In this document: one piece after another, positions 1 to 64,000 of the stretch
Position numbering within the stretch: the first letter of the stretch is position 1
How the letters are laid out: each line of letters starts with the position of its first letter
NCBI GenBank assembly: GCA_049323935.1
Contig: JBMONN010000007.1
Coordinates: forward strand, 340 to 64,339
Direction of reading: 5' to 3'
Length of the DNA stretch: 64,000 nt
From: Thermodesulfobacteriota bacterium
GTDB lineage: Bacteria; Desulfobacterota; Desulfobulbia; Desulfobulbales; SURF-16
Program-made: the position numbers and the translations under genes
Notes under the pieces: model-generated
What the model was told of the DNA's origin: nothing
What the model saw: only the letters and a program-made list of their open reading frames with translations
Databases searched by the model: none

Positions 1-319
1 GCGGCGCAAGCGGGGCCAGCTCCTCCAGCAGCCAGACGATGACGTCCACTGCTCCGACCCGTTTCCGACGATCCGAGCTGCCTGGTCGGATATCGACCGG
101 CAGATGGACGGTGAATCCCACTCCCCATTGCGCCGCAATCTGCTGGAGAACAGCAGCATTGTAGTCATTGGCCGGAACGCTGGCGGACGGTGTTTCAAAA
201 AAGAGCAGCTGGACATCATCGACCAGCCTGGCAAGAAAGACAACATTTTCTTCGATGGTGGCCGGCAGAATAAAGGAGGTCGTGCCGATCTTCCAGGGGA
301 ATCGCTTTTTAGCGGTCAT
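1..319 (-). CDS. Partial CDS (about 106 N-terminal aa, runs off the left edge): TIM-barrel sugar-phosphate isomerase/epimerase-like hypothetical protein
   Basis: Absent from the ORF track because no stop lies in the window. My own minus-strand translation from ATG at 319 gives MTAKKRFPWKIGTTSFILPATIEENVVFLARLVDDVQLLFFETPSAS...FTVHLPVD, open to position 1. The ATG overlaps the end of the upstream MBL gene by 11 nt. Family assignment is by eye only. Confidence 0.4.
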   Translation of the reverse strand, partial: MTAKKRFPWKIGTTSFILPATIEENVVFLARLVDDVQLLFFETPSASVPANDYNAAVLQQIAAQWGVGFTVHLPVDIRPGSSDRRKRVGAVDVIVWLLEELAPLAP

Positions 320-1109
320 CGTCTTCACCAAAGTGGCCAAGATCGATCATTTCACCGGGCCGGTCCTGCCAGGAGAGAGAAACAACCTGTCGCTTGGCCC
401 CGGCGGTCGCCGCGGCCGCAGCGACCGTGTCAAGGGCAAGGGCCGGATCATTGTTGGTTTCGCTGATATGGGCCAGCACGACATGAAAGAGTTTCTCATG
501 GAGAATATCGCCGATCAGGGCAGCAGTTTGGTCATTGGCCAGATGGCCGTGGCGGGAACGAACCCGCTGCTTGAGCTGCAGAGGATAGGGGCCATTTTGC
601 AGCATGCGCGGATCGTGATTGCATTCCAGGACCAACCCGTTGCAGCCGGCCAAATGGTGGCGGATGACCCGGGAGACGGTACCGGTGTCCGTGCAGTAGC
701 CAAGGGAACAAAGGTCATGACGGATAACGAAACCGACCGGGTCGGCGGTATCGTGACAGACGGCAAAAGGATGCACAGAAAAACCGGCGAGGAAAAAGGA
801 TGTCCCGGTGGTGAAGGGATGAACGGCCTCGACCCCGGCCAGGGTTCTGGCTGCGGCGGCAATGGTGCCGGCACTGGCATGAAGCGGCAGACCGAACTTG
901 CGGGCCAGCACCCCGACCCCCTTGAGATGATCGTTGTGTTCATGGGTCAAAAGGATGGCAGACAGTGAAGCGGCCTCGATCCCGATGGCGGCCAGCCGAC
1001 GCTCGATCTCCACGGCGGAAAAACCGTTATCGATCAACAGTGCGCCGCTTTCCGACGCCACGTAGGTGGCGTTCCCCCGGCTGCCGCTGCCCAGCACACA
1101 GAAACGCAT
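309..1109 (-). CDS. MBL-fold metallo-hydrolase
   Basis: 266-aa ORF. N-terminus MRFCVLGSGSRGN and the HxHxDH metal motif (LLTHEHNDHLKG) are typical of the metallo-beta-lactamase fold. Confidence 0.85.
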   Translation of the reverse strand: MRFCVLGSGSRGNATYVASESGALLIDNGFSAVEIERRLAAIGIEAASLSAILLTHEHNDHLKGVGVLARKFGLPLHASAGTIAAAARTLAGVEAVHPFTTGTSFFLAGFSVHPFAVCHDTADPVGFVIRHDLCSLGYCTDTGTVSRVIRHHLAGCNGLVLECNHDPRMLQNGPYPLQLKQRVRSRHGHLANDQTAALIGDILHEKLFHVVLAHISETNNDPALALDTVAAAAATAGAKRQVVSLSWQDRPGEMIDLGHFGEDDDR

Positions 1110-1117
1110 GCCCCTCC

Positions 1118-1582
1118 TTACCGACCGGAGTGCCCGAATCCCCCATCGCCGCGGGTCGTGGCATCAAGGGTTCTGACCGGACGGATCAGGGCCCGGCAGA
1201 CCGGCGCCAGTATGAGCTGGGCAATCCGATCACCCCGCTGGACGGTGTAAGCGGCACTGCCGAGATTGATGAGCCCGATTTTGACTTCACCGCGGTAATC
1301 GGCATCGATCGTGCCTGGACTGTTGACCACCGTGATGCCATGCCTGATTGCCAGTCCGCTGCGGGGACGCACCTGCAATTCGTAGCCTGGCGGGAGCGCT
1401 ACGGCAAAACCGGTTGGCACCAGGGTGATCTGCCCGGGAGAGAGAAGGAGAGGAGCGGGGAGCGCTGCCGCCACATCCATGCCGGCAGCCAGATCGGAAT
1501 GATAGGCGGGAAATGGCAGATCCGCGCAGGTTTCCGGATCGAGCCAGCAGAAAAAAAGATCAACCGGAGCAAAGGACATCAT
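1118..1582 (-). CDS. dut: dUTP diphosphatase
   Basis: 154 aa with dUTPase motifs [30 protein letters not shown] and C-terminal [10 protein letters not shown]. Confidence 0.9.
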
Positions 1583-1632
1583 GCCCTCCCCTGATTAGTG
1601 CGGTTGCCATGGCGAACAAGACATCGACTTTA

Positions 1633-2913
1633 TTAGCGGCGCGTCCGGGGAAAACCGGCGGGAAAATGACGATCGACCTCATGGGCAGCGAGCGGACCGA
1701 CGACCACGGTGCTCATACCCTTGCCGAAAAGGTGACAGGCCAGGCGGCACACCGCGTCGCCGGTCACCTTTTCCAGGCCGCGCAGCACCTCGTCAAAGGA
1801 GACATCCCGACCGAAATAGAGTTCGTTCCTGCCCAGCCGGGTCATCCGCATCTCCATGCTTTCAGCTGCAAGCAGCAGGCCGGCGCGAGCATAGTCCCGG
1901 GCGTTGGCCAGCTCCTCTGCTGTCACCAGGGCGTGACAGAAACGGGAAATCTCAGTCTCCACCAGGTCGAGGGTGCAATTGATATTGGCGGGATGGACGC
2001 CGAGATAGATCCCGATATAGCCGCCGTCCTGATAGGAGTCGAGATAGGAGTGGACGGAATAGGCCAGTCCTCTTTTTTCACGGATTTCCTGAAAGAGACG
2101 TGAGCTCATGTTGCCGCCCAACATGATGTTAAGCAGCATCAGGGCATAGCGGTCCGGTGAGTGGACATCAAGACCGTAAGTGCCAAGCGCGACATGCGCC
2201 TGCTCCAACGGCTTGGCCAGCACCTTCTGTTCCAACGCCAGCTCAGTGGGAGCCTTGCGCTCAGAACGGAAAAGAGGGTGGACGACGCAGAGTGGCGAAA
2301 AGAGCATGTCGAGCAGGCCGACTAAGGCGTCGTGCTCCACATTGCCGGCCGCTGCGATAACGATGCGATCCGGTGTATAGAAGTTCCGCAAGTGATCGAG
2401 CAGCTTCTGGCGATCCATGCGGGACACCACCTCCACCGCACCGAGCACGGTGTTGCCCAACGGATGATGCCCCCACAGCAGCTTTTCAAAGAGGTCGTGA
2501 ATCTGCTCCTCCGGCGTATCCTCCACCATGCTGATCTCCTGGAGGATGACCTGCTGCTCACGCTCCACCTCTTCCGGATCGAAAAGAGAGTTGCGAAAGC
2601 AATCGGCAAAAAGCTCCAGCAGCCGGGGCAGCTGATCGTCGAGCACGGTGGCATGATAACAGGTGACATCCTTGCCGGTGAAGGCGTTCGCCGTCCCGCC
2701 CAGCACGTCAAATTCCATGGCAATACGGCCGGCGCTGCGCAGGGAAGTTCCCTTGAAGAGCATATGCTCGACAAAATGGGAACAGCCGCTGGTCAGATCA
2801 TGCTCGTCGCGGGCGCCGACATCAACCCAGATGCCGACGCTCACCGTTCTGACATGGGGCACCTGTTCGGAGACAACACGCACCCCGTTGTCCAGCACAG
2901 TCTTCCGCAGCAT
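1633..2913 (-). CDS. M16-family (pitrilysin-like) zinc peptidase
   Basis: 426 aa with the inverted zinc-binding motif HFVEHMLFKGT. Lies 19 nt downstream of pnp. Confidence 0.85.
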   Translation of the reverse strand: MLRKTVLDNGVRVVSEQVPHVRTVSVGIWVDVGARDEHDLTSGCSHFVEHMLFKGTSLRSAGRIAMEFDVLGGTANAFTGKDVTCYHATVLDDQLPRLLELFADCFRNSLFDPEEVEREQQVILQEISMVEDTPEEQIHDLFEKLLWGHHPLGNTVLGAVEVVSRMDRQKLLDHLRNFYTPDRIVIAAAGNVEHDALVGLLDMLFSPLCVVHPLFRSERKAPTELALEQKVLAKPLEQAHVALGTYGLDVHSPDRYALMLLNIMLGGNMSSRLFQEIREKRGLAYSVHSYLDSYQDGGYIGIYLGVHPANINCTLDLVETEISRFCHALVTAEELANARDYARAGLLLAAESMEMRMTRLGRNELYFGRDVSFDEVLRGLEKVTGDAVCRLACHLFGKGMSTVVVGPLAAHEVDRHFPAGFPRTRR

Positions 2914-2932
2914 GGTGCCAGCGCCTCCCTGT

Positions 2933-5026
2933 TTACCCCTGCATCTCGGCGAGGGCCGCCTTGCGGCTCAGCCGAATCTTGCCGCGCTGGTCAACATTGA
3001 GCACCTTGACCATGACCTCTTCTCCTTCCTGGAGGATGTCGGTGACCTTTTCAACCCGCCGGTTATCAAGCTCAGAGATGTGAATGAGACCGTCGGTGCC
3101 AGGAAGAATCTCGACAAAAGCACCGAAATCGACGATCTTCTGCACTGTGCCCTTATAAATCTTGCCGATCTCAACCTCGGCGGTGATCTCCCGAACCCGG
3201 TCGAAAACCTTCTGACCGACCACGCCGTCCGGTGCAAAAATCATCACTTTGCCGGAATCCTCGACATCGATCTTGACCCCGTACTCAGCGGTGATGGATT
3301 TGATCATCTTCCCGCCCGGCCCGATCAGATCACGGATCTTTTCCGGATTGATCTCCATGGAAAAGATCTTTGGAGCATGCTCGGGCAGGGTGGCGCGGGG
3401 GGCATCGATCGCCTCCCGCATCTTTTCCAGGATGTGGAGCCGGCCGTTTTTTGCCTGGGCCAGGGCGGTGGTCATGATCTCCCGGGAGATCCCTTCGATC
3501 TTGATATCCATCTGCAGGGCGGTGATGCCGGCCGCGGTGCCGCACACCTTGAAATCCATATCGCCAAGGTGATCCTCATCGCCGAGAATATCGGAGAGGA
3601 CAACAATCTGATCATCGTCCTTGATCAACCCCATGGCCACCCCGGATACCGGCTGCCTGATCGGCACCCCGGCATCCATCAGCGCCAGACAGCCGCCGCA
3701 GACGGTGGCCATCGAGGAGGAACCGTTGGATTCCATGACGTCCGATACCACCCTGATGGTGTAAGGGAAGTCGGCCATGTCCGGCAGGATGGCCTGAATG
3801 GCGCGGGTGGCCAGGGCGCCGTGCCCGATATCGCGGCGGCTCGGACCGCGCAGAAAACGGACCTCGCCGACACAGAATGGCGGAAAGTTGTAATGGAGCA
3901 TGAACGGCAAATTTTCCATCCCCCCCAAGGTTTCCACCCGCTGTTCATCCTCGCCGCTGCCCAGGGTGGCGGTAACGAGGGTCTGGGTCTCCCCCCTGGT
4001 GAACAGGGCCGAGCCGTGGGCCCGCGGCAGAATGGCGACTTCGGAGGTGATCGCCCTGATCTCCTCAAAGCCGCGGCCGTCAATGCGTTTGCGCTCATTG
4101 ACAATCATGGCGCGCATCATATTCTTTTTCAGGTCATGGAGCAGGGCTTTGGCCTCCGCCTGGCCGGTAAAGCCCTCCTCCTTAGCCAGTTCGACAAGAA
4201 CCTCCTCTTCCAGCCCATGGTAGAGGTCGCCACGTTGCATCTTGTCAGCAGTGGTGATGACCCTGGCCATGCCTGCCTGGGCGATGGCGGTTATCTTTTC
4301 CTGCAGCGCATGATCAATCTCCGGCACGGTAACGGCGATTTTGGGCCGGCCGACCTCCCGGCGCAGTTCCTCCTGGATATCGAGCAACGGCTGGATGCCG
4401 GCATGGCCGAAATAGATGCCGGACAGCACCTCCTCCTCAGAGAGATTGTCAGCACCGCCCTCAACCATTACCACGGCATTGCGGGAACCAGCGACGATGA
4501 GATCCATCCGTGATCTGCTCAACTGATCTTTGGTGGGATTGAGCACATACTCGCCATCAATATAACCGACCCTCACCCCGGCAATCGGTCCGAGAAATGG
4601 GATATCCGATACGGTCAGGGCCGCGGAGGCGCCGACCATGGCCATGATGTCCGGGTCATTCTCCTTATCGGCGGACAGGACAGTGGCGATGATCTGCGTC
4701 TCGTTTTTGTAGCCGTCGGCAAACAGAGGTCGCAAAGGTCTGTCAATAAAACGACTCGTCAGGGTCTCCTTTTCCGTCGGCCGCCCGATTTCCCGGCGGA
4801 AATAACTGCCGGGAATCCTGCCCACCGCATAAAAACGTTCCTGATACTCCACGGTCAAGGGGAAAAAATCGATGTCCGGTCGTCCTTCCCGGGCCGCAGT
4901 CGCTGTCACCAGAACCACGCTCTCGCCATAGGAAACAACCACCGAGCCATTTGCCTGTTTTGCCATCTTGCCGGTCTCGATGGCAAACATCCTGCCGCCA
5001 ACTTCCACTTCAACTTTCTTATACAT
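2933..5026 (-). CDS. pnp: Polyribonucleotide nucleotidyltransferase (PNPase)
   Basis: 697 aa. Two RNase PH-like halves followed by KH and S1 regions (GKIYKGTVQKIVDFGAFVEILPGTDGLIHISEL). Canonical position after rpsO. Confidence 0.97.
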   Translation of the reverse strand: MYKKVEVEVGGRMFAIETGKMAKQANGSVVVSYGESVVLVTATAAREGRPDIDFFPLTVEYQERFYAVGRIPGSYFRREIGRPTEKETLTSRFIDRPLRPLFADGYKNETQIIATVLSADKENDPDIMAMVGASAALTVSDIPFLGPIAGVRVGYIDGEYVLNPTKDQLSRSRMDLIVAGSRNAVVMVEGGADNLSEEEVLSGIYFGHAGIQPLLDIQEELRREVGRPKIAVTVPEIDHALQEKITAIAQAGMARVITTADKMQRGDLYHGLEEEVLVELAKEEGFTGQAEAKALLHDLKKNMMRAMIVNERKRIDGRGFEEIRAITSEVAILPRAHGSALFTRGETQTLVTATLGSGEDEQRVETLGGMENLPFMLHYNFPPFCVGEVRFLRGPSRRDIGHGALATRAIQAILPDMADFPYTIRVVSDVMESNGSSSMATVCGGCLALMDAGVPIRQPVSGVAMGLIKDDDQIVVLSDILGDEDHLGDMDFKVCGTAAGITALQMDIKIEGISREIMTTALAQAKNGRLHILEKMREAIDAPRATLPEHAPKIFSMEINPEKIRDLIGPGGKMIKSITAEYGVKIDVEDSGKVMIFAPDGVVGQKVFDRVREITAEVEIGKIYKGTVQKIVDFGAFVEILPGTDGLIHISELDNRRVEKVTDILQEGEEVMVKVLNVDQRGKIRLSRKAALAEMQG

Positions 5027-5066
5027 TTTTCACCTTTGTTCACGGCCGTGCGGCCGCCGGTCAACC

Positions 5067-5130
5067 GGATTACGAACTACGTCTGAGTGGTCATCCAGCC
5101 GGTTGACCACTCAGTCCTAATTCGTAACCC
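5067..5130 (-). promoter_or_regulatory. Long imperfect hairpin in the pnp 5' leader (candidate RNase III/autoregulation stem)
   Basis: Inner perfect 11-bp stem CTGAGTGGTCA (5083-5093) / TGACCACTCAG (5104-5114) with a 10-nt loop. Outer 10-bp stem 5067-5076 / 5121-5130 with one mismatch, separated from the inner stem by a 6x6 internal loop. Sits 41 nt upstream of the pnp start. Confidence 0.45.
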
Positions 5131-5242
5131 GTATGATAATGTGGATCCCGCGCAAAGATGAGCCGACACGTCCTTACCGGCAGGCAGCAGCCCACAGGAT
5201 CAGCATGGCCGGCGATCTTCTTTTCGGCGGGACGGTCAGAAC

Positions 5243-5276
5243 AGAAAAGTCCAGGGAACTCAGGAGAACCCTGGAC
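5243..5276 (-). terminator. Rho-independent terminator candidate downstream of rpsO
   Basis: 8-bp GC-rich stem GTCCAGGG (5249-5256) / CCCTGGAC (5269-5276) with a 12-nt loop, followed on the minus strand by TTTTCT. Confidence 0.55.
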
Positions 5277-5416
5277 TTATCACTTAGTCAGCGCACACTT
5301 TCGGACAACGTACAGCGCCCGTTCGCCGCCCCTCCAGCCCAGCAAACATCTGCAAACAGATGTCAACGCCCGCTGCAGTGAAAGGGGATGTGTGCATCAT
5401 CCGCCACCACAGATCG

Positions 5417-5686
5417 CTACTTTCTGATACCAAGCTCCTTGATGACGTTGCGATACCGGTCAATGCTCTTGCCCTTAAGATAATTGAGCAGCCGTCTGCG
5501 CTGACCAACAAGCTTGAGCAGCCCGCGCCGGGAATGATGATCCTTCTTGTGCGACTGAAAATGTTCGGTCAGGGAGCTGATCCGGGCGCTGAGCAGCGCC
5601 ACCTGAACCTCGGGTGAGCCGGTATCGCCTTGATGGGTGGCAAATTTTTCGATGATTTCTTTTTTCTGGGCTGATTGCATTGTCAC
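5417..5686 (-). CDS. rpsO: 30S ribosomal protein S15
   Basis: 89 aa, [43 protein letters not shown]...; unmistakable S15. Confidence 0.97.
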
Positions 5687-5742
5687 TGCGCGTTCCTCCT
5701 ATTCAAAAATAACTCGGTTTTTATTGCATTATGCCATGAGTT

Positions 5743-6477
5743 TCAGCATCCCGCGACAATTTCATCAACAGGACGCAACGAATCTGTCACCAACCGCAAC
5801 GCATCTTCGCTGTCTCCGTGAAGGCACTCACCGGGAAGAGCGTATTCAACTGAAAAAGGGCCGCTGCGGGTACGTCGCAACTCGGTGAGATGAGCGCCGC
5901 AGCCGAGTTTTGTACCTATATCCGCCGCCAGACTGCGGATATAGGTACCTTTTCCGCAGACAACCCTGACGCGCAACTCCTCTCGCTGCCGGGAGAGGAG
6001 CACGATCTGGTGGATCTGAATCAGACGGGGGGCCTTCGTCACCGCCATGCCCTTGCGTGCATAGTAATACAAGGGTTTCCCTTCGTGTTTGAGGGCGGAA
6101 AAGATCGGAGGCGTCTGCAGTTGCTCGCCGACAAAGGATTGCAGGCAGCGGGTAACCTCCTCGTCGCTCATCTCCCCCACCGCCCGACAGGCGGTCACCG
6201 TACCGGTAAGATCCTGGGTATCGGTTTCGACGCCAAGCCGGAGGGTGGCTTCATATTCCTTTTCACCCCCCATCAGCAACGAAATCCGCCGGGTCGCCTC
6301 GCGACCGGCACAGAGGATCAGCAGCCCGGAGGCAAAGGGATCCAAGGTCCCGGCGTGCCCCACTTTTTTTATCCGCAGAATCCGCTTCACCAGCTGCACC
6401 ATCCGGAAGGAGGTTGGACCAACCGGTTTATCAAGCAGGAGAAAGCCGCTCTGCGGGGGCGTCACCGTCACGTTCAC
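5743..6477 (-). CDS. truB: tRNA pseudouridine(55) synthase
   Basis: 244 aa with a GTG start overlapping the upstream stop (GTGA). Catalytic motif GHAGTLDPFASGLL. Confidence 0.93.
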   Translation of the reverse strand: MNVTVTPPQSGFLLLDKPVGPTSFRMVQLVKRILRIKKVGHAGTLDPFASGLLILCAGREATRRISLLMGGEKEYEATLRLGVETDTQDLTGTVTACRAVGEMSDEEVTRCLQSFVGEQLQTPPIFSALKHEGKPLYYYARKGMAVTKAPRLIQIHQIVLLSRQREELRVRVVCGKGTYIRSLAADIGTKLGCGAHLTELRRTRSGPFSVEYALPGECLHGDSEDALRLVTDSLRPVDEIVAGC

Positions 6478-7442
6478 CGGCGGAGCAGATCGTGCAGGGA
6501 GACCAGCAGCTCCTCACGGACCTGCGCCACATTTTTGCCGGCAACCTTGAAACCCGAGGCGTTGCGGTGCCCCCCCCCACCGAATTTCTGGGCCACCGCT
6601 GCCACGTCATAGTCACCCTTGGAGCGAAGGCTGACGCCGACGACATCCGCTGACTCTTTGATAAAGGCAGCGATTCTCACCGTTTCCAGAGAGCGGGGAT
6701 AATTAATGAACAACTCCGTATCAGCGGCAGTGGTGCCGGTGCGTTCGTAGAGTTCACGGGTTACCTGGATGACAGCCAGCTTCTCATCGTCATAGAGGGT
6801 CAGGGTCGCCAGTACCTCCTGGAGCAACTGGAGACGATTGCGGGTAAAATTGTCAAAAATTTTCCCTGCGATTTCGGCAGGCTTTACCCCCAAGGCCACC
6901 AGAGCACCGGCAATCCGCAGGGTATCGGCCGACGTCGAGGCATACTTAAAAGAGCCGGTGTCGGAAACAATGGCAGAATAGAGACAGTAGGCGGTCTCGT
7001 AGTCGATTTCTGCCCCCAGGCCTCTTATCAGTTCATAGACCATCTCGCCGGTGGATGATTTAGTCGGGTCAACCCAGCGAAAATGACCAAAATTTTTGTG
7101 CCCGGTATGGTGATCAATGACAACAAATGGGTCAACCTGCAACAGGCTATCCTTTGCCTTGCCGAGGCGGAGGTCATCGCCGCAGTCCAGTGCAATGCCG
7201 CAATCAAAACGCCCTAGCGGTGGAATCCCGATATCGAGACGGTCCGAGCCGGGTAAAAACTCGAGAATGTAATGAGCAGGTTCTTCGCTGTAGAGATACA
7301 CCTGCTTTCCCAAGACACGCAGGACATTGCCAAGGGCGAGTTGCGAACCGAGGGCATCGACATCCGGAAAAACGTGGGTGGCAATGAGAACGCTCTTCGC
7401 CGACCGCAGGACGGCTATAATCTCATTCAGTTCCTGCTTCAT
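6474..7442 (-). CDS. nrnA: DHH/DHHA1 phosphoesterase, NrnA-like oligoribonuclease/pAp phosphatase
   Basis: 322 aa. DHH motifs (HVFPDVDALGS, VIDHHTGH) and DHHA1 motif FGGGGHRNASG. Sits between rbfA and truB. Confidence 0.8.
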   Translation of the reverse strand: MKQELNEIIAVLRSAKSVLIATHVFPDVDALGSQLALGNVLRVLGKQVYLYSEEPAHYILEFLPGSDRLDIGIPPLGRFDCGIALDCGDDLRLGKAKDSLLQVDPFVVIDHHTGHKNFGHFRWVDPTKSSTGEMVYELIRGLGAEIDYETAYCLYSAIVSDTGSFKYASTSADTLRIAGALVALGVKPAEIAGKIFDNFTRNRLQLLQEVLATLTLYDDEKLAVIQVTRELYERTGTTAADTELFINYPRSLETVRIAAFIKESADVVGVSLRSKGDYDVAAVAQKFGGGGHRNASGFKVAGKNVAQVREELLVSLHDLLRR

Positions 7443-7833
7443 GCTCGGCGGCTATCTCCTGAAACAGTTTCTGCATCTTTTCATCATGCTCCACCGATCT
7501 GTCCCGGAAAAAAAACAACTCCGGGACATAACGCATCTGCAGCCGACCGGCCAGATGACTGCGGATGAAGCCCTTCGCCCTGGCCAGTCCGATTTTGGCC
7601 GATGCGGTCTGCTCCGCAGCACAGCAGTAGTAAATCTTTGCCTGTTTCAGATCCTTGCTGACAACGACATGGGTGATGCGGACATGACGCAAAGCAGGAT
7701 CCTGTATCGTGTAAAGCAGGAGGACGGCGACCTCATCCCTGATGGCGTCGGCGACCCGGATTGGCCTTCTTTTCGGCCCCGGAACCAGTCCATCTGGAAG
7801 AGTAAACCGTGACTTTTCCTTAAACGCAACCAT
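7423..7833 (-). CDS. rbfA: Ribosome-binding factor A
   Basis: 136 aa with an RbfA-like core (RVADAIRDEVAVLL...VRITHVVVSKDLKQAKIYY). Immediately downstream of infB. Confidence 0.9.
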   Translation of the reverse strand: MVAFKEKSRFTLPDGLVPGPKRRPIRVADAIRDEVAVLLLYTIQDPALRHVRITHVVVSKDLKQAKIYYCCAAEQTASAKIGLARAKGFIRSHLAGRLQMRYVPELFFFRDRSVEHDEKMQKLFQEIAAEHEAGTE

Positions 7834-7854
7834 AAAAAACGCTCCGGCAGCGGA

Positions 7855-10692
7855 TTACAACTGCGCCTCGGTTTTCTCCATAACAAAGGCTTCTAGCCGA
7901 TCACCGACCTTGATGTCATTATAATTTTCAATGCCGGCTCCGCACTCATAACCAGCCTGCACTTCCTTGGCGTCATCCTTAAAGCGCCGCAGAGAGGATA
8001 TCCTGCCGGTGTAGATCACTACACCATCCCGCACCAACCGGACATGGGCATTACGCTCCATTTTCCCAACCGTCACATAACAGCCGGCAATGGTGCCGAT
8101 CTTGGGCACGCTGAAAGTCTCCCGCACCTCGGCCGACCCAATCACCTTTTCTTCGAAGGTCGGTTCCAGCATGCCAACCATCGCCTTTTTAATGTCGTCA
8201 AGGGCGTGGTAAATAACGTCATAGAAGCGAAGATCGACATTTTCCGCCTTGGCCAGGTCCGTCACCTTGGCGCTGGGCCGGACATTGAACCCGATAATGA
8301 GGGCATCCGAAGCGGCGGCAAGCAGCACGTCGGATTCGATGATGGTACCGGTGCCGGAATGAAGAATCTTCACCTTGATTTCTTCGGTGCTCAATTCTTC
8401 CATGGCCTTGGCAAAGGCCTCCAGGGTACCCTGGACATCGGCACGCAACACCACCCGCAACTCTTTGGTTTCACCCTGCTGCATCCGTTCGAACAGGTTG
8501 TCCAGAGAAATCTTGGTGGAGCTGGCTAGTTCGCTTTCCCGACTCTTCAGCTGCCGGTCGTTACTGACGCTGCGGGCCATTTTTTCATCCGGCACCACGA
8601 CAAACTCGTCACCGGCCTTCGGCACGCCACTGAGCCCCTGTATCTCCACCGGCATGGACGGACCGGCTTCCTCGATTTTCCGTCCCTTGTCATCGGTCAG
8701 CGAACGGACTTTGCCGCTGTAGATACCGGCGACAAAATAATCCCCCACCCGCAGAGTTCCGTGCTGGACAAGCACAGTGGCCACCGGCCCGCGTCCCTTG
8801 TGGAGCTGAGCCTCGATCACCCACCCTTTCGCCCGGCGCTTCGGATCGGCCTTGAGCTCAAGAATTTCAGTCTGCAGGAGAATGTTTTCCACCAGCTCGT
8901 CGATGCCGAGCCCCTTTTTTGCCGACGTTTCACAGTAAATCGTCTCGCCACCCCATTCCTCGGCCACCAGACCGAGATCTGCCAGCTCCCGCTTGACCCT
9001 GGCCGGATCAGCGTCCGGCTTGTCGATCTTATTGACCGCGACCAGTATCGGCACCCCTGCCGCCTTGGCATGGTTGATTGCCTCTTTGGTCTGATCCATA
9101 ACGCCGTCATCAGCAGCTACCACAAGAACGACGACGTCCGTCACCTGCGCGCCACGTGAACGCATCTCGGTAAAGGCAGCATGACCTGGGGTGTCGAGAA
9201 AGACCAGATCACCTTTGGCGGAACGAACATAGTGAGCACCGATATGCTGGGTAATACCGCCCGCCTCACCGGCAGCGACATCGGTATTGCGTATTGCGTC
9301 GAGGATGGAGGTCTTGCCATGATCAACATGCCCCATCACGGTAACCACCGGCGGCCGCGGCAACTCCTCCCCGCCGCTCTCAGCCTGATCGAGGTTGATG
9401 ATGGACTGTTCCTCAGTAACCCCCTGCTCGACCTCAAAACCAAAATCACTTGCCACCAGCATGGCTGTATCGACATCCAGGGCCTGATTTACCGTGGCCA
9501 TAATACCGAGCCCGATCAGTTTGGCGATGATCTCGCTGGCCTTTACCCCCATGCGGTGGGCCAGATCACCAACCGAAATGGTTTCGAGCACCTTGATACG
9601 CTTTTTGATCGCCTTGGTCTCGCTGACCGGCTGCAGCTCCCGCTCCCGACGCTTTTTCTTGGAGCCACGTGGCCCGCGCATGACCCGCACCCCGCCGCCG
9701 ATTCTGCCTCCGAGCTGCTCCAGGTCGTCGACATCAACGTCAATGCCGTCCTGACGTTTCGTCCCCTTTTTAGCCCGTGCGACGCCAGGCTCTGGGGCAA
9801 ACTTAACAAACCGTTTTCCCTTTTTACCTTTTTTATTCTTGTCGCCATCGTCGGCCAACTGGCTGTCAATCCCCTCATCGATCAGCGGCATTTGCACTTT
9901 TTTCGGCTTCTCAATTACCTTTTTCGGTCGCTGCCTGTCCTCTTCAACCGGCAGGGGAATTTCTGTCCGTCCGATAATTTTCGCCAGCCCCTTTTTCCGT
10001 TTCTGCAGCGCCACGCCATCATCCTTCCTGGGCTCACGGTCAACGACTTCCGCCTCTCCTCCTGCAACAAGGGGTGGTGCTACTTCGGTTACTGCTGCTG
10101 GCTGTTCCTGGCCGCCGGCTTCGCCCTTTGCTGCCGGTGCTGCCATCTCAACAACCGCCTCACCGACGGCCTCAGTCGAAAACGTTTCAGGGATTTCCTC
10201 AGCAACCGGTGCGGATTTTCTTTCTTCCGCAACCGGCGGTGCGGCTGTTCCTGCCTCTTTTTCATGGGCAACAGCCGCAACAACCTCTTCCTCAGCAGAA
10301 GGCAGTACCGCAACCGGTTGTGTCGGCGGTTGCTCCAGAGCTGCGTTCGCTTCAGGATGCTCGACCTCCGGCTCCTCCTGGGGGGGAAGAAACGACGGTA
10401 CAGCAGATTCTTCCACCGCTTCAGGATGCTCTTCAGAAGTTTCGGGGCTGCTTTCGACAACCGCTTGAGTCCGCCGACGGATGATGGTGGTTCGCCCCTT
10501 CTGCTCGATCCGTTTCTCCTGCACCTCAACCTTTTTGATGCCCAGCCGGCTTCTGATCTCTTCAGCCATATCGTCGTCAATGGAAGAATTATAGGCTCGC
10601 ACGTTATATCCCATTTCGATGAGTTGAGCGGTCAGAATCTTGCTTTCAATACCGGCTTCTTTGGCCAGCTCATATACCCGAATTTTTCCCAT
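7855..10692 (-). CDS. infB: Translation initiation factor IF-2
   Basis: 945 aa. GTPase motifs [18 protein letters not shown]. Long Ala/Glu/Pro-rich N-terminal region. Confidence 0.97.
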
Positions 10693-10743
10693 TATTTACT
10701 CCTGATACTACCCTTCCGAACGTATGCCACCGCACAATGCCTC

Positions 10744-11028
10744 TCAACCCGACGCCACAGACAGCTCATCGGTTCGCAATGCACAACCCTCAACGCGGAG
10801 CGCCCTGTTCATTCTCTTGACTTTTTTTCGCAGCCCGGCCAGACATTGATCACTGGGGCAGCAATAACAGCCACGCCCGCCATTGATCTGCCCCTTGTCA
10901 ACGCTGATAACGCCATGATTGGCGGTAAAGCGAATCAACGACTTTTTGGAGCCTTTCAGACCGCAGACAACACAAGTCCGCTGCGGCTCCTGATGCGCCG
11001 GTCCAGGCGACTGAGAGAGATTTATCAT
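10744..11028 (-). CDS. ylxR: YlxR/DUF448 family RNA-binding protein
   Basis: 94 aa with RTCVVCG...LIRF...GRGCYCC pattern. Classical position between nusA and infB. Confidence 0.8.
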   Translation of the reverse strand: MINLSQSPGPAHQEPQRTCVVCGLKGSKKSLIRFTANHGVISVDKGQINGGRGCYCCPSDQCLAGLRKKVKRMNRALRVEGCALRTDELSVASG

Positions 11029-11031
11029 CCA

Positions 11032-12330
11032 TCACAGCCGATTGTCATCGTTAACGGATACCACCTGCTCCTCCCGCTCGGCGTCATTGATCTCGCCGGC
11101 CAACGCTGCCGCCGCCGCATCCTTCAGCACCAGAGCATCCTCAGCTCCACAGCCGATTAAGGAGGCAATCGCTTCCTCATTCGCGCGTGCCAACTCCTGA
11201 CACGAAACGATTCCACCGTCATAAAGCAATTCCGCCGCTTTCTCGCTCATCCCGCGGACACTGAGGAGAGACTGGAAGCCAGCTTCCTGCATCCGGGCAT
11301 AGCGCTGTTCGCTTTTCACATCAATGCGCCACCCCAGCAGCAACGAGGCAAGTCGGACATTCTGCCCCTGGCGACCGATGGCAAGCGACAGCTGATCGTC
11401 CGGAACGACGACAAGCAGTGTTTTTTTGTCCTCATCCACCACCACCATGGAGACCTGCGCCGGAGCCAAGGCATTGGAAACATATTTTGCCGGGTCCGGA
11501 CTCCAAGGGACGATATCGATCTTCTCCCCCTGCAATTCCTGAACGACATTCTGCACCCGCGACCCCTTCATGCCGACACAGGCGCCGACCGGATCCACAT
11601 CTGATTCCGAAGAGGCGACGGCGATCTTGGCCCGCGATCCCGGTTCACGGCAGGCACTGATAATCTTGACAATTCCCTCGGCGATTTCGGGCACTTCCAT
11701 TTCAAAGAGCTTAATCAGAAACTCCTTGCAGGTGCGACTCAAAACAAGCTGCTGATCGCGAACATCCTGGCGCACCTCCAGCAGATATGCGCGGATCCGA
11801 TCCCCCTGACGATAGGAACGGCGGGGCATCTGCTCCTTCTTGGGCAAAACCGCATCGGTACGGCCGAGGTTGACTATGATGTTGCCCCGTTCAAATCGCT
11901 GGACAATGCCATTGACGATCTCGCCCTTGCGATCCCGATACATCTCGAAGACGACATCCTTTTCCGCATCCTTCATCTTCTGGATGATAACCTGCTTGGC
12001 AGACTGGGCGGCAATCCGACCGAGGTCGGCGACGTTCTCCATCTTGGAACCAAGCTCATCGCCGAGCTCCACCTCCGGGTCGAGGCGCAACGCCTCTTCC
12101 AGCGACACCTCGGTCTGCTCATCCTCAACATGTTCCACCACCTTGCGGAACTGAAAGAGCTCAACCTCGCCCATGTCCTCATTGAACTTGACTTCGATAT
12201 CCCGCCGGGCGCCATATCGTTTTTTGGCAGCGGAAAGCACAGCCTCTTCGAGGGCCTCAACAAGCAACTGCCGATCGATGCCCTTATCGCGACTGATCTG
12301 ATCGATGATACGTTTTAAATCTGTCACCAT
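11032..12330 (-). CDS. nusA: Transcription termination/antitermination factor NusA
   Basis: 432 aa with an N-terminal domain, S1 and two KH regions (ACVGMKGSRVQNVVQEL, AIGRQGQNVRLAS). Confidence 0.97.
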   Translation of the reverse strand: MVTDLKRIIDQISRDKGIDRQLLVEALEEAVLSAAKKRYGARRDIEVKFNEDMGEVELFQFRKVVEHVEDEQTEVSLEEALRLDPEVELGDELGSKMENVADLGRIAAQSAKQVIIQKMKDAEKDVVFEMYRDRKGEIVNGIVQRFERGNIIVNLGRTDAVLPKKEQMPRRSYRQGDRIRAYLLEVRQDVRDQQLVLSRTCKEFLIKLFEMEVPEIAEGIVKIISACREPGSRAKIAVASSESDVDPVGACVGMKGSRVQNVVQELQGEKIDIVPWSPDPAKYVSNALAPAQVSMVVVDEDKKTLLVVVPDDQLSLAIGRQGQNVRLASLLLGWRIDVKSEQRYARMQEAGFQSLLSVRGMSEKAAELLYDGGIVSCQELARANEEAIASLIGCGAEDALVLKDAAAAALAGEINDAEREEQVVSVNDDNRL

Positions 12331-12405
12331 TCCCCTTCTCCACAGTTTCAGCCACAGTGGCCTGTAAAAGCGGGCCGAACCGGCTCACGGACCGGTTGCG
12401 TACAG

Positions 12406-12870
12406 TTAAAATTCAATTTCGCGCCGCGCCTTTTTAATATCAGCCAAGGCAAAAGACAGATAACCTGCCGGGGTCTGCAGCCTGACTACACCATCACGCA
12501 CATCAGCCACGACTCCGCTATGGGTTACTCCCTGACCTGCAGCATCAACTTTCAGGGTTATCTTTTCACCGAGGGCGCGGATAAAGTCCTTTTCCGTTTT
12601 CAACGGCCGGTCCAAACCGGGCGAGGAAACCTCCAGGTGGTATTTCTCGGCAATAAGATCTTCAACATCAAGAAGGTGGCCAACTTCACGACTGACCCGC
12701 GCACAATCATCGATACCGACCCCATCCTTCCGGTAAATGACGATGCGCAGCACCATTCCGACCTGTTCCTGACGGAACTGCACGTCAACCAGCTCCAAGC
12801 CGGACTCCATCAGCACCGGGTCGACGATTTGTGCCACTTCGTCGGCAATACGTTGTCTGTATGATTCCAT
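12406..12870 (-). CDS. rimP: Ribosome maturation factor RimP
   Basis: 154 aa. EVSSPGLDRPL motif. Upstream of nusA. Confidence 0.9.
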   Translation of the reverse strand: MESYRQRIADEVAQIVDPVLMESGLELVDVQFRQEQVGMVLRIVIYRKDGVGIDDCARVSREVGHLLDVEDLIAEKYHLEVSSPGLDRPLKTEKDFIRALGEKITLKVDAAGQGVTHSGVVADVRDGVVRLQTPAGYLSFALADIKKARREIEF

Positions 12871-13208
12871 TGTTTACGCTGCGCAGATTTCGCCATTCTT
12901 TTCCGAACCGGTTACTGCCGATGCGGACCGGTGCCAGAGCCAGCATTTGACCGCCGCCAAAATAAAAAAAGCGGGCAGCGCCCACTTTGCCGCGGACAGC
13001 AAACGAGTGCCATCCAGCCGGTGCCTGCGCAGGTGCGCATCATCCGGCATTGTCAGCGACACTGCCGGGATCAGCCTGCCGACACGCACTTGCTGCATGT
13101 CGGCCGCCAATCCACCCCTTAACACGTCCCTCAGCGGGAAATCTCTGTCATGGGAAAGCGGAATACGGCTTTTTCACCGCCTCCACTTCTCGTGCAGCGC
13201 ACACTATG

Positions 13209-13240
13209 CAAAAGGCCCGCTCCTAGGGGGAAAAGGGCCT
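13209..13240 (-). terminator. Weak terminator/processing hairpin just 3' of tRNA-Gly
   Basis: 6-bp stem GGGCCT/AGGCCC (13235-13240 / 13213-13218) with a 16-nt loop, followed on the minus strand by TTTG. The short U tract gives only weak support. Confidence 0.3.
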
Positions 13241-13248
13241 GGCCATTC

Positions 13249-13324
13249 TGGAGCGGACAACGGGATTCGAACCCGCGACACCAAGCTTGGGAAGCTTGTA
13301 CTCTACCAGCTGAGCTACGTCCGC
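13249..13324 (-). tRNA. tRNA-Gly (anticodon CCC)
   Basis: 76-nt cloverleaf folded by hand: GCGGACG/TA/GCTC-AGCTGGTA-GAGT/A/CAAGC-TTCCCAA-GCTTG/GTGTC/GCGGG-TTCGAAT-CCCGT/TGTCCGC/T/CCA. CCA is encoded. Confidence 0.92.
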
Positions 13325-13341
13325 ACTGAAGTAAATAGAAC

Positions 13342-13369
13342 ACTATACCTTTTTTTTTCTTCTTGTCAA
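13342..13369 (-). promoter_or_regulatory. Near-consensus sigma70-type promoter for tRNA-Gly
   Basis: On the minus strand, TTGACA (13369-13364), a 16-nt A-rich spacer, then TATAGT (13347-13342). The -10 element ends 17 nt before the mature tRNA 5' end. Confidence 0.55.
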
Positions 13370-13446
13370 GCAGTGTCTCTGCTCCACAAAATGGCGGAGG
13401 ATCGTATGATTGGGCGGGTGGAGGCGGGGCAATCAGCAGGGAGCAG

Positions 13447-13483
13447 CCGGGATGACTCTTTTAACAGAAAAGGATCATCCCGG
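13447..13483 (-). terminator. Hairpin downstream of nuoN (possible operon-end structure; no U tract)
   Basis: 9-bp stem CCGGGATGA (13447-13455) / TCATCCCGG (13475-13483), extendable by about 5 more pairs. Lies 36 nt past the nuoN stop. No T-run follows on the minus strand, so it is not a canonical intrinsic terminator. Confidence 0.3.
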
Positions 13484-13518
13484 GGTCGAGCCCTCATGCC
13501 TGCCGCTCGGAGGGGAAA

Positions 13519-14940
13519 TTAAAGGATTGTTCGGACGGCGCTGGTGGCGATCTCCAGAATCTGCTTTGGCGCTACCCCCATCACAATGATAACGACGATG
13601 AGGGCAATACTGACAAAACGGGTCATGAAGTCAATCCGCACATCCGGTCTCTCCTCGGGGGAGCTGCAGAAGGCGACCCGAACCACGGACAGATAATAGT
13701 AAATAGCAATGGCGGTATTCAGGGCGGCCAGGATGACCAAGGTAAGATGGCCAGCTTTCAGTGCCCCGGTCAGCAGCATAAACTTGCCCATGAAACCGAC
13801 AAACGGCGGGATACCGGCCAGCGCCATCATGCCGACCAGCAGGGTCAAGGCCAATAGTGGTGCACGTTTGTAGAGCCCGCTGAGATCCTCGACAAGGACA
13901 TTCTCGCCGTCTCGTGATACCTTGCAGATGACGACAAAGCAGGCAAGGTTCATAAAGAGATAACCGGCGATGTAATACATTGAGGTGGCAAAGCCGGCGG
14001 CATCAAGGGTGAGAAGGCCAAGCAGGACAAATCCCGCATGGGAAATACCGGAAAAACCGAGCATTCGCTTCACGTCCTTCTGAACAAGGGCGGAGAGATT
14101 TCCGTAAAACATGGAGCAAACGGCAAGGATCATCAGCATGGTTACCACCGTTTCGCCGGCATGAGGGGCAATCAGGGTGGTGATCCGGATCAGCAGGGCG
14201 ACCGCTCCCAATTTAGGAATAGAAGCGATAAAAGCTGTGGTGGCGTTTGATGCGCCTTGATAAACATCCGGAACCCAGAAGTGAAATGGAAAGACGGCGA
14301 GCTTATAGAAAAAGCCGCTCATGAAGAGGGCGATGGCCAGCATCGCTGTCGGCGAAGAGGCGATGCCATGCAGTTTCGGAACCAAGGCATTCAGATAGGT
14401 TGTGCCGGTCAGCCCGAAGATGAAGCTCATACCATACAGCATTATTGCAGTAGCGAGAGCGCCGAAAAGTATATACTTGATGCCGGCCTCCATTTGCATA
14501 CGCAACCCCTTATGGTCGCTGCGCATCGGGACCATAAGGTACAGAGAATAAGAGGAGAGTTCGAGGGCGATGAACAGGGTCAGCAGCTCGACACTGCTGA
14601 CCAGCATGACAAGCCCAACCATACTGAGGATCATAAAGAGATAATATTCAGGCTGGACGTCATCATCAACACCCTTCAGCTCACTGCCGAGAACCAGTAC
14701 CGCCACCAAGCCGACAGACATGGCAAATTTAAAAACCTGCGAAAAAAGATCGATGCGATAGGCATCAAAGAAAAGATTCCCCTCCAGTCGCAGCGTTGCG
14801 AAGCTCAGTATGCTCGACGCGATTGCAAGCACGAGGGCGACGTTTTTCGCAACCTTTCCCTTTCCCTTTCCCTCTCCCAGGGTGAGACAGAAGAGTACCA
14901 GACTTCCCGTCAGCAGTAATAATTCTGGTGCAAACAACAT
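13519..14940 (-). CDS. nuoN: Complex I antiporter-like subunit N
   Basis: 473 aa polytopic membrane protein. NuoN-type motif LTLFIALELSSYSLYLMV. Last gene of the operon. Confidence 0.9.
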   Translation of the reverse strand: MLFAPELLLLTGSLVLFCLTLGEGKGKGKVAKNVALVLAIASSILSFATLRLEGNLFFDAYRIDLFSQVFKFAMSVGLVAVLVLGSELKGVDDDVQPEYYLFMILSMVGLVMLVSSVELLTLFIALELSSYSLYLMVPMRSDHKGLRMQMEAGIKYILFGALATAIMLYGMSFIFGLTGTTYLNALVPKLHGIASSPTAMLAIALFMSGFFYKLAVFPFHFWVPDVYQGASNATTAFIASIPKLGAVALLIRITTLIAPHAGETVVTMLMILAVCSMFYGNLSALVQKDVKRMLGFSGISHAGFVLLGLLTLDAAGFATSMYYIAGYLFMNLACFVVICKVSRDGENVLVEDLSGLYKRAPLLALTLLVGMMALAGIPPFVGFMGKFMLLTGALKAGHLTLVILAALNTAIAIYYYLSVVRVAFCSSPEERPDVRIDFMTRFVSIALIVVIIVMGVAPKQILEIATSAVRTIL

Positions 14941-15013
14941 GTGTTTTCCTTATAGAGCTATGCCTGTATTCTTCAGCAAGCGGCCGCTGGCCGCTTGCCG
15001 CCAGATAATCACG

Positions 15014-16525
15014 TTACGGAACCATGTTCAGAGCCAGATGAGCCGCCTTTGCCATATTCACCTGTTCCAGCAGCGAATCAACACTGGTGTGCATCACGCT
15101 GAGAAAGGGTTCGGGAGCCAACCCGATCCAGAATACAAAGAAGAGCAGCGGCGTCAGGGTGACGATCTCCCGCAGATTCAGATCAGCGATGTCGGGCCTC
15201 CCCGGACCTTTGAACAGAACATACTGGAGCAGACGCATCATATAGGCCGCAGCCAGTATGGCACCGGGGATCGCTGCCCCGGCAATAATTTTGTTGACGC
15301 TGAAGGCCCCGGCCAGCACCATGAACTCGCCGACAAAACTGTTGGTGGCCGGAAAGGCCAGCGAGGACAGAGAAAAAATGGTCAGAAAGGAGACGAAGAT
15401 CGGCAGATTCTGGGCAATGCCGGAATGGTCCTTGAGTTCGCGGCTGTGAGTGCGCTCATACATCATGCCGACGCAGAGGAAGAGGGCGCCGGTGGTGACA
15501 CCATGATTGATCATCTGCAAAATAGCTCCCTCAACCCCGTTCCGGTTCAGAAAAAAGATACCAAGGGTGACAAAGCCCATGTGACCGACACTGGAGTAGG
15601 CAATGAGCTTCTTCATGTCGGACTGGGCCAGGGCGGTGAAACCGCCGTAGAGAATGGCGGCTACCGACATCCAGAGGATATAGGGGCCGAGGTTAAGGGT
15701 GGCGAGTGGAGTAATCGGCAGACAAAAGCGCAGAAAACCGTAGGTGCCCATTTTCAGCAGGATACTGGCCAGGATAACACTGCCGGCGGTGGGCGCTTCG
15801 ACATGAGCCGCCGGTAACCAGGTATGAAAAGGAAACATCGGCACCTTGATGGCAAAGGCCAGGAAAAAGGCGAGAAAGACCCAGATCTGGAAGGTAGTTG
15901 AATAGCCCTGGCCCATCATCAGCGGAATTGAGAAGGTGCCGGTGTGCAGGTAAAGGGCGATGATCGCCACAAGCAGCATAACGGAGCCGGCCAGAGTGTA
16001 GAGAAAAAACTTGATGGAGGCGTAAATCTTCCGGGGTCCGCCCCAGACCCCGATGAGCAGGTACATGGGAATGAGCATCGCTTCCCAGAGAATATAGAAG
16101 AGGACAAAATCCAGTGCCATGAAAACGCCGAGCATAGCGGTTTCCATGATGAGGAGACAGACCATGAACTCCTTGACCCGCTTCTGGATGTATGTCCAGG
16201 AGCCGAGCACGCAAAGCGGCATAATAAAGGTGGTGAGCAGCACAAGCAGCAGGCTGATCCCGTCTATCCCCAGGGTATAGTTGATGTTGAGCGCCGGAAT
16301 CCAGCTCATATGTTCGCCGAACTGGTATTTGGCGGTGGTCGCATCAAACCCGCTGTAGAGTGGAAAGGAGATGACCGCGGTGATGGTGGTGACCATCATG
16401 GTCCAGATCCGCTGGACATTTTCCCCTGGCAGGAAGAGCAGGATAAACGCACCGGCCAGGGGGAGAAATATCAGGGTGCTCAACAGGGGAAACCCTTCGT
16501 TCATGATTAGAAAATCCATTCCCAC
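15014..16525 (-). CDS. nuoM: Complex I antiporter-like subunit M
   Basis: 503 aa. NuoM-type motif FVLFYILWEAMLIPMYLLIGVWGG, then PMFPFHTWLPAAHVEAPTAGSVILA. Confidence 0.9.
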   Translation of the reverse strand: MGMDFLIMNEGFPLLSTLIFLPLAGAFILLFLPGENVQRIWTMMVTTITAVISFPLYSGFDATTAKYQFGEHMSWIPALNINYTLGIDGISLLLVLLTTFIMPLCVLGSWTYIQKRVKEFMVCLLIMETAMLGVFMALDFVLFYILWEAMLIPMYLLIGVWGGPRKIYASIKFFLYTLAGSVMLLVAIIALYLHTGTFSIPLMMGQGYSTTFQIWVFLAFFLAFAIKVPMFPFHTWLPAAHVEAPTAGSVILASILLKMGTYGFLRFCLPITPLATLNLGPYILWMSVAAILYGGFTALAQSDMKKLIAYSSVGHMGFVTLGIFFLNRNGVEGAILQMINHGVTTGALFLCVGMMYERTHSRELKDHSGIAQNLPIFVSFLTIFSLSSLAFPATNSFVGEFMVLAGAFSVNKIIAGAAIPGAILAAAYMMRLLQYVLFKGPGRPDIADLNLREIVTLTPLLFFVFWIGLAPEPFLSVMHTSVDSLLEQVNMAKAAHLALNMVP

Positions 16526-16583
16526 TATCCTCTGTTCACTCTATTATTCTTGTAATACCCATGAAAAATTCTTTTCGTCATCA

Positions 16584-18377
16584 TCAGGCAAAGACAAAGA
16601 CCAGAACCGCGGCAGCTGCCATGGATGCCGCAAAAAAAATGCTGTACTGAATGTTGCCTGCCTGCAGGCGGCGCATGGCCCCGCCGATGTTCCGGACCGT
16701 CCGGGCCGTGCCGTCGACGACACCGTCAATAGCATGCCAGTCAAACCATGACCAGAATTTGGAAATGGTCATCAACGGCAACAGACCGATGACGCGGTAA
16801 ATCTCGCCGACAGCGGTGTCAATGAACTGAAAGACCCTGGTGTCGACCCAGAGAAAGGCACGACCGCCCATCCGGTAAAACCAGTCAAGATCGAGGCTGA
16901 TGGTGGGAGTGGGCTCCAGGTACCGTTTCAGCAGAAAAAAGATGAGTCCGGTGCCGCCGATGATCTGCAAGGTCTCTGACAGATGGTAGGCAGTGTAGGG
17001 TTGATAGTCCACCGGAAAGGGCAGCATATTGTAAAGATAGGCGGTATAACAGCCGATAAAGGCACAGAGCACCGAGGCGATAGCCATGGCTGCCTGCATG
17101 TTCCAGGGCGGATCAGCCGCCTTTTCCCAGCGCTCGCTCGTGCAGTTGTTCTTGCCGAACCAGATGTAGTAAGGCACCTTGAGACCGGCGAGCAGGAACG
17201 TTCCGGCTGAAGCGAGAAGCAGGGCGAAGGCGGCCCACAGATTGTGGGAGGAAAAACCGGCGGCAATGATCATCGATTTGCTGACAAAGCCGCTGAAGAG
17301 CGGAAAGCCGGCAATGGACAAACCGCCAATCAAGGTAAAGAAAAAGGTGCGTGGCATCTTCTTGTAGAGGCCGCCCAGTTCGGTCAGTTTACCGGTGCCG
17401 GTCATATACAGCACGGAACCGGTGCCCATGAAGAGCAGGCCATTGTAAAGAATATGGGCAAAAGCATGAGCGGTGGCGCCATTAATGGCAAGTTCAGAGC
17501 CGATGCCGACGCCGACCACCATATAACCGACCTGACTCACCGTATCCCAGGCGAAGATGCGGCGACTGTCGTTTTCAATGACACCGTAAATAACCCCGTA
17601 AAGGGCCATGATCGCCCCCAGGGGAATCAGGATATCCATACCGGCAAACCCCCGGGCCAGGACATAAACCGCAGTTTTGGTAGTGAATGCGCACATGAAG
17701 ACGGCTCCGGCGACGCTTGCCTCAGCATAGGCATCGGGCAGCCAAGAGTGAAATGGAGGGACCGCTGCGTTGACGATAAAACCGATGAGGATGAGGTAGG
17801 TGGCGAGGCTCGGCATGTCAACCCCGATGGGCCCGAAGCTCAGATCACCGCCGGTGGTATAGTAACGCAAGACAAAGCCGGCGAGCAAAAAGAGGCCACC
17901 GATGGTATGAATGAGCAAATAGCGATAGCCGGTGGCAATCGACTGCGGCCCTTTCCGGTACCAGACCAGGAAAACCGAGGCAAAGGCCATCAACTCCCAG
18001 AAAAGAAAGAGGACAACATAATCGCCGCAGAGAATGACGCCGAGGGAGCCGGCAACATAGTACCAGGCGGCGACGATCTGGCCGTCTTCTTCGACGTTGA
18101 GGGCAAAAAGGCTCCCGATGATGCACATCAGCGACATGATGTAGGCAAACACCTGGCTGAGGGCGTCAACCCTGGCAAAAGTCAGATGCCAATCGAGAAA
18201 CTGCACCACACCGTAAACCCCCTTGTCCATGAAAAGCACGGTAAGGAAGGTGACTGTGGGGACAATCAGCAGATAGGCCTTGCGAGCCGCGCCACGCAGG
18301 CAGGGCACCAGCAGCCCGCCAAGAATCAGGATCAGGGACGGATGCATCCAGAAATTATTCATCGTAATAATCCTCAC
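16584..18377 (-). CDS. nuoL: NuoL-position antiporter-like subunit with a C-terminal lateral-helix-like region
   Basis: 597 aa. Antiporter core (LFLFWELMAFASVFLVWY, PPFHSWLPDAYAEASVAGAVFM). The C-terminal roughly 110 aa (DWFYRMGGRAF...IDGVVDGTARTVRNIGGAMRRLQAGNIQYSIFFAASMAAAAVLVFVFA) resembles the NuoL/MrpA amphipathic helix plus final TM anchor. It lacks the canonical NuoL WEGVGL signature, so L-like is the safer label. Confidence 0.75.
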   Translation of the reverse strand: MRIITMNNFWMHPSLILILGGLLVPCLRGAARKAYLLIVPTVTFLTVLFMDKGVYGVVQFLDWHLTFARVDALSQVFAYIMSLMCIIGSLFALNVEEDGQIVAAWYYVAGSLGVILCGDYVVLFLFWELMAFASVFLVWYRKGPQSIATGYRYLLIHTIGGLFLLAGFVLRYYTTGGDLSFGPIGVDMPSLATYLILIGFIVNAAVPPFHSWLPDAYAEASVAGAVFMCAFTTKTAVYVLARGFAGMDILIPLGAIMALYGVIYGVIENDSRRIFAWDTVSQVGYMVVGVGIGSELAINGATAHAFAHILYNGLLFMGTGSVLYMTGTGKLTELGGLYKKMPRTFFFTLIGGLSIAGFPLFSGFVSKSMIIAAGFSSHNLWAAFALLLASAGTFLLAGLKVPYYIWFGKNNCTSERWEKAADPPWNMQAAMAIASVLCAFIGCYTAYLYNMLPFPVDYQPYTAYHLSETLQIIGGTGLIFFLLKRYLEPTPTISLDLDWFYRMGGRAFLWVDTRVFQFIDTAVGEIYRVIGLLPLMTISKFWSWFDWHAIDGVVDGTARTVRNIGGAMRRLQAGNIQYSIFFAASMAAAAVLVFVFA

Positions 18378-18606
18378 GGGTCATGATTCCCAAACTACCG
18401 AGAAAACGGGCGAGAAGGATGAGCGCCGCGCCACCGAACAGGCCGAAAAAGGTCCAGAAAAAGGGCAGTTTCTCCATATCGGTGTGGGCATGGCTGGTAT
18501 CAACCATGAATGATCCCCAGAAGGCGATCACAACGATCATGACAAGACAGGCGATGATGGTCGCCTTCAAGCGATCGCGGAAAAATTGAATAAACGAGGT
18601 TATCAT
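18355..18606 (-). CDS. Small two-TM membrane protein of unknown function inside the nuo operon
   Basis: 83-aa ORF MITSFIQFFRDRLKATIIACLVMIVVIAFWGSF...LPFFWTFFGLFGGAALILLARFLGSLGIMTREDYYDE. Two hydrophobic spans. Its start overlaps the upstream stop by 4 nt, and the downstream gene starts 23 nt before its stop. Coding status is inferred from coupling and hydrophobicity only. Confidence 0.5.
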   Translation of the reverse strand: MITSFIQFFRDRLKATIIACLVMIVVIAFWGSFMVDTSHAHTDMEKLPFFWTFFGLFGGAALILLARFLGSLGIMTREDYYDE

Positions 18607-20102
18607 CCTATCACCGCCTTAACGAAGTTCATGAAAAAATCCGGATAGATACCGATTATAACCGAGATAATCGACGCTGTGAACAGCGGCACCACCATGG
18701 AGAGCGGCGCCTCCTTTACCCCCTCGTAGGGCTCGCCGGCCGGCCGCGGCCCGAAAAAGGCCTTGTAGGCGACCGGAGCAAAATAGCCGACGTTGAGCAA
18801 TGTACTGGCAAGCAGCACCAGCAGGATGCCAAGGGAGCCCGACTCGATGGTGCCGACCAGCAGCTCCCATTTGGTGACAAAGCCCGCCACCGGCGGAGCG
18901 CCGATCATGCTCAACGAGGCAATGGCAAAGGCAGCAAAGGTAAAGGGCATGGTCCGCCCCAGTCCGCTCATCTCCGAGATGTTCTTTTTGTGAGTGGCGA
19001 CATAGATGGCGCCGGCGCAGAAGAAGAGAGTGATCTTGGAGAAGGCGTGGTTGGCGATGTGGATGAGACCGCCGGCGATGCCGTGCGGAGTCAGCAGGCA
19101 GACGCCGAGAATGATGTAGGAGAGCTGACTCACGGTTGAATAGGCGAGCCTCGCCTTCAGATTATCCTTGGTCAGCGCGATGACCGAGGCCATGACAATG
19201 GTGAAGCCGACAAAATAGGCGGTGGGGATACCGAGATTCAACGCTCCCATCAGGTCGGTGCCGAAGACGTAGAGCATGACCCGGGCGGTGGAGAAGACAC
19301 CGACCTTGACGACCGCCACCGCATGAAGCAGGGCGCTGACCGGGGTTGGAGCGACCATGGCGCCTGGGAGCCAGTGGTGGAAAGGCATGACGCCGTTCTT
19401 GGCAAAGCCGAAAAGACAGAAGATAAAGAGCATGGTGACGAGCGCCCCGTTGGCCCCGTCCGGGATGATGCCGGTATTGATGTTATGGGGAAAATCCAGT
19501 GAGCCGGTCAGCACGTAAATAATGGCCAGGGCGGGCAGCAGAAAGGCCTTGGCCGTGGTAGTCAGATAGACGATGTACTTCTTGGCGCCCTCGTAAGCCT
19601 CTTCGTCCTGGTGATGGGCGACCAGCGGGTAGGTGCAGACGCTGACGATCTCGTAGAAGAGATACAAGGTGAAGAGATTGTCGGAGAAGGCGACACCGAT
19701 GGCGCCGAAGATGGCGATGGCAAAACAGGTGTTAAAACGGGTCTGGGCGTGTTCATGGAGGCCGCGCATATAGCCCATGGAGTAGAAGGCGGCGGCAATC
19801 CACAGCGACGAGGCAACCAGGGCAAAAATCATCGAGAGGGCGTCGGCCCGCAGGGTGACGGTGATACCCGGCAGGATCTTGAACATCTGGTAATAAAGGG
19901 TTTTGCCGGCGAGCACCGGAGAAATGAGACTGGCGACCAGGGAAAAGAGAATAACGGCGGAAACCACGGACCAGGTCTCGCGCAGATTGGGTTTCTTCCC
20001 GGAGAGGGACACCAGAAACGAGCCCAGCAGGGGAACGATCAGGGTCCAGACCAATTTACTCGTGGTGACAATCTCGCCTGTTGCGGCGCTGACGGTTTCC
20101 AT
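18603..20102 (-). CDS. Additional MrpD/NuoM-like antiporter subunit
   Basis: 499 aa. Motifs DNLFTLYLFYEIVSVCTYPLV and MPFHHWLPGAMVAPTPVSALLHAVAVVKVG. No C-terminal lateral-helix extension. Starts 15 nt after the nuoK stop. Confidence 0.8.
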   Translation of the reverse strand: METVSAATGEIVTTSKLVWTLIVPLLGSFLVSLSGKKPNLRETWSVVSAVILFSLVASLISPVLAGKTLYYQMFKILPGITVTLRADALSMIFALVASSLWIAAAFYSMGYMRGLHEHAQTRFNTCFAIAIFGAIGVAFSDNLFTLYLFYEIVSVCTYPLVAHHQDEEAYEGAKKYIVYLTTTAKAFLLPALAIIYVLTGSLDFPHNINTGIIPDGANGALVTMLFIFCLFGFAKNGVMPFHHWLPGAMVAPTPVSALLHAVAVVKVGVFSTARVMLYVFGTDLMGALNLGIPTAYFVGFTIVMASVIALTKDNLKARLAYSTVSQLSYIILGVCLLTPHGIAGGLIHIANHAFSKITLFFCAGAIYVATHKKNISEMSGLGRTMPFTFAAFAIASLSMIGAPPVAGFVTKWELLVGTIESGSLGILLVLLASTLLNVGYFAPVAYKAFFGPRPAGEPYEGVKEAPLSMVVPLFTASIISVIIGIYPDFFMNFVKAVIG

Positions 20103-20116
20103 GATTTTCCTCGATG

Positions 20117-20440
20117 CTATCCGTTAAGTTCAACCAGATCTTCGGTTTCAATGGACTTGTAATTTCTATAAACAGCCAGCACGATGCTCAGCGCAATGGC
20201 GGCCTCGGCCGCAGCAATGGCCATGATGAACAGGGTGATAATCTGACCGACAGTAGGATCCGGTGCAAGAAAACGGTTGAACGCCATGAAGTTGATCGAG
20301 GCGCCGCTTAATACGAGCTCCACGGCGATCAGCATGCCGATCAGGCTGGGACGACGCAGGAGACCAAAGATGCCAAAACCGAAGAGCACGGCACCGATAA
20401 TGAGATATGTATTGAGGTGGCTGCTGAGTGTCAACATCAC
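20117..20440 (-). CDS. nuoK: Complex I subunit K
   Basis: 107 aa with three TM segments, ND4L/NuoK-like (EAAIALSIVLAVYR). ATGA overlap with nuoJ. Confidence 0.9.
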   Translation of the reverse strand: MMLTLSSHLNTYLIIGAVLFGFGIFGLLRRPSLIGMLIAVELVLSGASINFMAFNRFLAPDPTVGQIITLFIMAIAAAEAAIALSIVLAVYRNYKSIETEDLVELNG

Positions 20441-20967
20441 GCGTTCCCCCTCCCGCTTCTGGCCAGCACCAGGGAACCGATAATGGCGACAAGCAGGACG
20501 ATTGAGATGAGTTCAAAGACCATGCTGTAGGAAGTCAGCAGGCTCATGCCCACCTCCTTCAACGAACCGTCATTTATTTTAGCAGCAGGCGACATCCACT
20601 GACCCTTTACCGCCGCATAACCCAGTGCATAGGCAAAGGCGCCGCCGCACACCGCGGCAAGCCCACCGCTCAAACCGGTGATTTTACGGGATTGGCGTGC
20701 CTCGTTTGGTTCGGCGAGCATGATGGCAAAGGCAATGGTGACGCAGACGGCGCCGACATAAATGAGCAGCTCCATCAGGGCCACGAAGGGGCTGTTCAGA
20801 TAGTAGTAAAGACCAGCGACGCCGAGAAAACAGACGGCCAAGCCGGTGACACTTCTGATCAGGCGCCTGGAACAGGTGGCGATGATCGCCCCCACCAAGG
20901 TGACGCCGATCACGGCCAGAAAAATGAGTCCGCCCAAGCCTTCCGGCGAAAACAGTGAAGGATTCAT
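20437..20967 (-). CDS. nuoJ: Complex I subunit J
   Basis: 176 aa membrane protein in the J position, with NuoJ-like LELLIYVGAVCVTIAFAIML. Confidence 0.85.
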   Translation of the reverse strand: MNPSLFSPEGLGGLIFLAVIGVTLVGAIIATCSRRLIRSVTGLAVCFLGVAGLYYYLNSPFVALMELLIYVGAVCVTIAFAIMLAEPNEARQSRKITGLSGGLAAVCGGAFAYALGYAAVKGQWMSPAAKINDGSLKEVGMSLLTSYSMVFELISIVLLVAIIGSLVLARSGRGNA

Positions 20968-21530
20968 CAGCTTTGTTCCTCCGCAGATTCTTTCTTGGCC
21001 GCCTGCTTCTTTTCCGCAGCGGCTTTCTTGGCTGCCTCCTTCTTTTCCTCCTCCTGCCTCAGGAGCTCCGGATCAACCTTGGGCTCAGGCACCCCTTCTG
21101 GATGGAGCCGTTGCAGGAGATCGAAGGTAAAATCCTCCCGACGGGTGCTGGCCAGGTTATAGTCCTTGGAAAAGGTGATAGCCTCGGGCTTGCAGTTATC
21201 GACACACTGGCCGCAGAGACTGCAGGTGGTGAAATTGAGTATATAGGCGGTCACCACCTTGCCCTTGACCCCGGGGCGTTTTTCCGACTTCACCGTGATG
21301 CAGCCGGACGGGCAGCCCTTTTCACACATACCGCAGGCAATGCAACGATGGGTGCCGGTCTTTTCATCCTTGACCATCTCGATGTGCCCCCGGTAGCGGG
21401 GAGTCATCTTCAGCGCTTCGTGGGGATACTGCAGGGTGATCGGTTTTTTAACAAATTCTTTAATGGTGATGTTCAGGCCGATCACCAGACTCTTGGTCCC
21501 GTTCAGCAAATCTCTAAAGTACCCGGACAT
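20967..21530 (-). CDS. nuoI: Complex I subunit I (2x[4Fe-4S] ferredoxin-like) with a Lys/Ala/Glu-rich C-terminal tail
   Basis: The track ORF extends to 21734. I place the start at the ATG at 21530 (MSGYFRDLLNGTKS...), 2 nt after the nuoH stop. Cluster motifs CIACGMCEKGCP and CSLCGQCVDNCP. Tail is ...EEEKKEAAKKAAAEKKQAAKKESAEEQS. Confidence 0.88.
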   Translation of the reverse strand: MSGYFRDLLNGTKSLVIGLNITIKEFVKKPITLQYPHEALKMTPRYRGHIEMVKDEKTGTHRCIACGMCEKGCPSGCITVKSEKRPGVKGKVVTAYILNFTTCSLCGQCVDNCKPEAITFSKDYNLASTRREDFTFDLLQRLHPEGVPEPKVDPELLRQEEEKKEAAKKAAAEKKQAAKKESAEEQS

Positions 21531-21532
21531 AA

Positions 21533-22516
21533 TCAGAAGACCTTTATGAATGCGGCGGTAAGCAGCAGGTTGACAAGCGAAAAGGGAATCAGGTATTTCC
21601 AGGAAAGATTGAGCAGACCCCAGAGGGTCACCCGCGGGTAGGTCCAGCGAATCCAGACAAAGCACCAGACCAGGAAATACATCTTGATGAGGAACCAGTG
21701 CACTCCGGGAAAGAGACCGAACGGACACTGCCACCCACCGAGAAAAAGAATGGTGGTAAGACAGCAGCCGACGACCAGGTTGGCGTACTCGGCCATCATG
21801 AAGAGACCGAAACCCATGCCGCCGTATTCGGTCATGTGTCCGGCGATCAGTTCGCTCTCCGCCTCGCCGAGATCGAAGGGCGCTCGGTTGGCCTCTGCCA
21901 GGGTGCAGACGAAGAAGACGAGAAAGGAAATCGGCATGAGGATCGACTTATCGAGCCGAAAGATGTTCCAGTTCCAGAACATGCCGCTCTGCTGACGGAT
22001 GATCTCGTTGAGATTCATGGTGCCTGCCACCATCACGATGGTCATGGCGGTGATCAGCATGGGGATCTCATAGGCGATGTTCTGGGAAACCGCCCTGGTG
22101 CCGGCGATCAGCGAATACTTATTGCGTGACCCCCAACCGGCGATGAGAATGGACAGAGCCGCCAGGGAGGCAAAGGCGAAGATCATCAGCAGCCCAAGAT
22201 CGAACTCCCTGGGCACAAGGGTCTCGGACCAGGGAATGGCGACATAGACGAGCACCGCCGGGGTCATGATAAGAATCGGTGCTGCCATGTAGAGGGCGCG
22301 ATCGGCGCCGTCCGGAATGATCAGCTGCTTGGACATCAGCTTGAGTCCGTCGGCCAGCGGCTGCAGCAGACCGTAGGGCCCGACCTCCTTCGGCCCGTTG
22401 CGGCGCTGGATATGACCCGCGCCCTTCCGCTCCACCCAGCCCAAATAGGCGAGATTGAGGCCGAGGAAGGCAGAAATACCGATCAGGTAACTGAGCACCC
22501 GTACCAATTCGTCCAT
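21533..22516 (-). CDS. nuoH: Complex I subunit H
   Basis: 327 aa. NuoH signature RAPFDLGEAESELIAGHMTEYGG. Confidence 0.93.
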   Translation of the reverse strand: MDELVRVLSYLIGISAFLGLNLAYLGWVERKGAGHIQRRNGPKEVGPYGLLQPLADGLKLMSKQLIIPDGADRALYMAAPILIMTPAVLVYVAIPWSETLVPREFDLGLLMIFAFASLAALSILIAGWGSRNKYSLIAGTRAVSQNIAYEIPMLITAMTIVMVAGTMNLNEIIRQQSGMFWNWNIFRLDKSILMPISFLVFFVCTLAEANRAPFDLGEAESELIAGHMTEYGGMGFGLFMMAEYANLVVGCCLTTILFLGGWQCPFGLFPGVHWFLIKMYFLVWCFVWIRWTYPRVTLWGLLNLSWKYLIPFSLVNLLLTAAFIKVF

Positions 22517-22527
22517 AATGTTTCTCC

Positions 22528-23649
22528 TTACCGGTCCATCTCCGGGATAACGAGATCAAGGCTTCCCATGAAGGCCAGCGCATCGGCAAGCAGCATGCCC
22601 CTGCTCGCCTCCTCGAACAGGCTGAGATTGGAGAAGGTGGGCGACCTGATCTTCATCCGGTATGCCTGATTGGTGCCGTCGCTGACCGCACGCATGGCGT
22701 AGGTGCCGCGAGCCGCCTCAACGGCGAAGTAGAAGTCGCCCTTCGGCGGTTTCAATGCCTTAGGCACCTTTTCCGCCATCACCGGTCCCTGTGGCAACTT
22801 GTTCAGGGCCTGCTCGATAATGCGCATGGACTGCATGATCTCATCCATCCGCACCATATACCGGGCCATGGAGTCGCATTCGGTATAGACCGGCACATCA
22901 AAGTCAAATTCCGGATACACACTGTAGGGTTCGTTCTTGCGGACATCAAAATTGACGCCGGAACCGCGCAGGACCGGGCCGCTGGCACCGTATTTCCGAC
23001 ACATCTCGGCGGAGACCGGGCCAATGCCGATAAGTCGCTCCATCAGAATGACGTTGCCGGTGACCAGATCGTGATACATGGGCATGCGGGCGCGAAGCCG
23101 CTTGATAAAGGCATGGGTGCCGGTAACGAAATCATCGTCGATATCGTTATAAACACCGCCGAAACGAAAATAACAGTAAGTGAGCCGCGATCCGGTGACC
23201 GATTCCAGCAGGTCGAGGATGATCTCCCGATCGTCAAAGGCGTAGAGAAGCGGGGTGAAGCCGCCGAGGTCGAGAACAAAGGCGCCGAACCAGAGAAGAT
23301 GGCTCTGGATGCGGTTGAGTTCCACGGTGATGACCCGGATGTATTCGGCCCGCTCCGGCACCTCGATACCCATGGCCCGCTCGACCAGACCGGCATAGCC
23401 GTGGTTGTAAGCCATGGCGGAAAGATAATCCATCCTGCCGAGATTGGGCCAGAACTGGTTCCAGGTGCGATTCTCACCCATTTTTTCATGCATGCGGTGG
23501 ATATAACCGAGCACCGGTTCCGCATTGACCACATACTCGCCATCCATGGTCAGCTTGACGCGGAGAACACCGTGGGTGGCAGGATGCTGCGGCCCCAGGT
23601 TCAGCTCGAAGGTCTCATACAGCTGGCTTTGGGCAAATGAACGGCTCAT
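22528..23649 (-). CDS. nuoD: Complex I subunit D (49-kDa/NiFe large-subunit-like)
   Basis: 373 aa. LNLGPQHPATHGVLR near the N-terminus. ATGA overlap with nuoC. Only 11 nt separate it from nuoH. Confidence 0.93.
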   Translation of the reverse strand: MSRSFAQSQLYETFELNLGPQHPATHGVLRVKLTMDGEYVVNAEPVLGYIHRMHEKMGENRTWNQFWPNLGRMDYLSAMAYNHGYAGLVERAMGIEVPERAEYIRVITVELNRIQSHLLWFGAFVLDLGGFTPLLYAFDDREIILDLLESVTGSRLTYCYFRFGGVYNDIDDDFVTGTHAFIKRLRARMPMYHDLVTGNVILMERLIGIGPVSAEMCRKYGASGPVLRGSGVNFDVRKNEPYSVYPEFDFDVPVYTECDSMARYMVRMDEIMQSMRIIEQALNKLPQGPVMAEKVPKALKPPKGDFYFAVEAARGTYAMRAVSDGTNQAYRMKIRSPTFSNLSLFEEASRGMLLADALAFMGSLDLVIPEMDR

Positions 23650-24239
23650 GGCTTATAATCCTTGCGTAATGGATAAAAATCCGCGTCATCGGGCAGGAGA
23701 AAACGTTCCAGTTGCGGGTGGCCGACAAAATTGATACCGAGCAGATCCCAGGTTTCCCGCTCATGCCAGTTGGCGCCAGGGAAAATGGCGGAAACGGTGG
23801 GAACATCCGGTTTATCGCGGTCGATGCGGGTTCGGACAACAACGCGGAACTGGGCCGCGCCGGTATAACTGTAATCGTAGATCACCTCGAACTGCTTGTC
23901 ATTGATCCAGTCGACTCCGGTTACCGCTTCTATGGTCATCCCCTCGTCATCGAGAATGGATGCCGCTTCAACCACCTGGTCAGGGGCAACCTGAACATCA
24001 AGATGGGTTCCCCGCTTGGCGTATTCGGTAACCAGGAGACCGTTTTCCCGAGGCTTTTCCACTTCCTTCTTCTTGCCCTTGGCATCTGTTTCTTCCCCGC
24101 CAGCCGGCGTCTCGGCTTCCTGCGGCGGGGATGACTGACCGGCAAGCCCTTGAGCAGCCAGCTTCTCCAGTTCACGTTGTATCTTCGCTCGATCCATATT
24201 CAGTACCATGTGTTCGGCTGCGGCCCGGGGGGCGGGCAC
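23646..24239 (-). CDS. nuoC: Complex I subunit C (30-kDa) with a charged N-terminal extension
   Basis: 197-aa ORF with a GTG start; the true start is uncertain (ATGs at 24209 and 24197, none with a clear SD). Core motif FPGANWHERETWDLLGINFVGHP. The first roughly 60 aa are a Lys/Glu/Pro-rich extension. Confidence 0.85.
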   Translation of the reverse strand: MPAPRAAAEHMVLNMDRAKIQRELEKLAAQGLAGQSSPPQEAETPAGGEETDAKGKKKEVEKPRENGLLVTEYAKRGTHLDVQVAPDQVVEAASILDDEGMTIEAVTGVDWINDKQFEVIYDYSYTGAAQFRVVVRTRIDRDKPDVPTVSAIFPGANWHERETWDLLGINFVGHPQLERFLLPDDADFYPLRKDYKP

Positions 24240-24263
24240 ACGAAAAAAGGCTGCGGGTGGGTT

Positions 24264-24782
24264 TTATTCCGGCGTGACCCGCGGCCAGCGGCGTTTACCG
24301 GTCAGCTTTTCCTCCAGGGCAAGAATCCCCTCGATCAGGGCCTCGGGGCGAGGAGGACATCCGGGAATGTAAACATCCACCGGCAGAAAGCTGTCCGCCC
24401 CCTCGACGACATTGTACTGCCCCTCGAAGACAAAGGGGCCGCCGGATATCGCACAGTTGCCCATGGCAATGACCCATTTGGGTTCCGGCATCTGATCATA
24501 GAGGGTCTTGACCGCAGGCAGCATTTTCTTGTTTACCGTACCGGCAACAATCATGACATCGGCCTGGCGCGGGGACGGACGAAAAACCTCGGCTCCGAAA
24601 CGGGCAAGATCAAAGCGGGAGGCGCCGGCCGCCATCATTTCAATGGCACAGCAGGCAAGACCGAAGGTCATGGGCCACAGCGAGTTGGCCCGGCACAGAT
24701 TGCGCAGTTTATCAAACTGGGCAAACTGGACTAACGCAGATGGTATGTTTTCCGTTCCCACTTGAACACTCCCTTTTTCCAT
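24264..24782 (-). CDS. nuoB: Complex I subunit B (N2 cluster subunit)
   Basis: 172 aa with cluster cysteines in [19 protein letters not shown] and [11 protein letters not shown]. The annotated start overlaps the nuoA 3' end by 52 nt, so the exact start is uncertain. Confidence 0.9.
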
Positions 24783-25135
24783 GCGTAAACGATCGCCAGG
24801 GACAGGATCCCGACAAAAATAACGATCTCAACAAAATCTCGGATGCCCAATGTGGCATCGTTGTAGGCCATGACGACCGGAAACAGAAAGAGGACATCCA
24901 CGTCAAAGGCCAGAAAGATCAAGGCATAAAGGTAATAGACGATGCCATAGCGAATCCAGGCGTCGCCAATGGGTTCCATGCCGCATTCAATCGGTTTGCC
25001 GGTTCTGTTGGCGACATTGCGGGTGGTACGTGGGGCGAAGAGGTAGGCGATAATGATGGGGCCGAAGCCGAAGGCGAGTCCGCAGAGGAGAAAGGCGGCG
25101 ACATAGAGGAGATCCAAGAGAGATTGCTGTTCCAC
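24731..25135 (-). CDS. nuoA: Complex I subunit A
   Basis: The track ORF runs to 25255. I place the start at the GTG at 25135 ([15 protein letters not shown]...), preceded by AAGGAG at 7-nt spacing, giving 134 aa. NuoA signature KPIECGMEP...[19 protein letters not shown]. Confidence 0.8.
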
Positions 25136-25282
25136 GAAGTTGCTCCTTTGCCCGTCCGCGCACAACAGCGGACGACACGCAAATGCCGGGCGCACGTCCC
25201 TGCATCGTAAATTTAGTGGATCTGGCCAGCACGGCCGACTCTTTTGGTCGTACACAACAGAAATGTTGCATACTTCCAGCCG

Positions 25283-25311
25283 TTTTTATCCCATCGCCCG
25301 GCCCCTGTCAA
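25283..25311 (-). promoter_or_regulatory. Candidate sigma70-type promoter of the nuo operon
   Basis: On the minus strand, TTGACA (25311-25306), a 17-nt spacer, then TAAAAA (25288-25283). About 140 nt upstream of the nuoA GTG. Pattern match only. Confidence 0.3.
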
Positions 25312-25500
25312 GCGAAAAATGAATGACTATTCACACATTTCCCACCACTACCGCATTGTAACAGAGCAGCTTGCTTGCGCTGACAATGGGTAATAATTGC
25401 AGGGCATTAACGTCAGAGCGACAGATCTGGTTCTGTGTCATCGCACAAAACAACAAGGTCATGAAACAGCAGTGAACAGCGGAGACAGGCGAGGAGGGGT

Positions 25501-26964
25501 TCAGCCGTTTGCCGCGGCAAGCAGGGTCAGCAGGCGTTCGTGGATATTGTCAAAACCGCCGTTGGAGAGAATGGCCACCACATCGCCCTCCCTGAGCAGA
25601 GGAGCAAGAAAGTCGAGGATGACATCGGTATTCGGAAAATAATGACTCTGCCGGCCGCGGCCACGCAGATCGTCAACCAGCTCACGGGCGGAAAAGCGCT
25701 GCTCTTCAGGCAGTGCGGCCAGCAGATCGGGCTCCTTGACCAAGACGACATCGGCCGCATCAAAGGCGGCGACATAGTCCTGCTGAAAGACCCGACGCCG
25801 GCTCGAATTGGTGCGCGGCTCAAAGACGGCGAGCAACCGCTGCCCGTCATAAACCTGGCGCAGGGCAGCCAGGGTCTCACGGACTGCGGTGGGATGATGG
25901 GCAAAATCATCGATAACGGTAATACCGCCCACCACGCCACGCACCTCCTGCCGCCTTCTGACTCCGGCAAAGGCGGCCAACTCGCGGGAGATCACCTCGC
26001 GGGAGAGACCAAGACGATGGAGCACCGCGATCACCGCCAGGGCATTGAGGGCATTGTGGCGACCCGGCATGGCGGTGCGAAAACGCCCATACTCCCGATC
26101 ATCATGGATAACCACAAAATCGGTGCCCTGACGGGAACAGACAACCTCGGTCAGCCGCCACGCCCCCTCTGCCCCATGCCCGTAACCGATCACCGCACAA
26201 GGCGCCGGGGCAACGATCTCCCGCACCACCGGATCATCGAAACAGGCAACCAGACAGCCGTCGGCGGGCATGATATCCACCAGCCGGCGAAACGCCTTTT
26301 TCACCGCCTCCAGATCGGCGTAGATGTCGGCATGGTCGAACTCGATACTGGTGACAATGGCGATATGGGGTTGATAATGAAGAAACTTCGGCCCTTTGTC
26401 AAAGAAGGCGGTATCATACTCGTCGCCCTCAACGACAAAATACTCCCCCTTGCCTACGGTAAAATTGCGACCAAAGGCTTGAACGATACCGCCGATGAGA
26501 AAGCCGGGATCCAGGCCGGCACCATGCAGCATGGTGGCGAGCAGGGAGGAGGTGGTCGTCTTGCCGTGGGTGCCGGCCACCACCAGGGATTTTCTGCCGA
26601 CGAGAAAACGGCTGGCCAACAGCTGAGGAAAGGAAAGATAGGGGATGGCGAGTCGGGCCAGCGCATGGGCCTCGGGATTGACGCGGGTGATGACGTTGCC
26701 GACTATGACCAGATCGGGCCGGACGGCAAGATTGTCCGCCCGGTAGCCCTCCATGATCGGGATGCCGGAGCGGGCGAGAAAATCACTCATCGGCGGATAA
26801 ACATGGGCGTCGGAGCCGGTGATGACATACCCCATGCTTTTCAGCATCCCGGCTACCGCCGCCATGCCGGTGCCGCAGATCCCCATGAGATGGATACTGC
26901 GCACCTCGGCAGGAAAGCAATTAAGAGACGGCGAGAGCAGGGCCGTTTCCTGATGCTGGATCAT
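25501..26964 (-). CDS. mpl: UDP-N-acetylmuramate:L-alanyl-gamma-D-glutamyl-meso-DAP ligase (murein peptide ligase)
   Basis: 487 aa. Mur ligase N-terminus IHLMGICGTGMAAVAGML...VITGSDAHVYPPMSDFL, which resembles Mpl more than MurC, and P-loop GTHGKTTTSS. Confidence 0.82.
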   Translation of the reverse strand: MIQHQETALLSPSLNCFPAEVRSIHLMGICGTGMAAVAGMLKSMGYVITGSDAHVYPPMSDFLARSGIPIMEGYRADNLAVRPDLVIVGNVITRVNPEAHALARLAIPYLSFPQLLASRFLVGRKSLVVAGTHGKTTTSSLLATMLHGAGLDPGFLIGGIVQAFGRNFTVGKGEYFVVEGDEYDTAFFDKGPKFLHYQPHIAIVTSIEFDHADIYADLEAVKKAFRRLVDIMPADGCLVACFDDPVVREIVAPAPCAVIGYGHGAEGAWRLTEVVCSRQGTDFVVIHDDREYGRFRTAMPGRHNALNALAVIAVLHRLGLSREVISRELAAFAGVRRRQEVRGVVGGITVIDDFAHHPTAVRETLAALRQVYDGQRLLAVFEPRTNSSRRRVFQQDYVAAFDAADVVLVKEPDLLAALPEEQRFSARELVDDLRGRGRQSHYFPNTDVILDFLAPLLREGDVVAILSNGGFDNIHERLLTLLAAANG

Positions 26965-27152
26965 GAACGAACGGACCGCAGCACCGTCCTGTAGACCTGC
27001 TCAAAGGTTTCATCGAAATTGGCAGGCGACAGACGGCCGACCTCGATGAATTTGACGACGATCTCTTTGGTCACCTTGAGAATCGCCTCATCGGTAACTG
27101 ACTTGGTGCAATTTTTCTGAAGAGGTTCAGCGGGATTCTGAGTCAAGGACAT
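26961..27152 (-). CDS. Small hypothetical protein (63 aa) translationally coupled to mpl
   Basis: The track ORF starts at 27206. The internal ATG at 27152 gives MSLTQNPAEPLQKNCTKSVTDEAILKVTKEIVVKFIEVGRLSPANFDETFEQVYRTVLRSVRS. Its stop overlaps the mpl start (ATGA). No family recognised. Confidence 0.4.
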   Translation of the reverse strand: MSLTQNPAEPLQKNCTKSVTDEAILKVTKEIVVKFIEVGRLSPANFDETFEQVYRTVLRSVRS

Positions 27153-27359
27153 GAGGATGATCACCCAAGAAAAACAAAAAAGCCCCTGCGGCGGAAAGAA
27201 GGCCAATTCTTGATGCCGGCAGAGGCTTTTTCTTCACTATGAGGAAAAACTTGCGAAAAGCCCTCCCTGAATGAAGAAGATATCCAGGTTTATGAAAATT
27301 TTCAGGACGCGTTGCGACCGTTGCGGATTCCTGAGCCGGATAAGAATTAATTGATGGAG

Positions 27360-27435
<76 letters not shown>

Positions 27436-27456
27436 GTCATTCTGCGAATGCGCCCC

Positions 27457-27485
27457 ATATAATCGAAAGACCGGCACCATGTCAA
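27457..27485 (-). promoter_or_regulatory. Sigma70-type promoter candidate for tRNA-Ala
   Basis: On the minus strand, TTGACA (27485-27480), a 17-nt spacer, then TTATAT (27462-27457). The -10 ends 21 nt upstream of the tRNA 5' end. Confidence 0.5.
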
Positions 27486-27665
27486 GTTTTTTTTCCTTGA
27501 CATCATCGCGCCACAGCAGGCTCCTCTTTTCTTTCAACCGGCGGTTGCCCGTTCCGTTGTCGAAAAAAAATCAAGACCACGCCGCTATCACGATTCGCTT
27601 TGCCCTGAGCTACGAAGTGACACAGAAGTTTTTTTTGAGAAAGCTGGCAACACCCGGCAATTCTC

Positions 27666-27694
27666 TTGCGCACCCTCTTGTTTTTTGCTAAGTT
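27666..27694 (+). promoter_or_regulatory. Candidate promoter upstream of mreB
   Basis: TTGCGC (27666-27671), a 17-nt spacer, then TAAGTT (27689-27694). Would give a leader of roughly 180 nt. Pattern match only. Confidence 0.25.
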
Positions 27695-27811
27695 TTCATG
27701 TTTTCAGGATAGGAGCAGGTGCACCTGGACAATGCTGCATCACATTCCGCCCCTTTTGCGCCTGCCCACTGCCCGGCGCGCCGGGTCGCTCCACGTAGAT
27801 ACCGATCCTGA

Positions 27812-28915
<1,104 letters not shown>

Positions 28916-28922
28916 TACCTGC

Positions 28923-29783
28923 ATGCGAAAAAAAAAGAAACCAACGAAGCACGTTAAGATTTATCTCCTCTTCGGCTCCATCCTGACCTTCATCCTTATC
29001 CTCATCGCCTCTACCATGGGCCGCCAGGAATTGAACGGTCCGCAGCGGCTGGCGCTCGATCTCATCGGTAAGGGACAGTATGTAGTCGCCACCATCGCCG
29101 GCGGCATCACCGGCTTCTGGTCCGACTACCTCGCCATCCTCGATGTTCGCGATGAAAATGCCCGACTCAAGGCGGAACTGGACACTTACAAAACGATGAA
29201 CATCAAGCACCGGGAGGCAGTGGCAACCAATGTCCGCCTCAGCAAGCTGCTGCAGATGAAGGAAACCCTGCCGCCCCCTACCTTGACAGCCCAGGTTATC
29301 GGTCGTGACCCCTCTCTCTGGTTTCGCACCATCATCATCGATCGGGGCAGCAGCGAGGGCGTCAGAAAGGGCATGCCGGTGGTGGCGGTGGAAGGGGTCG
29401 TCGGCCAGATCCTTGAGACCTCGCCAAACTACGCCAAAGTCCTGCTCGCCAATGACCCGAACAGCGCCATCGACGTGCTGGTTCAGAAGAACCGGGTGCA
29501 GGGCATCCTTAAGGGAAACGGCAGCAGTGGATTCAGCCTGCTCTATGTCCTCAAAAACGCCGACGTGGAAAAAGGAGATATCATCGTCACCTCCGGTCTT
29601 GGCGATGTCTTCCCCAAAGGATTACCGGTGGGCACGGTTTCCGAGGTTGTGAAAAGCAAACGCGGCATGTTTCAGACCATTGATGTGACGCCGGCTGTCG
29701 ATTTTTCCCAGCTCGAATTTCTGCTGATCATCATGCAGGAAACCTCCCTCACCGGCCAGGAATTCCGTAACAGATACCAGTGA
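28923..29783 (+). CDS. mreC: Rod shape-determining protein MreC
   Basis: 286 aa with an N-terminal TM segment, a coiled-coil and MreC beta-domains (GMPVVAVEGVVGQI..., GDIIVTSGLGDVFPKGLPVGTV). Confidence 0.88.
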   Translation: MRKKKKPTKHVKIYLLFGSILTFILILIASTMGRQELNGPQRLALDLIGKGQYVVATIAGGITGFWSDYLAILDVRDENARLKAELDTYKTMNIKHREAVATNVRLSKLLQMKETLPPPTLTAQVIGRDPSLWFRTIIIDRGSSEGVRKGMPVVAVEGVVGQILETSPNYAKVLLANDPNSAIDVLVQKNRVQGILKGNGSSGFSLLYVLKNADVEKGDIIVTSGLGDVFPKGLPVGTVSEVVKSKRGMFQTIDVTPAVDFSQLEFLLIIMQETSLTGQEFRNRYQ

Positions 29784-29786
29784 GCC

Positions 29787-30323
29787 ATGGCCGTCCTCAG
29801 CTACTTCATCATCGCCCTGCTGCTGCTCGTCCTGCAAACGTCCCTGCTTCCCGGACTGCCGGATTGGCTTGGAAGGCCTGACCCGCTTTTCATCCTGCTC
29901 GTCTTCGCTTGCCTGCGTCTTGACGTATACAGCGCTGCCCTCCTCCTGCTGCTCCTCGGGTTGATCATGGACATCTTTTCCGGCATTTTTCTCGGCATCT
30001 ATCCGGTCACCTATCTGTTGCTGCTCGTCCTGCTCAAATTTTTGTCAAAAAAACTCGCCCTCAACGAGGCCCCCCACCGGTTGCCTCTGGTGCTGGCCTG
30101 TTTCCTGTTCGTCAACACCATCCTCTTCACGTTCGCCACCTTTCTCGCCCCGGGAAACGCCCCTTTTTGGGACTGGATCAAGATCTTGCTGCAGATGCTC
30201 ATGCTCTCCCTCTTTGTGCCTCCCTTGTTCGCCCTGCTCGGCGCCGTTGATTCCTGGCTGACGCCGCGGCGGGCAGTGCTCTTCTTCCAGCGGCCGAAAG
30301 GCAAAAACACCTTCCGTGAATAA
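29787..30323 (+). CDS. mreD: Rod shape-determining protein MreD
   Basis: 178-aa polytopic membrane protein in the canonical position after mreC. Confidence 0.75.
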   Translation: MAVLSYFIIALLLLVLQTSLLPGLPDWLGRPDPLFILLVFACLRLDVYSAALLLLLLGLIMDIFSGIFLGIYPVTYLLLLVLLKFLSKKLALNEAPHRLPLVLACFLFVNTILFTFATFLAPGNAPFWDWIKILLQMLMLSLFVPPLFALLGAVDSWLTPRRAVLFFQRPKGKNTFRE

Positions 30324-30347
30324 ACGGATCAGCGCGCAGATTTCACC

Positions 30348-32234
30348 ATGCCTCGCATACGCCGACCTCTCGAGCATATAAACAAAATTGACGAAGAAGA
30401 GCTTGTTGTGCTCAAAAAACGGGTGGATATTGCCACGGCAATCGTCATCTGCTTTATCGCTCTGCTCATCTCGCGCCTCTGGTATCTGCAGATAAAAAAA
30501 GGGGAAGAATACGCGGAACTGGCCGAGAATAACCGGATCAGAACCCAACAGATCCAGGCGCCGCGCGGCAATGTCCTTGACCGCCATGGCCGGGTTATCA
30601 TCACCAACCGGCCTTACTTCAATCTGGTCTGGACCAAGGAGGACGCCCCTGACCCTGATGAGGTCCTGAAACGACTGGCCCATATCCTCAACGAGGATAT
30701 CTCCGTTCTCCTGGAGCGGGTCAGGGAAGCGGCGGATCAGCCGCGTTATATGCCTATTCTGCTGAAAGAGGATCTCGACTGGTCCACCTTGGTCTACATT
30801 GAAAATCACCATTTCGATCTGCCCGGGGTCAACATCGACCCGATGCCGAGCCGCGACTATCTATACGGCAACATGGCGTCGCACATGATCGGCTACATCG
30901 GTCAGATCAGCAGAAAAGAGCTGGAGGATCCGGTGTATGCCGGCTATCGGGGCGGTGACCCGGTCGGCAAGATGGGGATCGAAAAACTCTACGAAAAAGA
31001 GCTGCGCGGCGAGAAGGGCTATCGCTACCTGGAGGTTGATGTGCATGGTTTCGAGCAACGGCAGCTGCAGCACCAGGAACCGCTGCCGGGTAACGACATG
31101 AAACTGACCATTGATATCGACCTGCAGCAAACGGCGGAAAAGGCAATGGAGGGACTGGGCGGGGCAGTGGTGCTGATGGAGGTCCACACCGGCAAGCTGC
31201 TGGCCCTCGCCAGTTCGCCGCCCTTGCAGCTGGCCGAATTCATCGGCGGCATCTCGTCGAAAAACTGGCAGAAGCACCTCAACGATCCTCTGCATCCGCT
31301 GATCGACAAAACCATCCAGGGTCAGTACCCGCCCGGCTCGACCTACAAAATGATCACCGCCCTGGCCGGCCTGACAGAGGGAATCGTTACGCCGGAAACC
31401 ACCTTTTACTGCAACGGCGGGCTGTATATCTACGGCCGCCGCTACGGTTGCTGGAAAAATACCGGCCACGGCGCGGTCAGTCTGAATCGGGCCATCGCCG
31501 AGTCCTGCGATGTCTATTTTTATCAGGTCGGTATCAAGCTCGGCGTTGACCGGCTCGCCACCTATGCCCGGAGTCTCGGCCTCGGCCAGCTTACCGGCAT
31601 CGTTCTGGAACACGAAAAACCGGGATTGGTGCCGACCTCCGTCTGGAAAAAACAGAAAAAAAAGGAAACATGGCAGGATGGCGAGACCCTGTCGGTTGCC
31701 ATCGGCCAGGGTTTCAACCTGGCCACCCCCTTGCAGATCTGTCGGATGACCGCGGCCCTCGTCAATGGCGGCAGGCTCTACCGGCCGCAACTCATTGAAA
31801 CGGTTAAAAACCCGGATGGCACCACCGTCAGGGAGGTGGAACCGGAACTGCAGGGTGAAATTCTAGGGACGGAACAATCCCGCGACCTGCTCATCAGGGG
31901 CATGATCTCGGCGGTCAATGACCGCCATGGCACCGCCGGCAGTGCCCGCCTTGCCGAAATTGTCGTCGGCGGCAAGACCGGCACCGCCCAGGTGGTCCGC
32001 ATGGCGAAATTCAAAAGCATGTCGGAGGATTCCATGCCGCGCCAGTACCGGGATCACGCCTGGTTTACCTGCTTCGCCCCGGCCGACAAGCCGGAGGTCG
32101 CCATGACCGTGCTCATTGAGCACGGCGGCCATGGCGGTTCAGCGGCGGCGCCGGTTGCCAGAAAAGTACTGGCCGAGTATTTCAAGGACAGAATAACAGA
32201 AGTGCCGGAGGACCCGCCTCCTCCGGCCCACTGA
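30348..32234 (+). CDS. mrdA: Penicillin-binding protein 2 (elongasome transpeptidase)
   Basis: 628 aa. Active-site motifs STYK (PGSTYKM), SCD (ESCDVYF) and KTGT (GKTGTAQ). Confidence 0.92.
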   Translation: MPRIRRPLEHINKIDEEELVVLKKRVDIATAIVICFIALLISRLWYLQIKKGEEYAELAENNRIRTQQIQAPRGNVLDRHGRVIITNRPYFNLVWTKEDAPDPDEVLKRLAHILNEDISVLLERVREAADQPRYMPILLKEDLDWSTLVYIENHHFDLPGVNIDPMPSRDYLYGNMASHMIGYIGQISRKELEDPVYAGYRGGDPVGKMGIEKLYEKELRGEKGYRYLEVDVHGFEQRQLQHQEPLPGNDMKLTIDIDLQQTAEKAMEGLGGAVVLMEVHTGKLLALASSPPLQLAEFIGGISSKNWQKHLNDPLHPLIDKTIQGQYPPGSTYKMITALAGLTEGIVTPETTFYCNGGLYIYGRRYGCWKNTGHGAVSLNRAIAESCDVYFYQVGIKLGVDRLATYARSLGLGQLTGIVLEHEKPGLVPTSVWKKQKKKETWQDGETLSVAIGQGFNLATPLQICRMTAALVNGGRLYRPQLIETVKNPDGTTVREVEPELQGEILGTEQSRDLLIRGMISAVNDRHGTAGSARLAEIVVGGKTGTAQVVRMAKFKSMSEDSMPRQYRDHAWFTCFAPADKPEVAMTVLIEHGGHGGSAAAPVARKVLAEYFKDRITEVPEDPPPPAH

Positions 32235-32263
32235 GCCCGCCACCGCGCAACGAGGCACACATC

Positions 32264-33376
32264 ATGATACGTTTCGACCGCCGTCTCCTCCAGCATTTCG
32301 ACTGGGTCATCGTCCTCTGGCTCGCCCTGATCGCCGCCATGTGCCTGATGAATCTTTACAGCGCCGTGTATCCGGAAAAACCTGCCGGTACGCCCGTCTA
32401 TGTCAAGCAGCTCTCCTATTTCATCATGGGAATGGGCATGATACTGACCATCATCAGTTTCGATTACCGTCACTTCATGCGCTGGAACTCCCTGCTCTAC
32501 TGCGGTATCTGCCTGCTGCTGCTCTATGCGGACATTCTCGGCAAGACCCAGATGGGGGCCCAGCGCTGGATCAACCTCGGCTTTTTCAACCTGCAACCCT
32601 CCGAGCCGGCCAAGCTCATGCTGGTCATTACTCTGGCCACCTATTACTCCCGCCAGGACACCGGCAAGGGCTTTACCCTGCGCGAACTCACCGCCCCCAT
32701 TCTTCTCACCGGCGTCCCCTTTCTGCTGATACTCAAGCAACCGGATCTCGGCACCGCGCTCATGCTCGGCTTCATCTTTGTCTCGTTGACCCTCTTTGTC
32801 AAACTCAAGTGGCAGACGCTGAGTATTCTGCTCGGGGTTTGCGCCTCTCTCATTCCCATTGCCTGGAAATTCATCCTTAAACCCTATCAGAAACAGCGCA
32901 TCGAGACCTTTCTCAATCCGGAGGCTGATCCCCTGAGCAGCGGCTATCACATACTCCAGTCAAAGATCGCCGTCGGCAGCGGGCAGGCATTTGGCAAAGG
33001 GTATCTGGCCGGCACCCAGGGTCATCTCGATTTTCTCCCGGAGCGTCATACTGACTTCGCCTTTTCCATCTGGGCCGAGGAGTTCGGCTTCGTCGGCTCC
33101 GCACTCTTTCTCGCCGCCTACTTTTTTCTCATCCTCTGGGGCCTCAACAGCGCCGTCTCCTCCCGCGACAAGTTCGGCACCCTGCTCTGTATCGGCGTTG
33201 TGTCGCTTATCTTCTGGCAGGCGTTCATCAATCTTGCCATGGTGATGGGCATGCTGCCGGTGGTGGGGATGCCGCTTCCGCTGTTCAGCTACGGCGGCTC
33301 GTCGCTCTTGACCACCATGGCCGGCATCGGCATTCTGATCAGCGTCCGGATGCGCCGCTACCAGGTGCCGGGCTGA
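32264..33376 (+). CDS. rodA: Peptidoglycan glycosyltransferase RodA (SEDS family)
   Basis: 370-aa SEDS protein (QPSEPAKL, LPERHTDFAFS, PLPLFSYGGSS). Confidence 0.92.
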   Translation: MIRFDRRLLQHFDWVIVLWLALIAAMCLMNLYSAVYPEKPAGTPVYVKQLSYFIMGMGMILTIISFDYRHFMRWNSLLYCGICLLLLYADILGKTQMGAQRWINLGFFNLQPSEPAKLMLVITLATYYSRQDTGKGFTLRELTAPILLTGVPFLLILKQPDLGTALMLGFIFVSLTLFVKLKWQTLSILLGVCASLIPIAWKFILKPYQKQRIETFLNPEADPLSSGYHILQSKIAVGSGQAFGKGYLAGTQGHLDFLPERHTDFAFSIWAEEFGFVGSALFLAAYFFLILWGLNSAVSSRDKFGTLLCIGVVSLIFWQAFINLAMVMGMLPVVGMPLPLFSYGGSSLLTTMAGIGILISVRMRRYQVPG

Positions 33377-33382
33377 TCCCGA

Positions 33383-34528
33383 TTACGGCTGTGCAATGAT
33401 GCCGGCGGCACTGATGCCGCGGATGACATAATCATCACTGCGCATAAAACCAGCAAAGACGATGAGAAAGGAAAGGGCGACCAGAGCCATCAGCCGTTTG
33501 TCACCGTAAAGGGCTGACAGCCGTTGCTGTTTTTCCTCCGGGCCGGTATGGACAAAATACCGACGGAACAGGCCGTCCAGGACATGGGGACCCTCCTCCC
33601 TGATACATTCGTAGCCGCCGTCATGGGAGTAGTCCATGACCTCGAAGAGAATGGCACGCTGCTCATCGGGATTTTTTATGTGATAGGAAAAGATATGGAG
33701 GAGGATGGTCTGGGCCTCGCGAATGCTGGCCACCGCCAGTGAGTAGAAGAGTTTGCGGGCCGCCACGGTCAGCGGAATCGCCTCGGCCCGCAGCATGGAA
33801 AGGAGCACCGCGTTCTTGTAAAGCTGATAGAGTCGCATGGCGCCATTAATCCGGCCGGCGACCGGATGCGGCTCGCTCAACCCCTGGCCTCGGTAGGAGT
33901 TGACAAAGAGGATGTCGAAAATGAGCTGAAAGCAGCGGGACCGGTCCGTGGAATCCTGCAGATCGACCCGCAGATCAAAGGTATTGTCGAGCCGATCAGC
34001 CAGTTTCACCGCCACCAGCTCCGGCGCTTCCCGGGCCTTGCCCAGCAGGCGGCCAAGGTAACCGGTGTACTGCTCACCTTTCGGCTTGGCGAGAAAGGCG
34101 ATCCGTTCATTGAGAAACCAGTTCGCCCGGGCGTCGATCTTTTCCAGCAGCCGCCGATATCTGGCATCGAGGCGGTTCCAGGTTTCAGGACTGTACTTCT
34201 CAGGAGTCAGGTCTTCACCCTTGTCATGCAGGAGGGCGCAGAGCAGATCAAGGGTGCTCGGCCTGCCAGCGGCCTTGACCAGCAGGGCGGAGGCGCGGAT
34301 CGGGTGGAGGATGGCCAGAGGACCGAGACGGCGTTTCTGCCGACCATAGGCCTCGCCGAGGTAATCGAGTGCCTCGACAAGAAAATCCTCGGAGAGCGGG
34401 TCGAGTTCGTAGTTCTGCCCCAGCATCAGATTAAGGATGCCCCGCCAGCTGACCGGGTCGCCTTCGAGCTGATAGTTAAGAAAGGAGGAGAGGGCGAGAA
34501 ACTCCTGGGTATCGATGAGCGGCTTCAT
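33383..34528 (-). CDS. HD-domain protein with a RelA/SpoT-hydrolase-like N-terminal half
   Basis: The track ORF starts at a TTG at 34546; the ATG at 34528 is preceded by GGGGGG. Motifs HPIRASALLV...LLCALLHDKGEDL and VAVKLADRLDN resemble the (p)ppGpp hydrolase HD fold. The C-terminal roughly 180 aa is unassigned. Confidence 0.6.
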   Translation of the reverse strand: MKPLIDTQEFLALSSFLNYQLEGDPVSWRGILNLMLGQNYELDPLSEDFLVEALDYLGEAYGRQKRRLGPLAILHPIRASALLVKAAGRPSTLDLLCALLHDKGEDLTPEKYSPETWNRLDARYRRLLEKIDARANWFLNERIAFLAKPKGEQYTGYLGRLLGKAREAPELVAVKLADRLDNTFDLRVDLQDSTDRSRCFQLIFDILFVNSYRGQGLSEPHPVAGRINGAMRLYQLYKNAVLLSMLRAEAIPLTVAARKLFYSLAVASIREAQTILLHIFSYHIKNPDEQRAILFEVMDYSHDGGYECIREEGPHVLDGLFRRYFVHTGPEEKQQRLSALYGDKRLMALVALSFLIVFAGFMRSDDYVIRGISAAGIIAQP

Positions 34529-34667
34529 GCCGGCCCCCCCGAACAAAGATCATTTTTACCACTCTGACACAAACTCTTTCGCGGCTTTTCAGCAAGCAAA
34601 TACCCCCTCCATGACCGCTTTGCCTGTCCCGAACCGCCTGTCCCGTTCAATGGACGGGCGCCCCCTG

Positions 34668-35648
34668 TCATTCCAGCCATTGCCGGGCACGGGCGGCCTC
34701 CAATACCAGGTTCTTCAATCCGGTAATGAAGGTGGGCATGACATTGAGTGACTCGGTGCGGGCAAGCTCCATCCCGAGTCCGGCCGCCAGCTCGCGGTAC
34801 TCGATGTCGATTTCATAGAGCGTTTCCACATGATCGGAGACAAAGCTGAGCGGGACCAACAGCACCTGCCTGCACCCGAGACCGGCCACCTCCCGCAGGG
34901 TATCCGGGGTCGACGGCGCCAACCACTCTACCGGGCCACTACGGCTCTGAAAGCAGAGGGTACCCGCCACACCGGTCAGCTTTTCCACTGCCCCGATGGT
35001 CTCTTGCAGATGTTCGAGATAGGGATCCCCTTCCCGGATAAAGGAGACCGGCAGGCTATGGGCGCTGTAGAGGAGACGGACCTCCTTGCCGGCGAATTGC
35101 TCCATACCGCGGACAATGGTGTCGGCCAGACAGCGGACATAGTCGGGCTGCTCCGGCCAGGCTGCGATCTCGGCGATATCGAAACCGGGCGAAAAGGAGG
35201 CGGCGACCCGCCGGAGGTCGTCTAGTGACGAACCGGTGGTGGCCTTGGAGTAGTGCGGGTAGAGGGTAAGCGCCACCAGCCGGCTGATCCCGGCGGCCGC
35301 CATGCTCCTGAGGGTCTCGTCGGCAAAGGGATGCCAGTAACGCATGGCCATGTCCACCGTGAAGGCGCCATAAGGGACAAGATCATGGGCCAGCGCCGCT
35401 CCCTGCTCGCGGGTCAGCCTGTTCAGTGGGGAGCCGCCGCCGATCAGTTTATAGGCCCTGCTGCTCTTGGGGGCGCGGCGTTTGGCGATCATCCAGGCAA
35501 TGGGCTTTTGCAGGAAGGGGGGACCAAGGCGGATGATCTTGCGGTCCGAAAAGAGGTTGTAGAGAAAGGGCCGGACATCGGCAAGACGCTCCGGTCCGCC
35601 GAGATTCAGGAGAATGACGCCGATGGGCGTCCCGGCGCCTTTTTTCAT
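34668..35648 (-). CDS. hemH: Ferrochelatase (protoporphyrin or coproporphyrin type not resolvable by eye)
   Basis: 326 aa. N-terminus GVILLNLGGPERLADVRPFLYNLFSD and SAHSLP, ferrochelatase signatures. Confidence 0.88.
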   Translation of the reverse strand: MKKGAGTPIGVILLNLGGPERLADVRPFLYNLFSDRKIIRLGPPFLQKPIAWMIAKRRAPKSSRAYKLIGGGSPLNRLTREQGAALAHDLVPYGAFTVDMAMRYWHPFADETLRSMAAAGISRLVALTLYPHYSKATTGSSLDDLRRVAASFSPGFDIAEIAAWPEQPDYVRCLADTIVRGMEQFAGKEVRLLYSAHSLPVSFIREGDPYLEHLQETIGAVEKLTGVAGTLCFQSRSGPVEWLAPSTPDTLREVAGLGCRQVLLVPLSFVSDHVETLYEIDIEYRELAAGLGMELARTESLNVMPTFITGLKNLVLEAARARQWLE

Positions 35649-36205
35649 ACCTTCCCCTCCGCGCCCGACCGGAGCAGGTCGGCCACCTCGCCAGGCGCAA
35701 AATCGAGATAGCTAAATATCCGCTTTTCCATGGCCATGCACTTGTGAAAATTTTTCATGATCGAGGCATGGCGGGTCGCATCATTACGACCATACCGCTC
35801 CAGGATATAAGCCAGCCGGTCGTGCAGGCTGACCACCCGGTCGTGGTTGACCCGCTTGTCGGCGTAATAGACGATCTCCTTTTCGCTGATCGGGTCGTGC
35901 CCGTTGGAGCTGATCAGCACATGCTCGGCAACAATGGCGGCAATCTCACTGTAGCCGTGGCGCCGACAGATCTCCTCTCCCATCCTGGCGTGATCGCAGC
36001 GGCTTTCCAGGCAGGGGGTCTTGGCAATGTCGTGGAGCAGGGAGGCGGCTACCACCAGCTCGATGTTGATTGCCTCACCCCGGCGGACAAATCCGCTGGC
36101 AATGAGCTCCGCCACCCGGGCAACCACCCTGGAATGCTCGCGGATGTTGTCGAGCATTGCGTACTCGTCCATCAACCGCAGACAGGTTTCAACCGTGGGA
36201 ATCAT
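35645..36205 (-). CDS. HD superfamily phosphohydrolase (YqeK-like size)
   Basis: 186 aa. HD motif SLLHDIAKTP with an upstream EHSRVVARVA. Its stop overlaps the hemH start (ATGA). Confidence 0.72.
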   Translation of the reverse strand: MIPTVETCLRLMDEYAMLDNIREHSRVVARVAELIASGFVRRGEAINIELVVAASLLHDIAKTPCLESRCDHARMGEEICRRHGYSEIAAIVAEHVLISSNGHDPISEKEIVYYADKRVNHDRVVSLHDRLAYILERYGRNDATRHASIMKNFHKCMAMEKRIFSYLDFAPGEVADLLRSGAEGKV

Positions 36206-36231
36206 GATGGTCTCGTAAAAACCCGCAAATT

Positions 36232-36312
36232 ATGGCAGGCGGGAAAATGAAAACAACGAGTCACAAAACACGACCAGTCGGAATCGTGGTTTTTTTTACG
36301 ATTCCGACAATC
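36232..36312 (+). repeat. Copy 1 of a roughly 78-nt intergenic repeat (A-rich leader plus hairpin)
   Basis: ATGGCAGGCGGGAAAATGAAAACAACGAGTCACAAAACACGACCAGTCGGAATCGTGGTTTTTTTTACGATTCCGACAATC, with a perfect 11-bp stem GTCGGAATCGT/ACGATTCCGAC. Fills most of the hemE-HD spacer, in the orientation opposite to both genes. Confidence 0.8.
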
Positions 36313-36328
36313 ATGACAGACCATTTAT

Positions 36329-37357
36329 TTAACGGGCCGACAGCCGGTGGACGGCCTCCACGACAAATTTCGCCTTCTCCGGCGGCGTCTCGGGCAGAAT
36401 CCCATGCCCCAGGTTGAAGATGTGGCCCTTGGCCCCTTTCCCCCCTGCCAGAATACGGGCAATGCGCTGTTCCAGTTTGTCTTCGGGCAGCAGCAGGGCG
36501 CAGGGATCGAGATTGCCCTGCACCGCGATATCCGGGCCGAAAACCTTCACCGCATCGGCGATATCCACCCGCCAGTCGAGCCCCTGGACATCGGCGCCGC
36601 AGGTTTTGCTCAGCTCCATCAGGGTGGCGCCGTTGTTGGCGAAATAGATGAGCGGCACCCCGGCCGGTTTGAGGGCGGTGATGATCTGTTTGACATAGGG
36701 CAGGGCGAACTCCTCGAAATCACAGGGAGCCAGTGCCCCGGCCCAGGAGTCAAAGATCTGCAGGGCCTGGGCCCCGGCGGCAACCTGGGCCTGCAGATAG
36801 CTGATCACCGATTCCGTCACCTTTTCCACCATCGCCTTATAGAGTTCCGGGGCGGCGTACATCATTTTCTTGGTCTGGAAAAAACTCTTCGAGGAGCCGC
36901 CCTCGACCATGTAAGTCGCCAGGGTAAAGGGCGCGCCGCAGAAGCCGATAAGCGGCACCTTCTGGGCCAACTCCCGCCGGAGAATACGGATGGTTTCCAT
37001 CACATAGCCAAGGGCATCTTCCGGGTCGGGGACAATGAGCCGATCCACATCCTGTTTGCTGCGGATCGGCTGCGGCAGCACCGGCCCCTGTTTTTCCCTG
37101 AATTCGAGGGGCATGCCCATGGCGTCCAGGGTAACGAGAATATCGGAAAAGAGAATCGCCGCATCAACCCCGAGGATATCCACCGGCTGCAGGGTAACCT
37201 CGGCGGCCAGTTCCGGGGTCTTGCACAGTTCCAGAAAGGTCACCTTGCCGCGCACCTTGTGATAATCGGGCAGATAACGGCCGGCCTGACGCATGATCCA
37301 GATGGGGGTGTGGCTGACCGCTTCGCCTCTGCATGCCTTGAGAAAATTGGTGTTCAT
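36329..37357 (-). CDS. hemE: Uroporphyrinogen decarboxylase
   Basis: 342 aa. N-terminus PIWIMRQAGRYLPDY and the downstream GAPFTLATYMVEGG are HemE signatures. Confidence 0.93.
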   Translation of the reverse strand: MNTNFLKACRGEAVSHTPIWIMRQAGRYLPDYHKVRGKVTFLELCKTPELAAEVTLQPVDILGVDAAILFSDILVTLDAMGMPLEFREKQGPVLPQPIRSKQDVDRLIVPDPEDALGYVMETIRILRRELAQKVPLIGFCGAPFTLATYMVEGGSSKSFFQTKKMMYAAPELYKAMVEKVTESVISYLQAQVAAGAQALQIFDSWAGALAPCDFEEFALPYVKQIITALKPAGVPLIYFANNGATLMELSKTCGADVQGLDWRVDIADAVKVFGPDIAVQGNLDPCALLLPEDKLEQRIARILAGGKGAKGHIFNLGHGILPETPPEKAKFVVEAVHRLSAR

Positions 37358-37388
37358 TCGTTTTTCCTTGGGTAATTGTGATAAGCCG

Positions 37389-38453
37389 TTACATCTTTTT
37401 CAGTTTCACCGGCATATGGGAGCAGAAGGGCTCCTCCGCCATGTAATCGCCGGTCATGGCATAGGCCCGGGCTCGGCAGCCGCCGCAGACCGAAACATAT
37501 TCGCAGGAGCCGCAGCGGCCCTTGTATGCCTTGAAATCACGCATATCCTGAAACAGCTTCGAGTTTTCCCAGATATCCTTGAATGACTGCTGACGGATAT
37601 TGCCGGCACTCATGGGAAAATAGCTGCACGGCAGGACGTTACCGTCCACATCGATCAGGCAGATGAGCTGGCCGGCCAGACAGCCCTTGGAGCCGCCGGT
37701 GGAGAATTTGAGACTGCGCCGCTGGAAATCATCACCGCTCTCCTTTTTCTTCTGGAGGACGATCCGGTAGTAACTGGGGGCGCAGGTGGGCCGCACCAGA
37801 ATGTCGTCTTCCTGCCGTTCCATGTCATAGTGCCATTCCAGCACCCTTTCATAATCCTCCATGGAAACCAGCTCCTCCATGATCTCCTCGCCGCGGCCGG
37901 TGGGCACGATCATGAACATGTACCAGGCAGTGGCTCCCAGTTCCTTGGCCAGTTTGTATATCTTCGGGATCTCCTCCTGATTCCGTTTGGTGAAGGAGGA
38001 GTTGATAAGAAAGGAGATGTCATGTTTTTTAAACAGGGCCGCTGCATTGAGGGTGCCGGCAAAAGCGCCGGGCTGATTACGAAAATTGTCATGGACCGCG
38101 GCAGAGGCGCCGTCAAGGCTTAAAGAGACCATCTTGATGCCCGCTTCCTTGATTTTGCCGCAGGTCGCCTCCGTTACCAGAGTACCGTTGGTTGCCAGAC
38201 ACATACGCAATCCCTTGCCGGTGCCGTAGGCGGCGATGTCAAAGACATCATGGCGCAGCAGCGGCTCGCCACCGGACAGCACCACAACGGGGTTAGCATA
38301 GGAAACGATGTCGTCGAGCACCCGGGTGGCCTCGGCAAAGGAAAAATCCGGATGCCCAGCCACCTCAAGCTCGGAGGAGGAACGGCAGTGAACGCATTTG
38401 AGATTGCACCGCCGGGTGATCTCCCAGGCGATCCATTTTGGTTCGAATTTCAT
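37389..38453 (-). CDS. Radical SAM/SPASM enzyme, AhbC/AhbD/NirJ-like
   Basis: 354 aa. [14 protein letters not shown] radical SAM cluster, GGEPLL, and a C-terminal Cys-rich SPASM region (CLAG...LPCSYF...[20 protein letters not shown]). Confidence 0.8.
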
Positions 38454-38506
38454 CTGATCTGTCCTTTTTCGGGCCGGTTGGTAAAGTGCAGAGGGGCAGC
38501 CCCTTT

Positions 38507-39829
38507 CTACAGATAATCAGCCGCCACCGCCGCCAGAGGACTGCGCTCGCTCTTGCGCAGGGTGATGTGACCGTGGATCGGCAATTCCTTGAGACGCTCC
38601 ACCGTGTATGTCAACCCGTTACTGCTGGAATCGAGATAGGGGTTGTCGATCTGGTAGGGATCGCCGGTCAACACCATCTTCGTTCCCTCACCGGCCCGGC
38701 TGATGATGGTTTTGATCTCATGGGGGGTCAAGTTCTGTGCCTCATCGACAATGACGTACTGACCGGAGATGGAGCGGCCGCGTATGTAGGTCAGGGCTTC
38801 CATCTCCACCACATGATCCCGCAGCAGCTTGTCCGTCTTGTGGCGGAGGGAATCGTCATTCTCCTTGTTTTTCGGTCCCTGTCCGACACCCATGAGAAAG
38901 GTAAGGTTGTCGAAAATCGGCTGCATCCAGTGGGCCAGTTTCTCATCCTTGTCACCCGGCATGTAGCCGAGATCCTTACCCAGGGGAATGATGGGCCGGG
39001 AGACGAGAATCTTGCTGTAGCGCTTGTTGATCAACACCTCCTCGAGGCCGGCGGCCAGGGCGAGCAGGGTCTTACCGGTGCCCGCCTGGCCGACCAGGGT
39101 AACTATTTGGACATTCGGGTCGAGCAAAAGTTCCAGACACATCCGCTGTTCCTTGCTGCGGGAACGGATCTGCCAGGCGCTGTCATACTGAGGGTTAAGT
39201 CGCACCAGCCGCATTTCGTTTACCGCCCTGGCCAGGGCGGTATGCTTGGGGTCGGCCTCATCCTGTAACAAAATGAATTCATTGGGCACCAGACCGAGGC
39301 CCTCGCTTTCCACCTCGCGTCGGTCATAAAAGGTATTGATCAGCTCGCCCGGCACCGTCAATTCACGGTAACCGGAAAAAAGCTCATCGAAGTTGATCTT
39401 CTGCTTTTCAAAGTCCATGACCTCTATGCCCAGGGCGTCAGCCTTGAGGCGGGCGTTGATGTCCTTGGAAACGAAGATGACCCTTTCTCCTTTCTTGAAG
39501 ATGGTATAGGCCACCGCCAGGATGCGGTTGTCCGGAACCTTCATGTTGAGTCCGGGACAGCAGGCTATCTCATCGCCCTCGGGATAGATGAGCAGGATGC
39601 CGCCGTTTTCCATTTCCACGCCTTTGGCCAGCTTGCCCCGACAACGGAGATGGTCGAGCTCCCTGATCACCCGGCGGGCGTTACGGCCCAGCTCGTCACT
39701 CCGGGACTTGAATTTGTCGAGTTCCTCGATGACCGACATGGGCAGCACGACATAGTTATCGGAAAAGGAGAAAATGGAATCAGCGTTATGGAGGAGAACG
39801 TTGGTGTCGAGGACAAAATATTTTCGCAT
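38507..39829 (-). CDS. PIN-domain/PhoH-like ATPase (YlaK type)
   Basis: The track ORF starts at 40000. The ATG at 39829 ([15 protein letters not shown]...) gives a PIN N-terminus. Walker A is [11 protein letters not shown], followed by a PhoH C-terminal core. Confidence 0.85.
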
Positions 39830-40066
39830 GCAGCGGCTCGTAACGAAATTCGGAGTTAAGGGGCGAAAACGGTCAGGAGTAACGGCCGTGCCATGCCGCA
39901 GCGCCGGACTGTCATGTGTTGCGGTGGCCGACCTCAAGGTCGGCATTGTTCCAAGAGTAGTATGAAACCCCCTGTTCCCGCAAGCAAAACTTACCGACAC
40001 CAGCGCATTCGGCCTGCCGCTGTCCGCCCTTCCCGGAAAATTGATGCGGCAGGAGAACGCGTATTG

Positions 40067-40075
40067 TGCTATAGA
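40067..40075 (+). promoter_or_regulatory. Extended -10 element (TGcTATAGA) 8 nt before the nadE ATG; possible leaderless or very short-leader transcript
   Basis: TG at 40067-40068 and TATAGA at 40070-40075. The nadE ATG is at 40084 and has no recognisable SD. Pattern match only. Confidence 0.3.
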
Positions 40076-40083
40076 TACGGGCC

Positions 40084-41721
40084 ATGAAGATCGCCCTGAT
40101 CCAGATCAACCCTGTTATCGGAGACTTTCCGGCCAACAGTGCCCGCATCCGCCACTTTCTTGACCAGGCCAGACAGGCAGAGTGTGCCTTGGCCGTTCTG
40201 CCGGAACTTGCCCTGAGCGGCTACCCTCCCCAGGATTATCTTGAACACTCGGCATTTCTCGCGGCCCATGACCAGGCCCTGTCCGAACTGATCCGGGATA
40301 CCGTCGGCATTGCCGTCATCTGTGGCGCCATCACCCGGCACAGCGGCACCACCGGCAAAGCACTGCACAACAGCGCCCTGCTGTTCGCCGACGGGCGCCT
40401 CCTTTTTGCCGCCCACAAGAGGCTGCTGCCGACCTACGATGTTTTTGACGAGTCCCGTCACTTCGAGCCGGGTGCGAGCTCCGCCCCCTTTACCTATCAC
40501 GGACTACGCCTCGGGCTCACCATCTGCGAGGATATCTTCAACGAAGACGACAGCGTTCCCCGCCCTCTGTATGCGGCAAACCCCCTGGCCGATCTCGCCG
40601 CCGGCGGCATTGATCTGCTTATCAATATCGCCGCCTCGCCCTTTACCATTGGCAAACAGTCCCGCCGCTTCGCTCTTTTTTCCCAGCTCTGCCGTAAATA
40701 TTGCACCCCTCTTTGCTATGTCAATCAGGTGGGCGGCCAGGACGGCGTCCTTTTTGACGGCGCAAGCATGGTAATTGACAACAGGGGCCGCCTTTGCCGC
40801 CATGCCCGCTCCTGTGGAGAAGACCTGCTGGTCGTTGACACCACCACTCTCCAGCCGATGCCGCCCCCGCCGACCGACGAAGAGACTGATCTGGTGCTCG
40901 CGGCGCTGGCCATGGGCTGTCGTGATTATGTCAGAAAATGCGGTTTCTCCCGGGTACTCCTTGGCCTGAGCGGCGGCATCGATTCCGCCCTGACCGCTGC
41001 CGTTGCCGTGCACGCCCTTGGCCGGGAAAATGTCATGGGGGTCGCCCTGCCTTCGCCTTATACCGCGCCGGAAAGCATCGAGGATGGCCGCCGGCTCGCC
41101 GACAATCTCGGTATCCGCTTTGCCGTCGTCCCCATCACCGATGCCTTTGCCTCCCTGCGCAGCGCCCTTGCCCCGCTCTTTGCCGATCGTCCGGAGGATC
41201 TCACCGAACAGAATCTCCAGGCCCGCATCCGCGGTACCCTGCTGATGGCCATGGCCAACAAGTTCGGCGCCCTGCTGCTCTCCACCGGCAACAAATCAGA
41301 GATGGCGGTGGGCTACTGCACCCTGTATGGCGACATGGCCGGGGCCCTCGCCCCGCTCGCCGATGTACCGAAGCAGCTTGTCTACGAACTGGCCCGCCAT
41401 GTCAACCGGCAAGGCGAAATCATCCCGGCTCGCACCCTCTGGCGCCCTCCCACCGCCGAACTGGCCCCGAACCAGACGGACCAGGACGACCTGCCTCCCT
41501 ACGAGGTGCTCGACCCGATTCTCCAGGCCTATCTGGAAGATCACCTCTCCCTGGAGGAGATCGTTGCCCGTGGCTTTGCTCGAACCATGGTCGAGGACAT
41601 TATCCGCCGGATCAAAAAAAATGAATACAAGCGCCATCAGGCCGCCATGGGACTGAAAATCACCTCCAAGGCCTTCGGTTCCGGTCGTCGCTATCCGGTG
41701 GCGCAGAACTTCCGGGAATGA
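40084..41721 (+). CDS. nadE: Glutamine-dependent NAD+ synthetase
   Basis: 545 aa. N-terminal CN-hydrolase domain (LPELALSGYPPQD, ICEDIF) and C-terminal NAD synthase domain with the SGGIDS PP-loop. Confidence 0.92.
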   Translation: MKIALIQINPVIGDFPANSARIRHFLDQARQAECALAVLPELALSGYPPQDYLEHSAFLAAHDQALSELIRDTVGIAVICGAITRHSGTTGKALHNSALLFADGRLLFAAHKRLLPTYDVFDESRHFEPGASSAPFTYHGLRLGLTICEDIFNEDDSVPRPLYAANPLADLAAGGIDLLINIAASPFTIGKQSRRFALFSQLCRKYCTPLCYVNQVGGQDGVLFDGASMVIDNRGRLCRHARSCGEDLLVVDTTTLQPMPPPPTDEETDLVLAALAMGCRDYVRKCGFSRVLLGLSGGIDSALTAAVAVHALGRENVMGVALPSPYTAPESIEDGRRLADNLGIRFAVVPITDAFASLRSALAPLFADRPEDLTEQNLQARIRGTLLMAMANKFGALLLSTGNKSEMAVGYCTLYGDMAGALAPLADVPKQLVYELARHVNRQGEIIPARTLWRPPTAELAPNQTDQDDLPPYEVLDPILQAYLEDHLSLEEIVARGFARTMVEDIIRRIKKNEYKRHQAAMGLKITSKAFGSGRRYPVAQNFRE

Positions 41722-41722
41722 C

Positions 41723-43519
41723 ATGAAGCCCCGCCTTGCTCTCCTCTTTATGCTGCTCTGCGTCCTTTTTCTCGTGATCCGGGAAAATCTGACCAAACGG
41801 CCCGAGCGTCTCCACCAGACCAGCGCCGGCCAGGTGGAGATGTGCCTGGAGTGCCACAAAACCGAACAACTCGATCCCGCCCATGACCGGTTGGTGATGG
41901 GCTGCTCTCCCTGCCATCTCGGTGACGCCCTGGCCATTGACAAGGACAGGGCGCACACAGCCATGGTCAAAAACCCAGGCGACCTGCGGGTGGTGGAAAA
42001 AACCTGCGGGGTGGAGGGCTGCCATGCGCCGGACGTGAAAAAGGTCAAAAATTCGCTGATGGCCACCAACCGTGGCATCCTTGCCACCCTCCTCTACTAC
42101 TGGGGCGAGGCGCCGGACCAGAACGGCGATTTTTCGGTGGAACAGCTGCTGGCCAGCAACCAGACCTCCCTGGCCATCGACTACTACCGAAAACTTTGCG
42201 CCACCTGCCACCTCTGGAAACAGAAAGGCGACCTGCCCGGTTTCTTCGGGGAAAAGGGCGGCGGCTGCACGGCCTGCCACTTTGTCAAGGACGGCAACCT
42301 CACTGCCGAGCAGGCGAAAAAGGTACATCCGCGCATCGTCAAACAGGTGCCGGTGAGCAACTGTGTCCGCTGCCACAACCGCAGTGGTCGCATCGGCATC
42401 TCCTATACCGGCGTCTATGAGTCGGAAAACTACGGCACCCCCTACACCAAGGGCGGCATGTCGGAAAAACGGCTGCCCGGCGACCGCTATTATCTCAGCC
42501 TGCCCGCTGATATCCACCACCAGAAAGGCATGGCCTGTATCGACTGCCACACGAGAAACGAGATCATGGGCGACGGCACCCGTTACGCCCATTACGAAAA
42601 CCAGCTTGAAATCACCTGCAAAACCTGTCATGTTCCGGCTGGCGAGACGACGAACGAACCTGGCTTGACCCGCAAAGGCGATAAACTAACAAACATCGTT
42701 GGCGACGAGGCGGGCTGGCAGCTGACCAACAAGCTCACAGCCGACAAAAAGCACCCCATCCGACCGCCCAAGGCCGGGATCTGCGACTTTGCCGGCCACA
42801 AGCGGGTCGGCTGCGAGGCCTGCCATTCCGGCTGGGTGCCGCAGTGTTACGGCTGCCACGTCAAGCAGGACAAAAGGGAAACCGATCTCGACAAACTGAC
42901 CTTGACCGAAACGCCGGGCTGGTGGATTGAGGGTCGCTCCTCTCTCCGGTACGAACGGCCGATGCTGGCCGTCTGGGCTGACGAGGTGGTGATCGTCACC
43001 CCCGGCTGCCAGGACATCGTCTCGGTGGTCAACGCCCAAGGCAAAGCGGAGCAACACTTCAACAGCCTGACCATGGCCGCCATCAACCCACACACCACCC
43101 AGACCAGGGGACGAAGCTGCGCTGACTGCCACCAGTCGCCGAAAACCATTGGTCTCGGCGAGGGCACCATCTGGCGGGAAGCGGGCGAGTGGCGTTTCAA
43201 TGCCGCGGCCCAAGGGCTTGTCACCGCGGCAGGCGTCACCCCGCCGCTTGACGCCTATGTCGCCATTGACGGGACCCCCTTACAGAAATCGGCCCGGCCC
43301 GATCTGCGGCCCTTCAACAAAGAGGAACTGGCCCGCATCCTCCGTGTCGGCCTCTGCATCGACTGCCACAAGGAGTACTCGGACCCGGCTTACCGCACCT
43401 ATACGCCGGCAACAACATGCCCGGTCTATCGGGAAGAGAAAGATGGTGGGCCGGCACCCCAGAAGAATCCCGCCATTACCGCCACGGAAAAAAAACCGGC
43501 GCTGGAGAAAAAACCATGA
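41723..43519 (+). CDS. Multiheme c-type cytochrome (11 CxxCH plus 1 CxxxxCH) with an N-terminal signal/anchor
   Basis: 598 aa. Hydrophobic N-terminus MKPRLALLFMLLCVLFLVI. Heme motifs in order: CLECH, CSPCH, CGVEGCH, CATCH, CTACH, CVRCH, CIDCH, CKTCH, CEACH, CYGCH, CADCH, CIDCH. Starts 1 nt after the nadE stop, and its stop overlaps the hisD ATG. Confidence 0.85.
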   Translation: MKPRLALLFMLLCVLFLVIRENLTKRPERLHQTSAGQVEMCLECHKTEQLDPAHDRLVMGCSPCHLGDALAIDKDRAHTAMVKNPGDLRVVEKTCGVEGCHAPDVKKVKNSLMATNRGILATLLYYWGEAPDQNGDFSVEQLLASNQTSLAIDYYRKLCATCHLWKQKGDLPGFFGEKGGGCTACHFVKDGNLTAEQAKKVHPRIVKQVPVSNCVRCHNRSGRIGISYTGVYESENYGTPYTKGGMSEKRLPGDRYYLSLPADIHHQKGMACIDCHTRNEIMGDGTRYAHYENQLEITCKTCHVPAGETTNEPGLTRKGDKLTNIVGDEAGWQLTNKLTADKKHPIRPPKAGICDFAGHKRVGCEACHSGWVPQCYGCHVKQDKRETDLDKLTLTETPGWWIEGRSSLRYERPMLAVWADEVVIVTPGCQDIVSVVNAQGKAEQHFNSLTMAAINPHTTQTRGRSCADCHQSPKTIGLGEGTIWREAGEWRFNAAAQGLVTAAGVTPPLDAYVAIDGTPLQKSARPDLRPFNKEELARILRVGLCIDCHKEYSDPAYRTYTPATTCPVYREEKDGGPAPQKNPAITATEKKPALEKKP

Positions 43520-44829
43520 TTATCACCCCCTATTCCACTGCATCGAAACAGGGCAAGGAACTGCTGGCCCGACTGGCCAACCGTTTTCAACTGGCCGACA
43601 CTTCCTGCCGCCAGGCGGTGGCGGATATTCTCACCGCGATCCGCCAGGGCGGCGATCAGGCCCTGCTCGATTACACCCGCCGCTTTGACGCACCGGACAT
43701 GACCAGTGACCAGCTTCGGGTCTCCGAGGCCGAACTGGTCGAGGCCTATTCACAGGTCGATGCAGACTTGCTGGCCAGCATCCGCCTGGCCAAAAAGAGA
43801 ATCGACGATTTTCATCAACGGGAGATGGAACATTCCTGGTTCATGACCCGGGAGGACGGCACCATCACCGGCCGCCTGGTCCGCCCGGTGGAGGCGGCCG
43901 GTCTCTATGTGCCCGGCGGCCGCGGCGGCACCACCCCCCTCGTCTCCTCGGTGCTGATGAACGGGATCCCGGCCGCCATCGCCGGGGTCGAGCAAAGGGT
44001 GATGGTCACCCCACCCAATGCACAAGGCAAGGTCAATCCGGCGCTCCTGGTGGCGGCCCAGGAAACCGGTATCCGCGAGATCTACAAGGTTGGCTCCGCC
44101 TGGGCCATCGCCGCCCTGGCCTTTGGCACCGATACCATTCCGGCGGTTGATGTCATTGTCGGACCTGGCAACCAGTATGTGGCCGAGGCAAAGCGCCAGG
44201 TGGCGGGCAGGGTGCGGATCGATATGCTTGCCGGCCCGAGCGAGGTGCTGATCATCGCCGATCAGACCGCCACACCGGCCTTCATCGCCGCCGACATGCT
44301 GGCCCAGGCCGAACACGACCCACAGGCCCTCGCCCTGCTCATCACCACCAGCGCCGATATTGCCGACCGGACAGTGGCGGAACTGGAGCGTCAACTGCCT
44401 CTCCTTGACCGACAAGATATCGCCCGCACCTCCCTTAATGACCGCGGCGCCATTCTGATCTGCGATTCGCTTGCCGAGGCGCTGACCATGGCCAACAGGA
44501 TCGCCATCGAACATCTGGAGCTGATGGTGGCCGATCCCTTTGCCTGCCTGCCGACCATCCGGCACGCCGGCGCCATCTTCCTCGGCGATTACTCGCCGGA
44601 GGCATGCGGCGACTATGTCGCCGGTCCCAACCATGTCCTGCCCACCATGGGCACGGCGCGCATCTCCTCGGCGCTCGGAGTGGAGACCTTCCTGAAGAAG
44701 AGCAGCATCATCTCCTGTTCGAGGCGCGCCTTTGCCGCCGACGCTCCCCACATCGTCAACCTGGCCCGGCTGGAAGGATTGACCGCCCATGCCCGCTCGG
44801 TGAGCGTGCGTCTCGAACAAAAAAAATGA
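43516..44829 (+). CDS. hisD: Histidinol dehydrogenase
   Basis: The track ORF starts at 43417. The ATG at 43516 (MIITPYSTASKQ...) is the ATGA-coupled start. HisD signatures are present (GPGNQYVAEAKR, AQAEHD). Confidence 0.93.
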   Translation: MIITPYSTASKQGKELLARLANRFQLADTSCRQAVADILTAIRQGGDQALLDYTRRFDAPDMTSDQLRVSEAELVEAYSQVDADLLASIRLAKKRIDDFHQREMEHSWFMTREDGTITGRLVRPVEAAGLYVPGGRGGTTPLVSSVLMNGIPAAIAGVEQRVMVTPPNAQGKVNPALLVAAQETGIREIYKVGSAWAIAALAFGTDTIPAVDVIVGPGNQYVAEAKRQVAGRVRIDMLAGPSEVLIIADQTATPAFIAADMLAQAEHDPQALALLITTSADIADRTVAELERQLPLLDRQDIARTSLNDRGAILICDSLAEALTMANRIAIEHLELMVADPFACLPTIRHAGAIFLGDYSPEACGDYVAGPNHVLPTMGTARISSALGVETFLKKSSIISCSRRAFAADAPHIVNLARLEGLTAHARSVSVRLEQKK

Positions 44830-45485
44830 CGGGCCCTCAGAGCAGTGACCTGTTCCGGCAGGGGTGCGCCGCCCTCGGCCTCTCCCTGGAAACGCCGGCC
44901 ATCGCACGACTCGACCGTTACCTCAGCGAATTGCGGCGCTGGAACACCAAAATGAATCTGGTTGCCGATGCCCCGCTGCAGGAGATGATTGACTGCCACT
45001 TTCTCGATTCTCTCACCCTGCTGCCTCATCTCGACCCGGGCAGTCACCCCGTTTTACTCGATGTCGGCACCGGCGCCGGCTTTCCAGGTCTGGCGCTGAA
45101 ATGCGCCGCACCCTCCCTCGCCCTGACCCTGGTCGAACCGCGGGAGAAACGGGTGATTTTTCTCCGCCACATCGTCCGCCAGCTCGACCTTGCCGGGGTA
45201 GAGATCGTTCCCCGCCGCCTGGAGAAAAAAAACACGGAAAATATCCTCTATCCGCTCATCACCAGCCGGGCGGTTGCCAATGTCGCCGAATTTCTTGATC
45301 TGGTCGCCGCCTGGTGTCCCAGCAGCGGCACCGTCATCTGCATGAAAGGTCCCCGGGCTGACGAGGAGATTGCCCAATGGCAGACCACTGCCTCATCGAG
45401 TCCTTTTTTCCTGCGAAACAGCATTTCTCTGGGCCTGCCATTCAGCGGCTCCAGACGCACCCTGCTGTTTTTTACAAAAATTTAA
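44826..45485 (+). CDS. rsmG: 16S rRNA (guanine527-N7)-methyltransferase
   Basis: The track ORF starts at 44604. The ATG at 44826 overlaps the hisD stop (ATGA). WNTKMNLV and the SAM-binding DVGTGAGFPGL motif. Confidence 0.85.
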   Translation: MTGPQSSDLFRQGCAALGLSLETPAIARLDRYLSELRRWNTKMNLVADAPLQEMIDCHFLDSLTLLPHLDPGSHPVLLDVGTGAGFPGLALKCAAPSLALTLVEPREKRVIFLRHIVRQLDLAGVEIVPRRLEKKNTENILYPLITSRAVANVAEFLDLVAAWCPSSGTVICMKGPRADEEIAQWQTTASSSPFFLRNSISLGLPFSGSRRTLLFFTKI

Positions 45486-45526
45486 CCAGCCGGTAACAAT
45501 TATTTCATCGCACCCGGAAAGAAATC

Positions 45527-45555
45527 TTGCATGGTTGGTCATGTTTTTATAGCAT
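45527..45555 (+). promoter_or_regulatory. Candidate promoter for the yeeE operon
   Basis: TTGCAT (45527-45532), a 17-nt spacer, then TAGCAT (45550-45555). Followed by GC hairpin GCCGGGG-TAAG-CCCCGGC at 45567-45584 in the leader. Confidence 0.3.
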
Positions 45556-45633
45556 ACGGCTTACATGCCGGGGTAAGCCCCGGCAACCGTCGTTCTTCTT
45601 GCGGCACCCTTTCACGGATCACGCAAAGCAACC

Positions 45634-46776
45634 ATGATTACCGGCAACCTCTTTTTTCTTTATGCGGCAAATTTCATTCTCGGCCTGATGGCGGGATTCT
45701 TCATGCACCGCTCGGATTACTGCGTTGCCGGCATGTTCCGTGATATCTTTCTGTTCCGCCGCGCCACCATGCTCCGTTTTCTTTTTCTTCAGATCATCGT
45801 CACCATGGTGTTTTTCGAACTGGCCAGGAGAGCCGGATTGCTGTCTCTCTACCCTTTCCCGTTGCTCGGACCGCCAACCCTGACCGCCTTGGCCGGCGGA
45901 TTTCTCTTTGGTATCGGCATGGTGCTGGCTGGGGGCTGTGTCGTCGGCACCCTCTACCGAATCGGCGCCGGCAACGTCCTGAGCATAGTGGCATTGGTCG
46001 GCATCCTGGCCGGCAGCGCCCTCTACGCCGAAATGCACCCCTGGTGGTCCCGCCTGGCCAAAAACGCGATCCTTACCCGTGATGCCATTACCCTGCCGCA
46101 ACTGCTTGGTCTCTCGCCCACCATTCTCATCGGCTTGATCACGGTGCCGGCCATTCTGCTCTTTCTCCACTGGCGCCGCCGCAACCTGTGGCGCCGGTCT
46201 TCAGTCGCAGACGGCTATATCCAGCCAGGGCAGACCGCTCTGGTCCTGGCTGGCATTAGTCTCCTCTCCTATCTACTGAACGGCATGCCCATCGGAGTGA
46301 CCACGACCTACGCCAAAATGGCCGCCATGATCGAGCATATCATCGCGCCGGATCATGTCGATCACTCCGCCTATTTTTCCGCCCGCTCCCTCGATATCAT
46401 TCATCCGGACAGCGGGGCACACCTTGCCGGTAGCGGCGGTCCGTACCTCGACACCATCTGGGCCATCCAGTTTCCGGTCATTGCCGGCATCGTCCTCGGC
46501 AGCCTGCTGTCGGCACTGCATCTTCGCGAACTCACCCTGCGCACCCGCCTGCCGAGTCGCCAATACGCCATGGTTCTGGCTGGCGGCCTGCTGCTCGGGC
46601 TGGCCTCCCGCATGGCCTCCGGCTGCAACATCTGGCATCTGATGGGCGGATTGCCCATTCTTGCCCTGCAGAGCCTCCTTTTCCTGGCCGGACTCCTGCC
46701 CGGCTGCTGGCTCGGCAGCTCGATTCTCGCCCGTGCCCTTTCCCAGCGACCCCTTTCCTCCATGAGTGCGCCATGA
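45634..46776 (+). CDS. yeeE: YeeE/YedE family sulfur-compound (thiosulfate-type) transporter
   Basis: 380-aa polytopic protein with family-typical conserved cysteines in re-entrant segments (DYCVAGMFRD, GGCVVGTLYR, SGCNIWHLMGG). Confidence 0.8.
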   Translation: MITGNLFFLYAANFILGLMAGFFMHRSDYCVAGMFRDIFLFRRATMLRFLFLQIIVTMVFFELARRAGLLSLYPFPLLGPPTLTALAGGFLFGIGMVLAGGCVVGTLYRIGAGNVLSIVALVGILAGSALYAEMHPWWSRLAKNAILTRDAITLPQLLGLSPTILIGLITVPAILLFLHWRRRNLWRRSSVADGYIQPGQTALVLAGISLLSYLLNGMPIGVTTTYAKMAAMIEHIIAPDHVDHSAYFSARSLDIIHPDSGAHLAGSGGPYLDTIWAIQFPVIAGIVLGSLLSALHLRELTLRTRLPSRQYAMVLAGGLLLGLASRMASGCNIWHLMGGLPILALQSLLFLAGLLPGCWLGSSILARALSQRPLSSMSAP

Positions 46777-47045
46777 GCGAAAAACAGCAGCACATCATTG
46801 CCATCGACATGCGGGGCCAGGTGTGTCCGGCCTGCCTGCTGGTGGCCATGGACAGTATGAACAAAAACCGCAATGCCCTGCAAAACGGTTCAGCCAGACT
46901 CTGCATCACAACCGACAATCGGGAGGCAATCACCACCATCCCCTCCACGGCCCGCAACATGGGCTATTCGACCAGAGTGATGAAAAAAGCGAGCTTCTAC
47001 GAAATCTGCATCGGCATCATTTCGCCCGAAGGCGTGGAGCCATGA
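46773..47045 (+). CDS. TusA/YeeD-like sulfurtransferase
   Basis: 90 aa. IAIDMRGQVCPACLL corresponds to the TusA D-x-x-G-x-x-CP active-site region. ATGA overlaps on both sides. Confidence 0.7.
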   Translation: MSEKQQHIIAIDMRGQVCPACLLVAMDSMNKNRNALQNGSARLCITTDNREAITTIPSTARNMGYSTRVMKKASFYEICIGIISPEGVEP

Positions 47046-49261
47046 TCATGGATGACCTGCTCCATACAGCCCGCACCTTTCTTGCGAACCCTGATTCCCC
47101 GCCTCCTTCGTTTTCCGGGGCGCCCGAGCTTGTTCCGCTCGCCGAACTCCTTTTCACCCTCATTACCGAAAACCACGCCCTGAAAAAGGATCACAGCCAA
47201 GCCATCGACTATCTGCGCCGCAAGATCGACCAGCTGCTGGTGGTCATCGGCACCATTCCCCTGCGGCCTGAGGAGCTGGACAACGCATCGCTCATCAGCA
47301 TCGATCCCATCGGCATCATTGCTGAATCCTTTACCCAGATTCTTGCTCATCTGCGCCAGACCAACGAAAAACTCGAGGTTGCCATGGAGGAGATCCAGGC
47401 GATTTTCGAAGCGGTCGGCGGCGGCATTTTGGTCCTTGACACCAACAAACAGATCCTCTCTTACAATCACAAACTGCAGGAAATGTTCGGCCGCGAGGGC
47501 GAAACCCTGCTGGGCAAGACCTGCAAAGATCTGATCTGCAGGGGAACCGCCCCAAGGGGCTGCGTTTTCGACGCCATGATGAAATCGGGTCGTCCCACCG
47601 CCATCAGTCACTGTGCCGGCACAGCCCACCATTACAACATCACCGCCACCCCGGTGAAGGATCGCAACGGCTTAATCATCCGGGCGGTGTTGCTCTATAC
47701 CGATATCTCCGAACTGATGGCGGCCAAAGATGATCTGGCCGATGAGAAGGAACGACTTTCTCTCACCCTTGAAAGCATTGCCGAAGGGGTCGTGGCCACC
47801 GACACCAACGGCTCTGTCGTGCTGATGAACCGGGTGGCGGAGACACTCTCCGGTTGGTCCAGCATAGACGCTTTGGGCCGGCAGATCTGCGAGATTTTCC
47901 CGCTGCGTCCGGATCAGGACAATCCTTCCTGCTTCGATCTCTTTGCCGACGTCCTGCGGGAGGGCAGTCAGGCGGCTCGAATCGCCAATGCCCGCCTCTG
48001 TGACCGGACCGGCACCAGCCGCCTTATCACGGTCAGCGTCGCCCCGATCCGTCGCGGCAATCAGCTGGATCACACCGGCGCCATCTTCGTTTTCCGCGAT
48101 ATCACCCATGAAAAGGCACTGGAAGAGGAACTGTTCAAGGCCTCAAAAATCGAATCCCTTGGCGTTCTTGCCGGCGGCATTGCCCATGATTTCAACAATC
48201 TGCTGACCTCGATCCTCGGCAATATCGCCCTGGCCAAAAGACATCTCCAACCGGACAACATGATCTACCAGTTTCTCAACGATTCCGAACGGGCCTCCTC
48301 CCGGGCCAGGAGTCTGACCCACCAATTACTGACCTTTGCCAAAGGCGGGGCGCCGATCCAGACCCTCACTTCAAGCAGCAGACTGATCAGCGAGGCCGCC
48401 CGCTTTGCCGCCACCGGCTCGCGGATCAAATGCACCTTCGCCCTGGCCGAGGATCTCTGGAATGTCACGGTTGATGAAGGGCAGATCGGCCAGGTCATCC
48501 AGAATCTGGTCATCAATGCCGACCAGGCCATGCCGGCTGGCGGCATTATCTCCATCACGGGCGAAAATATCATCGTCGATGCCGCGGACAATGTTCCGCT
48601 GCAACCGGGGCGGCACATCAAAATCGGTATCCATGACCGGGGCGCCGGCATCAACAGCAACTATCTCGACAAGATCTTCGACCCATACTTCACCACCAAG
48701 GAGGCCGGCCACGGTCTCGGCCTGGCCATCAGCTATTCAATCGTCAAAAAACATCAGGGCCACATCCATGCCGAACCGCGCCCGGGCGGCGGCACAAGCT
48801 TTTTTGTCTACCTGCCTGCCGCAGCCGACACCGTGGCGGACAATCGCGAGCAACCGCGCCGGACTTCCGCCGGTCAGGGAAGAATTCTGGTCATGGATGA
48901 TGAGGAGATGGTCCGGGATGTGGCCGTCCAGATGCTGCAGATGCTGGGCTACCAGGCCGACGGCTGCGCGGACGGCAAAGAGGCCATTGCCTGCTATCAG
49001 ACAGCGGAACACACCGGCCGCCCCTACGACGCGGTGATCATGGACCTGACCATTCCGGGCGGAATGGGCGGCAAAGATGCCCTGGCTGCATTGCAAAAGA
49101 TCACACCGACAGTCAGGGCTATTGTCTCAAGCGGCTATGCCAATGACCCGATCATGGCCGACTTCCGGCGTTACGGATTTTCCGCCGTGGTGCCCAAACC
49201 ATACGACGTTGATCAGCTCGGCACCGTTATCAGCCGGGTTCTTGAACAAGAAGGGGGATAA
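47042..49261 (+). CDS. Cytoplasmic hybrid sensor histidine kinase (two PAS, HisKA, HATPase, receiver)
   Basis: The track ORF starts at 46766. The ATG at 47042 overlaps the tusA-like stop. H-box GIAHDFNNLLTSILG, ATPase G-boxes DRGAGI/GHGLGLA, and a C-terminal receiver ILVMDDE...VIMDLTIPGGMGG. No TM segment seen. Confidence 0.88.
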   Translation: MIMDDLLHTARTFLANPDSPPPSFSGAPELVPLAELLFTLITENHALKKDHSQAIDYLRRKIDQLLVVIGTIPLRPEELDNASLISIDPIGIIAESFTQILAHLRQTNEKLEVAMEEIQAIFEAVGGGILVLDTNKQILSYNHKLQEMFGREGETLLGKTCKDLICRGTAPRGCVFDAMMKSGRPTAISHCAGTAHHYNITATPVKDRNGLIIRAVLLYTDISELMAAKDDLADEKERLSLTLESIAEGVVATDTNGSVVLMNRVAETLSGWSSIDALGRQICEIFPLRPDQDNPSCFDLFADVLREGSQAARIANARLCDRTGTSRLITVSVAPIRRGNQLDHTGAIFVFRDITHEKALEEELFKASKIESLGVLAGGIAHDFNNLLTSILGNIALAKRHLQPDNMIYQFLNDSERASSRARSLTHQLLTFAKGGAPIQTLTSSSRLISEAARFAATGSRIKCTFALAEDLWNVTVDEGQIGQVIQNLVINADQAMPAGGIISITGENIIVDAADNVPLQPGRHIKIGIHDRGAGINSNYLDKIFDPYFTTKEAGHGLGLAISYSIVKKHQGHIHAEPRPGGGTSFFVYLPAAADTVADNREQPRRTSAGQGRILVMDDEEMVRDVAVQMLQMLGYQADGCADGKEAIACYQTAEHTGRPYDAVIMDLTIPGGMGGKDALAALQKITPTVRAIVSSGYANDPIMADFRRYGFSAVVPKPYDVDQLGTVISRVLEQEGG

Positions 49262-49275
49262 CAGGCGAACCGGAC

Positions 49276-49671
49276 TCAGGAGGCATTTTCCCGCATCTCC
49301 TCGAAATATTTCCGGTCCGTGCCAAGGATATGGTTTTTCAGCCAGCTGACGAGAAATTGTAAGACATCAAGGGTGATGTCGGCCTTTCCCTGCAGATAGT
49401 CCTTTTGCAGTTGCAGGGTTTTCCTGACAAAAGAAAAATGCTCGCGGCGGTGCTCCTCAAAGTGCGGATGGGCTTGTAAATACCCTTCCTCACACTTGAA
49501 GTGAAAATCGATGTAGTTAACCATCTCTTCGAGCACCTCGGGCAACCCGGCCTTATCCGGACCGCCGAAATTCTCGATAAAACGGTTAAGCAGGGCAAAG
49601 AGTTGCTGATGCTGCCGATCGACCTCCTCCACCCCGACATTGTATTTTTCTTCCCATTTGACCAGATCCAT
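49276..49671 (-). CDS. Bacteriohemerythrin
   Basis: The track ORF starts at 49707. The ATG at 49671 (MDLVKWEEKYNVGVEEVDRQHQQLFALLN), with GGGAG upstream, matches the canonical hemerythrin N-terminus. His/Glu/Asp iron ligands are in H-x-x-x-E and HFxxEE contexts. Confidence 0.8.
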   Translation of the reverse strand: MDLVKWEEKYNVGVEEVDRQHQQLFALLNRFIENFGGPDKAGLPEVLEEMVNYIDFHFKCEEGYLQAHPHFEEHRREHFSFVRKTLQLQKDYLQGKADITLDVLQFLVSWLKNHILGTDRKYFEEMRENAS

Positions 49672-49734
49672 CCCATGCTCCCACTTGCCCGATCCCGCCA
49701 TCGACACATGTCGGTGGCAACCGGTTGTTCATGA

Positions 49735-50457
49735 TTATTTTTTCCCCTCTGCCTCCAGGGCGGCAAGATAGGGGCCAAACAGCTCGTCATAGTCCCGCAG
49801 GCCCTTTTTGAGGATCAGGGGAAAGGCGGAAAGATCGTTGTCGTTGATAACCAGATTGGCGCTGTTGGCGAGGGCCTCGAGGTTGTACAGGGTGTGAAAC
49901 TGCGGCCCGACCAGCACATAAAAGATGGAGCGGCGGCTGGTCATGGGCATTGTCTGCATATGGGCATGCACGGTGGAAGATACCAGCTCTCCCTCGAAAG
50001 CTGCATGCAGCACCACCGCGGCGACGGTGGTGAAGCGCATCCGCTCCAGGGCGTCCTCCTCGCTTTTCGGCAGGATCGGCTTGTACCCCATATCATCGAA
50101 AAACTGGGCCATATCGATGCGGATCTGCTCATCCTCCATCAGAATGATGACCTGCGGCACATCCTCGATGACCTCGCCGGTGCCGAGATCCCCGCGCTCG
50201 AGCCAACCGAGATCGGGCGGCCCTGGAGGCGGAGGCGTCCTGCCGGGCGCCGTGCTCCGGCGAAGAGGTGGAGTGACGAGTTGCCCCGTCGTCTCGGTCT
50301 CTTCCTGTCTCCGCACCTCGATCGGTTTCTGACAGTGAGGGCAGTTGAACTTCAACGCCCGGCCCGGCGGCAGGGCGGCAAGGGCATGTTCAATCTTCTG
50401 CCGCTGCGCCTCGTTGAGCCCCAGCTCCCGGCCACAGTTGCTGCATACGGATATCAT
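49735..50457 (-). CDS. Zinc-ribbon protein with a C-terminal receiver-like (apparently non-phosphorylatable) domain
   Basis: 240 aa. N-terminal CSNCG...CPHC ribbon, a Pro-rich linker, then QVIILMEDEQ...YKPILPKSEEDALERMR...VAAVVLHAAF, which reads like CheY beta1-beta3 with His where the acceptor Asp is expected. By eye only. Confidence 0.6.
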   Translation of the reverse strand: MISVCSNCGRELGLNEAQRQKIEHALAALPPGRALKFNCPHCQKPIEVRRQEETETTGQLVTPPLRRSTAPGRTPPPPGPPDLGWLERGDLGTGEVIEDVPQVIILMEDEQIRIDMAQFFDDMGYKPILPKSEEDALERMRFTTVAAVVLHAAFEGELVSSTVHAHMQTMPMTSRRSIFYVLVGPQFHTLYNLEALANSANLVINDNDLSAFPLILKKGLRDYDELFGPYLAALEAEGKK

Positions 50458-50499
50458 TGTCTCCCCTCGTAGTTATCGGTTATATAGCCGGGTTTTTGG

Positions 50500-51678
50500 T
50501 CAGGAAAATGCATCATACTTGCTTTTCTTCTCCTCCTCCATGGACAGGCCGGTAATGCCCGAGGTTGTCTCACCCTTGGCCGCCTTGATGCGGTCGAGGC
50601 CACGGCCCATGGCGCTGCGGCGCGAACAGTAGCCCATGGCGGTTTCCTCGCTGACCAGTCCCTTTTCGTAAAGCTGCAGGATGTACTGATCAAACGTTGT
50701 CATGCCCATGGCGGTGCCGTCACTGATGATCTCGTAAAAGGTCTTGCCCTCCGACTCGCCGTTGAGGATGACCTCCCGGACCCGCAGATTCATGCCCATC
50801 ACCTCGAAAGCGGCCACCCTGCCGCCGCCGACCTTGGGCAGCAGCCGCTGACAGACGATCCAGCGGATAGTGTCCACCAGCCGGTTGCGGATCTGCGGCT
50901 GCTCGTCATGCTCGAACATGCCGAGGCAGCGGTTGATGGTGGAGCCGGCGTCCACCGTGTGCAGGGTGCTGAGCACGAGGTGACCGGTTTCGGAGGCGGT
51001 CAGGCCGATCTCCATCGTCTCCCGGTCACGCATCTCGCCGACGAGAATAACCTTGGGCGCCTGACGGAGGGCGGCGCGCAGACCGTTGGCAAAGGTGTCG
51101 AAATCGTTGCCCTGCTCCCGCTGGTTAAAGGTCGCCTTCAGATGGGGATGGACAAACTCGATGGGATCTTCCAGGGTGACGACGTGCACCGCCCGCTCAT
51201 GGTTGATCTTGTTGAGCAGGGCCGCCAGGGTGGTCGATTTACCGGAGCCGGTGGCGCCGGTGACGAGGATGAGGCCATTCAACTCATCCGACATCCGGTT
51301 CATCACCGTCGGCAGATTGAGGCCACTGATGGTGGGAATCTCGGTGGGCAGCTTACGCAGCACGGTGGAGATATTGTTTTTCTGGGAAAAGACGTTGACC
51401 CTGAAACGGGCCTTCTTCTCCAGCCAGTAGGAAAGGTCACAGGAGCCGGTGTGGGCGAGATCCTTGAGCAGCCGTTTGTTGCCGCCGATCAGGTTGAGGG
51501 CGAAGACCTCGGCCTGAAAGGGGGTGATTTCCGGCACCTCCGGCTCAACCTGCACCGGACTCAGGACCCCGGAGGTCTCCACCTGCAGCGACTTGCCCAC
51601 CGTGATGTTGAGATCGGAAACATTGCTATAGGCCTCCAGCATGGAGGCGATCCAATAATCGATTTCCGGCTGTTTCAT
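50500..51678 (-). CDS. pilT: Type IV pilus retraction ATPase, PilT/PilU family
   Basis: 392 aa. Walker A GATGSGKSTT, Asp box, Walker B VILVGEMRD and His box TGHLVLSTLHT. Confidence 0.9.
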   Translation of the reverse strand: MKQPEIDYWIASMLEAYSNVSDLNITVGKSLQVETSGVLSPVQVEPEVPEITPFQAEVFALNLIGGNKRLLKDLAHTGSCDLSYWLEKKARFRVNVFSQKNNISTVLRKLPTEIPTISGLNLPTVMNRMSDELNGLILVTGATGSGKSTTLAALLNKINHERAVHVVTLEDPIEFVHPHLKATFNQREQGNDFDTFANGLRAALRQAPKVILVGEMRDRETMEIGLTASETGHLVLSTLHTVDAGSTINRCLGMFEHDEQPQIRNRLVDTIRWIVCQRLLPKVGGGRVAAFEVMGMNLRVREVILNGESEGKTFYEIISDGTAMGMTTFDQYILQLYEKGLVSEETAMGYCSRRSAMGRGLDRIKAAKGETTSGITGLSMEEEKKSKYDAFS

Positions 51679-51687
51679 TGTCTATCC

Positions 51688-52929
51688 TCACTTGTCGGTC
51701 GGTCGGGCACGGTCGCCCTCCTGCCGTAAAAGAAAAAAAGAGAGGGTGCCGGGTTGCTTCATCACCCCCGCCGCCAGCTCCGCATCGCGTCCGTGGCCGA
51801 AAAAAAAATCGGCCCGGCCCGGCCCGCGGATGGCGGCGCCGCTGTCCTGATTGACGACAAAACGATGCACCCCGCGCCAGCCGATCAACCTGCCCTGGTC
51901 GTCGAAACGGGGCAGCTCGGTTTCCAGAAAGCCGATCATGGGGCCGGGAAAACACTTCGGATCAAGCGCCACCGAGCGGCCGGCGGTCAGGGGCTGCCCC
52001 ATACTGCCGACCGGTCCGGCCCCGAAGTCGCCCGTTGCCGCCTCCCCCAACGTGAAAAAAATGTAACGCGCATTGGCCTGCAACACCGCCTCCCGCTCCT
52101 CCGGATGATCCCGCAGATAGTTGATGATCCGCGGCAGAGTCACCTCGTCAAGACTCATGGCCCCTCGCTCGACCAGCTCGCGGCCGATACTCCGATAGGG
52201 CCGGCCGTTGTTTGCCGCGTAGCGAACCGGGCGGATGTTCCCATCCGGCAGTCGCACCCGGCCGGAGCCCTGGACATGCAGGATGAACGCATCGAGCGGA
52301 TCGGCAAGATAGAGAATTTCATGGCCGGACGGCAAACGCCCCCCCTCGATTTCCGCCCGGCTCCAGTAGGGCAGCAGTTTCCCGCCAACCATGCGGCCCA
52401 CTGCCACCTCTCCGTTCGCCGTCCGCCCTGTCACCAGATCCGCTGGCGGCCGATAGAGCGGATAGAGATAGGGCGGTCTTTTCTCCAGGCTGCCGGCCAG
52501 CAACGGCTCATAGTAGCCGGTGATCAGCATGGTGCCGGCGCCGTCCGTCCCGGTCGCCCGGCAGACAATGAAATTTTCCAGGAGAAACCGCTGAGCCTTT
52601 ACGGGATCGGCCTCCGCGACCACCTTCCGGGAAAACAGTTCGAGCCCGGCGCGCAGCAGGGCGGCAGAATACGTGCGGCCACAGAGGTGGAACTGACGGT
52701 CCTGATCGATTTTACCCAGAAAAACAATGCTTCTGTCAATACTTTGTTGCAGATCTGCAGGGCTGCAATCGTCCTGAAAAAAAACCACACGCCCACTGTC
52801 GTCACCTTCTTGTTTCGCAGCAGGAAAGGCGAAGGCTGGCGCCAGTACAAAAAAAAGCAGCAGCGCCCCGCCCAGATGAACCACTGTTGTCAAAATCCGT
52901 CTCATACTCGCGGTAGCCGGTATCCGCAT
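51688..52929 (-). CDS. mltA: Membrane-bound lytic murein transglycosylase A
   Basis: The track ORF starts at 53079. The ATG at 52929 (MRIPATASMRRILTTVVHLGGALLLFFVLAPAFA), with GGAGG 5 nt upstream, gives a signal peptide. MltA and 3D-domain features are present (GYYEPLL, SVALDP, FVVNQDSGAAIRGPGRADFFFG). Confidence 0.85.
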   Translation of the reverse strand: MRIPATASMRRILTTVVHLGGALLLFFVLAPAFAFPAAKQEGDDSGRVVFFQDDCSPADLQQSIDRSIVFLGKIDQDRQFHLCGRTYSAALLRAGLELFSRKVVAEADPVKAQRFLLENFIVCRATGTDGAGTMLITGYYEPLLAGSLEKRPPYLYPLYRPPADLVTGRTANGEVAVGRMVGGKLLPYWSRAEIEGGRLPSGHEILYLADPLDAFILHVQGSGRVRLPDGNIRPVRYAANNGRPYRSIGRELVERGAMSLDEVTLPRIINYLRDHPEEREAVLQANARYIFFTLGEAATGDFGAGPVGSMGQPLTAGRSVALDPKCFPGPMIGFLETELPRFDDQGRLIGWRGVHRFVVNQDSGAAIRGPGRADFFFGHGRDAELAAGVMKQPGTLSFFLLRQEGDRARPTDK

Positions 52930-53342
52930 GGGCGCCTCCTCACCCGGGCAGCAGCTATGCGCTGCCCTCCAAATCTCCTGCCGAACAAGTCTACCACAGC
53001 ACCACGGTCGTGACCATGCCGGATGGCGCCGTAATGAGAAAAAATTCTCCTTGACATGAACCGGACTGTCCGTCAACATGAAGAATCATTCGCAACATTA
53101 AAAAAAAGCATCGCGTCTTTTTTTTCTTGACCTTGCCCGAGGCCATTGGGTATCTAGTGAAGGTTTTTTTAGGTAGGTCTACCTTCAGTAAGAGTACTGA
53201 CGATTTTTCCTCACCCACGCTGTCAAACACAACCCGTTCCCCGCTGTCGCCATGCCCAGGGCGTCAGAACACCCTCCAGTGGGGGAGATATCTCTGTCAG
53301 TCACGAGTCCAGTGTTTTTCAAACATATCGTACGGAGGCACC

Positions 53343-55328
53343 ATGAGCACAGAAGAAAGCAAAATTGAAAGCCTGATGACCGAAGATCGCATCTTCCCGC
53401 CCCCCGCCGAAGGCCAGGCGACCGCCCATGTCAAGAGCATGGATGAGTACCGGGCCCACTACCAGCGCTCCATGGAAGACCCAGAGGGCTTCTGGGCCGA
53501 CCGGGCCGCGGAACTAATCACCTGGGACAACAAATGGGACAAAGTACTGGATGCGGATCTGCACAAACCGGAAATCAAATGGTTTCAGGGCGGTCGGCTG
53601 AATATCTCGGCCAACTGTCTTGATCGTCATCTGACCAATGGTCGCCGCAACAAAGCCGCTATCATCTTTCAGGGGGAGCCGGAAGATGACGTCAGAGTCT
53701 ACACCTATCAGATGCTGCACCGAGAGGTCTGCCGATTCGCCAATGTCCTGAAAAAATACGGGGTGAAAAAGGGAGACCGGGTCTCCGTCTATCTGCCGAT
53801 GATTCCCGAACTGGCCATTTCCTTGCTTGCCTGCGCTCGCATCGGGGCCATTCACTCCGTAGTCTTTGCCGGCTTTTCCGCCCACAGCCTGCGCAGCCGG
53901 GTCCAGGACTGCGAGGCCAAGGTGCTGATCACCGCCGACGCCGTGCTGCGGGCCGGCAAAACCATTCCCTTAAAACCCAATGCCGACGAGGCCCTGGATG
54001 AATGCGACAGCGTCAAAAACTGCATCGTCGTCAAACGGGCCGGCAACGCGATTGCCATGAAAGAGGGACGCGATGTCTGGTGGCACGAGGAGATGAGCGA
54101 TCCTGGCCTCACCGATAACTGTCCGCCGGAGAGCATGGAGGCGGAAGATACCCTCTTCATCCTTTACACCAGCGGCAGCACCGGCAAACCGAAAGGGGTA
54201 GTGCACACCACTGGCGGTTATATCACTTACGCGGCCCACACCTGCCAGTGGGTCTTCGACCTCAAGGACAACGATGTCTTCTGGTGCACCGCCGACATCG
54301 GCTGGATCACCGGACATTCGTATATTCTTTATGGGCCGCTCGCCCTCGGCGCCACCACCGTCATGTTCGAAGGCGTGCCATCATGGCCGGCGCCGGACCG
54401 TTTCTGGAAGGTGGTGGAGAAATTCAAGGTCAATATCTTTTACACCGCCCCAACCGTCATCCGCGCCCTGATGCGCGACGGCGTCGAATGGACGCAGAAG
54501 CATGACATCTCCTCCCTGCGCCTTTTGGGCAGCGTCGGCGAACCGATCAATCCCGAGGCGTGGATGTGGTATCACACCCATATCGGCGGTTCACAGCTAC
54601 CCATTGTCGATACCTGGTGGCAGACGGAGACCGGCGGCATCATGATCTCGGCCCTGCCCTACGCCACCCCGCTCAAACCAGGCTCCGCCACCTTCCCCCT
54701 GCCCGGCATCGACGTCGACATCTACGACGAGCACGGCAAGTCGACCGGGATCAACGAGGGCGGCCATCTGGTGGTGAAAAAACCATGGCCCGGCATGCTG
54801 CGCGGCGTCTTCGGCGACCCGGAGCGGTTCAAGAAAACCTATTTCGACCGCTACCCCGGCATCTATGATCCGGAAGACGGGGTGCGGCGCGATGCCGACG
54901 GCTACTACTGGATCATGGGCCGGCTCGATGACGTTATCAACGTCTCCGGTCATCGGCTCGGCACCGCCGAAATCGAATCCGCCCTGGTAGCTCACGAAGC
55001 AGTGGCGGAAGCGGCGGTGGTCGGCGCTCCCCATCCAATCAAAGGCCAGACCATTTACTCCTATGTATCCCTGAAAGCAGGTGTCGAGCCTACCGATGAA
55101 CTACGCCAGGCCCTGCGTACCCATGTCCGCAAGGAAATCGGCCCCATAGCCACCCCGGAGATCATCCAGTTCTCACCCGGACTACCCAAGACAAGAAGCG
55201 GCAAAATCATGCGACGTATTCTGCGTAAGATCGCGGCCGGTCAGGATGACTTCGGCGACACCTCAACCTTGGCCGACCCGACCGTGGTAGACGATCTGGT
55301 CAGCGGCAGTAAGACCGCCGGCAAGTAG
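53343..55328 (+). CDS. acs: Acetyl-CoA synthetase (AMP-forming)
   Basis: The track ORF starts at 53127. The ATG at 53343 has GGAGG upstream. Acs N-terminus [18 protein letters not shown]-binding motif [11 protein letters not shown], and C-terminal SGKIMRR. Confidence 0.95.
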
Positions 55329-55512
55329 CCTCCGGTCCTTCCCATGCCAACGGGCGCCTTGCGGGGCGCCCGTTCTTTTTTACGATAAAGTGGGCAACGA
55401 TTTTCCCTTGACAGAAGAAAGCCGGCGCGACTAGGCTACAAAGAGCAACCATCGGATTCGGCCCACCATACCGGCCGACAAAACGTGATGGTCTCGCAAA
55501 AAGCCGCAAAAC

Positions 55513-55592
55513 ATGGCAGGCTGGAAAGCGAAAACAACGAGTTACAAAACACGGCCCATCGGAATCGTCGCTTCTTACGATTTCGACAAAAC
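55513..55592 (+). repeat. Copy 2 of the roughly 78-nt intergenic repeat
   Basis: ATGGCAGGCTGGAAAGCGAAAACAACGAGTTACAAAACACGGCCCATCGGAATCGTCGCTTCTTACGATTTCGACAAAAC. 10-bp stem with one G-U pair. Same orientation as the PilZ gene, whose ATG lies 36 nt downstream. Confidence 0.8.
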
Positions 55593-55627
55593 CTATTCCC
55601 GTCCCCAGTTCGAGGGGAGCAGCCATT

Positions 55628-55981
55628 ATGTCGGAAGAACGGAGAAAACAGCCACGCCACGATTCCCTCCATCTCACCTATCTCTGCGTGGATGAGGAGG
55701 GTTCCATCGTGCAGGAGGGCATGGGCAGAACCCTCAATGTCTCGGAAGGAGGAATTTTGCTCGAAACCCACTTTGCCATGACAGCCGGTGGCTCGGTGAT
55801 CGTGCAGATCGCCCTCGAAGAGGAACTGATCAGCCTGAAGGGCCGGGTGATCCATTGTCGGCAGCAGGAGGGCGGCCAGGTCTGCCAGTCCGGGGTACAA
55901 TTTGCGGAAATCCCGGCTGAAGCCCGGGACGCTCTGCGCCGCATCATCGCGCTCTTTGCCGACCGCCAGCATCGCGCATGA
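55628..55981 (+). CDS. PilZ-domain (c-di-GMP-binding type) protein
   Basis: 117 aa. N-terminal RRKQPR (RxxxR) and NVSEGG (D/NxSxxG) motifs. GGGGAG SD 8 nt upstream. Confidence 0.8.
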   Translation: MSEERRKQPRHDSLHLTYLCVDEEGSIVQEGMGRTLNVSEGGILLETHFAMTAGGSVIVQIALEEELISLKGRVIHCRQQEGGQVCQSGVQFAEIPAEARDALRRIIALFADRQHRA

Positions 55982-56217
55982 CTCCGCGTTGCCCGGAATT
56001 GCTTGCCGCCATGACTACCGACCCTTCTTCCAGCCACGGCCTTCTGTGGCGCAAGATCGTTGCGGCGGACCGGCGCAGGGTGAAAGCCGGGATCGGCTGT
56101 TTTGTCATGCTGGCCATCGGTACCCTGCCAACCCTCTTCTCCGACCCCCTCCAATACCTGACAGGACTTTTTTACTGCCTGCTCTTTTCCCTGATAATTG
56201 CCTGGCTCATCTTCTGA
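55978..56217 (+). CDS. Small membrane protein (79 aa) coupled to the PilZ gene
   Basis: ATGA overlap with the PilZ stop. Two hydrophobic segments (GIGCFVMLAIGTLPTLF, LTGLFYCLLFSLIIAWLIF). No family recognised. Confidence 0.4.
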   Translation: MTPRCPELLAAMTTDPSSSHGLLWRKIVAADRRRVKAGIGCFVMLAIGTLPTLFSDPLQYLTGLFYCLLFSLIIAWLIF

Positions 56218-56301
56218 GCAGCCGCTGGCAAACAGCACCGGCATAGGTATGAAGAAGAGTTGCTCTTCCAAATGACTTCCGGAATTCCCCGAAGACGCCG
56301 A

Positions 56302-57327
56302 TCAGCGCAATTTTTCGGAAAGCTCAACCACCGCCATGGCGTAGCGATTTGAATTGTTCCAGGCGGTGATCGCCTGAAAATTCGGATAGCCGGCCACATA
56401 CCGCATACCGCCGTCTTCGCGCTCCAGACCGACAATGGTGACATCTTTGTTACCGGGCGCGGGCGGCAGATCAACCCCCTGGATGCGGACAACATCAGCG
56501 ATCGGCACCAACCCCTTGCGTCCTTTCTCGTATGCCTGCTGGAGCAGATCACCCTTGAGCTGCGGTCCGATTTCCCGACAGATCGGGGCGCGGTACACCC
56601 AGCCATAACGACGCAGATAGTTGGCGATACTGGCCAGCACGTCCGGAATCGAGTTCCAGACATCCCGGTTGCCATCCTTGTCGAAGTCCACCGCATACTC
56701 CCGGAAACTGGAAGGAATAAACTGGGTCTGACCAAAGGCGCCGCCGTAGGACCCTATGACCGAAAGCGGATCGACACCGTTCTCTCTGCACAGCAGCAGA
56801 AAATTGACAAGCTGGGTCCGATAGAACTGGCTACGTCGCGGATAGGCGTCAAACATCGTATTGAGGGTCTGGAAAAGATTGAACGACCCCCTGTTCTGTC
56901 CGTAGCGGGTTTCGATCCCCCAGATGGCGACGACAATCTCCCGGGCCACCCCGATTTCCGCCTCGACCCGGTCGAGCACCGCCTTGTTTTCCGCAAGTTT
57001 CGCCCGCCCCTCGGCGATCACCGCCGGGGTGATGAAGCGGGGATAGTAGAGGTAATAAGGCTTTGCCTCCCACTGGGTATCCATCAACTCCAGTACTCGC
57101 TGCTTGATGGTGACTCCGGCGAAAATTCGATCAAGCTCATCCTGAGTGAACCCGTGCTTTTCCTGCAGCTCGGCAAACAGCTCCAGATAGCGGGGCGAGG
57201 CAAGGTCGATGACCTGCCCGTCACTGACCAGATCGGCAGCCTTGGGTCCTGCTTCTGCTGCACAGAGAGAGGCGGGTGGCAGGACAAGCAGAACGCCGAC
57301 GGCAAGGATCAACAGAAATTTCCTCAT
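56302..57327 (-). CDS. Lytic murein transglycosylase (MltB/SLT_2-like)
   Basis: 341 aa with a signal peptide MRKFLLILAVGVLLVLPPASLCA. Catalytic region AIWGIETRYG and GAFGQTQFIPSSF. Confidence 0.85.
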   Translation of the reverse strand: MRKFLLILAVGVLLVLPPASLCAAEAGPKAADLVSDGQVIDLASPRYLELFAELQEKHGFTQDELDRIFAGVTIKQRVLELMDTQWEAKPYYLYYPRFITPAVIAEGRAKLAENKAVLDRVEAEIGVAREIVVAIWGIETRYGQNRGSFNLFQTLNTMFDAYPRRSQFYRTQLVNFLLLCRENGVDPLSVIGSYGGAFGQTQFIPSSFREYAVDFDKDGNRDVWNSIPDVLASIANYLRRYGWVYRAPICREIGPQLKGDLLQQAYEKGRKGLVPIADVVRIQGVDLPPAPGNKDVTIVGLEREDGGMRYVAGYPNFQAITAWNNSNRYAMAVVELSEKLR

Positions 57328-57393
57328 GAGAAGGTCTCCTTTTGTTCACACCATCCACACGGGAAGGCATGCGGCGCATCCTACAGACGCCGA

Positions 57394-58365
57394 TTATCCA
57401 TTCCAGCACGCCTGAAAGGCATTGACAAAGTCAACAAGCTGTTCAGCAGGCAGGGCATTGATACCGGCAGCCGCTTCCCGCCCGCCTCCGGTAGGGAATT
57501 TCCGGCAAAGCGCCGCTGCGCCCTGCCGATCAGCCAGGGGCGCCCGCACACTGACCATGAGGGTGCCGTCGCCGTTATCCACCAGCAGGGCATGGGCCTT
57601 GTTCTCCATCTCCCGGGCCTTTTCATTGCTGAAGACACCGGCTACCCGGCGGGCCCATGCCGCCGCCGGAAAGCGGAAAATACGACCGGCGTCATGTTCC
57701 GCATACGGCGGCATGGAACGGGCCGCGGCCATGTCGTCGGCGTATCCTCGCCGCAACCGATCGAGCATGGAGGATTGGCGGCAGAAGGCCACCGGATCGT
57801 CATACGGCCGCACCGCGTCATACAACACCTCCGGGGTACAGTGCAGATCCGCAGTATCCCGACCATAGCCATTGTAATTCATCAATTCCCCCAGCTCCCG
57901 GAGCATCCGCAGCTCTTCCGGAGAGCAGCCAAGCGCCTCGGCGGCCTGTTCCGCGGCCCGGTGCAGATTGTCGCCAAAAGCCGCCACCACCGCCCAGGCC
58001 CGGAAGCGACCGTGGAGCTGGCGGTCAACCAGCAGCCCGGAACAGATCTCCGGAGCCGGATCGATGATAGCCTGCAACAGGGGTGACGAGGGAATCTCGC
58101 CGGCAAAATGATGGTCGATATAGGTAATGTGGTTGCCCCGAGCAAGCAGGGTGGTCAAGGCCTCCCGGTTGCTGTCAAAGGAGATGTCGAGGACCGTGAG
58201 CATAGCCCCTGCCACCGCCGGATCGGCGGCCAGCCGGGCCAGCAGCCGAATGTCCCGCTTGACGCCGGAGACAAGGACTGCGTCCCGCGGTTCGGCCAGC
58301 CGCAGCTGATGCAGGGCGCAGATGCCGTCGGCGTCGCCGTTGAAAACATCGTAACAGATCACCAT
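57394..58365 (-). CDS. DHH-family phosphoesterase paralog
   Basis: 323 aa. FNGDADGICA (DxD), YIDHHF (DHH). The C-terminal glycine motif reads GGGR rather than GGGH. Confidence 0.72.
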   Translation of the reverse strand: MVICYDVFNGDADGICALHQLRLAEPRDAVLVSGVKRDIRLLARLAADPAVAGAMLTVLDISFDSNREALTTLLARGNHITYIDHHFAGEIPSSPLLQAIIDPAPEICSGLLVDRQLHGRFRAWAVVAAFGDNLHRAAEQAAEALGCSPEELRMLRELGELMNYNGYGRDTADLHCTPEVLYDAVRPYDDPVAFCRQSSMLDRLRRGYADDMAAARSMPPYAEHDAGRIFRFPAAAWARRVAGVFSNEKAREMENKAHALLVDNGDGTLMVSVRAPLADRQGAAALCRKFPTGGGREAAAGINALPAEQLVDFVNAFQACWNG

Positions 58366-58395
58366 CCGAACATCCCCCTTCTTCGCCCGCTCGAC

Positions 58396-60666
58396 TCACT
58401 CATTGAGATCGAGTCCGCCGGTGCCGGTATCGAATTCGATACCCTTTTCCACCAGATCGCCGGAAACCCCGATACCCAGGGTCTGGCCCAGGCCCACCAG
58501 GGAAAACATCAGCGCCACCCGCTCGTCATCAGCACTCTTCTCCGCCAGAAATTTGACCGCCCAGCACTGGGGATGATAGACCAGACCGACAGAGGCGCTG
58601 ACAATTTCGTTGGTGCGCAAGGATTGCTTGAAATCACCCTGCAGATAGACAAAATCGCTGAGCCGGGTCTGCAGGGCCGCGTTGATCTGATTGATCTCCG
58701 TGCCCTTGGCATAGCGGTAATCAAGCGCCAGGGCATTCCCCCGTTCGGTGGCATATTCGGTGTAAAGATCATAGCCGGTCACCCCCTCTCCATAGACGCT
58801 CATGGTCGTGGTGTAACGGGTCTGCCAACGCGGCAGGGGGTAGACATTGAGCAAAAGTCGCACATCGGAAAAAGGGCGATGTCGGTCATCATGACCGGCG
58901 GGATCACGCCGCGCCTCACGGATATCGTAGGATTGGAGGATCTTCACATATCCCGCGTACCGATTATAAAAATCTCCATCTCGCTCGCCGCTGAGCCGAA
59001 AATAATTGTTGATACCATAGGTGATGCCGTTGCCCCGCTCCAGCAGGTCGATTTCATCGATAGCGGGCAGCTCGTCCTCGCGGTCAAGGGCGAGATAGCT
59101 GTAACCGATCTCGGGCCGCACGGAATGGCTGATTGCGGAAAGCGAGCCGATCTTGACGGCAAAATCGCGCTCCAGGGTGGTGCCCAGGGTGGCGTTGAAA
59201 TCCCAGGCGGTCCGCATCTGCTCGCTGTCAGCGGTCCAGGCATCAGCGGCGCGCCCGTGACCGTCGATGGAATAAAGCGTCCCCCGCACGCCGCTGCGAA
59301 CCGTACCTTCGACAAAAGGCCCCAGGGGGAGAGAAGCGAGGAGGGACGGATAGAGGTCAACCCGCTGCTCACCAATGCCATCTTCCCGCCAGTAATGGTC
59401 ATAACCTGTTTGCCAGCCCAGACTGAGTGGCATCCTCTCCAATTCGGTGATACCGGAATAGAGAAGCCGGGGCAGGGTGTTGACCTGGCCGGGCAGATCA
59501 TCGCGCCCCACCAGGTCGTCGATGGCAACGGCCTGCCCGCCGACAAAGGTGGAAGACCAGGATTTGGTAAGCTGGAACTGCGAGGTCCGGTAGCCTTTGG
59601 TTTCTTCCTCCAGTCCGCGATGGTAATTGCGGAGGAAATCGCTGTTCGTGTCGTCAAAACCGTTGGCAAAGCCGCCCAGCTCCTGGAGATAATCGCGATC
59701 CGAGGCAAAATCGATATCCGCCCGCGCCCACAGGTTATCGCCGAAATCATGATCCAGCTTACCACGAATCCAATACCGGTTATGCGCACTGCGCAGGTAG
59801 TCATCGGACTTGTAATCATCGCCAGGTGTATCGACAGTCCTGTCATACACATAGGTGCCGGCAAGCGTTCCCCGGGAGGTGGCAGAGGCCGCGTAACGGA
59901 ATTCAATGCCGCCCACCATGCCGCGTTCCGACAGATAACCGGGATGGACGGTGATATCGCTGCTCGGGGAGAGATCGACGAAAAAGGGGGTGATAAGCCC
60001 GGTGCCGCTCAGGGTGGACTGGGATATTTCCGGAAGAAGAAAGCCGCTTTTCCTTTTTGTATTAGCCGGGAAGACGAAATAGGGGACATAAAGGACCGGA
60101 ATGTCCCGTACCCGCAGCACCGTGTGCTTCAGGGTCACCACCTTTTCCAGGGTGACCGTCGCCTCGGCGGAATGCATCCGCCACGGCAGGGTTTTGCCTT
60201 CCCGGACCTTGCAGGTGGTGAAATCGCCATCCTTGAAACGGTAGGTAACGGCGTCGGTCTTGAGAACTTCGCTGCCGGAAAAATGCAGATTGTTTTCCGG
60301 GACAAAAAGGGTGCTGTCAACGAGCGTCGCCGTTTCCCGTTTGAGATCAATCACCGCCTCCTGCCCGGTGACATCCTGCCTGGCGGTGTGCATGGAGAGC
60401 GAGCCGCGAGCCACCACCTCGTTGTCGGCGAGGTTGTAGCGCATCCAGTCCGCCTTGATCACCACCGGGTCCGGACTTTTGTCATCGACCCGGCGCAACA
60501 CGACATTGCCCTCAGCCACCACCACCTCGGGCTGGGTGTAGCGGCTGATCCGGTCCGCGCTGATCTCCCATGGTTCGTCGGTATAGTCCCTGGCGAGGCA
60601 GGGGGTGGCTGGGAGACTGAGGCAGAGTAGGGCAAGAGAGATCCACCATGTCCTTGCGATCCGCAT
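58396..60666 (-). CDS. lptD: LPS-assembly outer-membrane protein LptD
   Basis: The track ORF starts at 60798 inside the ilvD-lptD spacer. The ATG at 60666 (MRIARTWWISLALLCLSLPATPCLA) gives a signal peptide; an alternative ATG lies at 60720. OstA-like N-terminal domain plus a large beta-barrel. Confidence 0.85.
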   Translation of the reverse strand: MRIARTWWISLALLCLSLPATPCLARDYTDEPWEISADRISRYTQPEVVVAEGNVVLRRVDDKSPDPVVIKADWMRYNLADNEVVARGSLSMHTARQDVTGQEAVIDLKRETATLVDSTLFVPENNLHFSGSEVLKTDAVTYRFKDGDFTTCKVREGKTLPWRMHSAEATVTLEKVVTLKHTVLRVRDIPVLYVPYFVFPANTKRKSGFLLPEISQSTLSGTGLITPFFVDLSPSSDITVHPGYLSERGMVGGIEFRYAASATSRGTLAGTYVYDRTVDTPGDDYKSDDYLRSAHNRYWIRGKLDHDFGDNLWARADIDFASDRDYLQELGGFANGFDDTNSDFLRNYHRGLEEETKGYRTSQFQLTKSWSSTFVGGQAVAIDDLVGRDDLPGQVNTLPRLLYSGITELERMPLSLGWQTGYDHYWREDGIGEQRVDLYPSLLASLPLGPFVEGTVRSGVRGTLYSIDGHGRAADAWTADSEQMRTAWDFNATLGTTLERDFAVKIGSLSAISHSVRPEIGYSYLALDREDELPAIDEIDLLERGNGITYGINNYFRLSGERDGDFYNRYAGYVKILQSYDIREARRDPAGHDDRHRPFSDVRLLLNVYPLPRWQTRYTTTMSVYGEGVTGYDLYTEYATERGNALALDYRYAKGTEINQINAALQTRLSDFVYLQGDFKQSLRTNEIVSASVGLVYHPQCWAVKFLAEKSADDERVALMFSLVGLGQTLGIGVSGDLVEKGIEFDTGTGGLDLNE

Positions 60667-60744
60667 TTTGCCGGAATCGCAGGAAGCCATTATTCCGACG
60701 GGCCGAGTTTTGTAACTCATGGTTTCATTTTCCCGCCCGCCCTG
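60667..60744 (-). repeat. Copy 3 of the roughly 78-nt intergenic repeat
   Basis: Minus strand: CAGGGCGGGCGGGAAAATGAAACCATGAGTTACAAAACTCGGCCCGTCGGAATAATGGCTTCCTGCGATTCCGGCAAAAT. The stem is degenerate (CGGAAT/ATTCCG). Same orientation as lptD and ends at its ATG. Confidence 0.75.
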
Positions 60745-60798
60745 GATTCCGGGTTGTTGCGAAATCATCTTTTTGCATGGGCACCTATTTTTGTCCAT

Positions 60799-62460
60799 TC
60801 AGGCAAGAATGGCGCCGGAACTTCCGGAACCGACCATTCTGGCATAGCGACCGACATAGCCGGTGGTGATCTTCGGCGATGGTGGTTGCCACGCCGCACG
60901 CCGTCGCTGCAGCTCCTCGTCATCAACCTCGCAGGCGAGCCGTTTGCCGGTGATATCAACGACAACAATGTCCCCTTCCTGCAACAGGGCGATGGGACCG
61001 CCCTCCGCCGCCTCGGGTGAGACATGACCGACGCAGGCACCCTGGGTGCCGCCGCTGAAGCGGCCGTCGGTAATGAGGGCCACGCTCTTGCCCAGGCCCA
61101 TGCCGATGATCGCCGAGGTCGGCGAGAGCATCTCCGGCATCCCGGGGCCGCCTTTAGGACCGCAATAGCGGATGACCACCACGTCGCCGGACCGGATGGC
61201 GCCGGAGAGAATGGCGGTCTGCGCCGCTTCCTCGGAATCGAAGACCCGAGCCGGACCGCGGTGACACATCATCTCATCCGCGACCGCCGACTGTTTCACC
61301 ACCGCCCCCTCGGGTGCCAAATTGCCATAGAGGACAGCGATACCGCCCTGCTTGTGATACGGATTATCGACGCCGCGGATGATCACCCCGTCCCGCTCCC
61401 TGGCCCGGTTGAGATTCTCGCCCAGGGTATAGCCGGTGACGGTTTTGACAGTGACGTGCAGACCATTTTCCGTATTAAGGAGTTCACGCATAACCGCCTG
61501 CACCCCGCCCGCCTCGTTGAGTTGCTGGAGACTGTGCGGTCCGCCGGGGATGAGCGAGCAGATGTGCGGCACCCGCTGGCTGACCTCATTGAAAAGGGCC
61601 AGCGGCAGATCAACGCCGGCCTCGCGGGCGATGGCCGGCACATGAAGCACGGTGTTGGTGGAGCAGCCCAGCGCCATGTCCACCGCCATTGCATTCTCAA
61701 AGGCCTCACGGGTCGCGATGTCCCGCGGCCTGATGTCCTCGTGAAAGAGATTCATTACCGCCATGCCGGCCTGCTTGGCCAGCCGGATCCGGGCCGCGGC
61801 CACTGCCGGGATGGTGCCGTTGCCCGGCAATCCCAACCCAAGGGCCTCGGTCAGACAGTTCATGGAGTTGGCGGTGAACATACCGGAACAGGAGCCGCAG
61901 CTCGGGCAGGCGGCATCCTCCAGCTCTTCCAGCTCCTCCAGAGTCATGGTCTTGGCCTTGACCCTGCCGACGCCTTCAAAGACACTGACCAGATGGACGT
62001 CCCGTCCCTGAAAACGGCCAGTCAGCATCGGCCCGCCACTGACCATGATGGCCGGAATATTGAGACGCAGCATGGCCATCAGCATGCCCGGCACTACCTT
62101 ATCGCAGTTGGGGACCAGCACCATGGCATCAAAGGGATGGGCCTGGCCCATTATTTCCACCGAATCGGCGATTATCTCCCGGCTGGCCAGTGAATATTTC
62201 ATCCCCTGATGGTTCATGGCGATGCCGTCGCAGACGCCGATAGTGGCAAATGCGATTGGGGTGCCGCCCGCCATCCGCACCCCGGCCTTGACTGCATCAA
62301 CAATTTTATCAAGATGGATGTGGCCGGGGATGATTTCGTTATGGGCGTGGCCGATACCGATCAGGGGCCGCCGTATCTCCTCGTTGGTGTAGCCCATCGC
62401 CTTGAACAGAGACCGATGGGGTGCTCGTTCCAAACCTTTTTTCGCCGCATCACTTCGCAT
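60799..62460 (-). CDS. ilvD: Dihydroxy-acid dehydratase
   Basis: The track ORF starts at 62496. The ATG at 62460 ([25 protein letters not shown]), with GAGGA upstream, matches the IlvD N-terminus. CDKVVPGM and SGGTQG motifs. Confidence 0.95.
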
Positions 62461-62710
62461 AGCTTTTTTCCTCGGCCGGCGTTGCCGGTGCCGCACCGCC
62501 GCCCATAATAAATTTCAGGGATAACAAACAATTACCCGGGAAGAGTCTGCCGGCAGCGCCGAAATCAGCGGCAGAGGCTGTTCAAACCTTAGAACCTACC
62601 GTCTCCCAATAAAGCGTGTCAAGGCAAAACTTTCTCTTGCCAAGTCGGGCCGATTGTTTTTAAGTGTGAGTGTTTCTTTTTTTGATTCCGATACATTATG
62701 ATAAAATCGC

Positions 62711-63649
62711 ATGAAATACCTCTTCGGACCCGTCAACTCCCGCCGTCTCGGCCTGTCACTCGGCATTGATCTCGTCCCCCCGAAAGTATGCAATTTCAAC
62801 TGTATCTACTGTGAAGTCGGTCCAACCACTCTTTTCACCTGTGAACGGCATGAGTACTCGCCGACTGCGGCCATCATCGCCGAGATTGACGCCTTTCTCG
62901 CCAGCGCCGACCCGCGGCGGCCAGTGGATGTCTTCACTCTGACCGGCAGCGGCGAACCGACTCTGCACAGTGGCCTGGCTGACATTATTGGCCACATCAA
63001 GGAAAAAACGGACAAACCGGTAGCGGTGCTCACCAACGGTTCCCTGCTCCACCTCGCAGAGGTGCGTTCCGCCCTTTACCAGGCGGACATCGTTATCCCC
63101 TCGCTGGATGCGGCCCGGGAGGAGAGTTTCCGCAAGGTCAACCGGCCGGCCCCCTGCAGTCGGCTGGAGGAAATCATTGCCGGACTCGCCCTTTTCTGCG
63201 CCGAGTTTACCGGTGAACTCTGGCTGGAGGTGCTGCTGGTCAAGGGGATCAACGACACCGATGCAGACATCGCCGCCCTGCGAAGTGCCCTGGCGCGCAT
63301 CAAACCGGCCCGAATCCAGCTCAACACCGTGGCGCGACCGCCGCTCGAATCATTCGCCCGGCCGCTCTCGAAAGAAGAACTCAACGAAATCGGACGCTGG
63401 CTGCCCGGCACCGTGGAAATCATTGCCGATTTCCGCGGCCGGACACGATCAGACGTCCAGACAGCCCGGGAAACCGAGCTGCTCGAAATGCTCAAAAGAA
63501 GACCCTGCACCGAAACGGATATCTGCGAGGCCCTTAATCTCGACCACGAGTCAACCGCGCAACTCATCCAACGGATGAGCGAGTGCGGACAGCTTGTCCA
63601 GACGGTGCACCGGGGGAGAATCTACTACCAGACATCGCAGGCAGCGTGA
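62711..63649 (+). CDS. Radical SAM protein with a C-terminal winged-helix-like region
   Basis: 312 aa. N-terminus GPVNSRRLGLSLGIDLVPPKVCNFNCIYCE (CxxxCxxC), followed by GSGEPTL. Confidence 0.8.
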   Translation: MKYLFGPVNSRRLGLSLGIDLVPPKVCNFNCIYCEVGPTTLFTCERHEYSPTAAIIAEIDAFLASADPRRPVDVFTLTGSGEPTLHSGLADIIGHIKEKTDKPVAVLTNGSLLHLAEVRSALYQADIVIPSLDAAREESFRKVNRPAPCSRLEEIIAGLALFCAEFTGELWLEVLLVKGINDTDADIAALRSALARIKPARIQLNTVARPPLESFARPLSKEELNEIGRWLPGTVEIIADFRGRTRSDVQTARETELLEMLKRRPCTETDICEALNLDHESTAQLIQRMSECGQLVQTVHRGRIYYQTSQAA

Positions 63650-63724
63650 CCACGGCAAGATTCGCCAAGTCCTCGCAGAACCGGAATAACGCTCTTCTGC
63701 CATACCACATTCCCAAGGAACACA

Positions 63725-64000
63725 ATGAACGACGACAAGAACACCGAAACACCCACTGAAGAGTCGACGGAAAAACCTGTCGAAAAAAAGACCGCAGCCA
63801 AAAAGAGCCGCTCGCGCCGAAAAAAACCGGCGGCAAAGAGCCAGCCCGCGGCAGCGGCCAAGGAAAAGGAAACGGCCAGCGAGCCTGAGCAGGATGACCT
63901 CGATGAGGAGGTTATCGGCGGGAAAACCGACTCTGCGCTTTCCCTGAAACTGCTGATCAACTCCGAGGAACCTGAAGAGGCGCGCATCGCCCTGCTGGAA
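63725..64000 (+). CDS. rne: Partial CDS (first 92 codons): RNase E/G family ribonuclease with a charged N-terminal extension
   Basis: Absent from the ORF track because no stop lies in the window. The ATG at 63725 has AAGGAA upstream. My translation is MNDDKNTETPTEESTEKPVEKKTAAKKSRSRRKKPAAKSQ...SALSLKLLINSEEPEEARIALLE. The last segment matches the start of the RNase E/G S1 domain (LINxxxxEExRxAL). Confidence 0.6.
   Translation, partial: MNDDKNTETPTEESTEKPVEKKTAAKKSRSRRKKPAAKSQPAAAAKEKETASEPEQDDLDEEVIGGKTDSALSLKLLINSEEPEEARIALLE

Follow-up and report, generated by a model that had tools for sequence, protein, structure and literature searches.

According to a study of Hyphomicrobium denitrificans (PMC11582611), how bacteria perceive inorganic sulfur compounds in their surroundings is poorly understood; in the only example worked out so far, a YeeE-like transporter is linked with repressors of the ArsR type. 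In this SoxT1B-TusA-sHdrR/SoxR system, a YeeE-family transporter with three conserved Cys serves signal transduction and not bulk uptake, and TusA was proposed to receive sulfane sulfur from this transporter and hand it to a Cys-based sensor in the cytoplasm (Li et al. 2024, PMC11582611). In Bacillus licheniformis, sulfide is sensed by NreB, a soluble PAS histidine kinase harboring a three-Cys [2Fe-2S] cluster (PMC13478379, PMC9918477). In Desulfobulbales and Nitrospirota, the YTD cluster has been reported, comprising yedE, tusA and dsrE/DsrEFH type II genes, and further, unstudied paralogue groups have been recognised in the YedE phylogeny (PMC13293266, PMC12998232). The three-gene unit described here probably belongs to one of these groups. 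It consists of a yeeE-like gene, a tusA-like gene and a gene for a sensor with a conserved N-terminal domain (N-dom), a triad of which no published description was found in the literature.

The unit lies on the forward strand of a 64,000-nucleotide stretch of DNA (hereafter the window) from a Thermodesulfobacteriota bacterium of the Desulfobulbales. It encodes a YeeE/YedE-family membrane transporter of 380 aa (45634..46776), a TusA/YeeD-like sulfur carrier of 90 aa (46773..47045) and a soluble hybrid sensor kinase of 739 aa (47042..49261), with the open reading frames as given in a preliminary description of the sequence. The two 4-nt ATGA overlaps reported there were both read in the sequence, between yeeE and tusA at 46773-46776 (ccATGAgcg) and between tusA and the kinase gene at 47042-47045 (ccATGAtcATG). 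The obligate co-translation deduced from them was overstated, as the tusA and sensor genes overlap by start and stop codon in about one-third of loci, a proportion resting on approximate start calls, and are separated by a short gap elsewhere. A candidate operon promoter, TTGCAT-17 nt-TAGCAT (45527..45555), is located 79 nt 5' of the yeeE ATG, and this block is kept in the intergenic region of another locus (L002) whose YeeE is only 62% identical. The choice of a consensus promoter scan, TTTACA-18-AACAAT at 45471-45500, is not kept in L002. The neighbors of the triad in the window are housekeeping or pilus genes. No cognate DNA-binding regulator was found within ~6 kb on either side, in agreement with the preliminary description, nor was an ArsR-type repressor, sox or shdr gene found among the genes flanking the triad in the window or a second receiver domain in the 64 kb searched by tblastn.

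The transporter matches PF04143 over model positions 1-310 of 310 (181.2 bits against a cutoff of 27, E=4.5e-53), belongs to a distinct clade and shows 11 partly overlapping hydropathy stretches, corresponding to ~9 distinct hydrophobic segments. Among proteins of solved structure, it is closest to the thiosulfate transporter YeeE/TsuA; in the alignment with Spirochaeta thermophila YeeE (StYeeE, 6leo), ~35 extra residues are present between query positions 223 and 282. The three conserved channel-lining Cys of StYeeE (the C22, C91 and C293 motifs) have their counterparts in C30, C102 and C331, which align with the RICF, GGCasG and GGCNIgH motifs and are invariant in 23 homologues, bearing out the three Cys-containing segments singled out earlier. 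The equivalog cutoffs of the NCBIfam TsuA/YeeE models NF052577 and NF041049 were missed, with scores of 124.7 against 400 and 80.7 against 645, respectively. The carrier matches PF01206 (38.1 bits, cutoff 28.6), and its active-site Cys18 (46824-46826), within the motif GQVCPAC, aligns with the Cys of the solved TusA-like chains 3hz7 and 1je3. Cys18-Pro19 is invariant in 79/79 orthologues, which share the clade motif D-[IM]-R-G-Q-x-C-P-[SA]-[TCS]-L-L. The canonical C-P-x-P motif, which reads CPIP and CPYP in the aligned PDB chains, was never seen among these 79 proteins: the fourth position is occupied by T (38), C (29), S (9) or A (3), the window protein having C-P-A-C. The CxxC-like CPAC motif, noted earlier as the active-site region, is not a family trait, a second Cys being present in only 29/79.

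The kinase architecture was confirmed, with the Pfam PAS, PAS, HisKA, HATPase_c and Response_reg domains all above cutoff and no TM-grade hydrophobic segment found (maximum Kyte-Doolittle 19-residue mean of 1.38). From N- to C-terminus, these are PAS1 (47405..47716; PAS_4/PAS_9, residues 122-225), PAS2 (47753..48103; PF00989, residues 238-354), a HisKA and HATPase_c catalytic core (48167..48823; PF00512, residues 376-436, and PF02518, residues 478-594) with the H-box GGIAHDFNN, and a receiver (48884..49228; PF00072, residues 615-729) in which the motifs VMDDEE, IMDLTIPG, SSGY and PKPY are all present in the translation. The preliminary description placed nothing before the PAS domains; the first ~115 residues in fact form a distinct conserved domain. 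N-dom (47144..47395; residues ~35-118, ~80 aa) is an unannotated helical domain and the hallmark of the module. It gave no Pfam or NCBIfam match, even as an isolated domain at relaxed thresholds (Pfam E<=10, NCBIfam E<=1), and no match in a PDB sequence search. It is rare, occurring in only 128 clusters of 1.84 billion representatives, and is N-terminal in all but one. Sixteen residues are invariant (Y57, R59, K61, Q64, L66, G70, T71, E77, L79, L84, D88, P89, F97, L101, T107 and N108), and the AF2 model (pLDDT 89.7) predicts a long helix, a 12-residue loop, a short helix and a second long helix, the domain also carrying the acidic loop PLRPEELDD. N-dom contains no conserved cysteine and so cannot itself be persulfidated. 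Assignment to the HAMP family was considered and rejected, with no Pfam HAMP match at E<=10 and no significant profile or structure match: the hhalign probability was 14.6% against Af1503 and 8.8% against a six-sequence HAMP alignment, only the AS2-like DPIGIIA-SF stretch being aligned, and the best Foldseek matches were HAMP fusions at non-significant values (E>=1.2).

Kinase orthologues of 94-67% identity occur in the same triad, and the outputs found behind the constant N-terminus include HisKA-HATPase-REC, GGDEF-EAL, HisKA_2/HWE and PAS-only forms. In one locus (L053) N-dom is joined directly to HisKA with no PAS, and in another (L084) it is encoded by a gene of its own (97 aa). A protein with a similar kinase core, used as a negative control (P0241), has an N-terminal receiver in place of N-dom and does not adjoin yeeE. 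What stays constant in the sensor is N-dom, in most cases with a Cys-bearing PAS behind it and fused to kinases in some lineages and to GGDEF-EAL c-di-GMP enzymes in others, and not the hybrid histidine kinase regarded earlier as the conserved partner.

The comparative neighborhood analysis called for in the preliminary description was carried out in two directions. With the YeeE clade as seed, 80 species-representative loci were collected. Enough sequence was available for 78, and in all 78 yeeE, the tusA-like gene and the N-dom sensor gene followed one another in this order on one strand. In the reverse direction, N-dom alone served as the seed for 80 metagenome loci; the tusA-like gene adjoined the sensor gene in 72 of the 74 evaluable ones, directly upstream in 70 and downstream with yeeE in two. 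Linkage in relatives, the absence of which would have spoken against the proposed association, is thus decisively conserved. Neither yeeE nor tusA was present in the available flanks of one N-dom gene (L099) or in the 1.4 kb available upstream of another (L152), and a 56%-identical yeeE of Desulfurivibrio alkaliphilus AHT2 has no tusA or sensor gene within 5 kb. No other neighbor is conserved: any further flanking gene is common to at most 6/80 loci, so that the three genes travel together through unrelated genomic surroundings; a single-domain receiver occurs in the flanks of only 6/80 loci, and no sox/shdr/ArsR cluster is conserved across the 80. The linkage spans Thermodesulfobacteriota, Nitrospirota, Gammaproteobacteria and others, almost all hosts being sulfur oxidisers, reducers or disproportionators. 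These include Desulfobulbales and cable-bacteria relatives, Thermodesulfovibrionia-type Nitrospirota, Geobacterales, Chromatiaceae, Thioalkalivibrio and Thiobacillus, with cultured representatives in Thioalkalivibrio sulfidiphilus ALJ17, T. denitrificans ALJD, Desulfurivibrio sp. D14AmB, Geomobilimonas luticola and Geobacter sp. OR-1. In two loci (L146 and L149), other membrane proteins replace YeeE and the TusA-sensor pair stays, pointing to TusA as the direct partner of the sensor. Together, the three genes form a conserved, portable unit with an interchangeable output domain. Of the earlier proposal, the functional coupling of importer, carrier and sensor is well supported by this linkage; the identity of the partner as a hybrid kinase and the obligate co-translation call for correction, and CPAC is not a feature of the family.

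It is suggested, with a probability of about 0.55, that the three genes constitute one self-contained sulfur-sensing signaling module in which the carrier reports to the sensor. From gene order and conservation, we infer each of the following steps. The YeeE-clade transporter would take in reduced sulfur, either thiosulfate or sulfane sulfur/polysulfide, and the TusA-like carrier would be loaded with sulfur on its invariant Cys18 where YeeE faces the cytoplasm, in the manner of YeeD. The loaded carrier would then dock on N-dom, which can be the sole input domain, as in L053 and L084. Docking may directly change the conformation of N-dom, may hand sulfane sulfur to the PAS1 Cys as a persulfide or polysulfide bridge, or may provide carrier sulfur as a labile ligand to an Fe-S cluster held by the three Cys of PAS1. 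The downstream enzyme would thereby be switched, through autophosphorylation of the hybrid kinase in this organism, with an Hpt or response-regulator partner presumably encoded elsewhere in the genome, and through c-di-GMP synthesis or hydrolysis in Gammaproteobacteria. The cell would in this way report sulfur flux through a dedicated importer, and not bulk cytoplasmic sulfur. A more specific version, more likely wrong than right, is put forward tentatively: N-dom would be a dedicated receptor for a persulfide-loaded TusA-family carrier acting as a diffusible protein messenger. Flux through YeeE would thereby be coupled to two-component phosphorelays where the host belongs to Thermodesulfobacteriota or Nitrospirota, and to c-di-GMP signaling in sulfur-oxidising Gammaproteobacteria. 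In sensors of the kinase type, the PAS1 Fe-S cluster would obtain its labile sulfur ligand from the carrier.

The Cys residues of PAS1 (C161, C166 and C174; 47522-47563) are spaced C-x4-C-x7-C. In the AF2 model, they are positioned in the helical stretch that separates beta2 from the F-alpha helix, 20, 25 and 33 residues past beta2, with the third just before F-alpha. The [2Fe-2S] ligands of B. licheniformis NreB (Cys63, Cys66 and Cys78) lie 20, 23 and 35 residues past beta2, just before alpha2 (PMC13478379). This parallel raises an alternative in which PAS1 would itself be an NreB-like three-Cys Fe-S sensor of sulfide or persulfide, YeeE and TusA only supplying or maintaining the sulfur ligand or cluster or raising local sulfur, and N-dom serving as a dimerisation or transmission helix bundle. 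NreB is a proven sulfide-sensing PAS kinase clustered with TusA- and DsrE-like genes (PMC9918477), a complete triad (C-x4-C-x(6-10)-C) is found in 55/73 sensor orthologues, all kinase-fused or PAS-only, and the best, non-significant, structural neighbors of N-dom are HAMP transmission modules. However, no sequence similarity of PAS1 to a solved Fe-S PAS was found, and yeeE-tusA linkage persists in the GGDEF-EAL branch, in which none has the full triad (0-2 Cys at the site, usually 1-2), and in L053. As the triad is incomplete in 18/73 orthologues and absent in L053, PAS1 Cys chemistry cannot be the universal step. N-dom is also far more conserved than a linker requires, in its 16 invariant residues and its PLRPEELDD loop, and is confined to the yeeE/tusA gene context. 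This explanation is considered unlikely.

The direction of signaling may also be reversed, the sensor reading redox state, O2 or a metabolite through its PAS domains and controlling the importer, either post-translationally, with N-dom binding TusA or YeeE to gate uptake, or by autoregulation of its own operon, for which a response regulator or c-di-GMP effector encoded at a distance would be used. Gene adjacency is symmetrical and fits a sensor regulating the importer equally well; PAS domains are generic cytoplasmic sensors, PAS1 has LOV, CitA and NifL PAS domains as structural neighbors, and the kinase has a second PAS of unassigned ligand. Against this, the outputs swap freely while N-dom, TusA and YeeE are constant, which is the usual sign of a conserved input and not of an output, neither the PAS-less L053 nor the N-dom-only L084 has another input domain, and a c-di-GMP enzyme and a kinase would need unrelated routes to the same transporter, making such control improbable. 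A selenium module, with a YedE/YedF-like importer and carrier and a selenium-responsive sensor, is very unlikely. The transporter does match the YedE/FdhT model (E=1e-30) and the best NCBIfam match of the carrier is YedF (E=3.8e-7), but the scores are far under the curated cutoffs (107.2 against 350 for NF033796 and 53.6 against 200 for TIGR04112; 29.7 against 79 for the carrier), the TsuA model scores slightly higher (124.7 bits), the closest solved homologue is a thiosulfate transporter, the hosts are characteristically sulfur-cycling taxa and no selenium-utilisation gene occurs in the annotated flanks (~6 kb either side). Chance placement of the kinase downstream of a yeeE-tusA uptake operon, conceivable given the abundance of hybrid PAS kinases (7872 homologues at E<=1e-20), is effectively refuted by linkage in 78/78 and 72/74 loci across phyla in otherwise unrelated neighborhoods and by the near restriction of N-dom to this context.

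The recurring triad and its constant N-terminal domain suggest a previously undescribed route by which bacteria inform kinase or c-di-GMP signaling of their sulfur supply. If the module operates as proposed, it would carry transporter-linked sulfur sensing into phosphorelays and c-di-GMP, the two largest bacterial signaling systems, and if N-dom is a receptor for loaded TusA, it would represent a new family of input domains and would explain in general terms how external reduced sulfur is sensed by sulfur-cycling bacteria, among them the triad hosts that drive sedimentary sulfur cycling. N-dom is a compact unannotated domain open to modelling and searching, and the natural 'domain-swap' variants, together with the cultured hosts, make the input/output logic testable.

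Compared with known systems, the triad shares with YeeE/YeeD (TsuA/TsuB; 6leo, 8j4c) the same two families, gene order and Cys motifs, YeeE being the best solved homologue, but its proteins fall under the TsuA equivalog cutoffs, its transporter has a ~35-residue insertion and, with ~380 aa, is longer than TsuA and SoxT, for which 330-350 aa are quoted, its carrier carries C-P-[SA]-[TCS] instead of the C-P-x-P of the aligned solved chains, and a sensor gene is obligatorily attached. The YTD cluster occurs in the same host lineages with the same first two gene families, but its third partner is a DsrE-type sulfur transferase for dissimilatory metabolism, whereas that of the triad is a signaling protein. 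NreB is likewise a soluble PAS kinase, and its PAS fold has exactly three conserved Cys, to whose positions those of the triad sensor may correspond; TusA-like carriers are encoded in its gene cluster, and it responds to reduced sulfur, as the triad sensor would. The two show no detectable sequence homology and differ in spacing (C-x2-C-x11-C against C-x4-C-x7-C), and NreB lacks N-dom and a YeeE partner and pairs with NreC, whereas the triad has no adjacent response regulator. The SoxT1B system shares the YeeE-like transporter and a TusA go-between, proposed there and which we infer for the triad, but its receiver is an ArsR-type DNA-binding repressor within sox/shdr clusters, whereas the triad, with no such regulator or genes adjacent, has a sensor of several domains, headed by the novel N-dom, that would feed a phosphorelay or c-di-GMP turnover. 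Transporter-dependent co-sensing is established for DcuS with DctA or DcuB and BceS with BceAB, membrane kinases that contact the transporter directly and read flux through it. The logic proposed for the triad is the same, the kinase reading transporter flux and not free ligand, but its sensor is soluble and the small carrier is likely the go-between.

The yeeE-like transporter gene, the tusA-like carrier gene and the adjoining sensor gene make up a conserved and portable unit of importer, carrier and sensor, in which the input region is constant and the outputs can be swapped. In the window, the three open reading frames were found exactly as claimed in the preliminary description: a yeeE-like gene (45634-46776, + strand; 380 aa; Sulf_transp, 181 bits), a tusA-like gene (46773-47045, + strand; 90 aa; TusA, 38 bits) and a hybrid kinase gene (47042-49261, + strand; 739 aa; two PAS domains, HisKA, HATPase_c and Response_reg), all matches being above the Pfam gathering scores. 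Both junctions read as the reported 4-nt ATGA overlaps, the kinase lacks any hydrophobic segment of transmembrane grade, and C30, C102 and C331 of the cysteine-containing YeeE segments are invariant in homologues and align with the cysteine motifs of the solved Spirochaeta thermophila YeeE/TsuA (StYeeE, 6leo). The internal junctions gave neither a promoter-like hit on the + strand nor a terminator-like one. A TTGCAT-17-TAGCAT block (45527-45555) lies within the 148-nt region 5' of yeeE and is kept in L002, a close relative that carries the triad, with a YeeE 62% identical to that of the window; a riboswitch 5' of yeeE was ruled out by the lack of an Rfam match at E≤1. The closest relatives of the window are Desulfobulbales, and JBMONO010000031.1, from a Thermodesulfobacteriota MAG, matches it at 98.3% identity across 12.7 kb.

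The neighbouring genes are unrelated to the triad, with NAD synthase, a multihaem cytochrome, hisD and rsmG upstream, and bacteriohemerythrin, a 240-aa protein, pilT and mltA downstream on the other strand. The cytochrome (41723-43519, + strand; 598 aa) carries an MtrC/MtrF-like domain. The longest hisD and rsmG frames (43417-44829 and 44604-45485, + strand) run about 100 and 226 nt into the genes upstream of them; as their Pfam matches start only at residues 58 and 101, respectively, the true starts are probably later. The bacteriohemerythrin gene (49276-49707, - strand; NF033749, 117 bits) is convergent with the kinase gene, with 14 bp between the stop codons; it was rejected as a member of the module, and probably lies outside it, because it is missing at this position in L002. 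No second receiver domain was found within the 64 kb window, in agreement with the earlier statement that no cognate DNA-binding regulator is encoded nearby. The 240-aa gene (49735-50457, - strand) was considered as a cognate regulator; its product, which belongs to no Pfam family, has at its N-terminus a double CxxC motif resembling a zinc ribbon, then a Pro-rich linker, and at its C-terminus a weak receiver-like stretch devoid of the phospho-Asp (VVLHAAF). It was rejected on this weak stretch, on the lack of similarity to a REC-PilZ neighbour of the triad in Nitrospirota, and on the company it keeps with pilT rather than with the triad. As it is syntenic with pilT in three relatives (L002, L017 and L022), it may encode a pilus-motor accessory.

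The linkage of the three genes, for which a comparative-genomics check had been named in the preliminary description, was borne out by scans in both directions. In the forward scan, a YeeE-clade alignment was run against a single genome for each GTDB species, and the window proteins were placed on the 80 best loci by tblastn followed by ORF extraction. Leaving out two loci whose contigs end early, yeeE, the tusA-like gene and the sensor gene were directly consecutive on the same strand in 78/78 loci. The hosts include Desulfobulbales, Desulfurivibrionaceae, Desulfocapsaceae, Geobacterales and Desulfuromonadales, as well as Nitrospirota, Chromatiaceae, Thioalkalivibrio, Thiobacillus, Sulfuricella, Magnetovibrio and one Myxococcota MAG. 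Clustering of the flanking ORFs gave no other gene common to more than 6 of the 80 loci, so the triad is portable, its surroundings being otherwise unrelated from locus to locus. The reverse scan was a metagenome search seeded only with the N-terminal domain of the sensor (N-dom, kinase residues ~35-118), and 74 of its 80 loci had at least 450 nt of upstream sequence. A tusA-like gene lies directly upstream of the sensor in 70/74; yeeE-tusA is immediately downstream of it in two (L159 and L160), and neither gene occurs in the available flanks of the remaining two (L099 and L152). The yeeE gene is 5' of tusA in 66/72 evaluable loci. A Nitrospirota orthologue with N-dom (P0177) adjoins yeeE; the control P0241, which has a similar catalytic core and an N-terminal receiver in place of N-dom, is not near yeeE.

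Departures from this arrangement were also recorded. Desulfurivibrio alkaliphilus AHT2 (L165; CP001940.1, 3041563-3052675) has a lone yeeE of the triad clade (56% identical); DUF432 and an MscS-type channel come after it, and neither tusA nor sensor lies within 5 kb, whereas Desulfurivibrio sp. D14AmB (L030) carries the complete triad. In two loci (L146, 2238-7205, and L149), yeeE is replaced by genes for a haem-binding EB_dh protein (PF09459) and a DUF2231 membrane protein, and the tusA-sensor pair is kept, the sensor after the tusA-like gene being N-dom-PAS-GGDEF-EAL. In Nitrospirota (L082/L083, 3194-9315), a RuBisCO-large-family gene lies upstream of the triad and a convergent Response_reg-PilZ gene (PilZ match weak) downstream, the latter being a possible lineage-specific output partner. 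The earlier suggestion of obligate co-translation was too strong: in relatives, tusA and the sensor gene overlap (-1 to -14 nt) in only about a third of the loci and are otherwise separated by a short gap, figures that are approximate as start codons were picked heuristically. No natural TusA-sensor fusion was found among the loci examined; an apparent one in L024 was an artefact of ORF extension, a stop codon separating the genes, as were the odd ORF ends in L021, L034 and L076.

The kinase had been put forward as the partner of the transporter and carrier; the sensor gene is indeed conserved, but its kinase part varies. By Pfam, the sensors of Thermodesulfobacteriota and Nitrospirota carry HisKA-HATPase-REC, those of Gammaproteobacteria and some other groups GGDEF-EAL, and that of L078 HisKA_2/HWE; some Geobacterales have PAS-only forms. 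The constant part is the first ~115 residues, above all N-dom, with 40-60% identity across phyla and 16 invariant positions among kinase orthologues. Its motif reads Y-[IL]-R-x-K-[IV]-[DN]-Q-L-L-x-V-x-G-T-x-P-L-R-P-E-E-L-D-D, continuing directly as x-T-L-I-x-L-D-P-I-G-I-I-x-x-S-F-x-Q-[IV]-L-x-H-L-x-x-T-N, and the domain matched nothing in Pfam, NCBIfam or a PDB sequence search. When 1.84 billion cluster representatives were searched exhaustively with HMMER, only 128 clusters with N-dom were found; the still greater rarity implied by a word-indexed homologue search (2 proteins, 21 candidates) was a limitation of the index. The domain is at the extreme N-terminus in all clusters but one. In this exception, a 518-aa metagenome protein (P0346), it occupies residues ~207-278 between a GAF-like region and the HisKA coiled coil, a placement suggesting that N-dom can work as an in-line transmission element.

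A confident AlphaFold2 model of N-dom (46 sequences; pLDDT 89.7) comprises a long helix (31-68), a conserved 12-residue acidic loop, a short helix and a second long helix (89-119) running into the following PAS domain (PAS1). Foldseek returned no significant neighbour for this model, the best being HAMP-DHp fusions and the Aer2 poly-HAMP (E≥1.2), and the model of N-dom with PAS1 aligned with a WalK HAMP-PAS model across 232 columns. A HAMP identity was unsupported by Pfam at E≤10, by Foldseek and by two hhalign runs, in which only the AS2-like DPIGIIA-SF stretch aligned (9-15% probability); N-dom is therefore, as modelled, HAMP-like in topology but not demonstrably a HAMP domain. N-dom can serve as sole input domain: in L053 (8199-9629) it is joined straight to HisKA-HATPase-REC in a PAS-less sensor. 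The connector of this N-dom reads LMECPTL in place of V-x-G-T-x-P-L, placing a cysteine inside an otherwise cysteine-free domain. Another locus (L084, 4638-10068) encodes Sulf_transp, TusA, a separate 97-aa N-dom protein, a PAS-GGDEF-EAL protein and a sigma-54 activator, in this order; the sensor is either naturally split there or interrupted by an indel of the long-read assembly.

The TusA-like clade shares an invariant D-[IM]-R-G-Q-x-C-P-[SA]-x-L-L motif, and Cys18 of the VCPAC active site described earlier is present in 79/79 proteins; the second cysteine is found in only 29/79, T being commoner, so a CxxC redox motif is not a family trait and was rejected. PAS1 of the window has a cysteine triad (C161-x4-C166-x7-C174), which is complete in 55/73 aligned sensors, all of them kinase-fused or PAS-only. 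A few kinase-type sensors (L032 and L053) lack the full triad, and none of the GGDEF-EAL sensors has it, the site holding 0-2 cysteines, usually one or two, as in ELFCDPSGPSAEC or QVCPCDEH. In the PAS1 model, the cysteines are 20, 25 and 33 residues past beta2, the third directly before the F-alpha helix. In Bacillus licheniformis NreB, the [2Fe-2S] ligands Cys63/66/78 are 20, 23 and 35 residues past beta2, directly before alpha2, and sulfide is sensed at this cluster, which has a fourth, labile sulfur ligand (PMC13478379). As modelled, the parallel lies in position alone; sequence similarity of PAS1 to solved Fe-S PAS domains was not detected, the best PDB match being the ThkA PAS. Across L001-L080 (79 TusA-like and 73 sensor sequences), the second carrier cysteine (C-P-x-C) accompanies an incomplete PAS1 triad in 15/18 cases and a full one in 11/55, which may reflect thiol compensation between the partners or merely phylogeny and lineage structure.

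The window YeeE is a PF04143 member that scores under the NCBIfam cutoffs of both thiosulfate TsuA and selenium YedE/FdhT. Within residues 223-282, where the central helix gives way to the second half, it has about 35 residues more than StYeeE; this added stretch is His-rich in the window and has HP-SGA, GG-GP and D motifs conserved across the clade. The loop is probably periplasmic, since the preceding RRRNLWRR should be cytoplasmic by the positive-inside rule, and it might set substrate specificity.

The observation underlying the preliminary description was thus confirmed, and its interpretation, a kinase monitoring imported sulfur, is partly supported and can now be sharpened. YeeE would import thiosulfate or sulfane sulfur, and the carrier would be loaded on Cys18 at the cytoplasmic side of the transporter, as happens to YeeD in the YeeE/YeeD pair. 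Once loaded, it would dock onto N-dom and either drive the helical bundle directly or pass sulfur to the PAS1 cysteines or an Fe-S site; either route would switch the enzyme downstream in the sensor. The contact from TusA to N-dom is favoured as the core of this scheme because the tusA-sensor pair is retained where other proteins take the place of YeeE, because PAS-less sensors exist and because conserved cysteines are lacking in N-dom. That the triad works as a sensing unit can be said with moderate to high confidence; confidence in the specific mechanism, with its putative signalling direction, chemistry and substrate (sulfur or selenium), is modest.

In the full-text literature on YeeE, YedE or TusA with kinases, PAS domains or GGDEF/diguanylate cyclases, no description of the triad was found; a second, non-YTD YeeE of Dissulfuribacter is merely mentioned in a recent proteomics paper. 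The nearest functional precedent is SoxT1B-TusA-sHdrR/SoxR of H. denitrificans (PMC11582611), the nearest precedent for the sensor is NreB (PMC13478379, PMC9918477), and the nearest relatives in gene order are YeeE/YeeD (TsuA/TsuB) and the YTD cluster (PMC13293266, PMC12998232). N-dom is missing from all of these systems, and in none is YeeE/TusA linked to a kinase or to an enzyme of c-di-GMP turnover. The triad would extend transporter- and carrier-coupled sulfur sensing, and its input domain is new.

Follow-up and report, generated by a model that had tools for sequence, protein, structure and literature searches.

The intergenic repeat that occurs three times in the 64-kb stretch of DNA analyzed here (the window) is a non-coding element of approximately 103 nt, and it is very probably a MITE, a non-autonomous transposable element. 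This assignment is based on the inverted-repeat ends, the target duplications that differ from copy to copy, the filled and empty sites in closely related genomes, the insertion of copies in both orientations, and the existence of another repeat family that carries these ends. A small REP/MITE-like repeat was among the readings offered in a preliminary description of this DNA, and that reading is borne out by the same observations.

The copies in the window were located in three ways that agree with one another. Two degenerate 18-nt sub-patterns each matched the three sites c1, c2, and c3 and no other position in the 64 kb. Dinucleotide shuffles gave 0.02 and 0.09 expected matches for the two sub-patterns, and none of 100 shuffles reached three. 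An nhmmer profile detected only c1, c2, and c3 in the window, and the window matches of a covariance model built from 16 copies of the element, with the filters off, were again c1, c2, and c3 only (102–119 bits, E-values of 1e-27 to 1e-32). The three intergenic blocks of the preliminary description are thus present at the places and with the sequences given there, and its suggestion to build a covariance model from the copies led, within the window, back to the same three sites.

Copy c1 is located at positions 36205–36309 (+, 105 nt) and is a full unit, TGATGG...CCGACA. Copy c2, which is the copy of the original finding, is located at 55486–55588 (+, 103 nt), and c3 is located at 60669–60770 (–, 102 nt). 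The lengths of the window copies were therefore 102–105 nt, and all of the units measured were 96–105 nt. Using an alignment and a repeat finder, the similarity within the family was found to begin about 27 nt to the left of the block first described, with GATGGTCTCGyAAAAAsCCGCAAA..., and the limits of the element are 5'-TGATGGTCTCGyAAAAA and TTTTTrCGATTCCGACA-3'. The core of the block of about 78 nt originally proposed is retained, but its limits are not: the unit is some 27 nt longer leftward, and the last 4 nt or so of the block belong to the flanking target duplication. The sole reading frame, ATGGCAGG..., lacks an initiating ATG in c3, and in some copies it is disrupted by indels that are not multiples of three. 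A small protein encoded by this frame was dropped from consideration because the frame is not conserved among the copies.

The terminal inverted repeats are imperfect (TGATGGTCTCGTAAAAA versus TGTCGGAATCGTAAAAA). When the left 17 nt were compared with the reverse complement of the right 17 nt in 15 copies, 8–13 of the 17 positions were found to be equal. For random window pairs the value was 4.3 ± 1.9 of 17, and 12 equal positions were reached by only 0.04% of these pairs. The left terminal inverted repeat of c2 (55486–55502, +) reads TGATGGTCTCGCAAAAA, and the same terminus opens the second repeat family. The tips of the element are 5'-TG...CA-3', with TG at the start of 12 of the 15 copies (AG in the other three) and CA at the end of 13 of the 15. 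The best single boundary model for the copies is 5'-TGATGG...CCGACA-3', and the exact tips are uncertain by 1–3 nt in some copies because the targets resemble the ends of the element.

The target duplications are A-rich, 4–6 nt in length (mostly 4), and specific to each copy. They were determined to be ATCA for c1, AAAC with an extra G on the left for c2, and AAAA/AAAT for c3; those of other copies are AAAA, AAAT, AAAAT, AAAG, ATCT, AACA, and AATGAA. In the empty sites between acs and PilZ and between flgM and polA, the duplicated sequence is present once. The right flank often starts with TGA, so that the target is like the left tip of the element. Other ways of reading the flanks were considered and rejected. 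Duplications of 8–9 nt (AATCATGA, CGACAAAAC) can be drawn, but no one boundary suits all copies, and the mismatches always fall at positions that are better given to the element's own T...A tips. Att-like recombination with a fixed core was discarded since the flanking repeats vary by copy. A retrotransposon-like reading, with an A-rich tail and 5' truncation, was also set aside, because the "tail" is the target duplication and the truncated copies come from local deletions.

The genes next to the copies were either checked with Pfam or called from a database. Copy c1 lies between the stop codon of hemE (URO-D) and the start of an HD-domain gene, with ferrochelatase (hemH) next. All three of these genes are on the minus strand, and c1 is antisense within the operon-like cluster hemE-HD-hemH. 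Its duplications, ATCA, are found at 36201–36204 on the left and 36310–36313 on the right, and its left tip adjoins the ATG of the HD-domain gene (35645–36205, –). This ATG straddles the junction (36201–36207), with the A being the terminal base of the element and the TG being flank. Since the duplicated ATCA followed by TGA is present on the far side of c1, the sequence before the insertion had the same ATG; the terminal CA of the element together with the flank restores the start codon context of the gene. The whole upstream leader of the HD-domain gene was replaced by the insertion, and the start codon was left intact.

Copy c2 follows the terminator of acs (acetyl-CoA synthetase) and ends 39 nt before the ATG of a PilZ gene. 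Its left duplication, AAAC followed by an extra G, is found at 55481–55485, where the empty sister site reads AGAC, and its right duplication, AAAC, at 55589–55592. Copy c3 is located between the stop codon of ilvD and the start of lptD, where it terminates, and has the orientation of both genes. Its 5'-side duplication is AAAA (60771–60774) and its 3'-side duplication is AAAT (60665–60668); the latter, for which the sister genome has AAAA, overlaps the start codon region of lptD. The earlier account gave a gene context for c2 and c3 only, before PilZ and lptD; that of c1, antisense between hemE and the HD-domain gene, had been left out.

Three genomes were compared: genome A is the Thermodesulfobacteriota MAG that contains the window, genome B is GCA_049323655.1, and genome C is GCA_964624225.1 together with the matching Logan contigs. 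The identity to the window is 95–97.5% over 21 kb for genome B and 93% over 18 kb for genome C. Seven sites were compared across these genomes; two are filled in one genome and empty in another, and three have secondary deletions or rearrangements. The acs/PilZ site (c2) is filled in genome A, was not sampled in genome B, and is empty in five contigs of genome C. The empty site reads ACCGGCCGGCA AGAC TCATTCC (also quoted as ...CCGGCCGGCA AGAC TCATTCC), and the window reads ...CCGGCCGACA AAAC G[103-nt element]AAAC CTATTCC, which corresponds to a gain of 108 nt. Copy c2 is a recent, lineage-specific insertion, and sister genome C keeps the same gene and spacer. The flgM/polA site was not sampled in genome A, is empty in genome C (GGCAAGA AAAG TGATGG), and is filled in genome B (GGCAAGC AAAG [TGATCG...CCGACA] AAAG TGACGG), with a gain of 105 nt, or 101 nt plus the 4 nt of AAAG.

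The ilvD/lptD site (c3) is filled in genomes A and C and was not sampled in genome B. The left half is identical in A and C, and 14 positions differ in the right half; c3 is an old copy, common to the sister genome, whose right half has decayed. At the hemE/HD site (c1) the element is full in genomes A and C, and only the left 34 nt are present in genome B. Along with the rest of the element, the right duplication and 7 nt of flanking sequence are missing from genome B, from which we conclude that there was a secondary deletion in that genome. The copy between a sulfatase and a response regulator is full in genomes A and C and has lost 28 nt at the left end in genome B. Between PAP2 and a response regulator, genome A has the right half only plus half of the sister element (the second repeat family, described below), genome C has the right half only, and genome B was not sampled. 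The FHA/HDOD site is filled in all three genomes. The coexistence of filled/empty sites with common sites indicates that the family was active both before and after the lineages split.

The derivatives of the element thus include a 34-nt left remnant, a 28-nt left-end deletion, and copies with the right half only, as in locus L003. The L003 copy lies between an ORF at 1–301 (–) and a feature at 725–1394 (+). By eye, the ORF, with the N-terminus ILICTVGTSLL..., has a CARF/Csx1-type CRISPR-associated look, and the feature is a putative antitoxin/PIN toxin pair. At the FHA/HDOD site, the genome C copy has about 12 substitutions within about 30 nt, and the 150-nt flanks are almost identical (L020 9786–9899 compared with L008 4308–4421). 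The substitutions fall in P2 and the 5' arm of P3, two of the hairpins described below, and the cluster may have come from gene conversion by a variant copy or from local hypermutation of the hairpin.

A 21-base pattern was searched against 185,579 species-representative genomes and matched nine loci in two MAGs only, with 4–5 strict matches per genome. No match to this pattern was found in the JGI metagenomes or IMG/VR, and no match to the element consensus was found in the PLSDB plasmids. Together with profile searches of the matched loci, the pattern scan gave a minimum of 13 independent sites. To date, the family has been found only in one narrow clade, in three genomes that are 93–97.5% identical to one another. 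Conservation across taxa was rejected on the same ground, as the two "other" genomes are these sister genomes. The copies are dispersed between unrelated genes and occur in both orientations relative to them. The profile searches placed three copies within one 8-kb stretch; two copies flank gyrB, and one is antisense between gyrB and gyrA. With antisense copies at hemE-HD and gyrB-gyrA, the sense orientation noted earlier for c2 and c3 is not kept throughout the family. Sense copies that lie 0–40 nt before a start codon are c2, c3, the copy at the sulfatase/response-regulator site, and one between dnaN and gyrB. The copy at the htpG site is downstream of convergent genes. The short-read Logan contigs L010, L018, L023, L026, L027, L029, and L030, which derive from the same samples, start or stop inside the element. 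Because contigs end in this manner, the MAG-based copy counts given above are probably underestimates.

A second repeat family of approximately 135 nt was found to have the same ends as the element. Its left end, TGATGGTCTCGTAAAA, is that of the element, its right end, ...TTTTACGrkTTTGTCA, matches that of the element, and its duplications are AAAA. The interior is unrelated and consists of a long hairpin, CCACAGAG.../...CTCTGTGG, also given as CCACAGAGAyCACAGAG ... CTCTGTGCGCTCTGTGG. Copies of this family are located in L001 (5459–5593), L006 (2865–2998 and 4980–5119), L018 (5486–5541), L019 (2045–2180 and, on the minus strand, 7127–7245), and L025 (5163–5293 and 7274–7401), and no copy was found within the 64-kb window. 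In L001 and L019 the second family stands head-to-tail with the element, with AAAA between the two. Two different interiors with one pair of ends are what mobilization by one transposase predicts.

Mobilization of the element presumably occurs in trans. A transposase encoded elsewhere would presumably bind both ends and paste the unit into A-rich intergenic DNA. Insertion duplicates 4–6 nt of A-rich sequence, and the target often directly precedes a TGA similar to the one at the element's own left tip. The TG...CA tips and duplications of 4–5 nt are those that we take to be typical of the IS3-like DDE elements (the retroviral-integrase-like group), and the tips and the duplication length suggest that the partner enzyme may be an IS3-like DDE transposase. 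An autonomous IS or a transposase gene with the ends of the element was not found in approximately 300 kb of sequence from the clade, and there was no transposase among the genes called in the loci covered. The occurrence of copies near the starts of PilZ, lptD, and the HD-domain gene is attributed to a preference for insertion into A-rich spacers and not to a shared regulatory function. Besides this negative result, points that count against a MITE are that the terminal repeats agree at 13 of 17 positions at best, that the duplications are of no fixed length (4–6 nt), that there is an extra base to the left of c2, and that the tips are ambiguous by 1–3 nt.

The element contains three hairpins, and the positions given here are those of c2, all on the plus strand. 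Hairpin P1 (55503–55524) is formed from GCCGC ... GCTGG, in which 3 of 5 pairs form; the family consensus is CCCGC/GCGGG. Hairpin P2 (55538–55553), CGAGTT ACAA AACACG, has an internal A.A mismatch and is within the most conserved A-rich stretch. Hairpin P3 (55558–55587) is formed from ATCGGAATCGT and ACGATTTCGAC with one G.U pair, and its 3' arm and loop are the right terminal inverted repeat. The 3' stem-loop of the preliminary description is therefore present in the element, and its conservation is to some degree strand-specific. For P1–P3, 85% of the cells were paired, compared with 27–42% when the partners were slid, and four pairs were changed on both sides, compared with 1.2 in shuffles. 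Among the non-Watson–Crick cells, there were 30 forward-strand G.U and 9 A.C (binomial p ~0.001, with cells that are not fully independent). At the FHA/HDOD site, a compensatory change from U-A to C-G at the top of P3 distinguishes the orthologues of genomes A and B.

The right half of the element (GAAAACAACGAGTTACAAAACACGGCCCGTCGGAATCG) is about 3 times better conserved among the copies than the left terminal repeat. At the ilvD/lptD and FHA/HDOD sites, by contrast, changes in one lineage have accumulated in this half at a much higher rate than in the flanks. Some strand-specific constraint thus applies to the hairpins, and it may act in source copies or at some sites rather than uniformly after insertion. 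The conservation of the right half, the G.U bias, and the compensatory change in P3 are not predicted by plain double-strand cut-and-paste. These three observations are the reason for considering that the right half (the A-rich linker, P2, and P3) might be a strand-specific functional module, either for single-strand recognition or as a co-opted RNA hairpin, although we regard this as rather unlikely. If it were such a module, a mobilizing enzyme could recognize the right half in single-stranded form and use an unusual route that still leaves target duplications. Alternatively, an RNA hairpin co-opted by the host could alter how neighboring transcripts, such as those of PilZ, lptD, and the HD-domain gene, are expressed or how stable they are.

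The whole window was scanned against Rfam at gathering thresholds, and no match was found at the element; the sole matches were two tRNA genes elsewhere (13252–13324 and 27363–27435, both –). With c1 and c2 scanned at E ≤ 10, the only matches had E > 1.5 and were to miRNA and isrK models. Scans for a sigma-70-like promoter and for a forward-strand terminator gave none within the unit, and, by eye, the spacing and the GG/GC elements are unlike the –24/–12 consensus of sigma-54. The 3' hairpin of the element is followed by A's and not U's. With regard to IHF, the segment AAACAACGAGTTA of the element was compared by eye with WATCAANNNNTTR, and 12 of the 13 positions are equal. Two other repeats were noticed in the window. 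At 5061–5136 there is an inverted repeat of 36 nt, near-perfect (81% complementarity) and with a spacer of 4 nt (TCAACCGGATTACGAACTACGTCTGAGTGGTCATCC / GGTTGACCACTCAGTCCTAATTCGTAACCCGTATGA); its sequence shows no relationship to that of the element. A tandem pair of 33-nt units with 85% identity (TCCGCAGATTCTTTCTTGGCCGCCTGCTTCTTT) is located at 20980–21045 and may be a coding repeat.

The paired hairpins with their double-sided changes, the G.U bias of the forward strand, the compensatory change between orthologues, and the several sense copies close to start codons are all features that a cis-regulatory leader RNA, riboswitch-like or protein-binding, would have if it controlled PilZ, lptD, and other genes. 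However, the PilZ copy is missing from a sister genome with the same gene and spacer, copies lie antisense in operon-like clusters, the copy at the htpG site follows convergent genes, and the genes next to the copies have no common function. The Rfam searches were null at any threshold, the structured right half at ilvD-lptD decays faster than its flanks, and such a function would leave the target duplications and the inverted-repeat ends unexplained. A leader RNA family is for these reasons highly improbable. The unrelated neighbors, the two antisense copies, and the Rfam result also speak against regulation by RNA or protein binding as the reason for the copies, which had been put forward originally, and a secondary effect of the stem-loop at the RNA level may still occur given its strand-specific conservation. 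The idea of a c-di-GMP riboswitch, suggested by the PilZ neighbor, was a false lead, because the copy next to PilZ is a recent insertion that is absent from the sister genome. It is even less probable that the copies are independently transcribed small RNA genes. Their size of approximately 100 nt, their structure, and their occurrence in multiple intergenic copies would fit, but no sigma-70-like promoter was seen at the unit or within it, the 3' hairpin is not followed by U's, Rfam has no relative, and the copies show insertion polymorphism with target duplications.

A different form of mobility was also considered, in which the element would be REP/BIME-like or an IS200/IS605-derived PATE that is moved by an HUH/Y1 single-strand transposase (RAYT or TnpA). 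The small size, the intergenic location, the strand-specific hairpins with G.U pairs, and the conserved hairpin-bearing right half are consistent with single-strand recognition. These systems, however, insert without target duplication beside a fixed tetra- or pentanucleotide, whereas the flanking repeats found here vary and are single in the empty sites. In addition, the sequences of P1 and P3 are unrelated to each other, which distinguishes them from the ends of IS200/IS605; there is no REP-type GTAG head; and the ends form inverted repeats. We consider this explanation to be improbable, and the reading of the element as a MITE is retained.

Bacterial MITEs include Correia/NEMIS from Neisseria, ERIC/IRU from the enterobacteria, and RUP from Streptococcus pneumoniae. 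These are non-coding, 100–150 nt in length, and lineage-restricted, and they have terminal inverted repeats, short target duplications, and hairpins when transcribed. The element described here resembles them in being intergenic, present in both orientations, often near gene starts, and polymorphic between close relatives, but it has no sequence similarity to any of them. Correia and RUP duplicate TA, whereas the element duplicates 4–6 A-rich nt and has TG...CA tips. Its copy number is apparently low compared with those of the known bacterial MITEs, and the right half of the interior is better conserved than one of the terminal repeats.

The IS3-family and related DDE elements, considered here as the presumed source of the ends, include IS3, IS481, and IS21, and the Mu/Tn7/Tn402 group. 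With these the element shares TG...CA termini, terminal repeats that are imperfect and some 20 nt long, duplications of 3–5 nt, and a tendency to insert beside sequences like its own ends. Where two units abut (L001 and L019), a right-end TTGTCA or CCGACA is followed about 15 nt later by a left-end TAAAAA, which by eye is like the junction promoters of circle-forming IS. The element differs from this group in that no transposase gene was found in the ~300 kb of clade sequence, no known IS end was recognized, and one duplication is 6 nt. With REP/BIME and RAYT, and with the IS200/IS605 PATEs, it has in common a short intergenic repeat built around an imperfect hairpin with strand-specific conservation; those elements have neither target duplications nor inverted-repeat termini, and this one has both.

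A literature search on MITEs in Desulfobulbia gave no match, and searches with sequence strings from the element gave primer matches only. In Rfam and in the literature covered by these searches, we found no earlier description of the family, and by its features it would be classed as an ordinary bacterial MITE. For the annotation of genomes from uncultured Thermodesulfobacteriota and Desulfobulbia, the present work defines two repeat families, the element and its sister, that have their ends in common. Some assembly breaks fall at these repeats, which sit a few bases from start codons and serve as markers of recent change between genomes of 93–97% identity. Should the conserved right half turn out to be functional, this would be a further case of a MITE that spreads a ready-made structured module.
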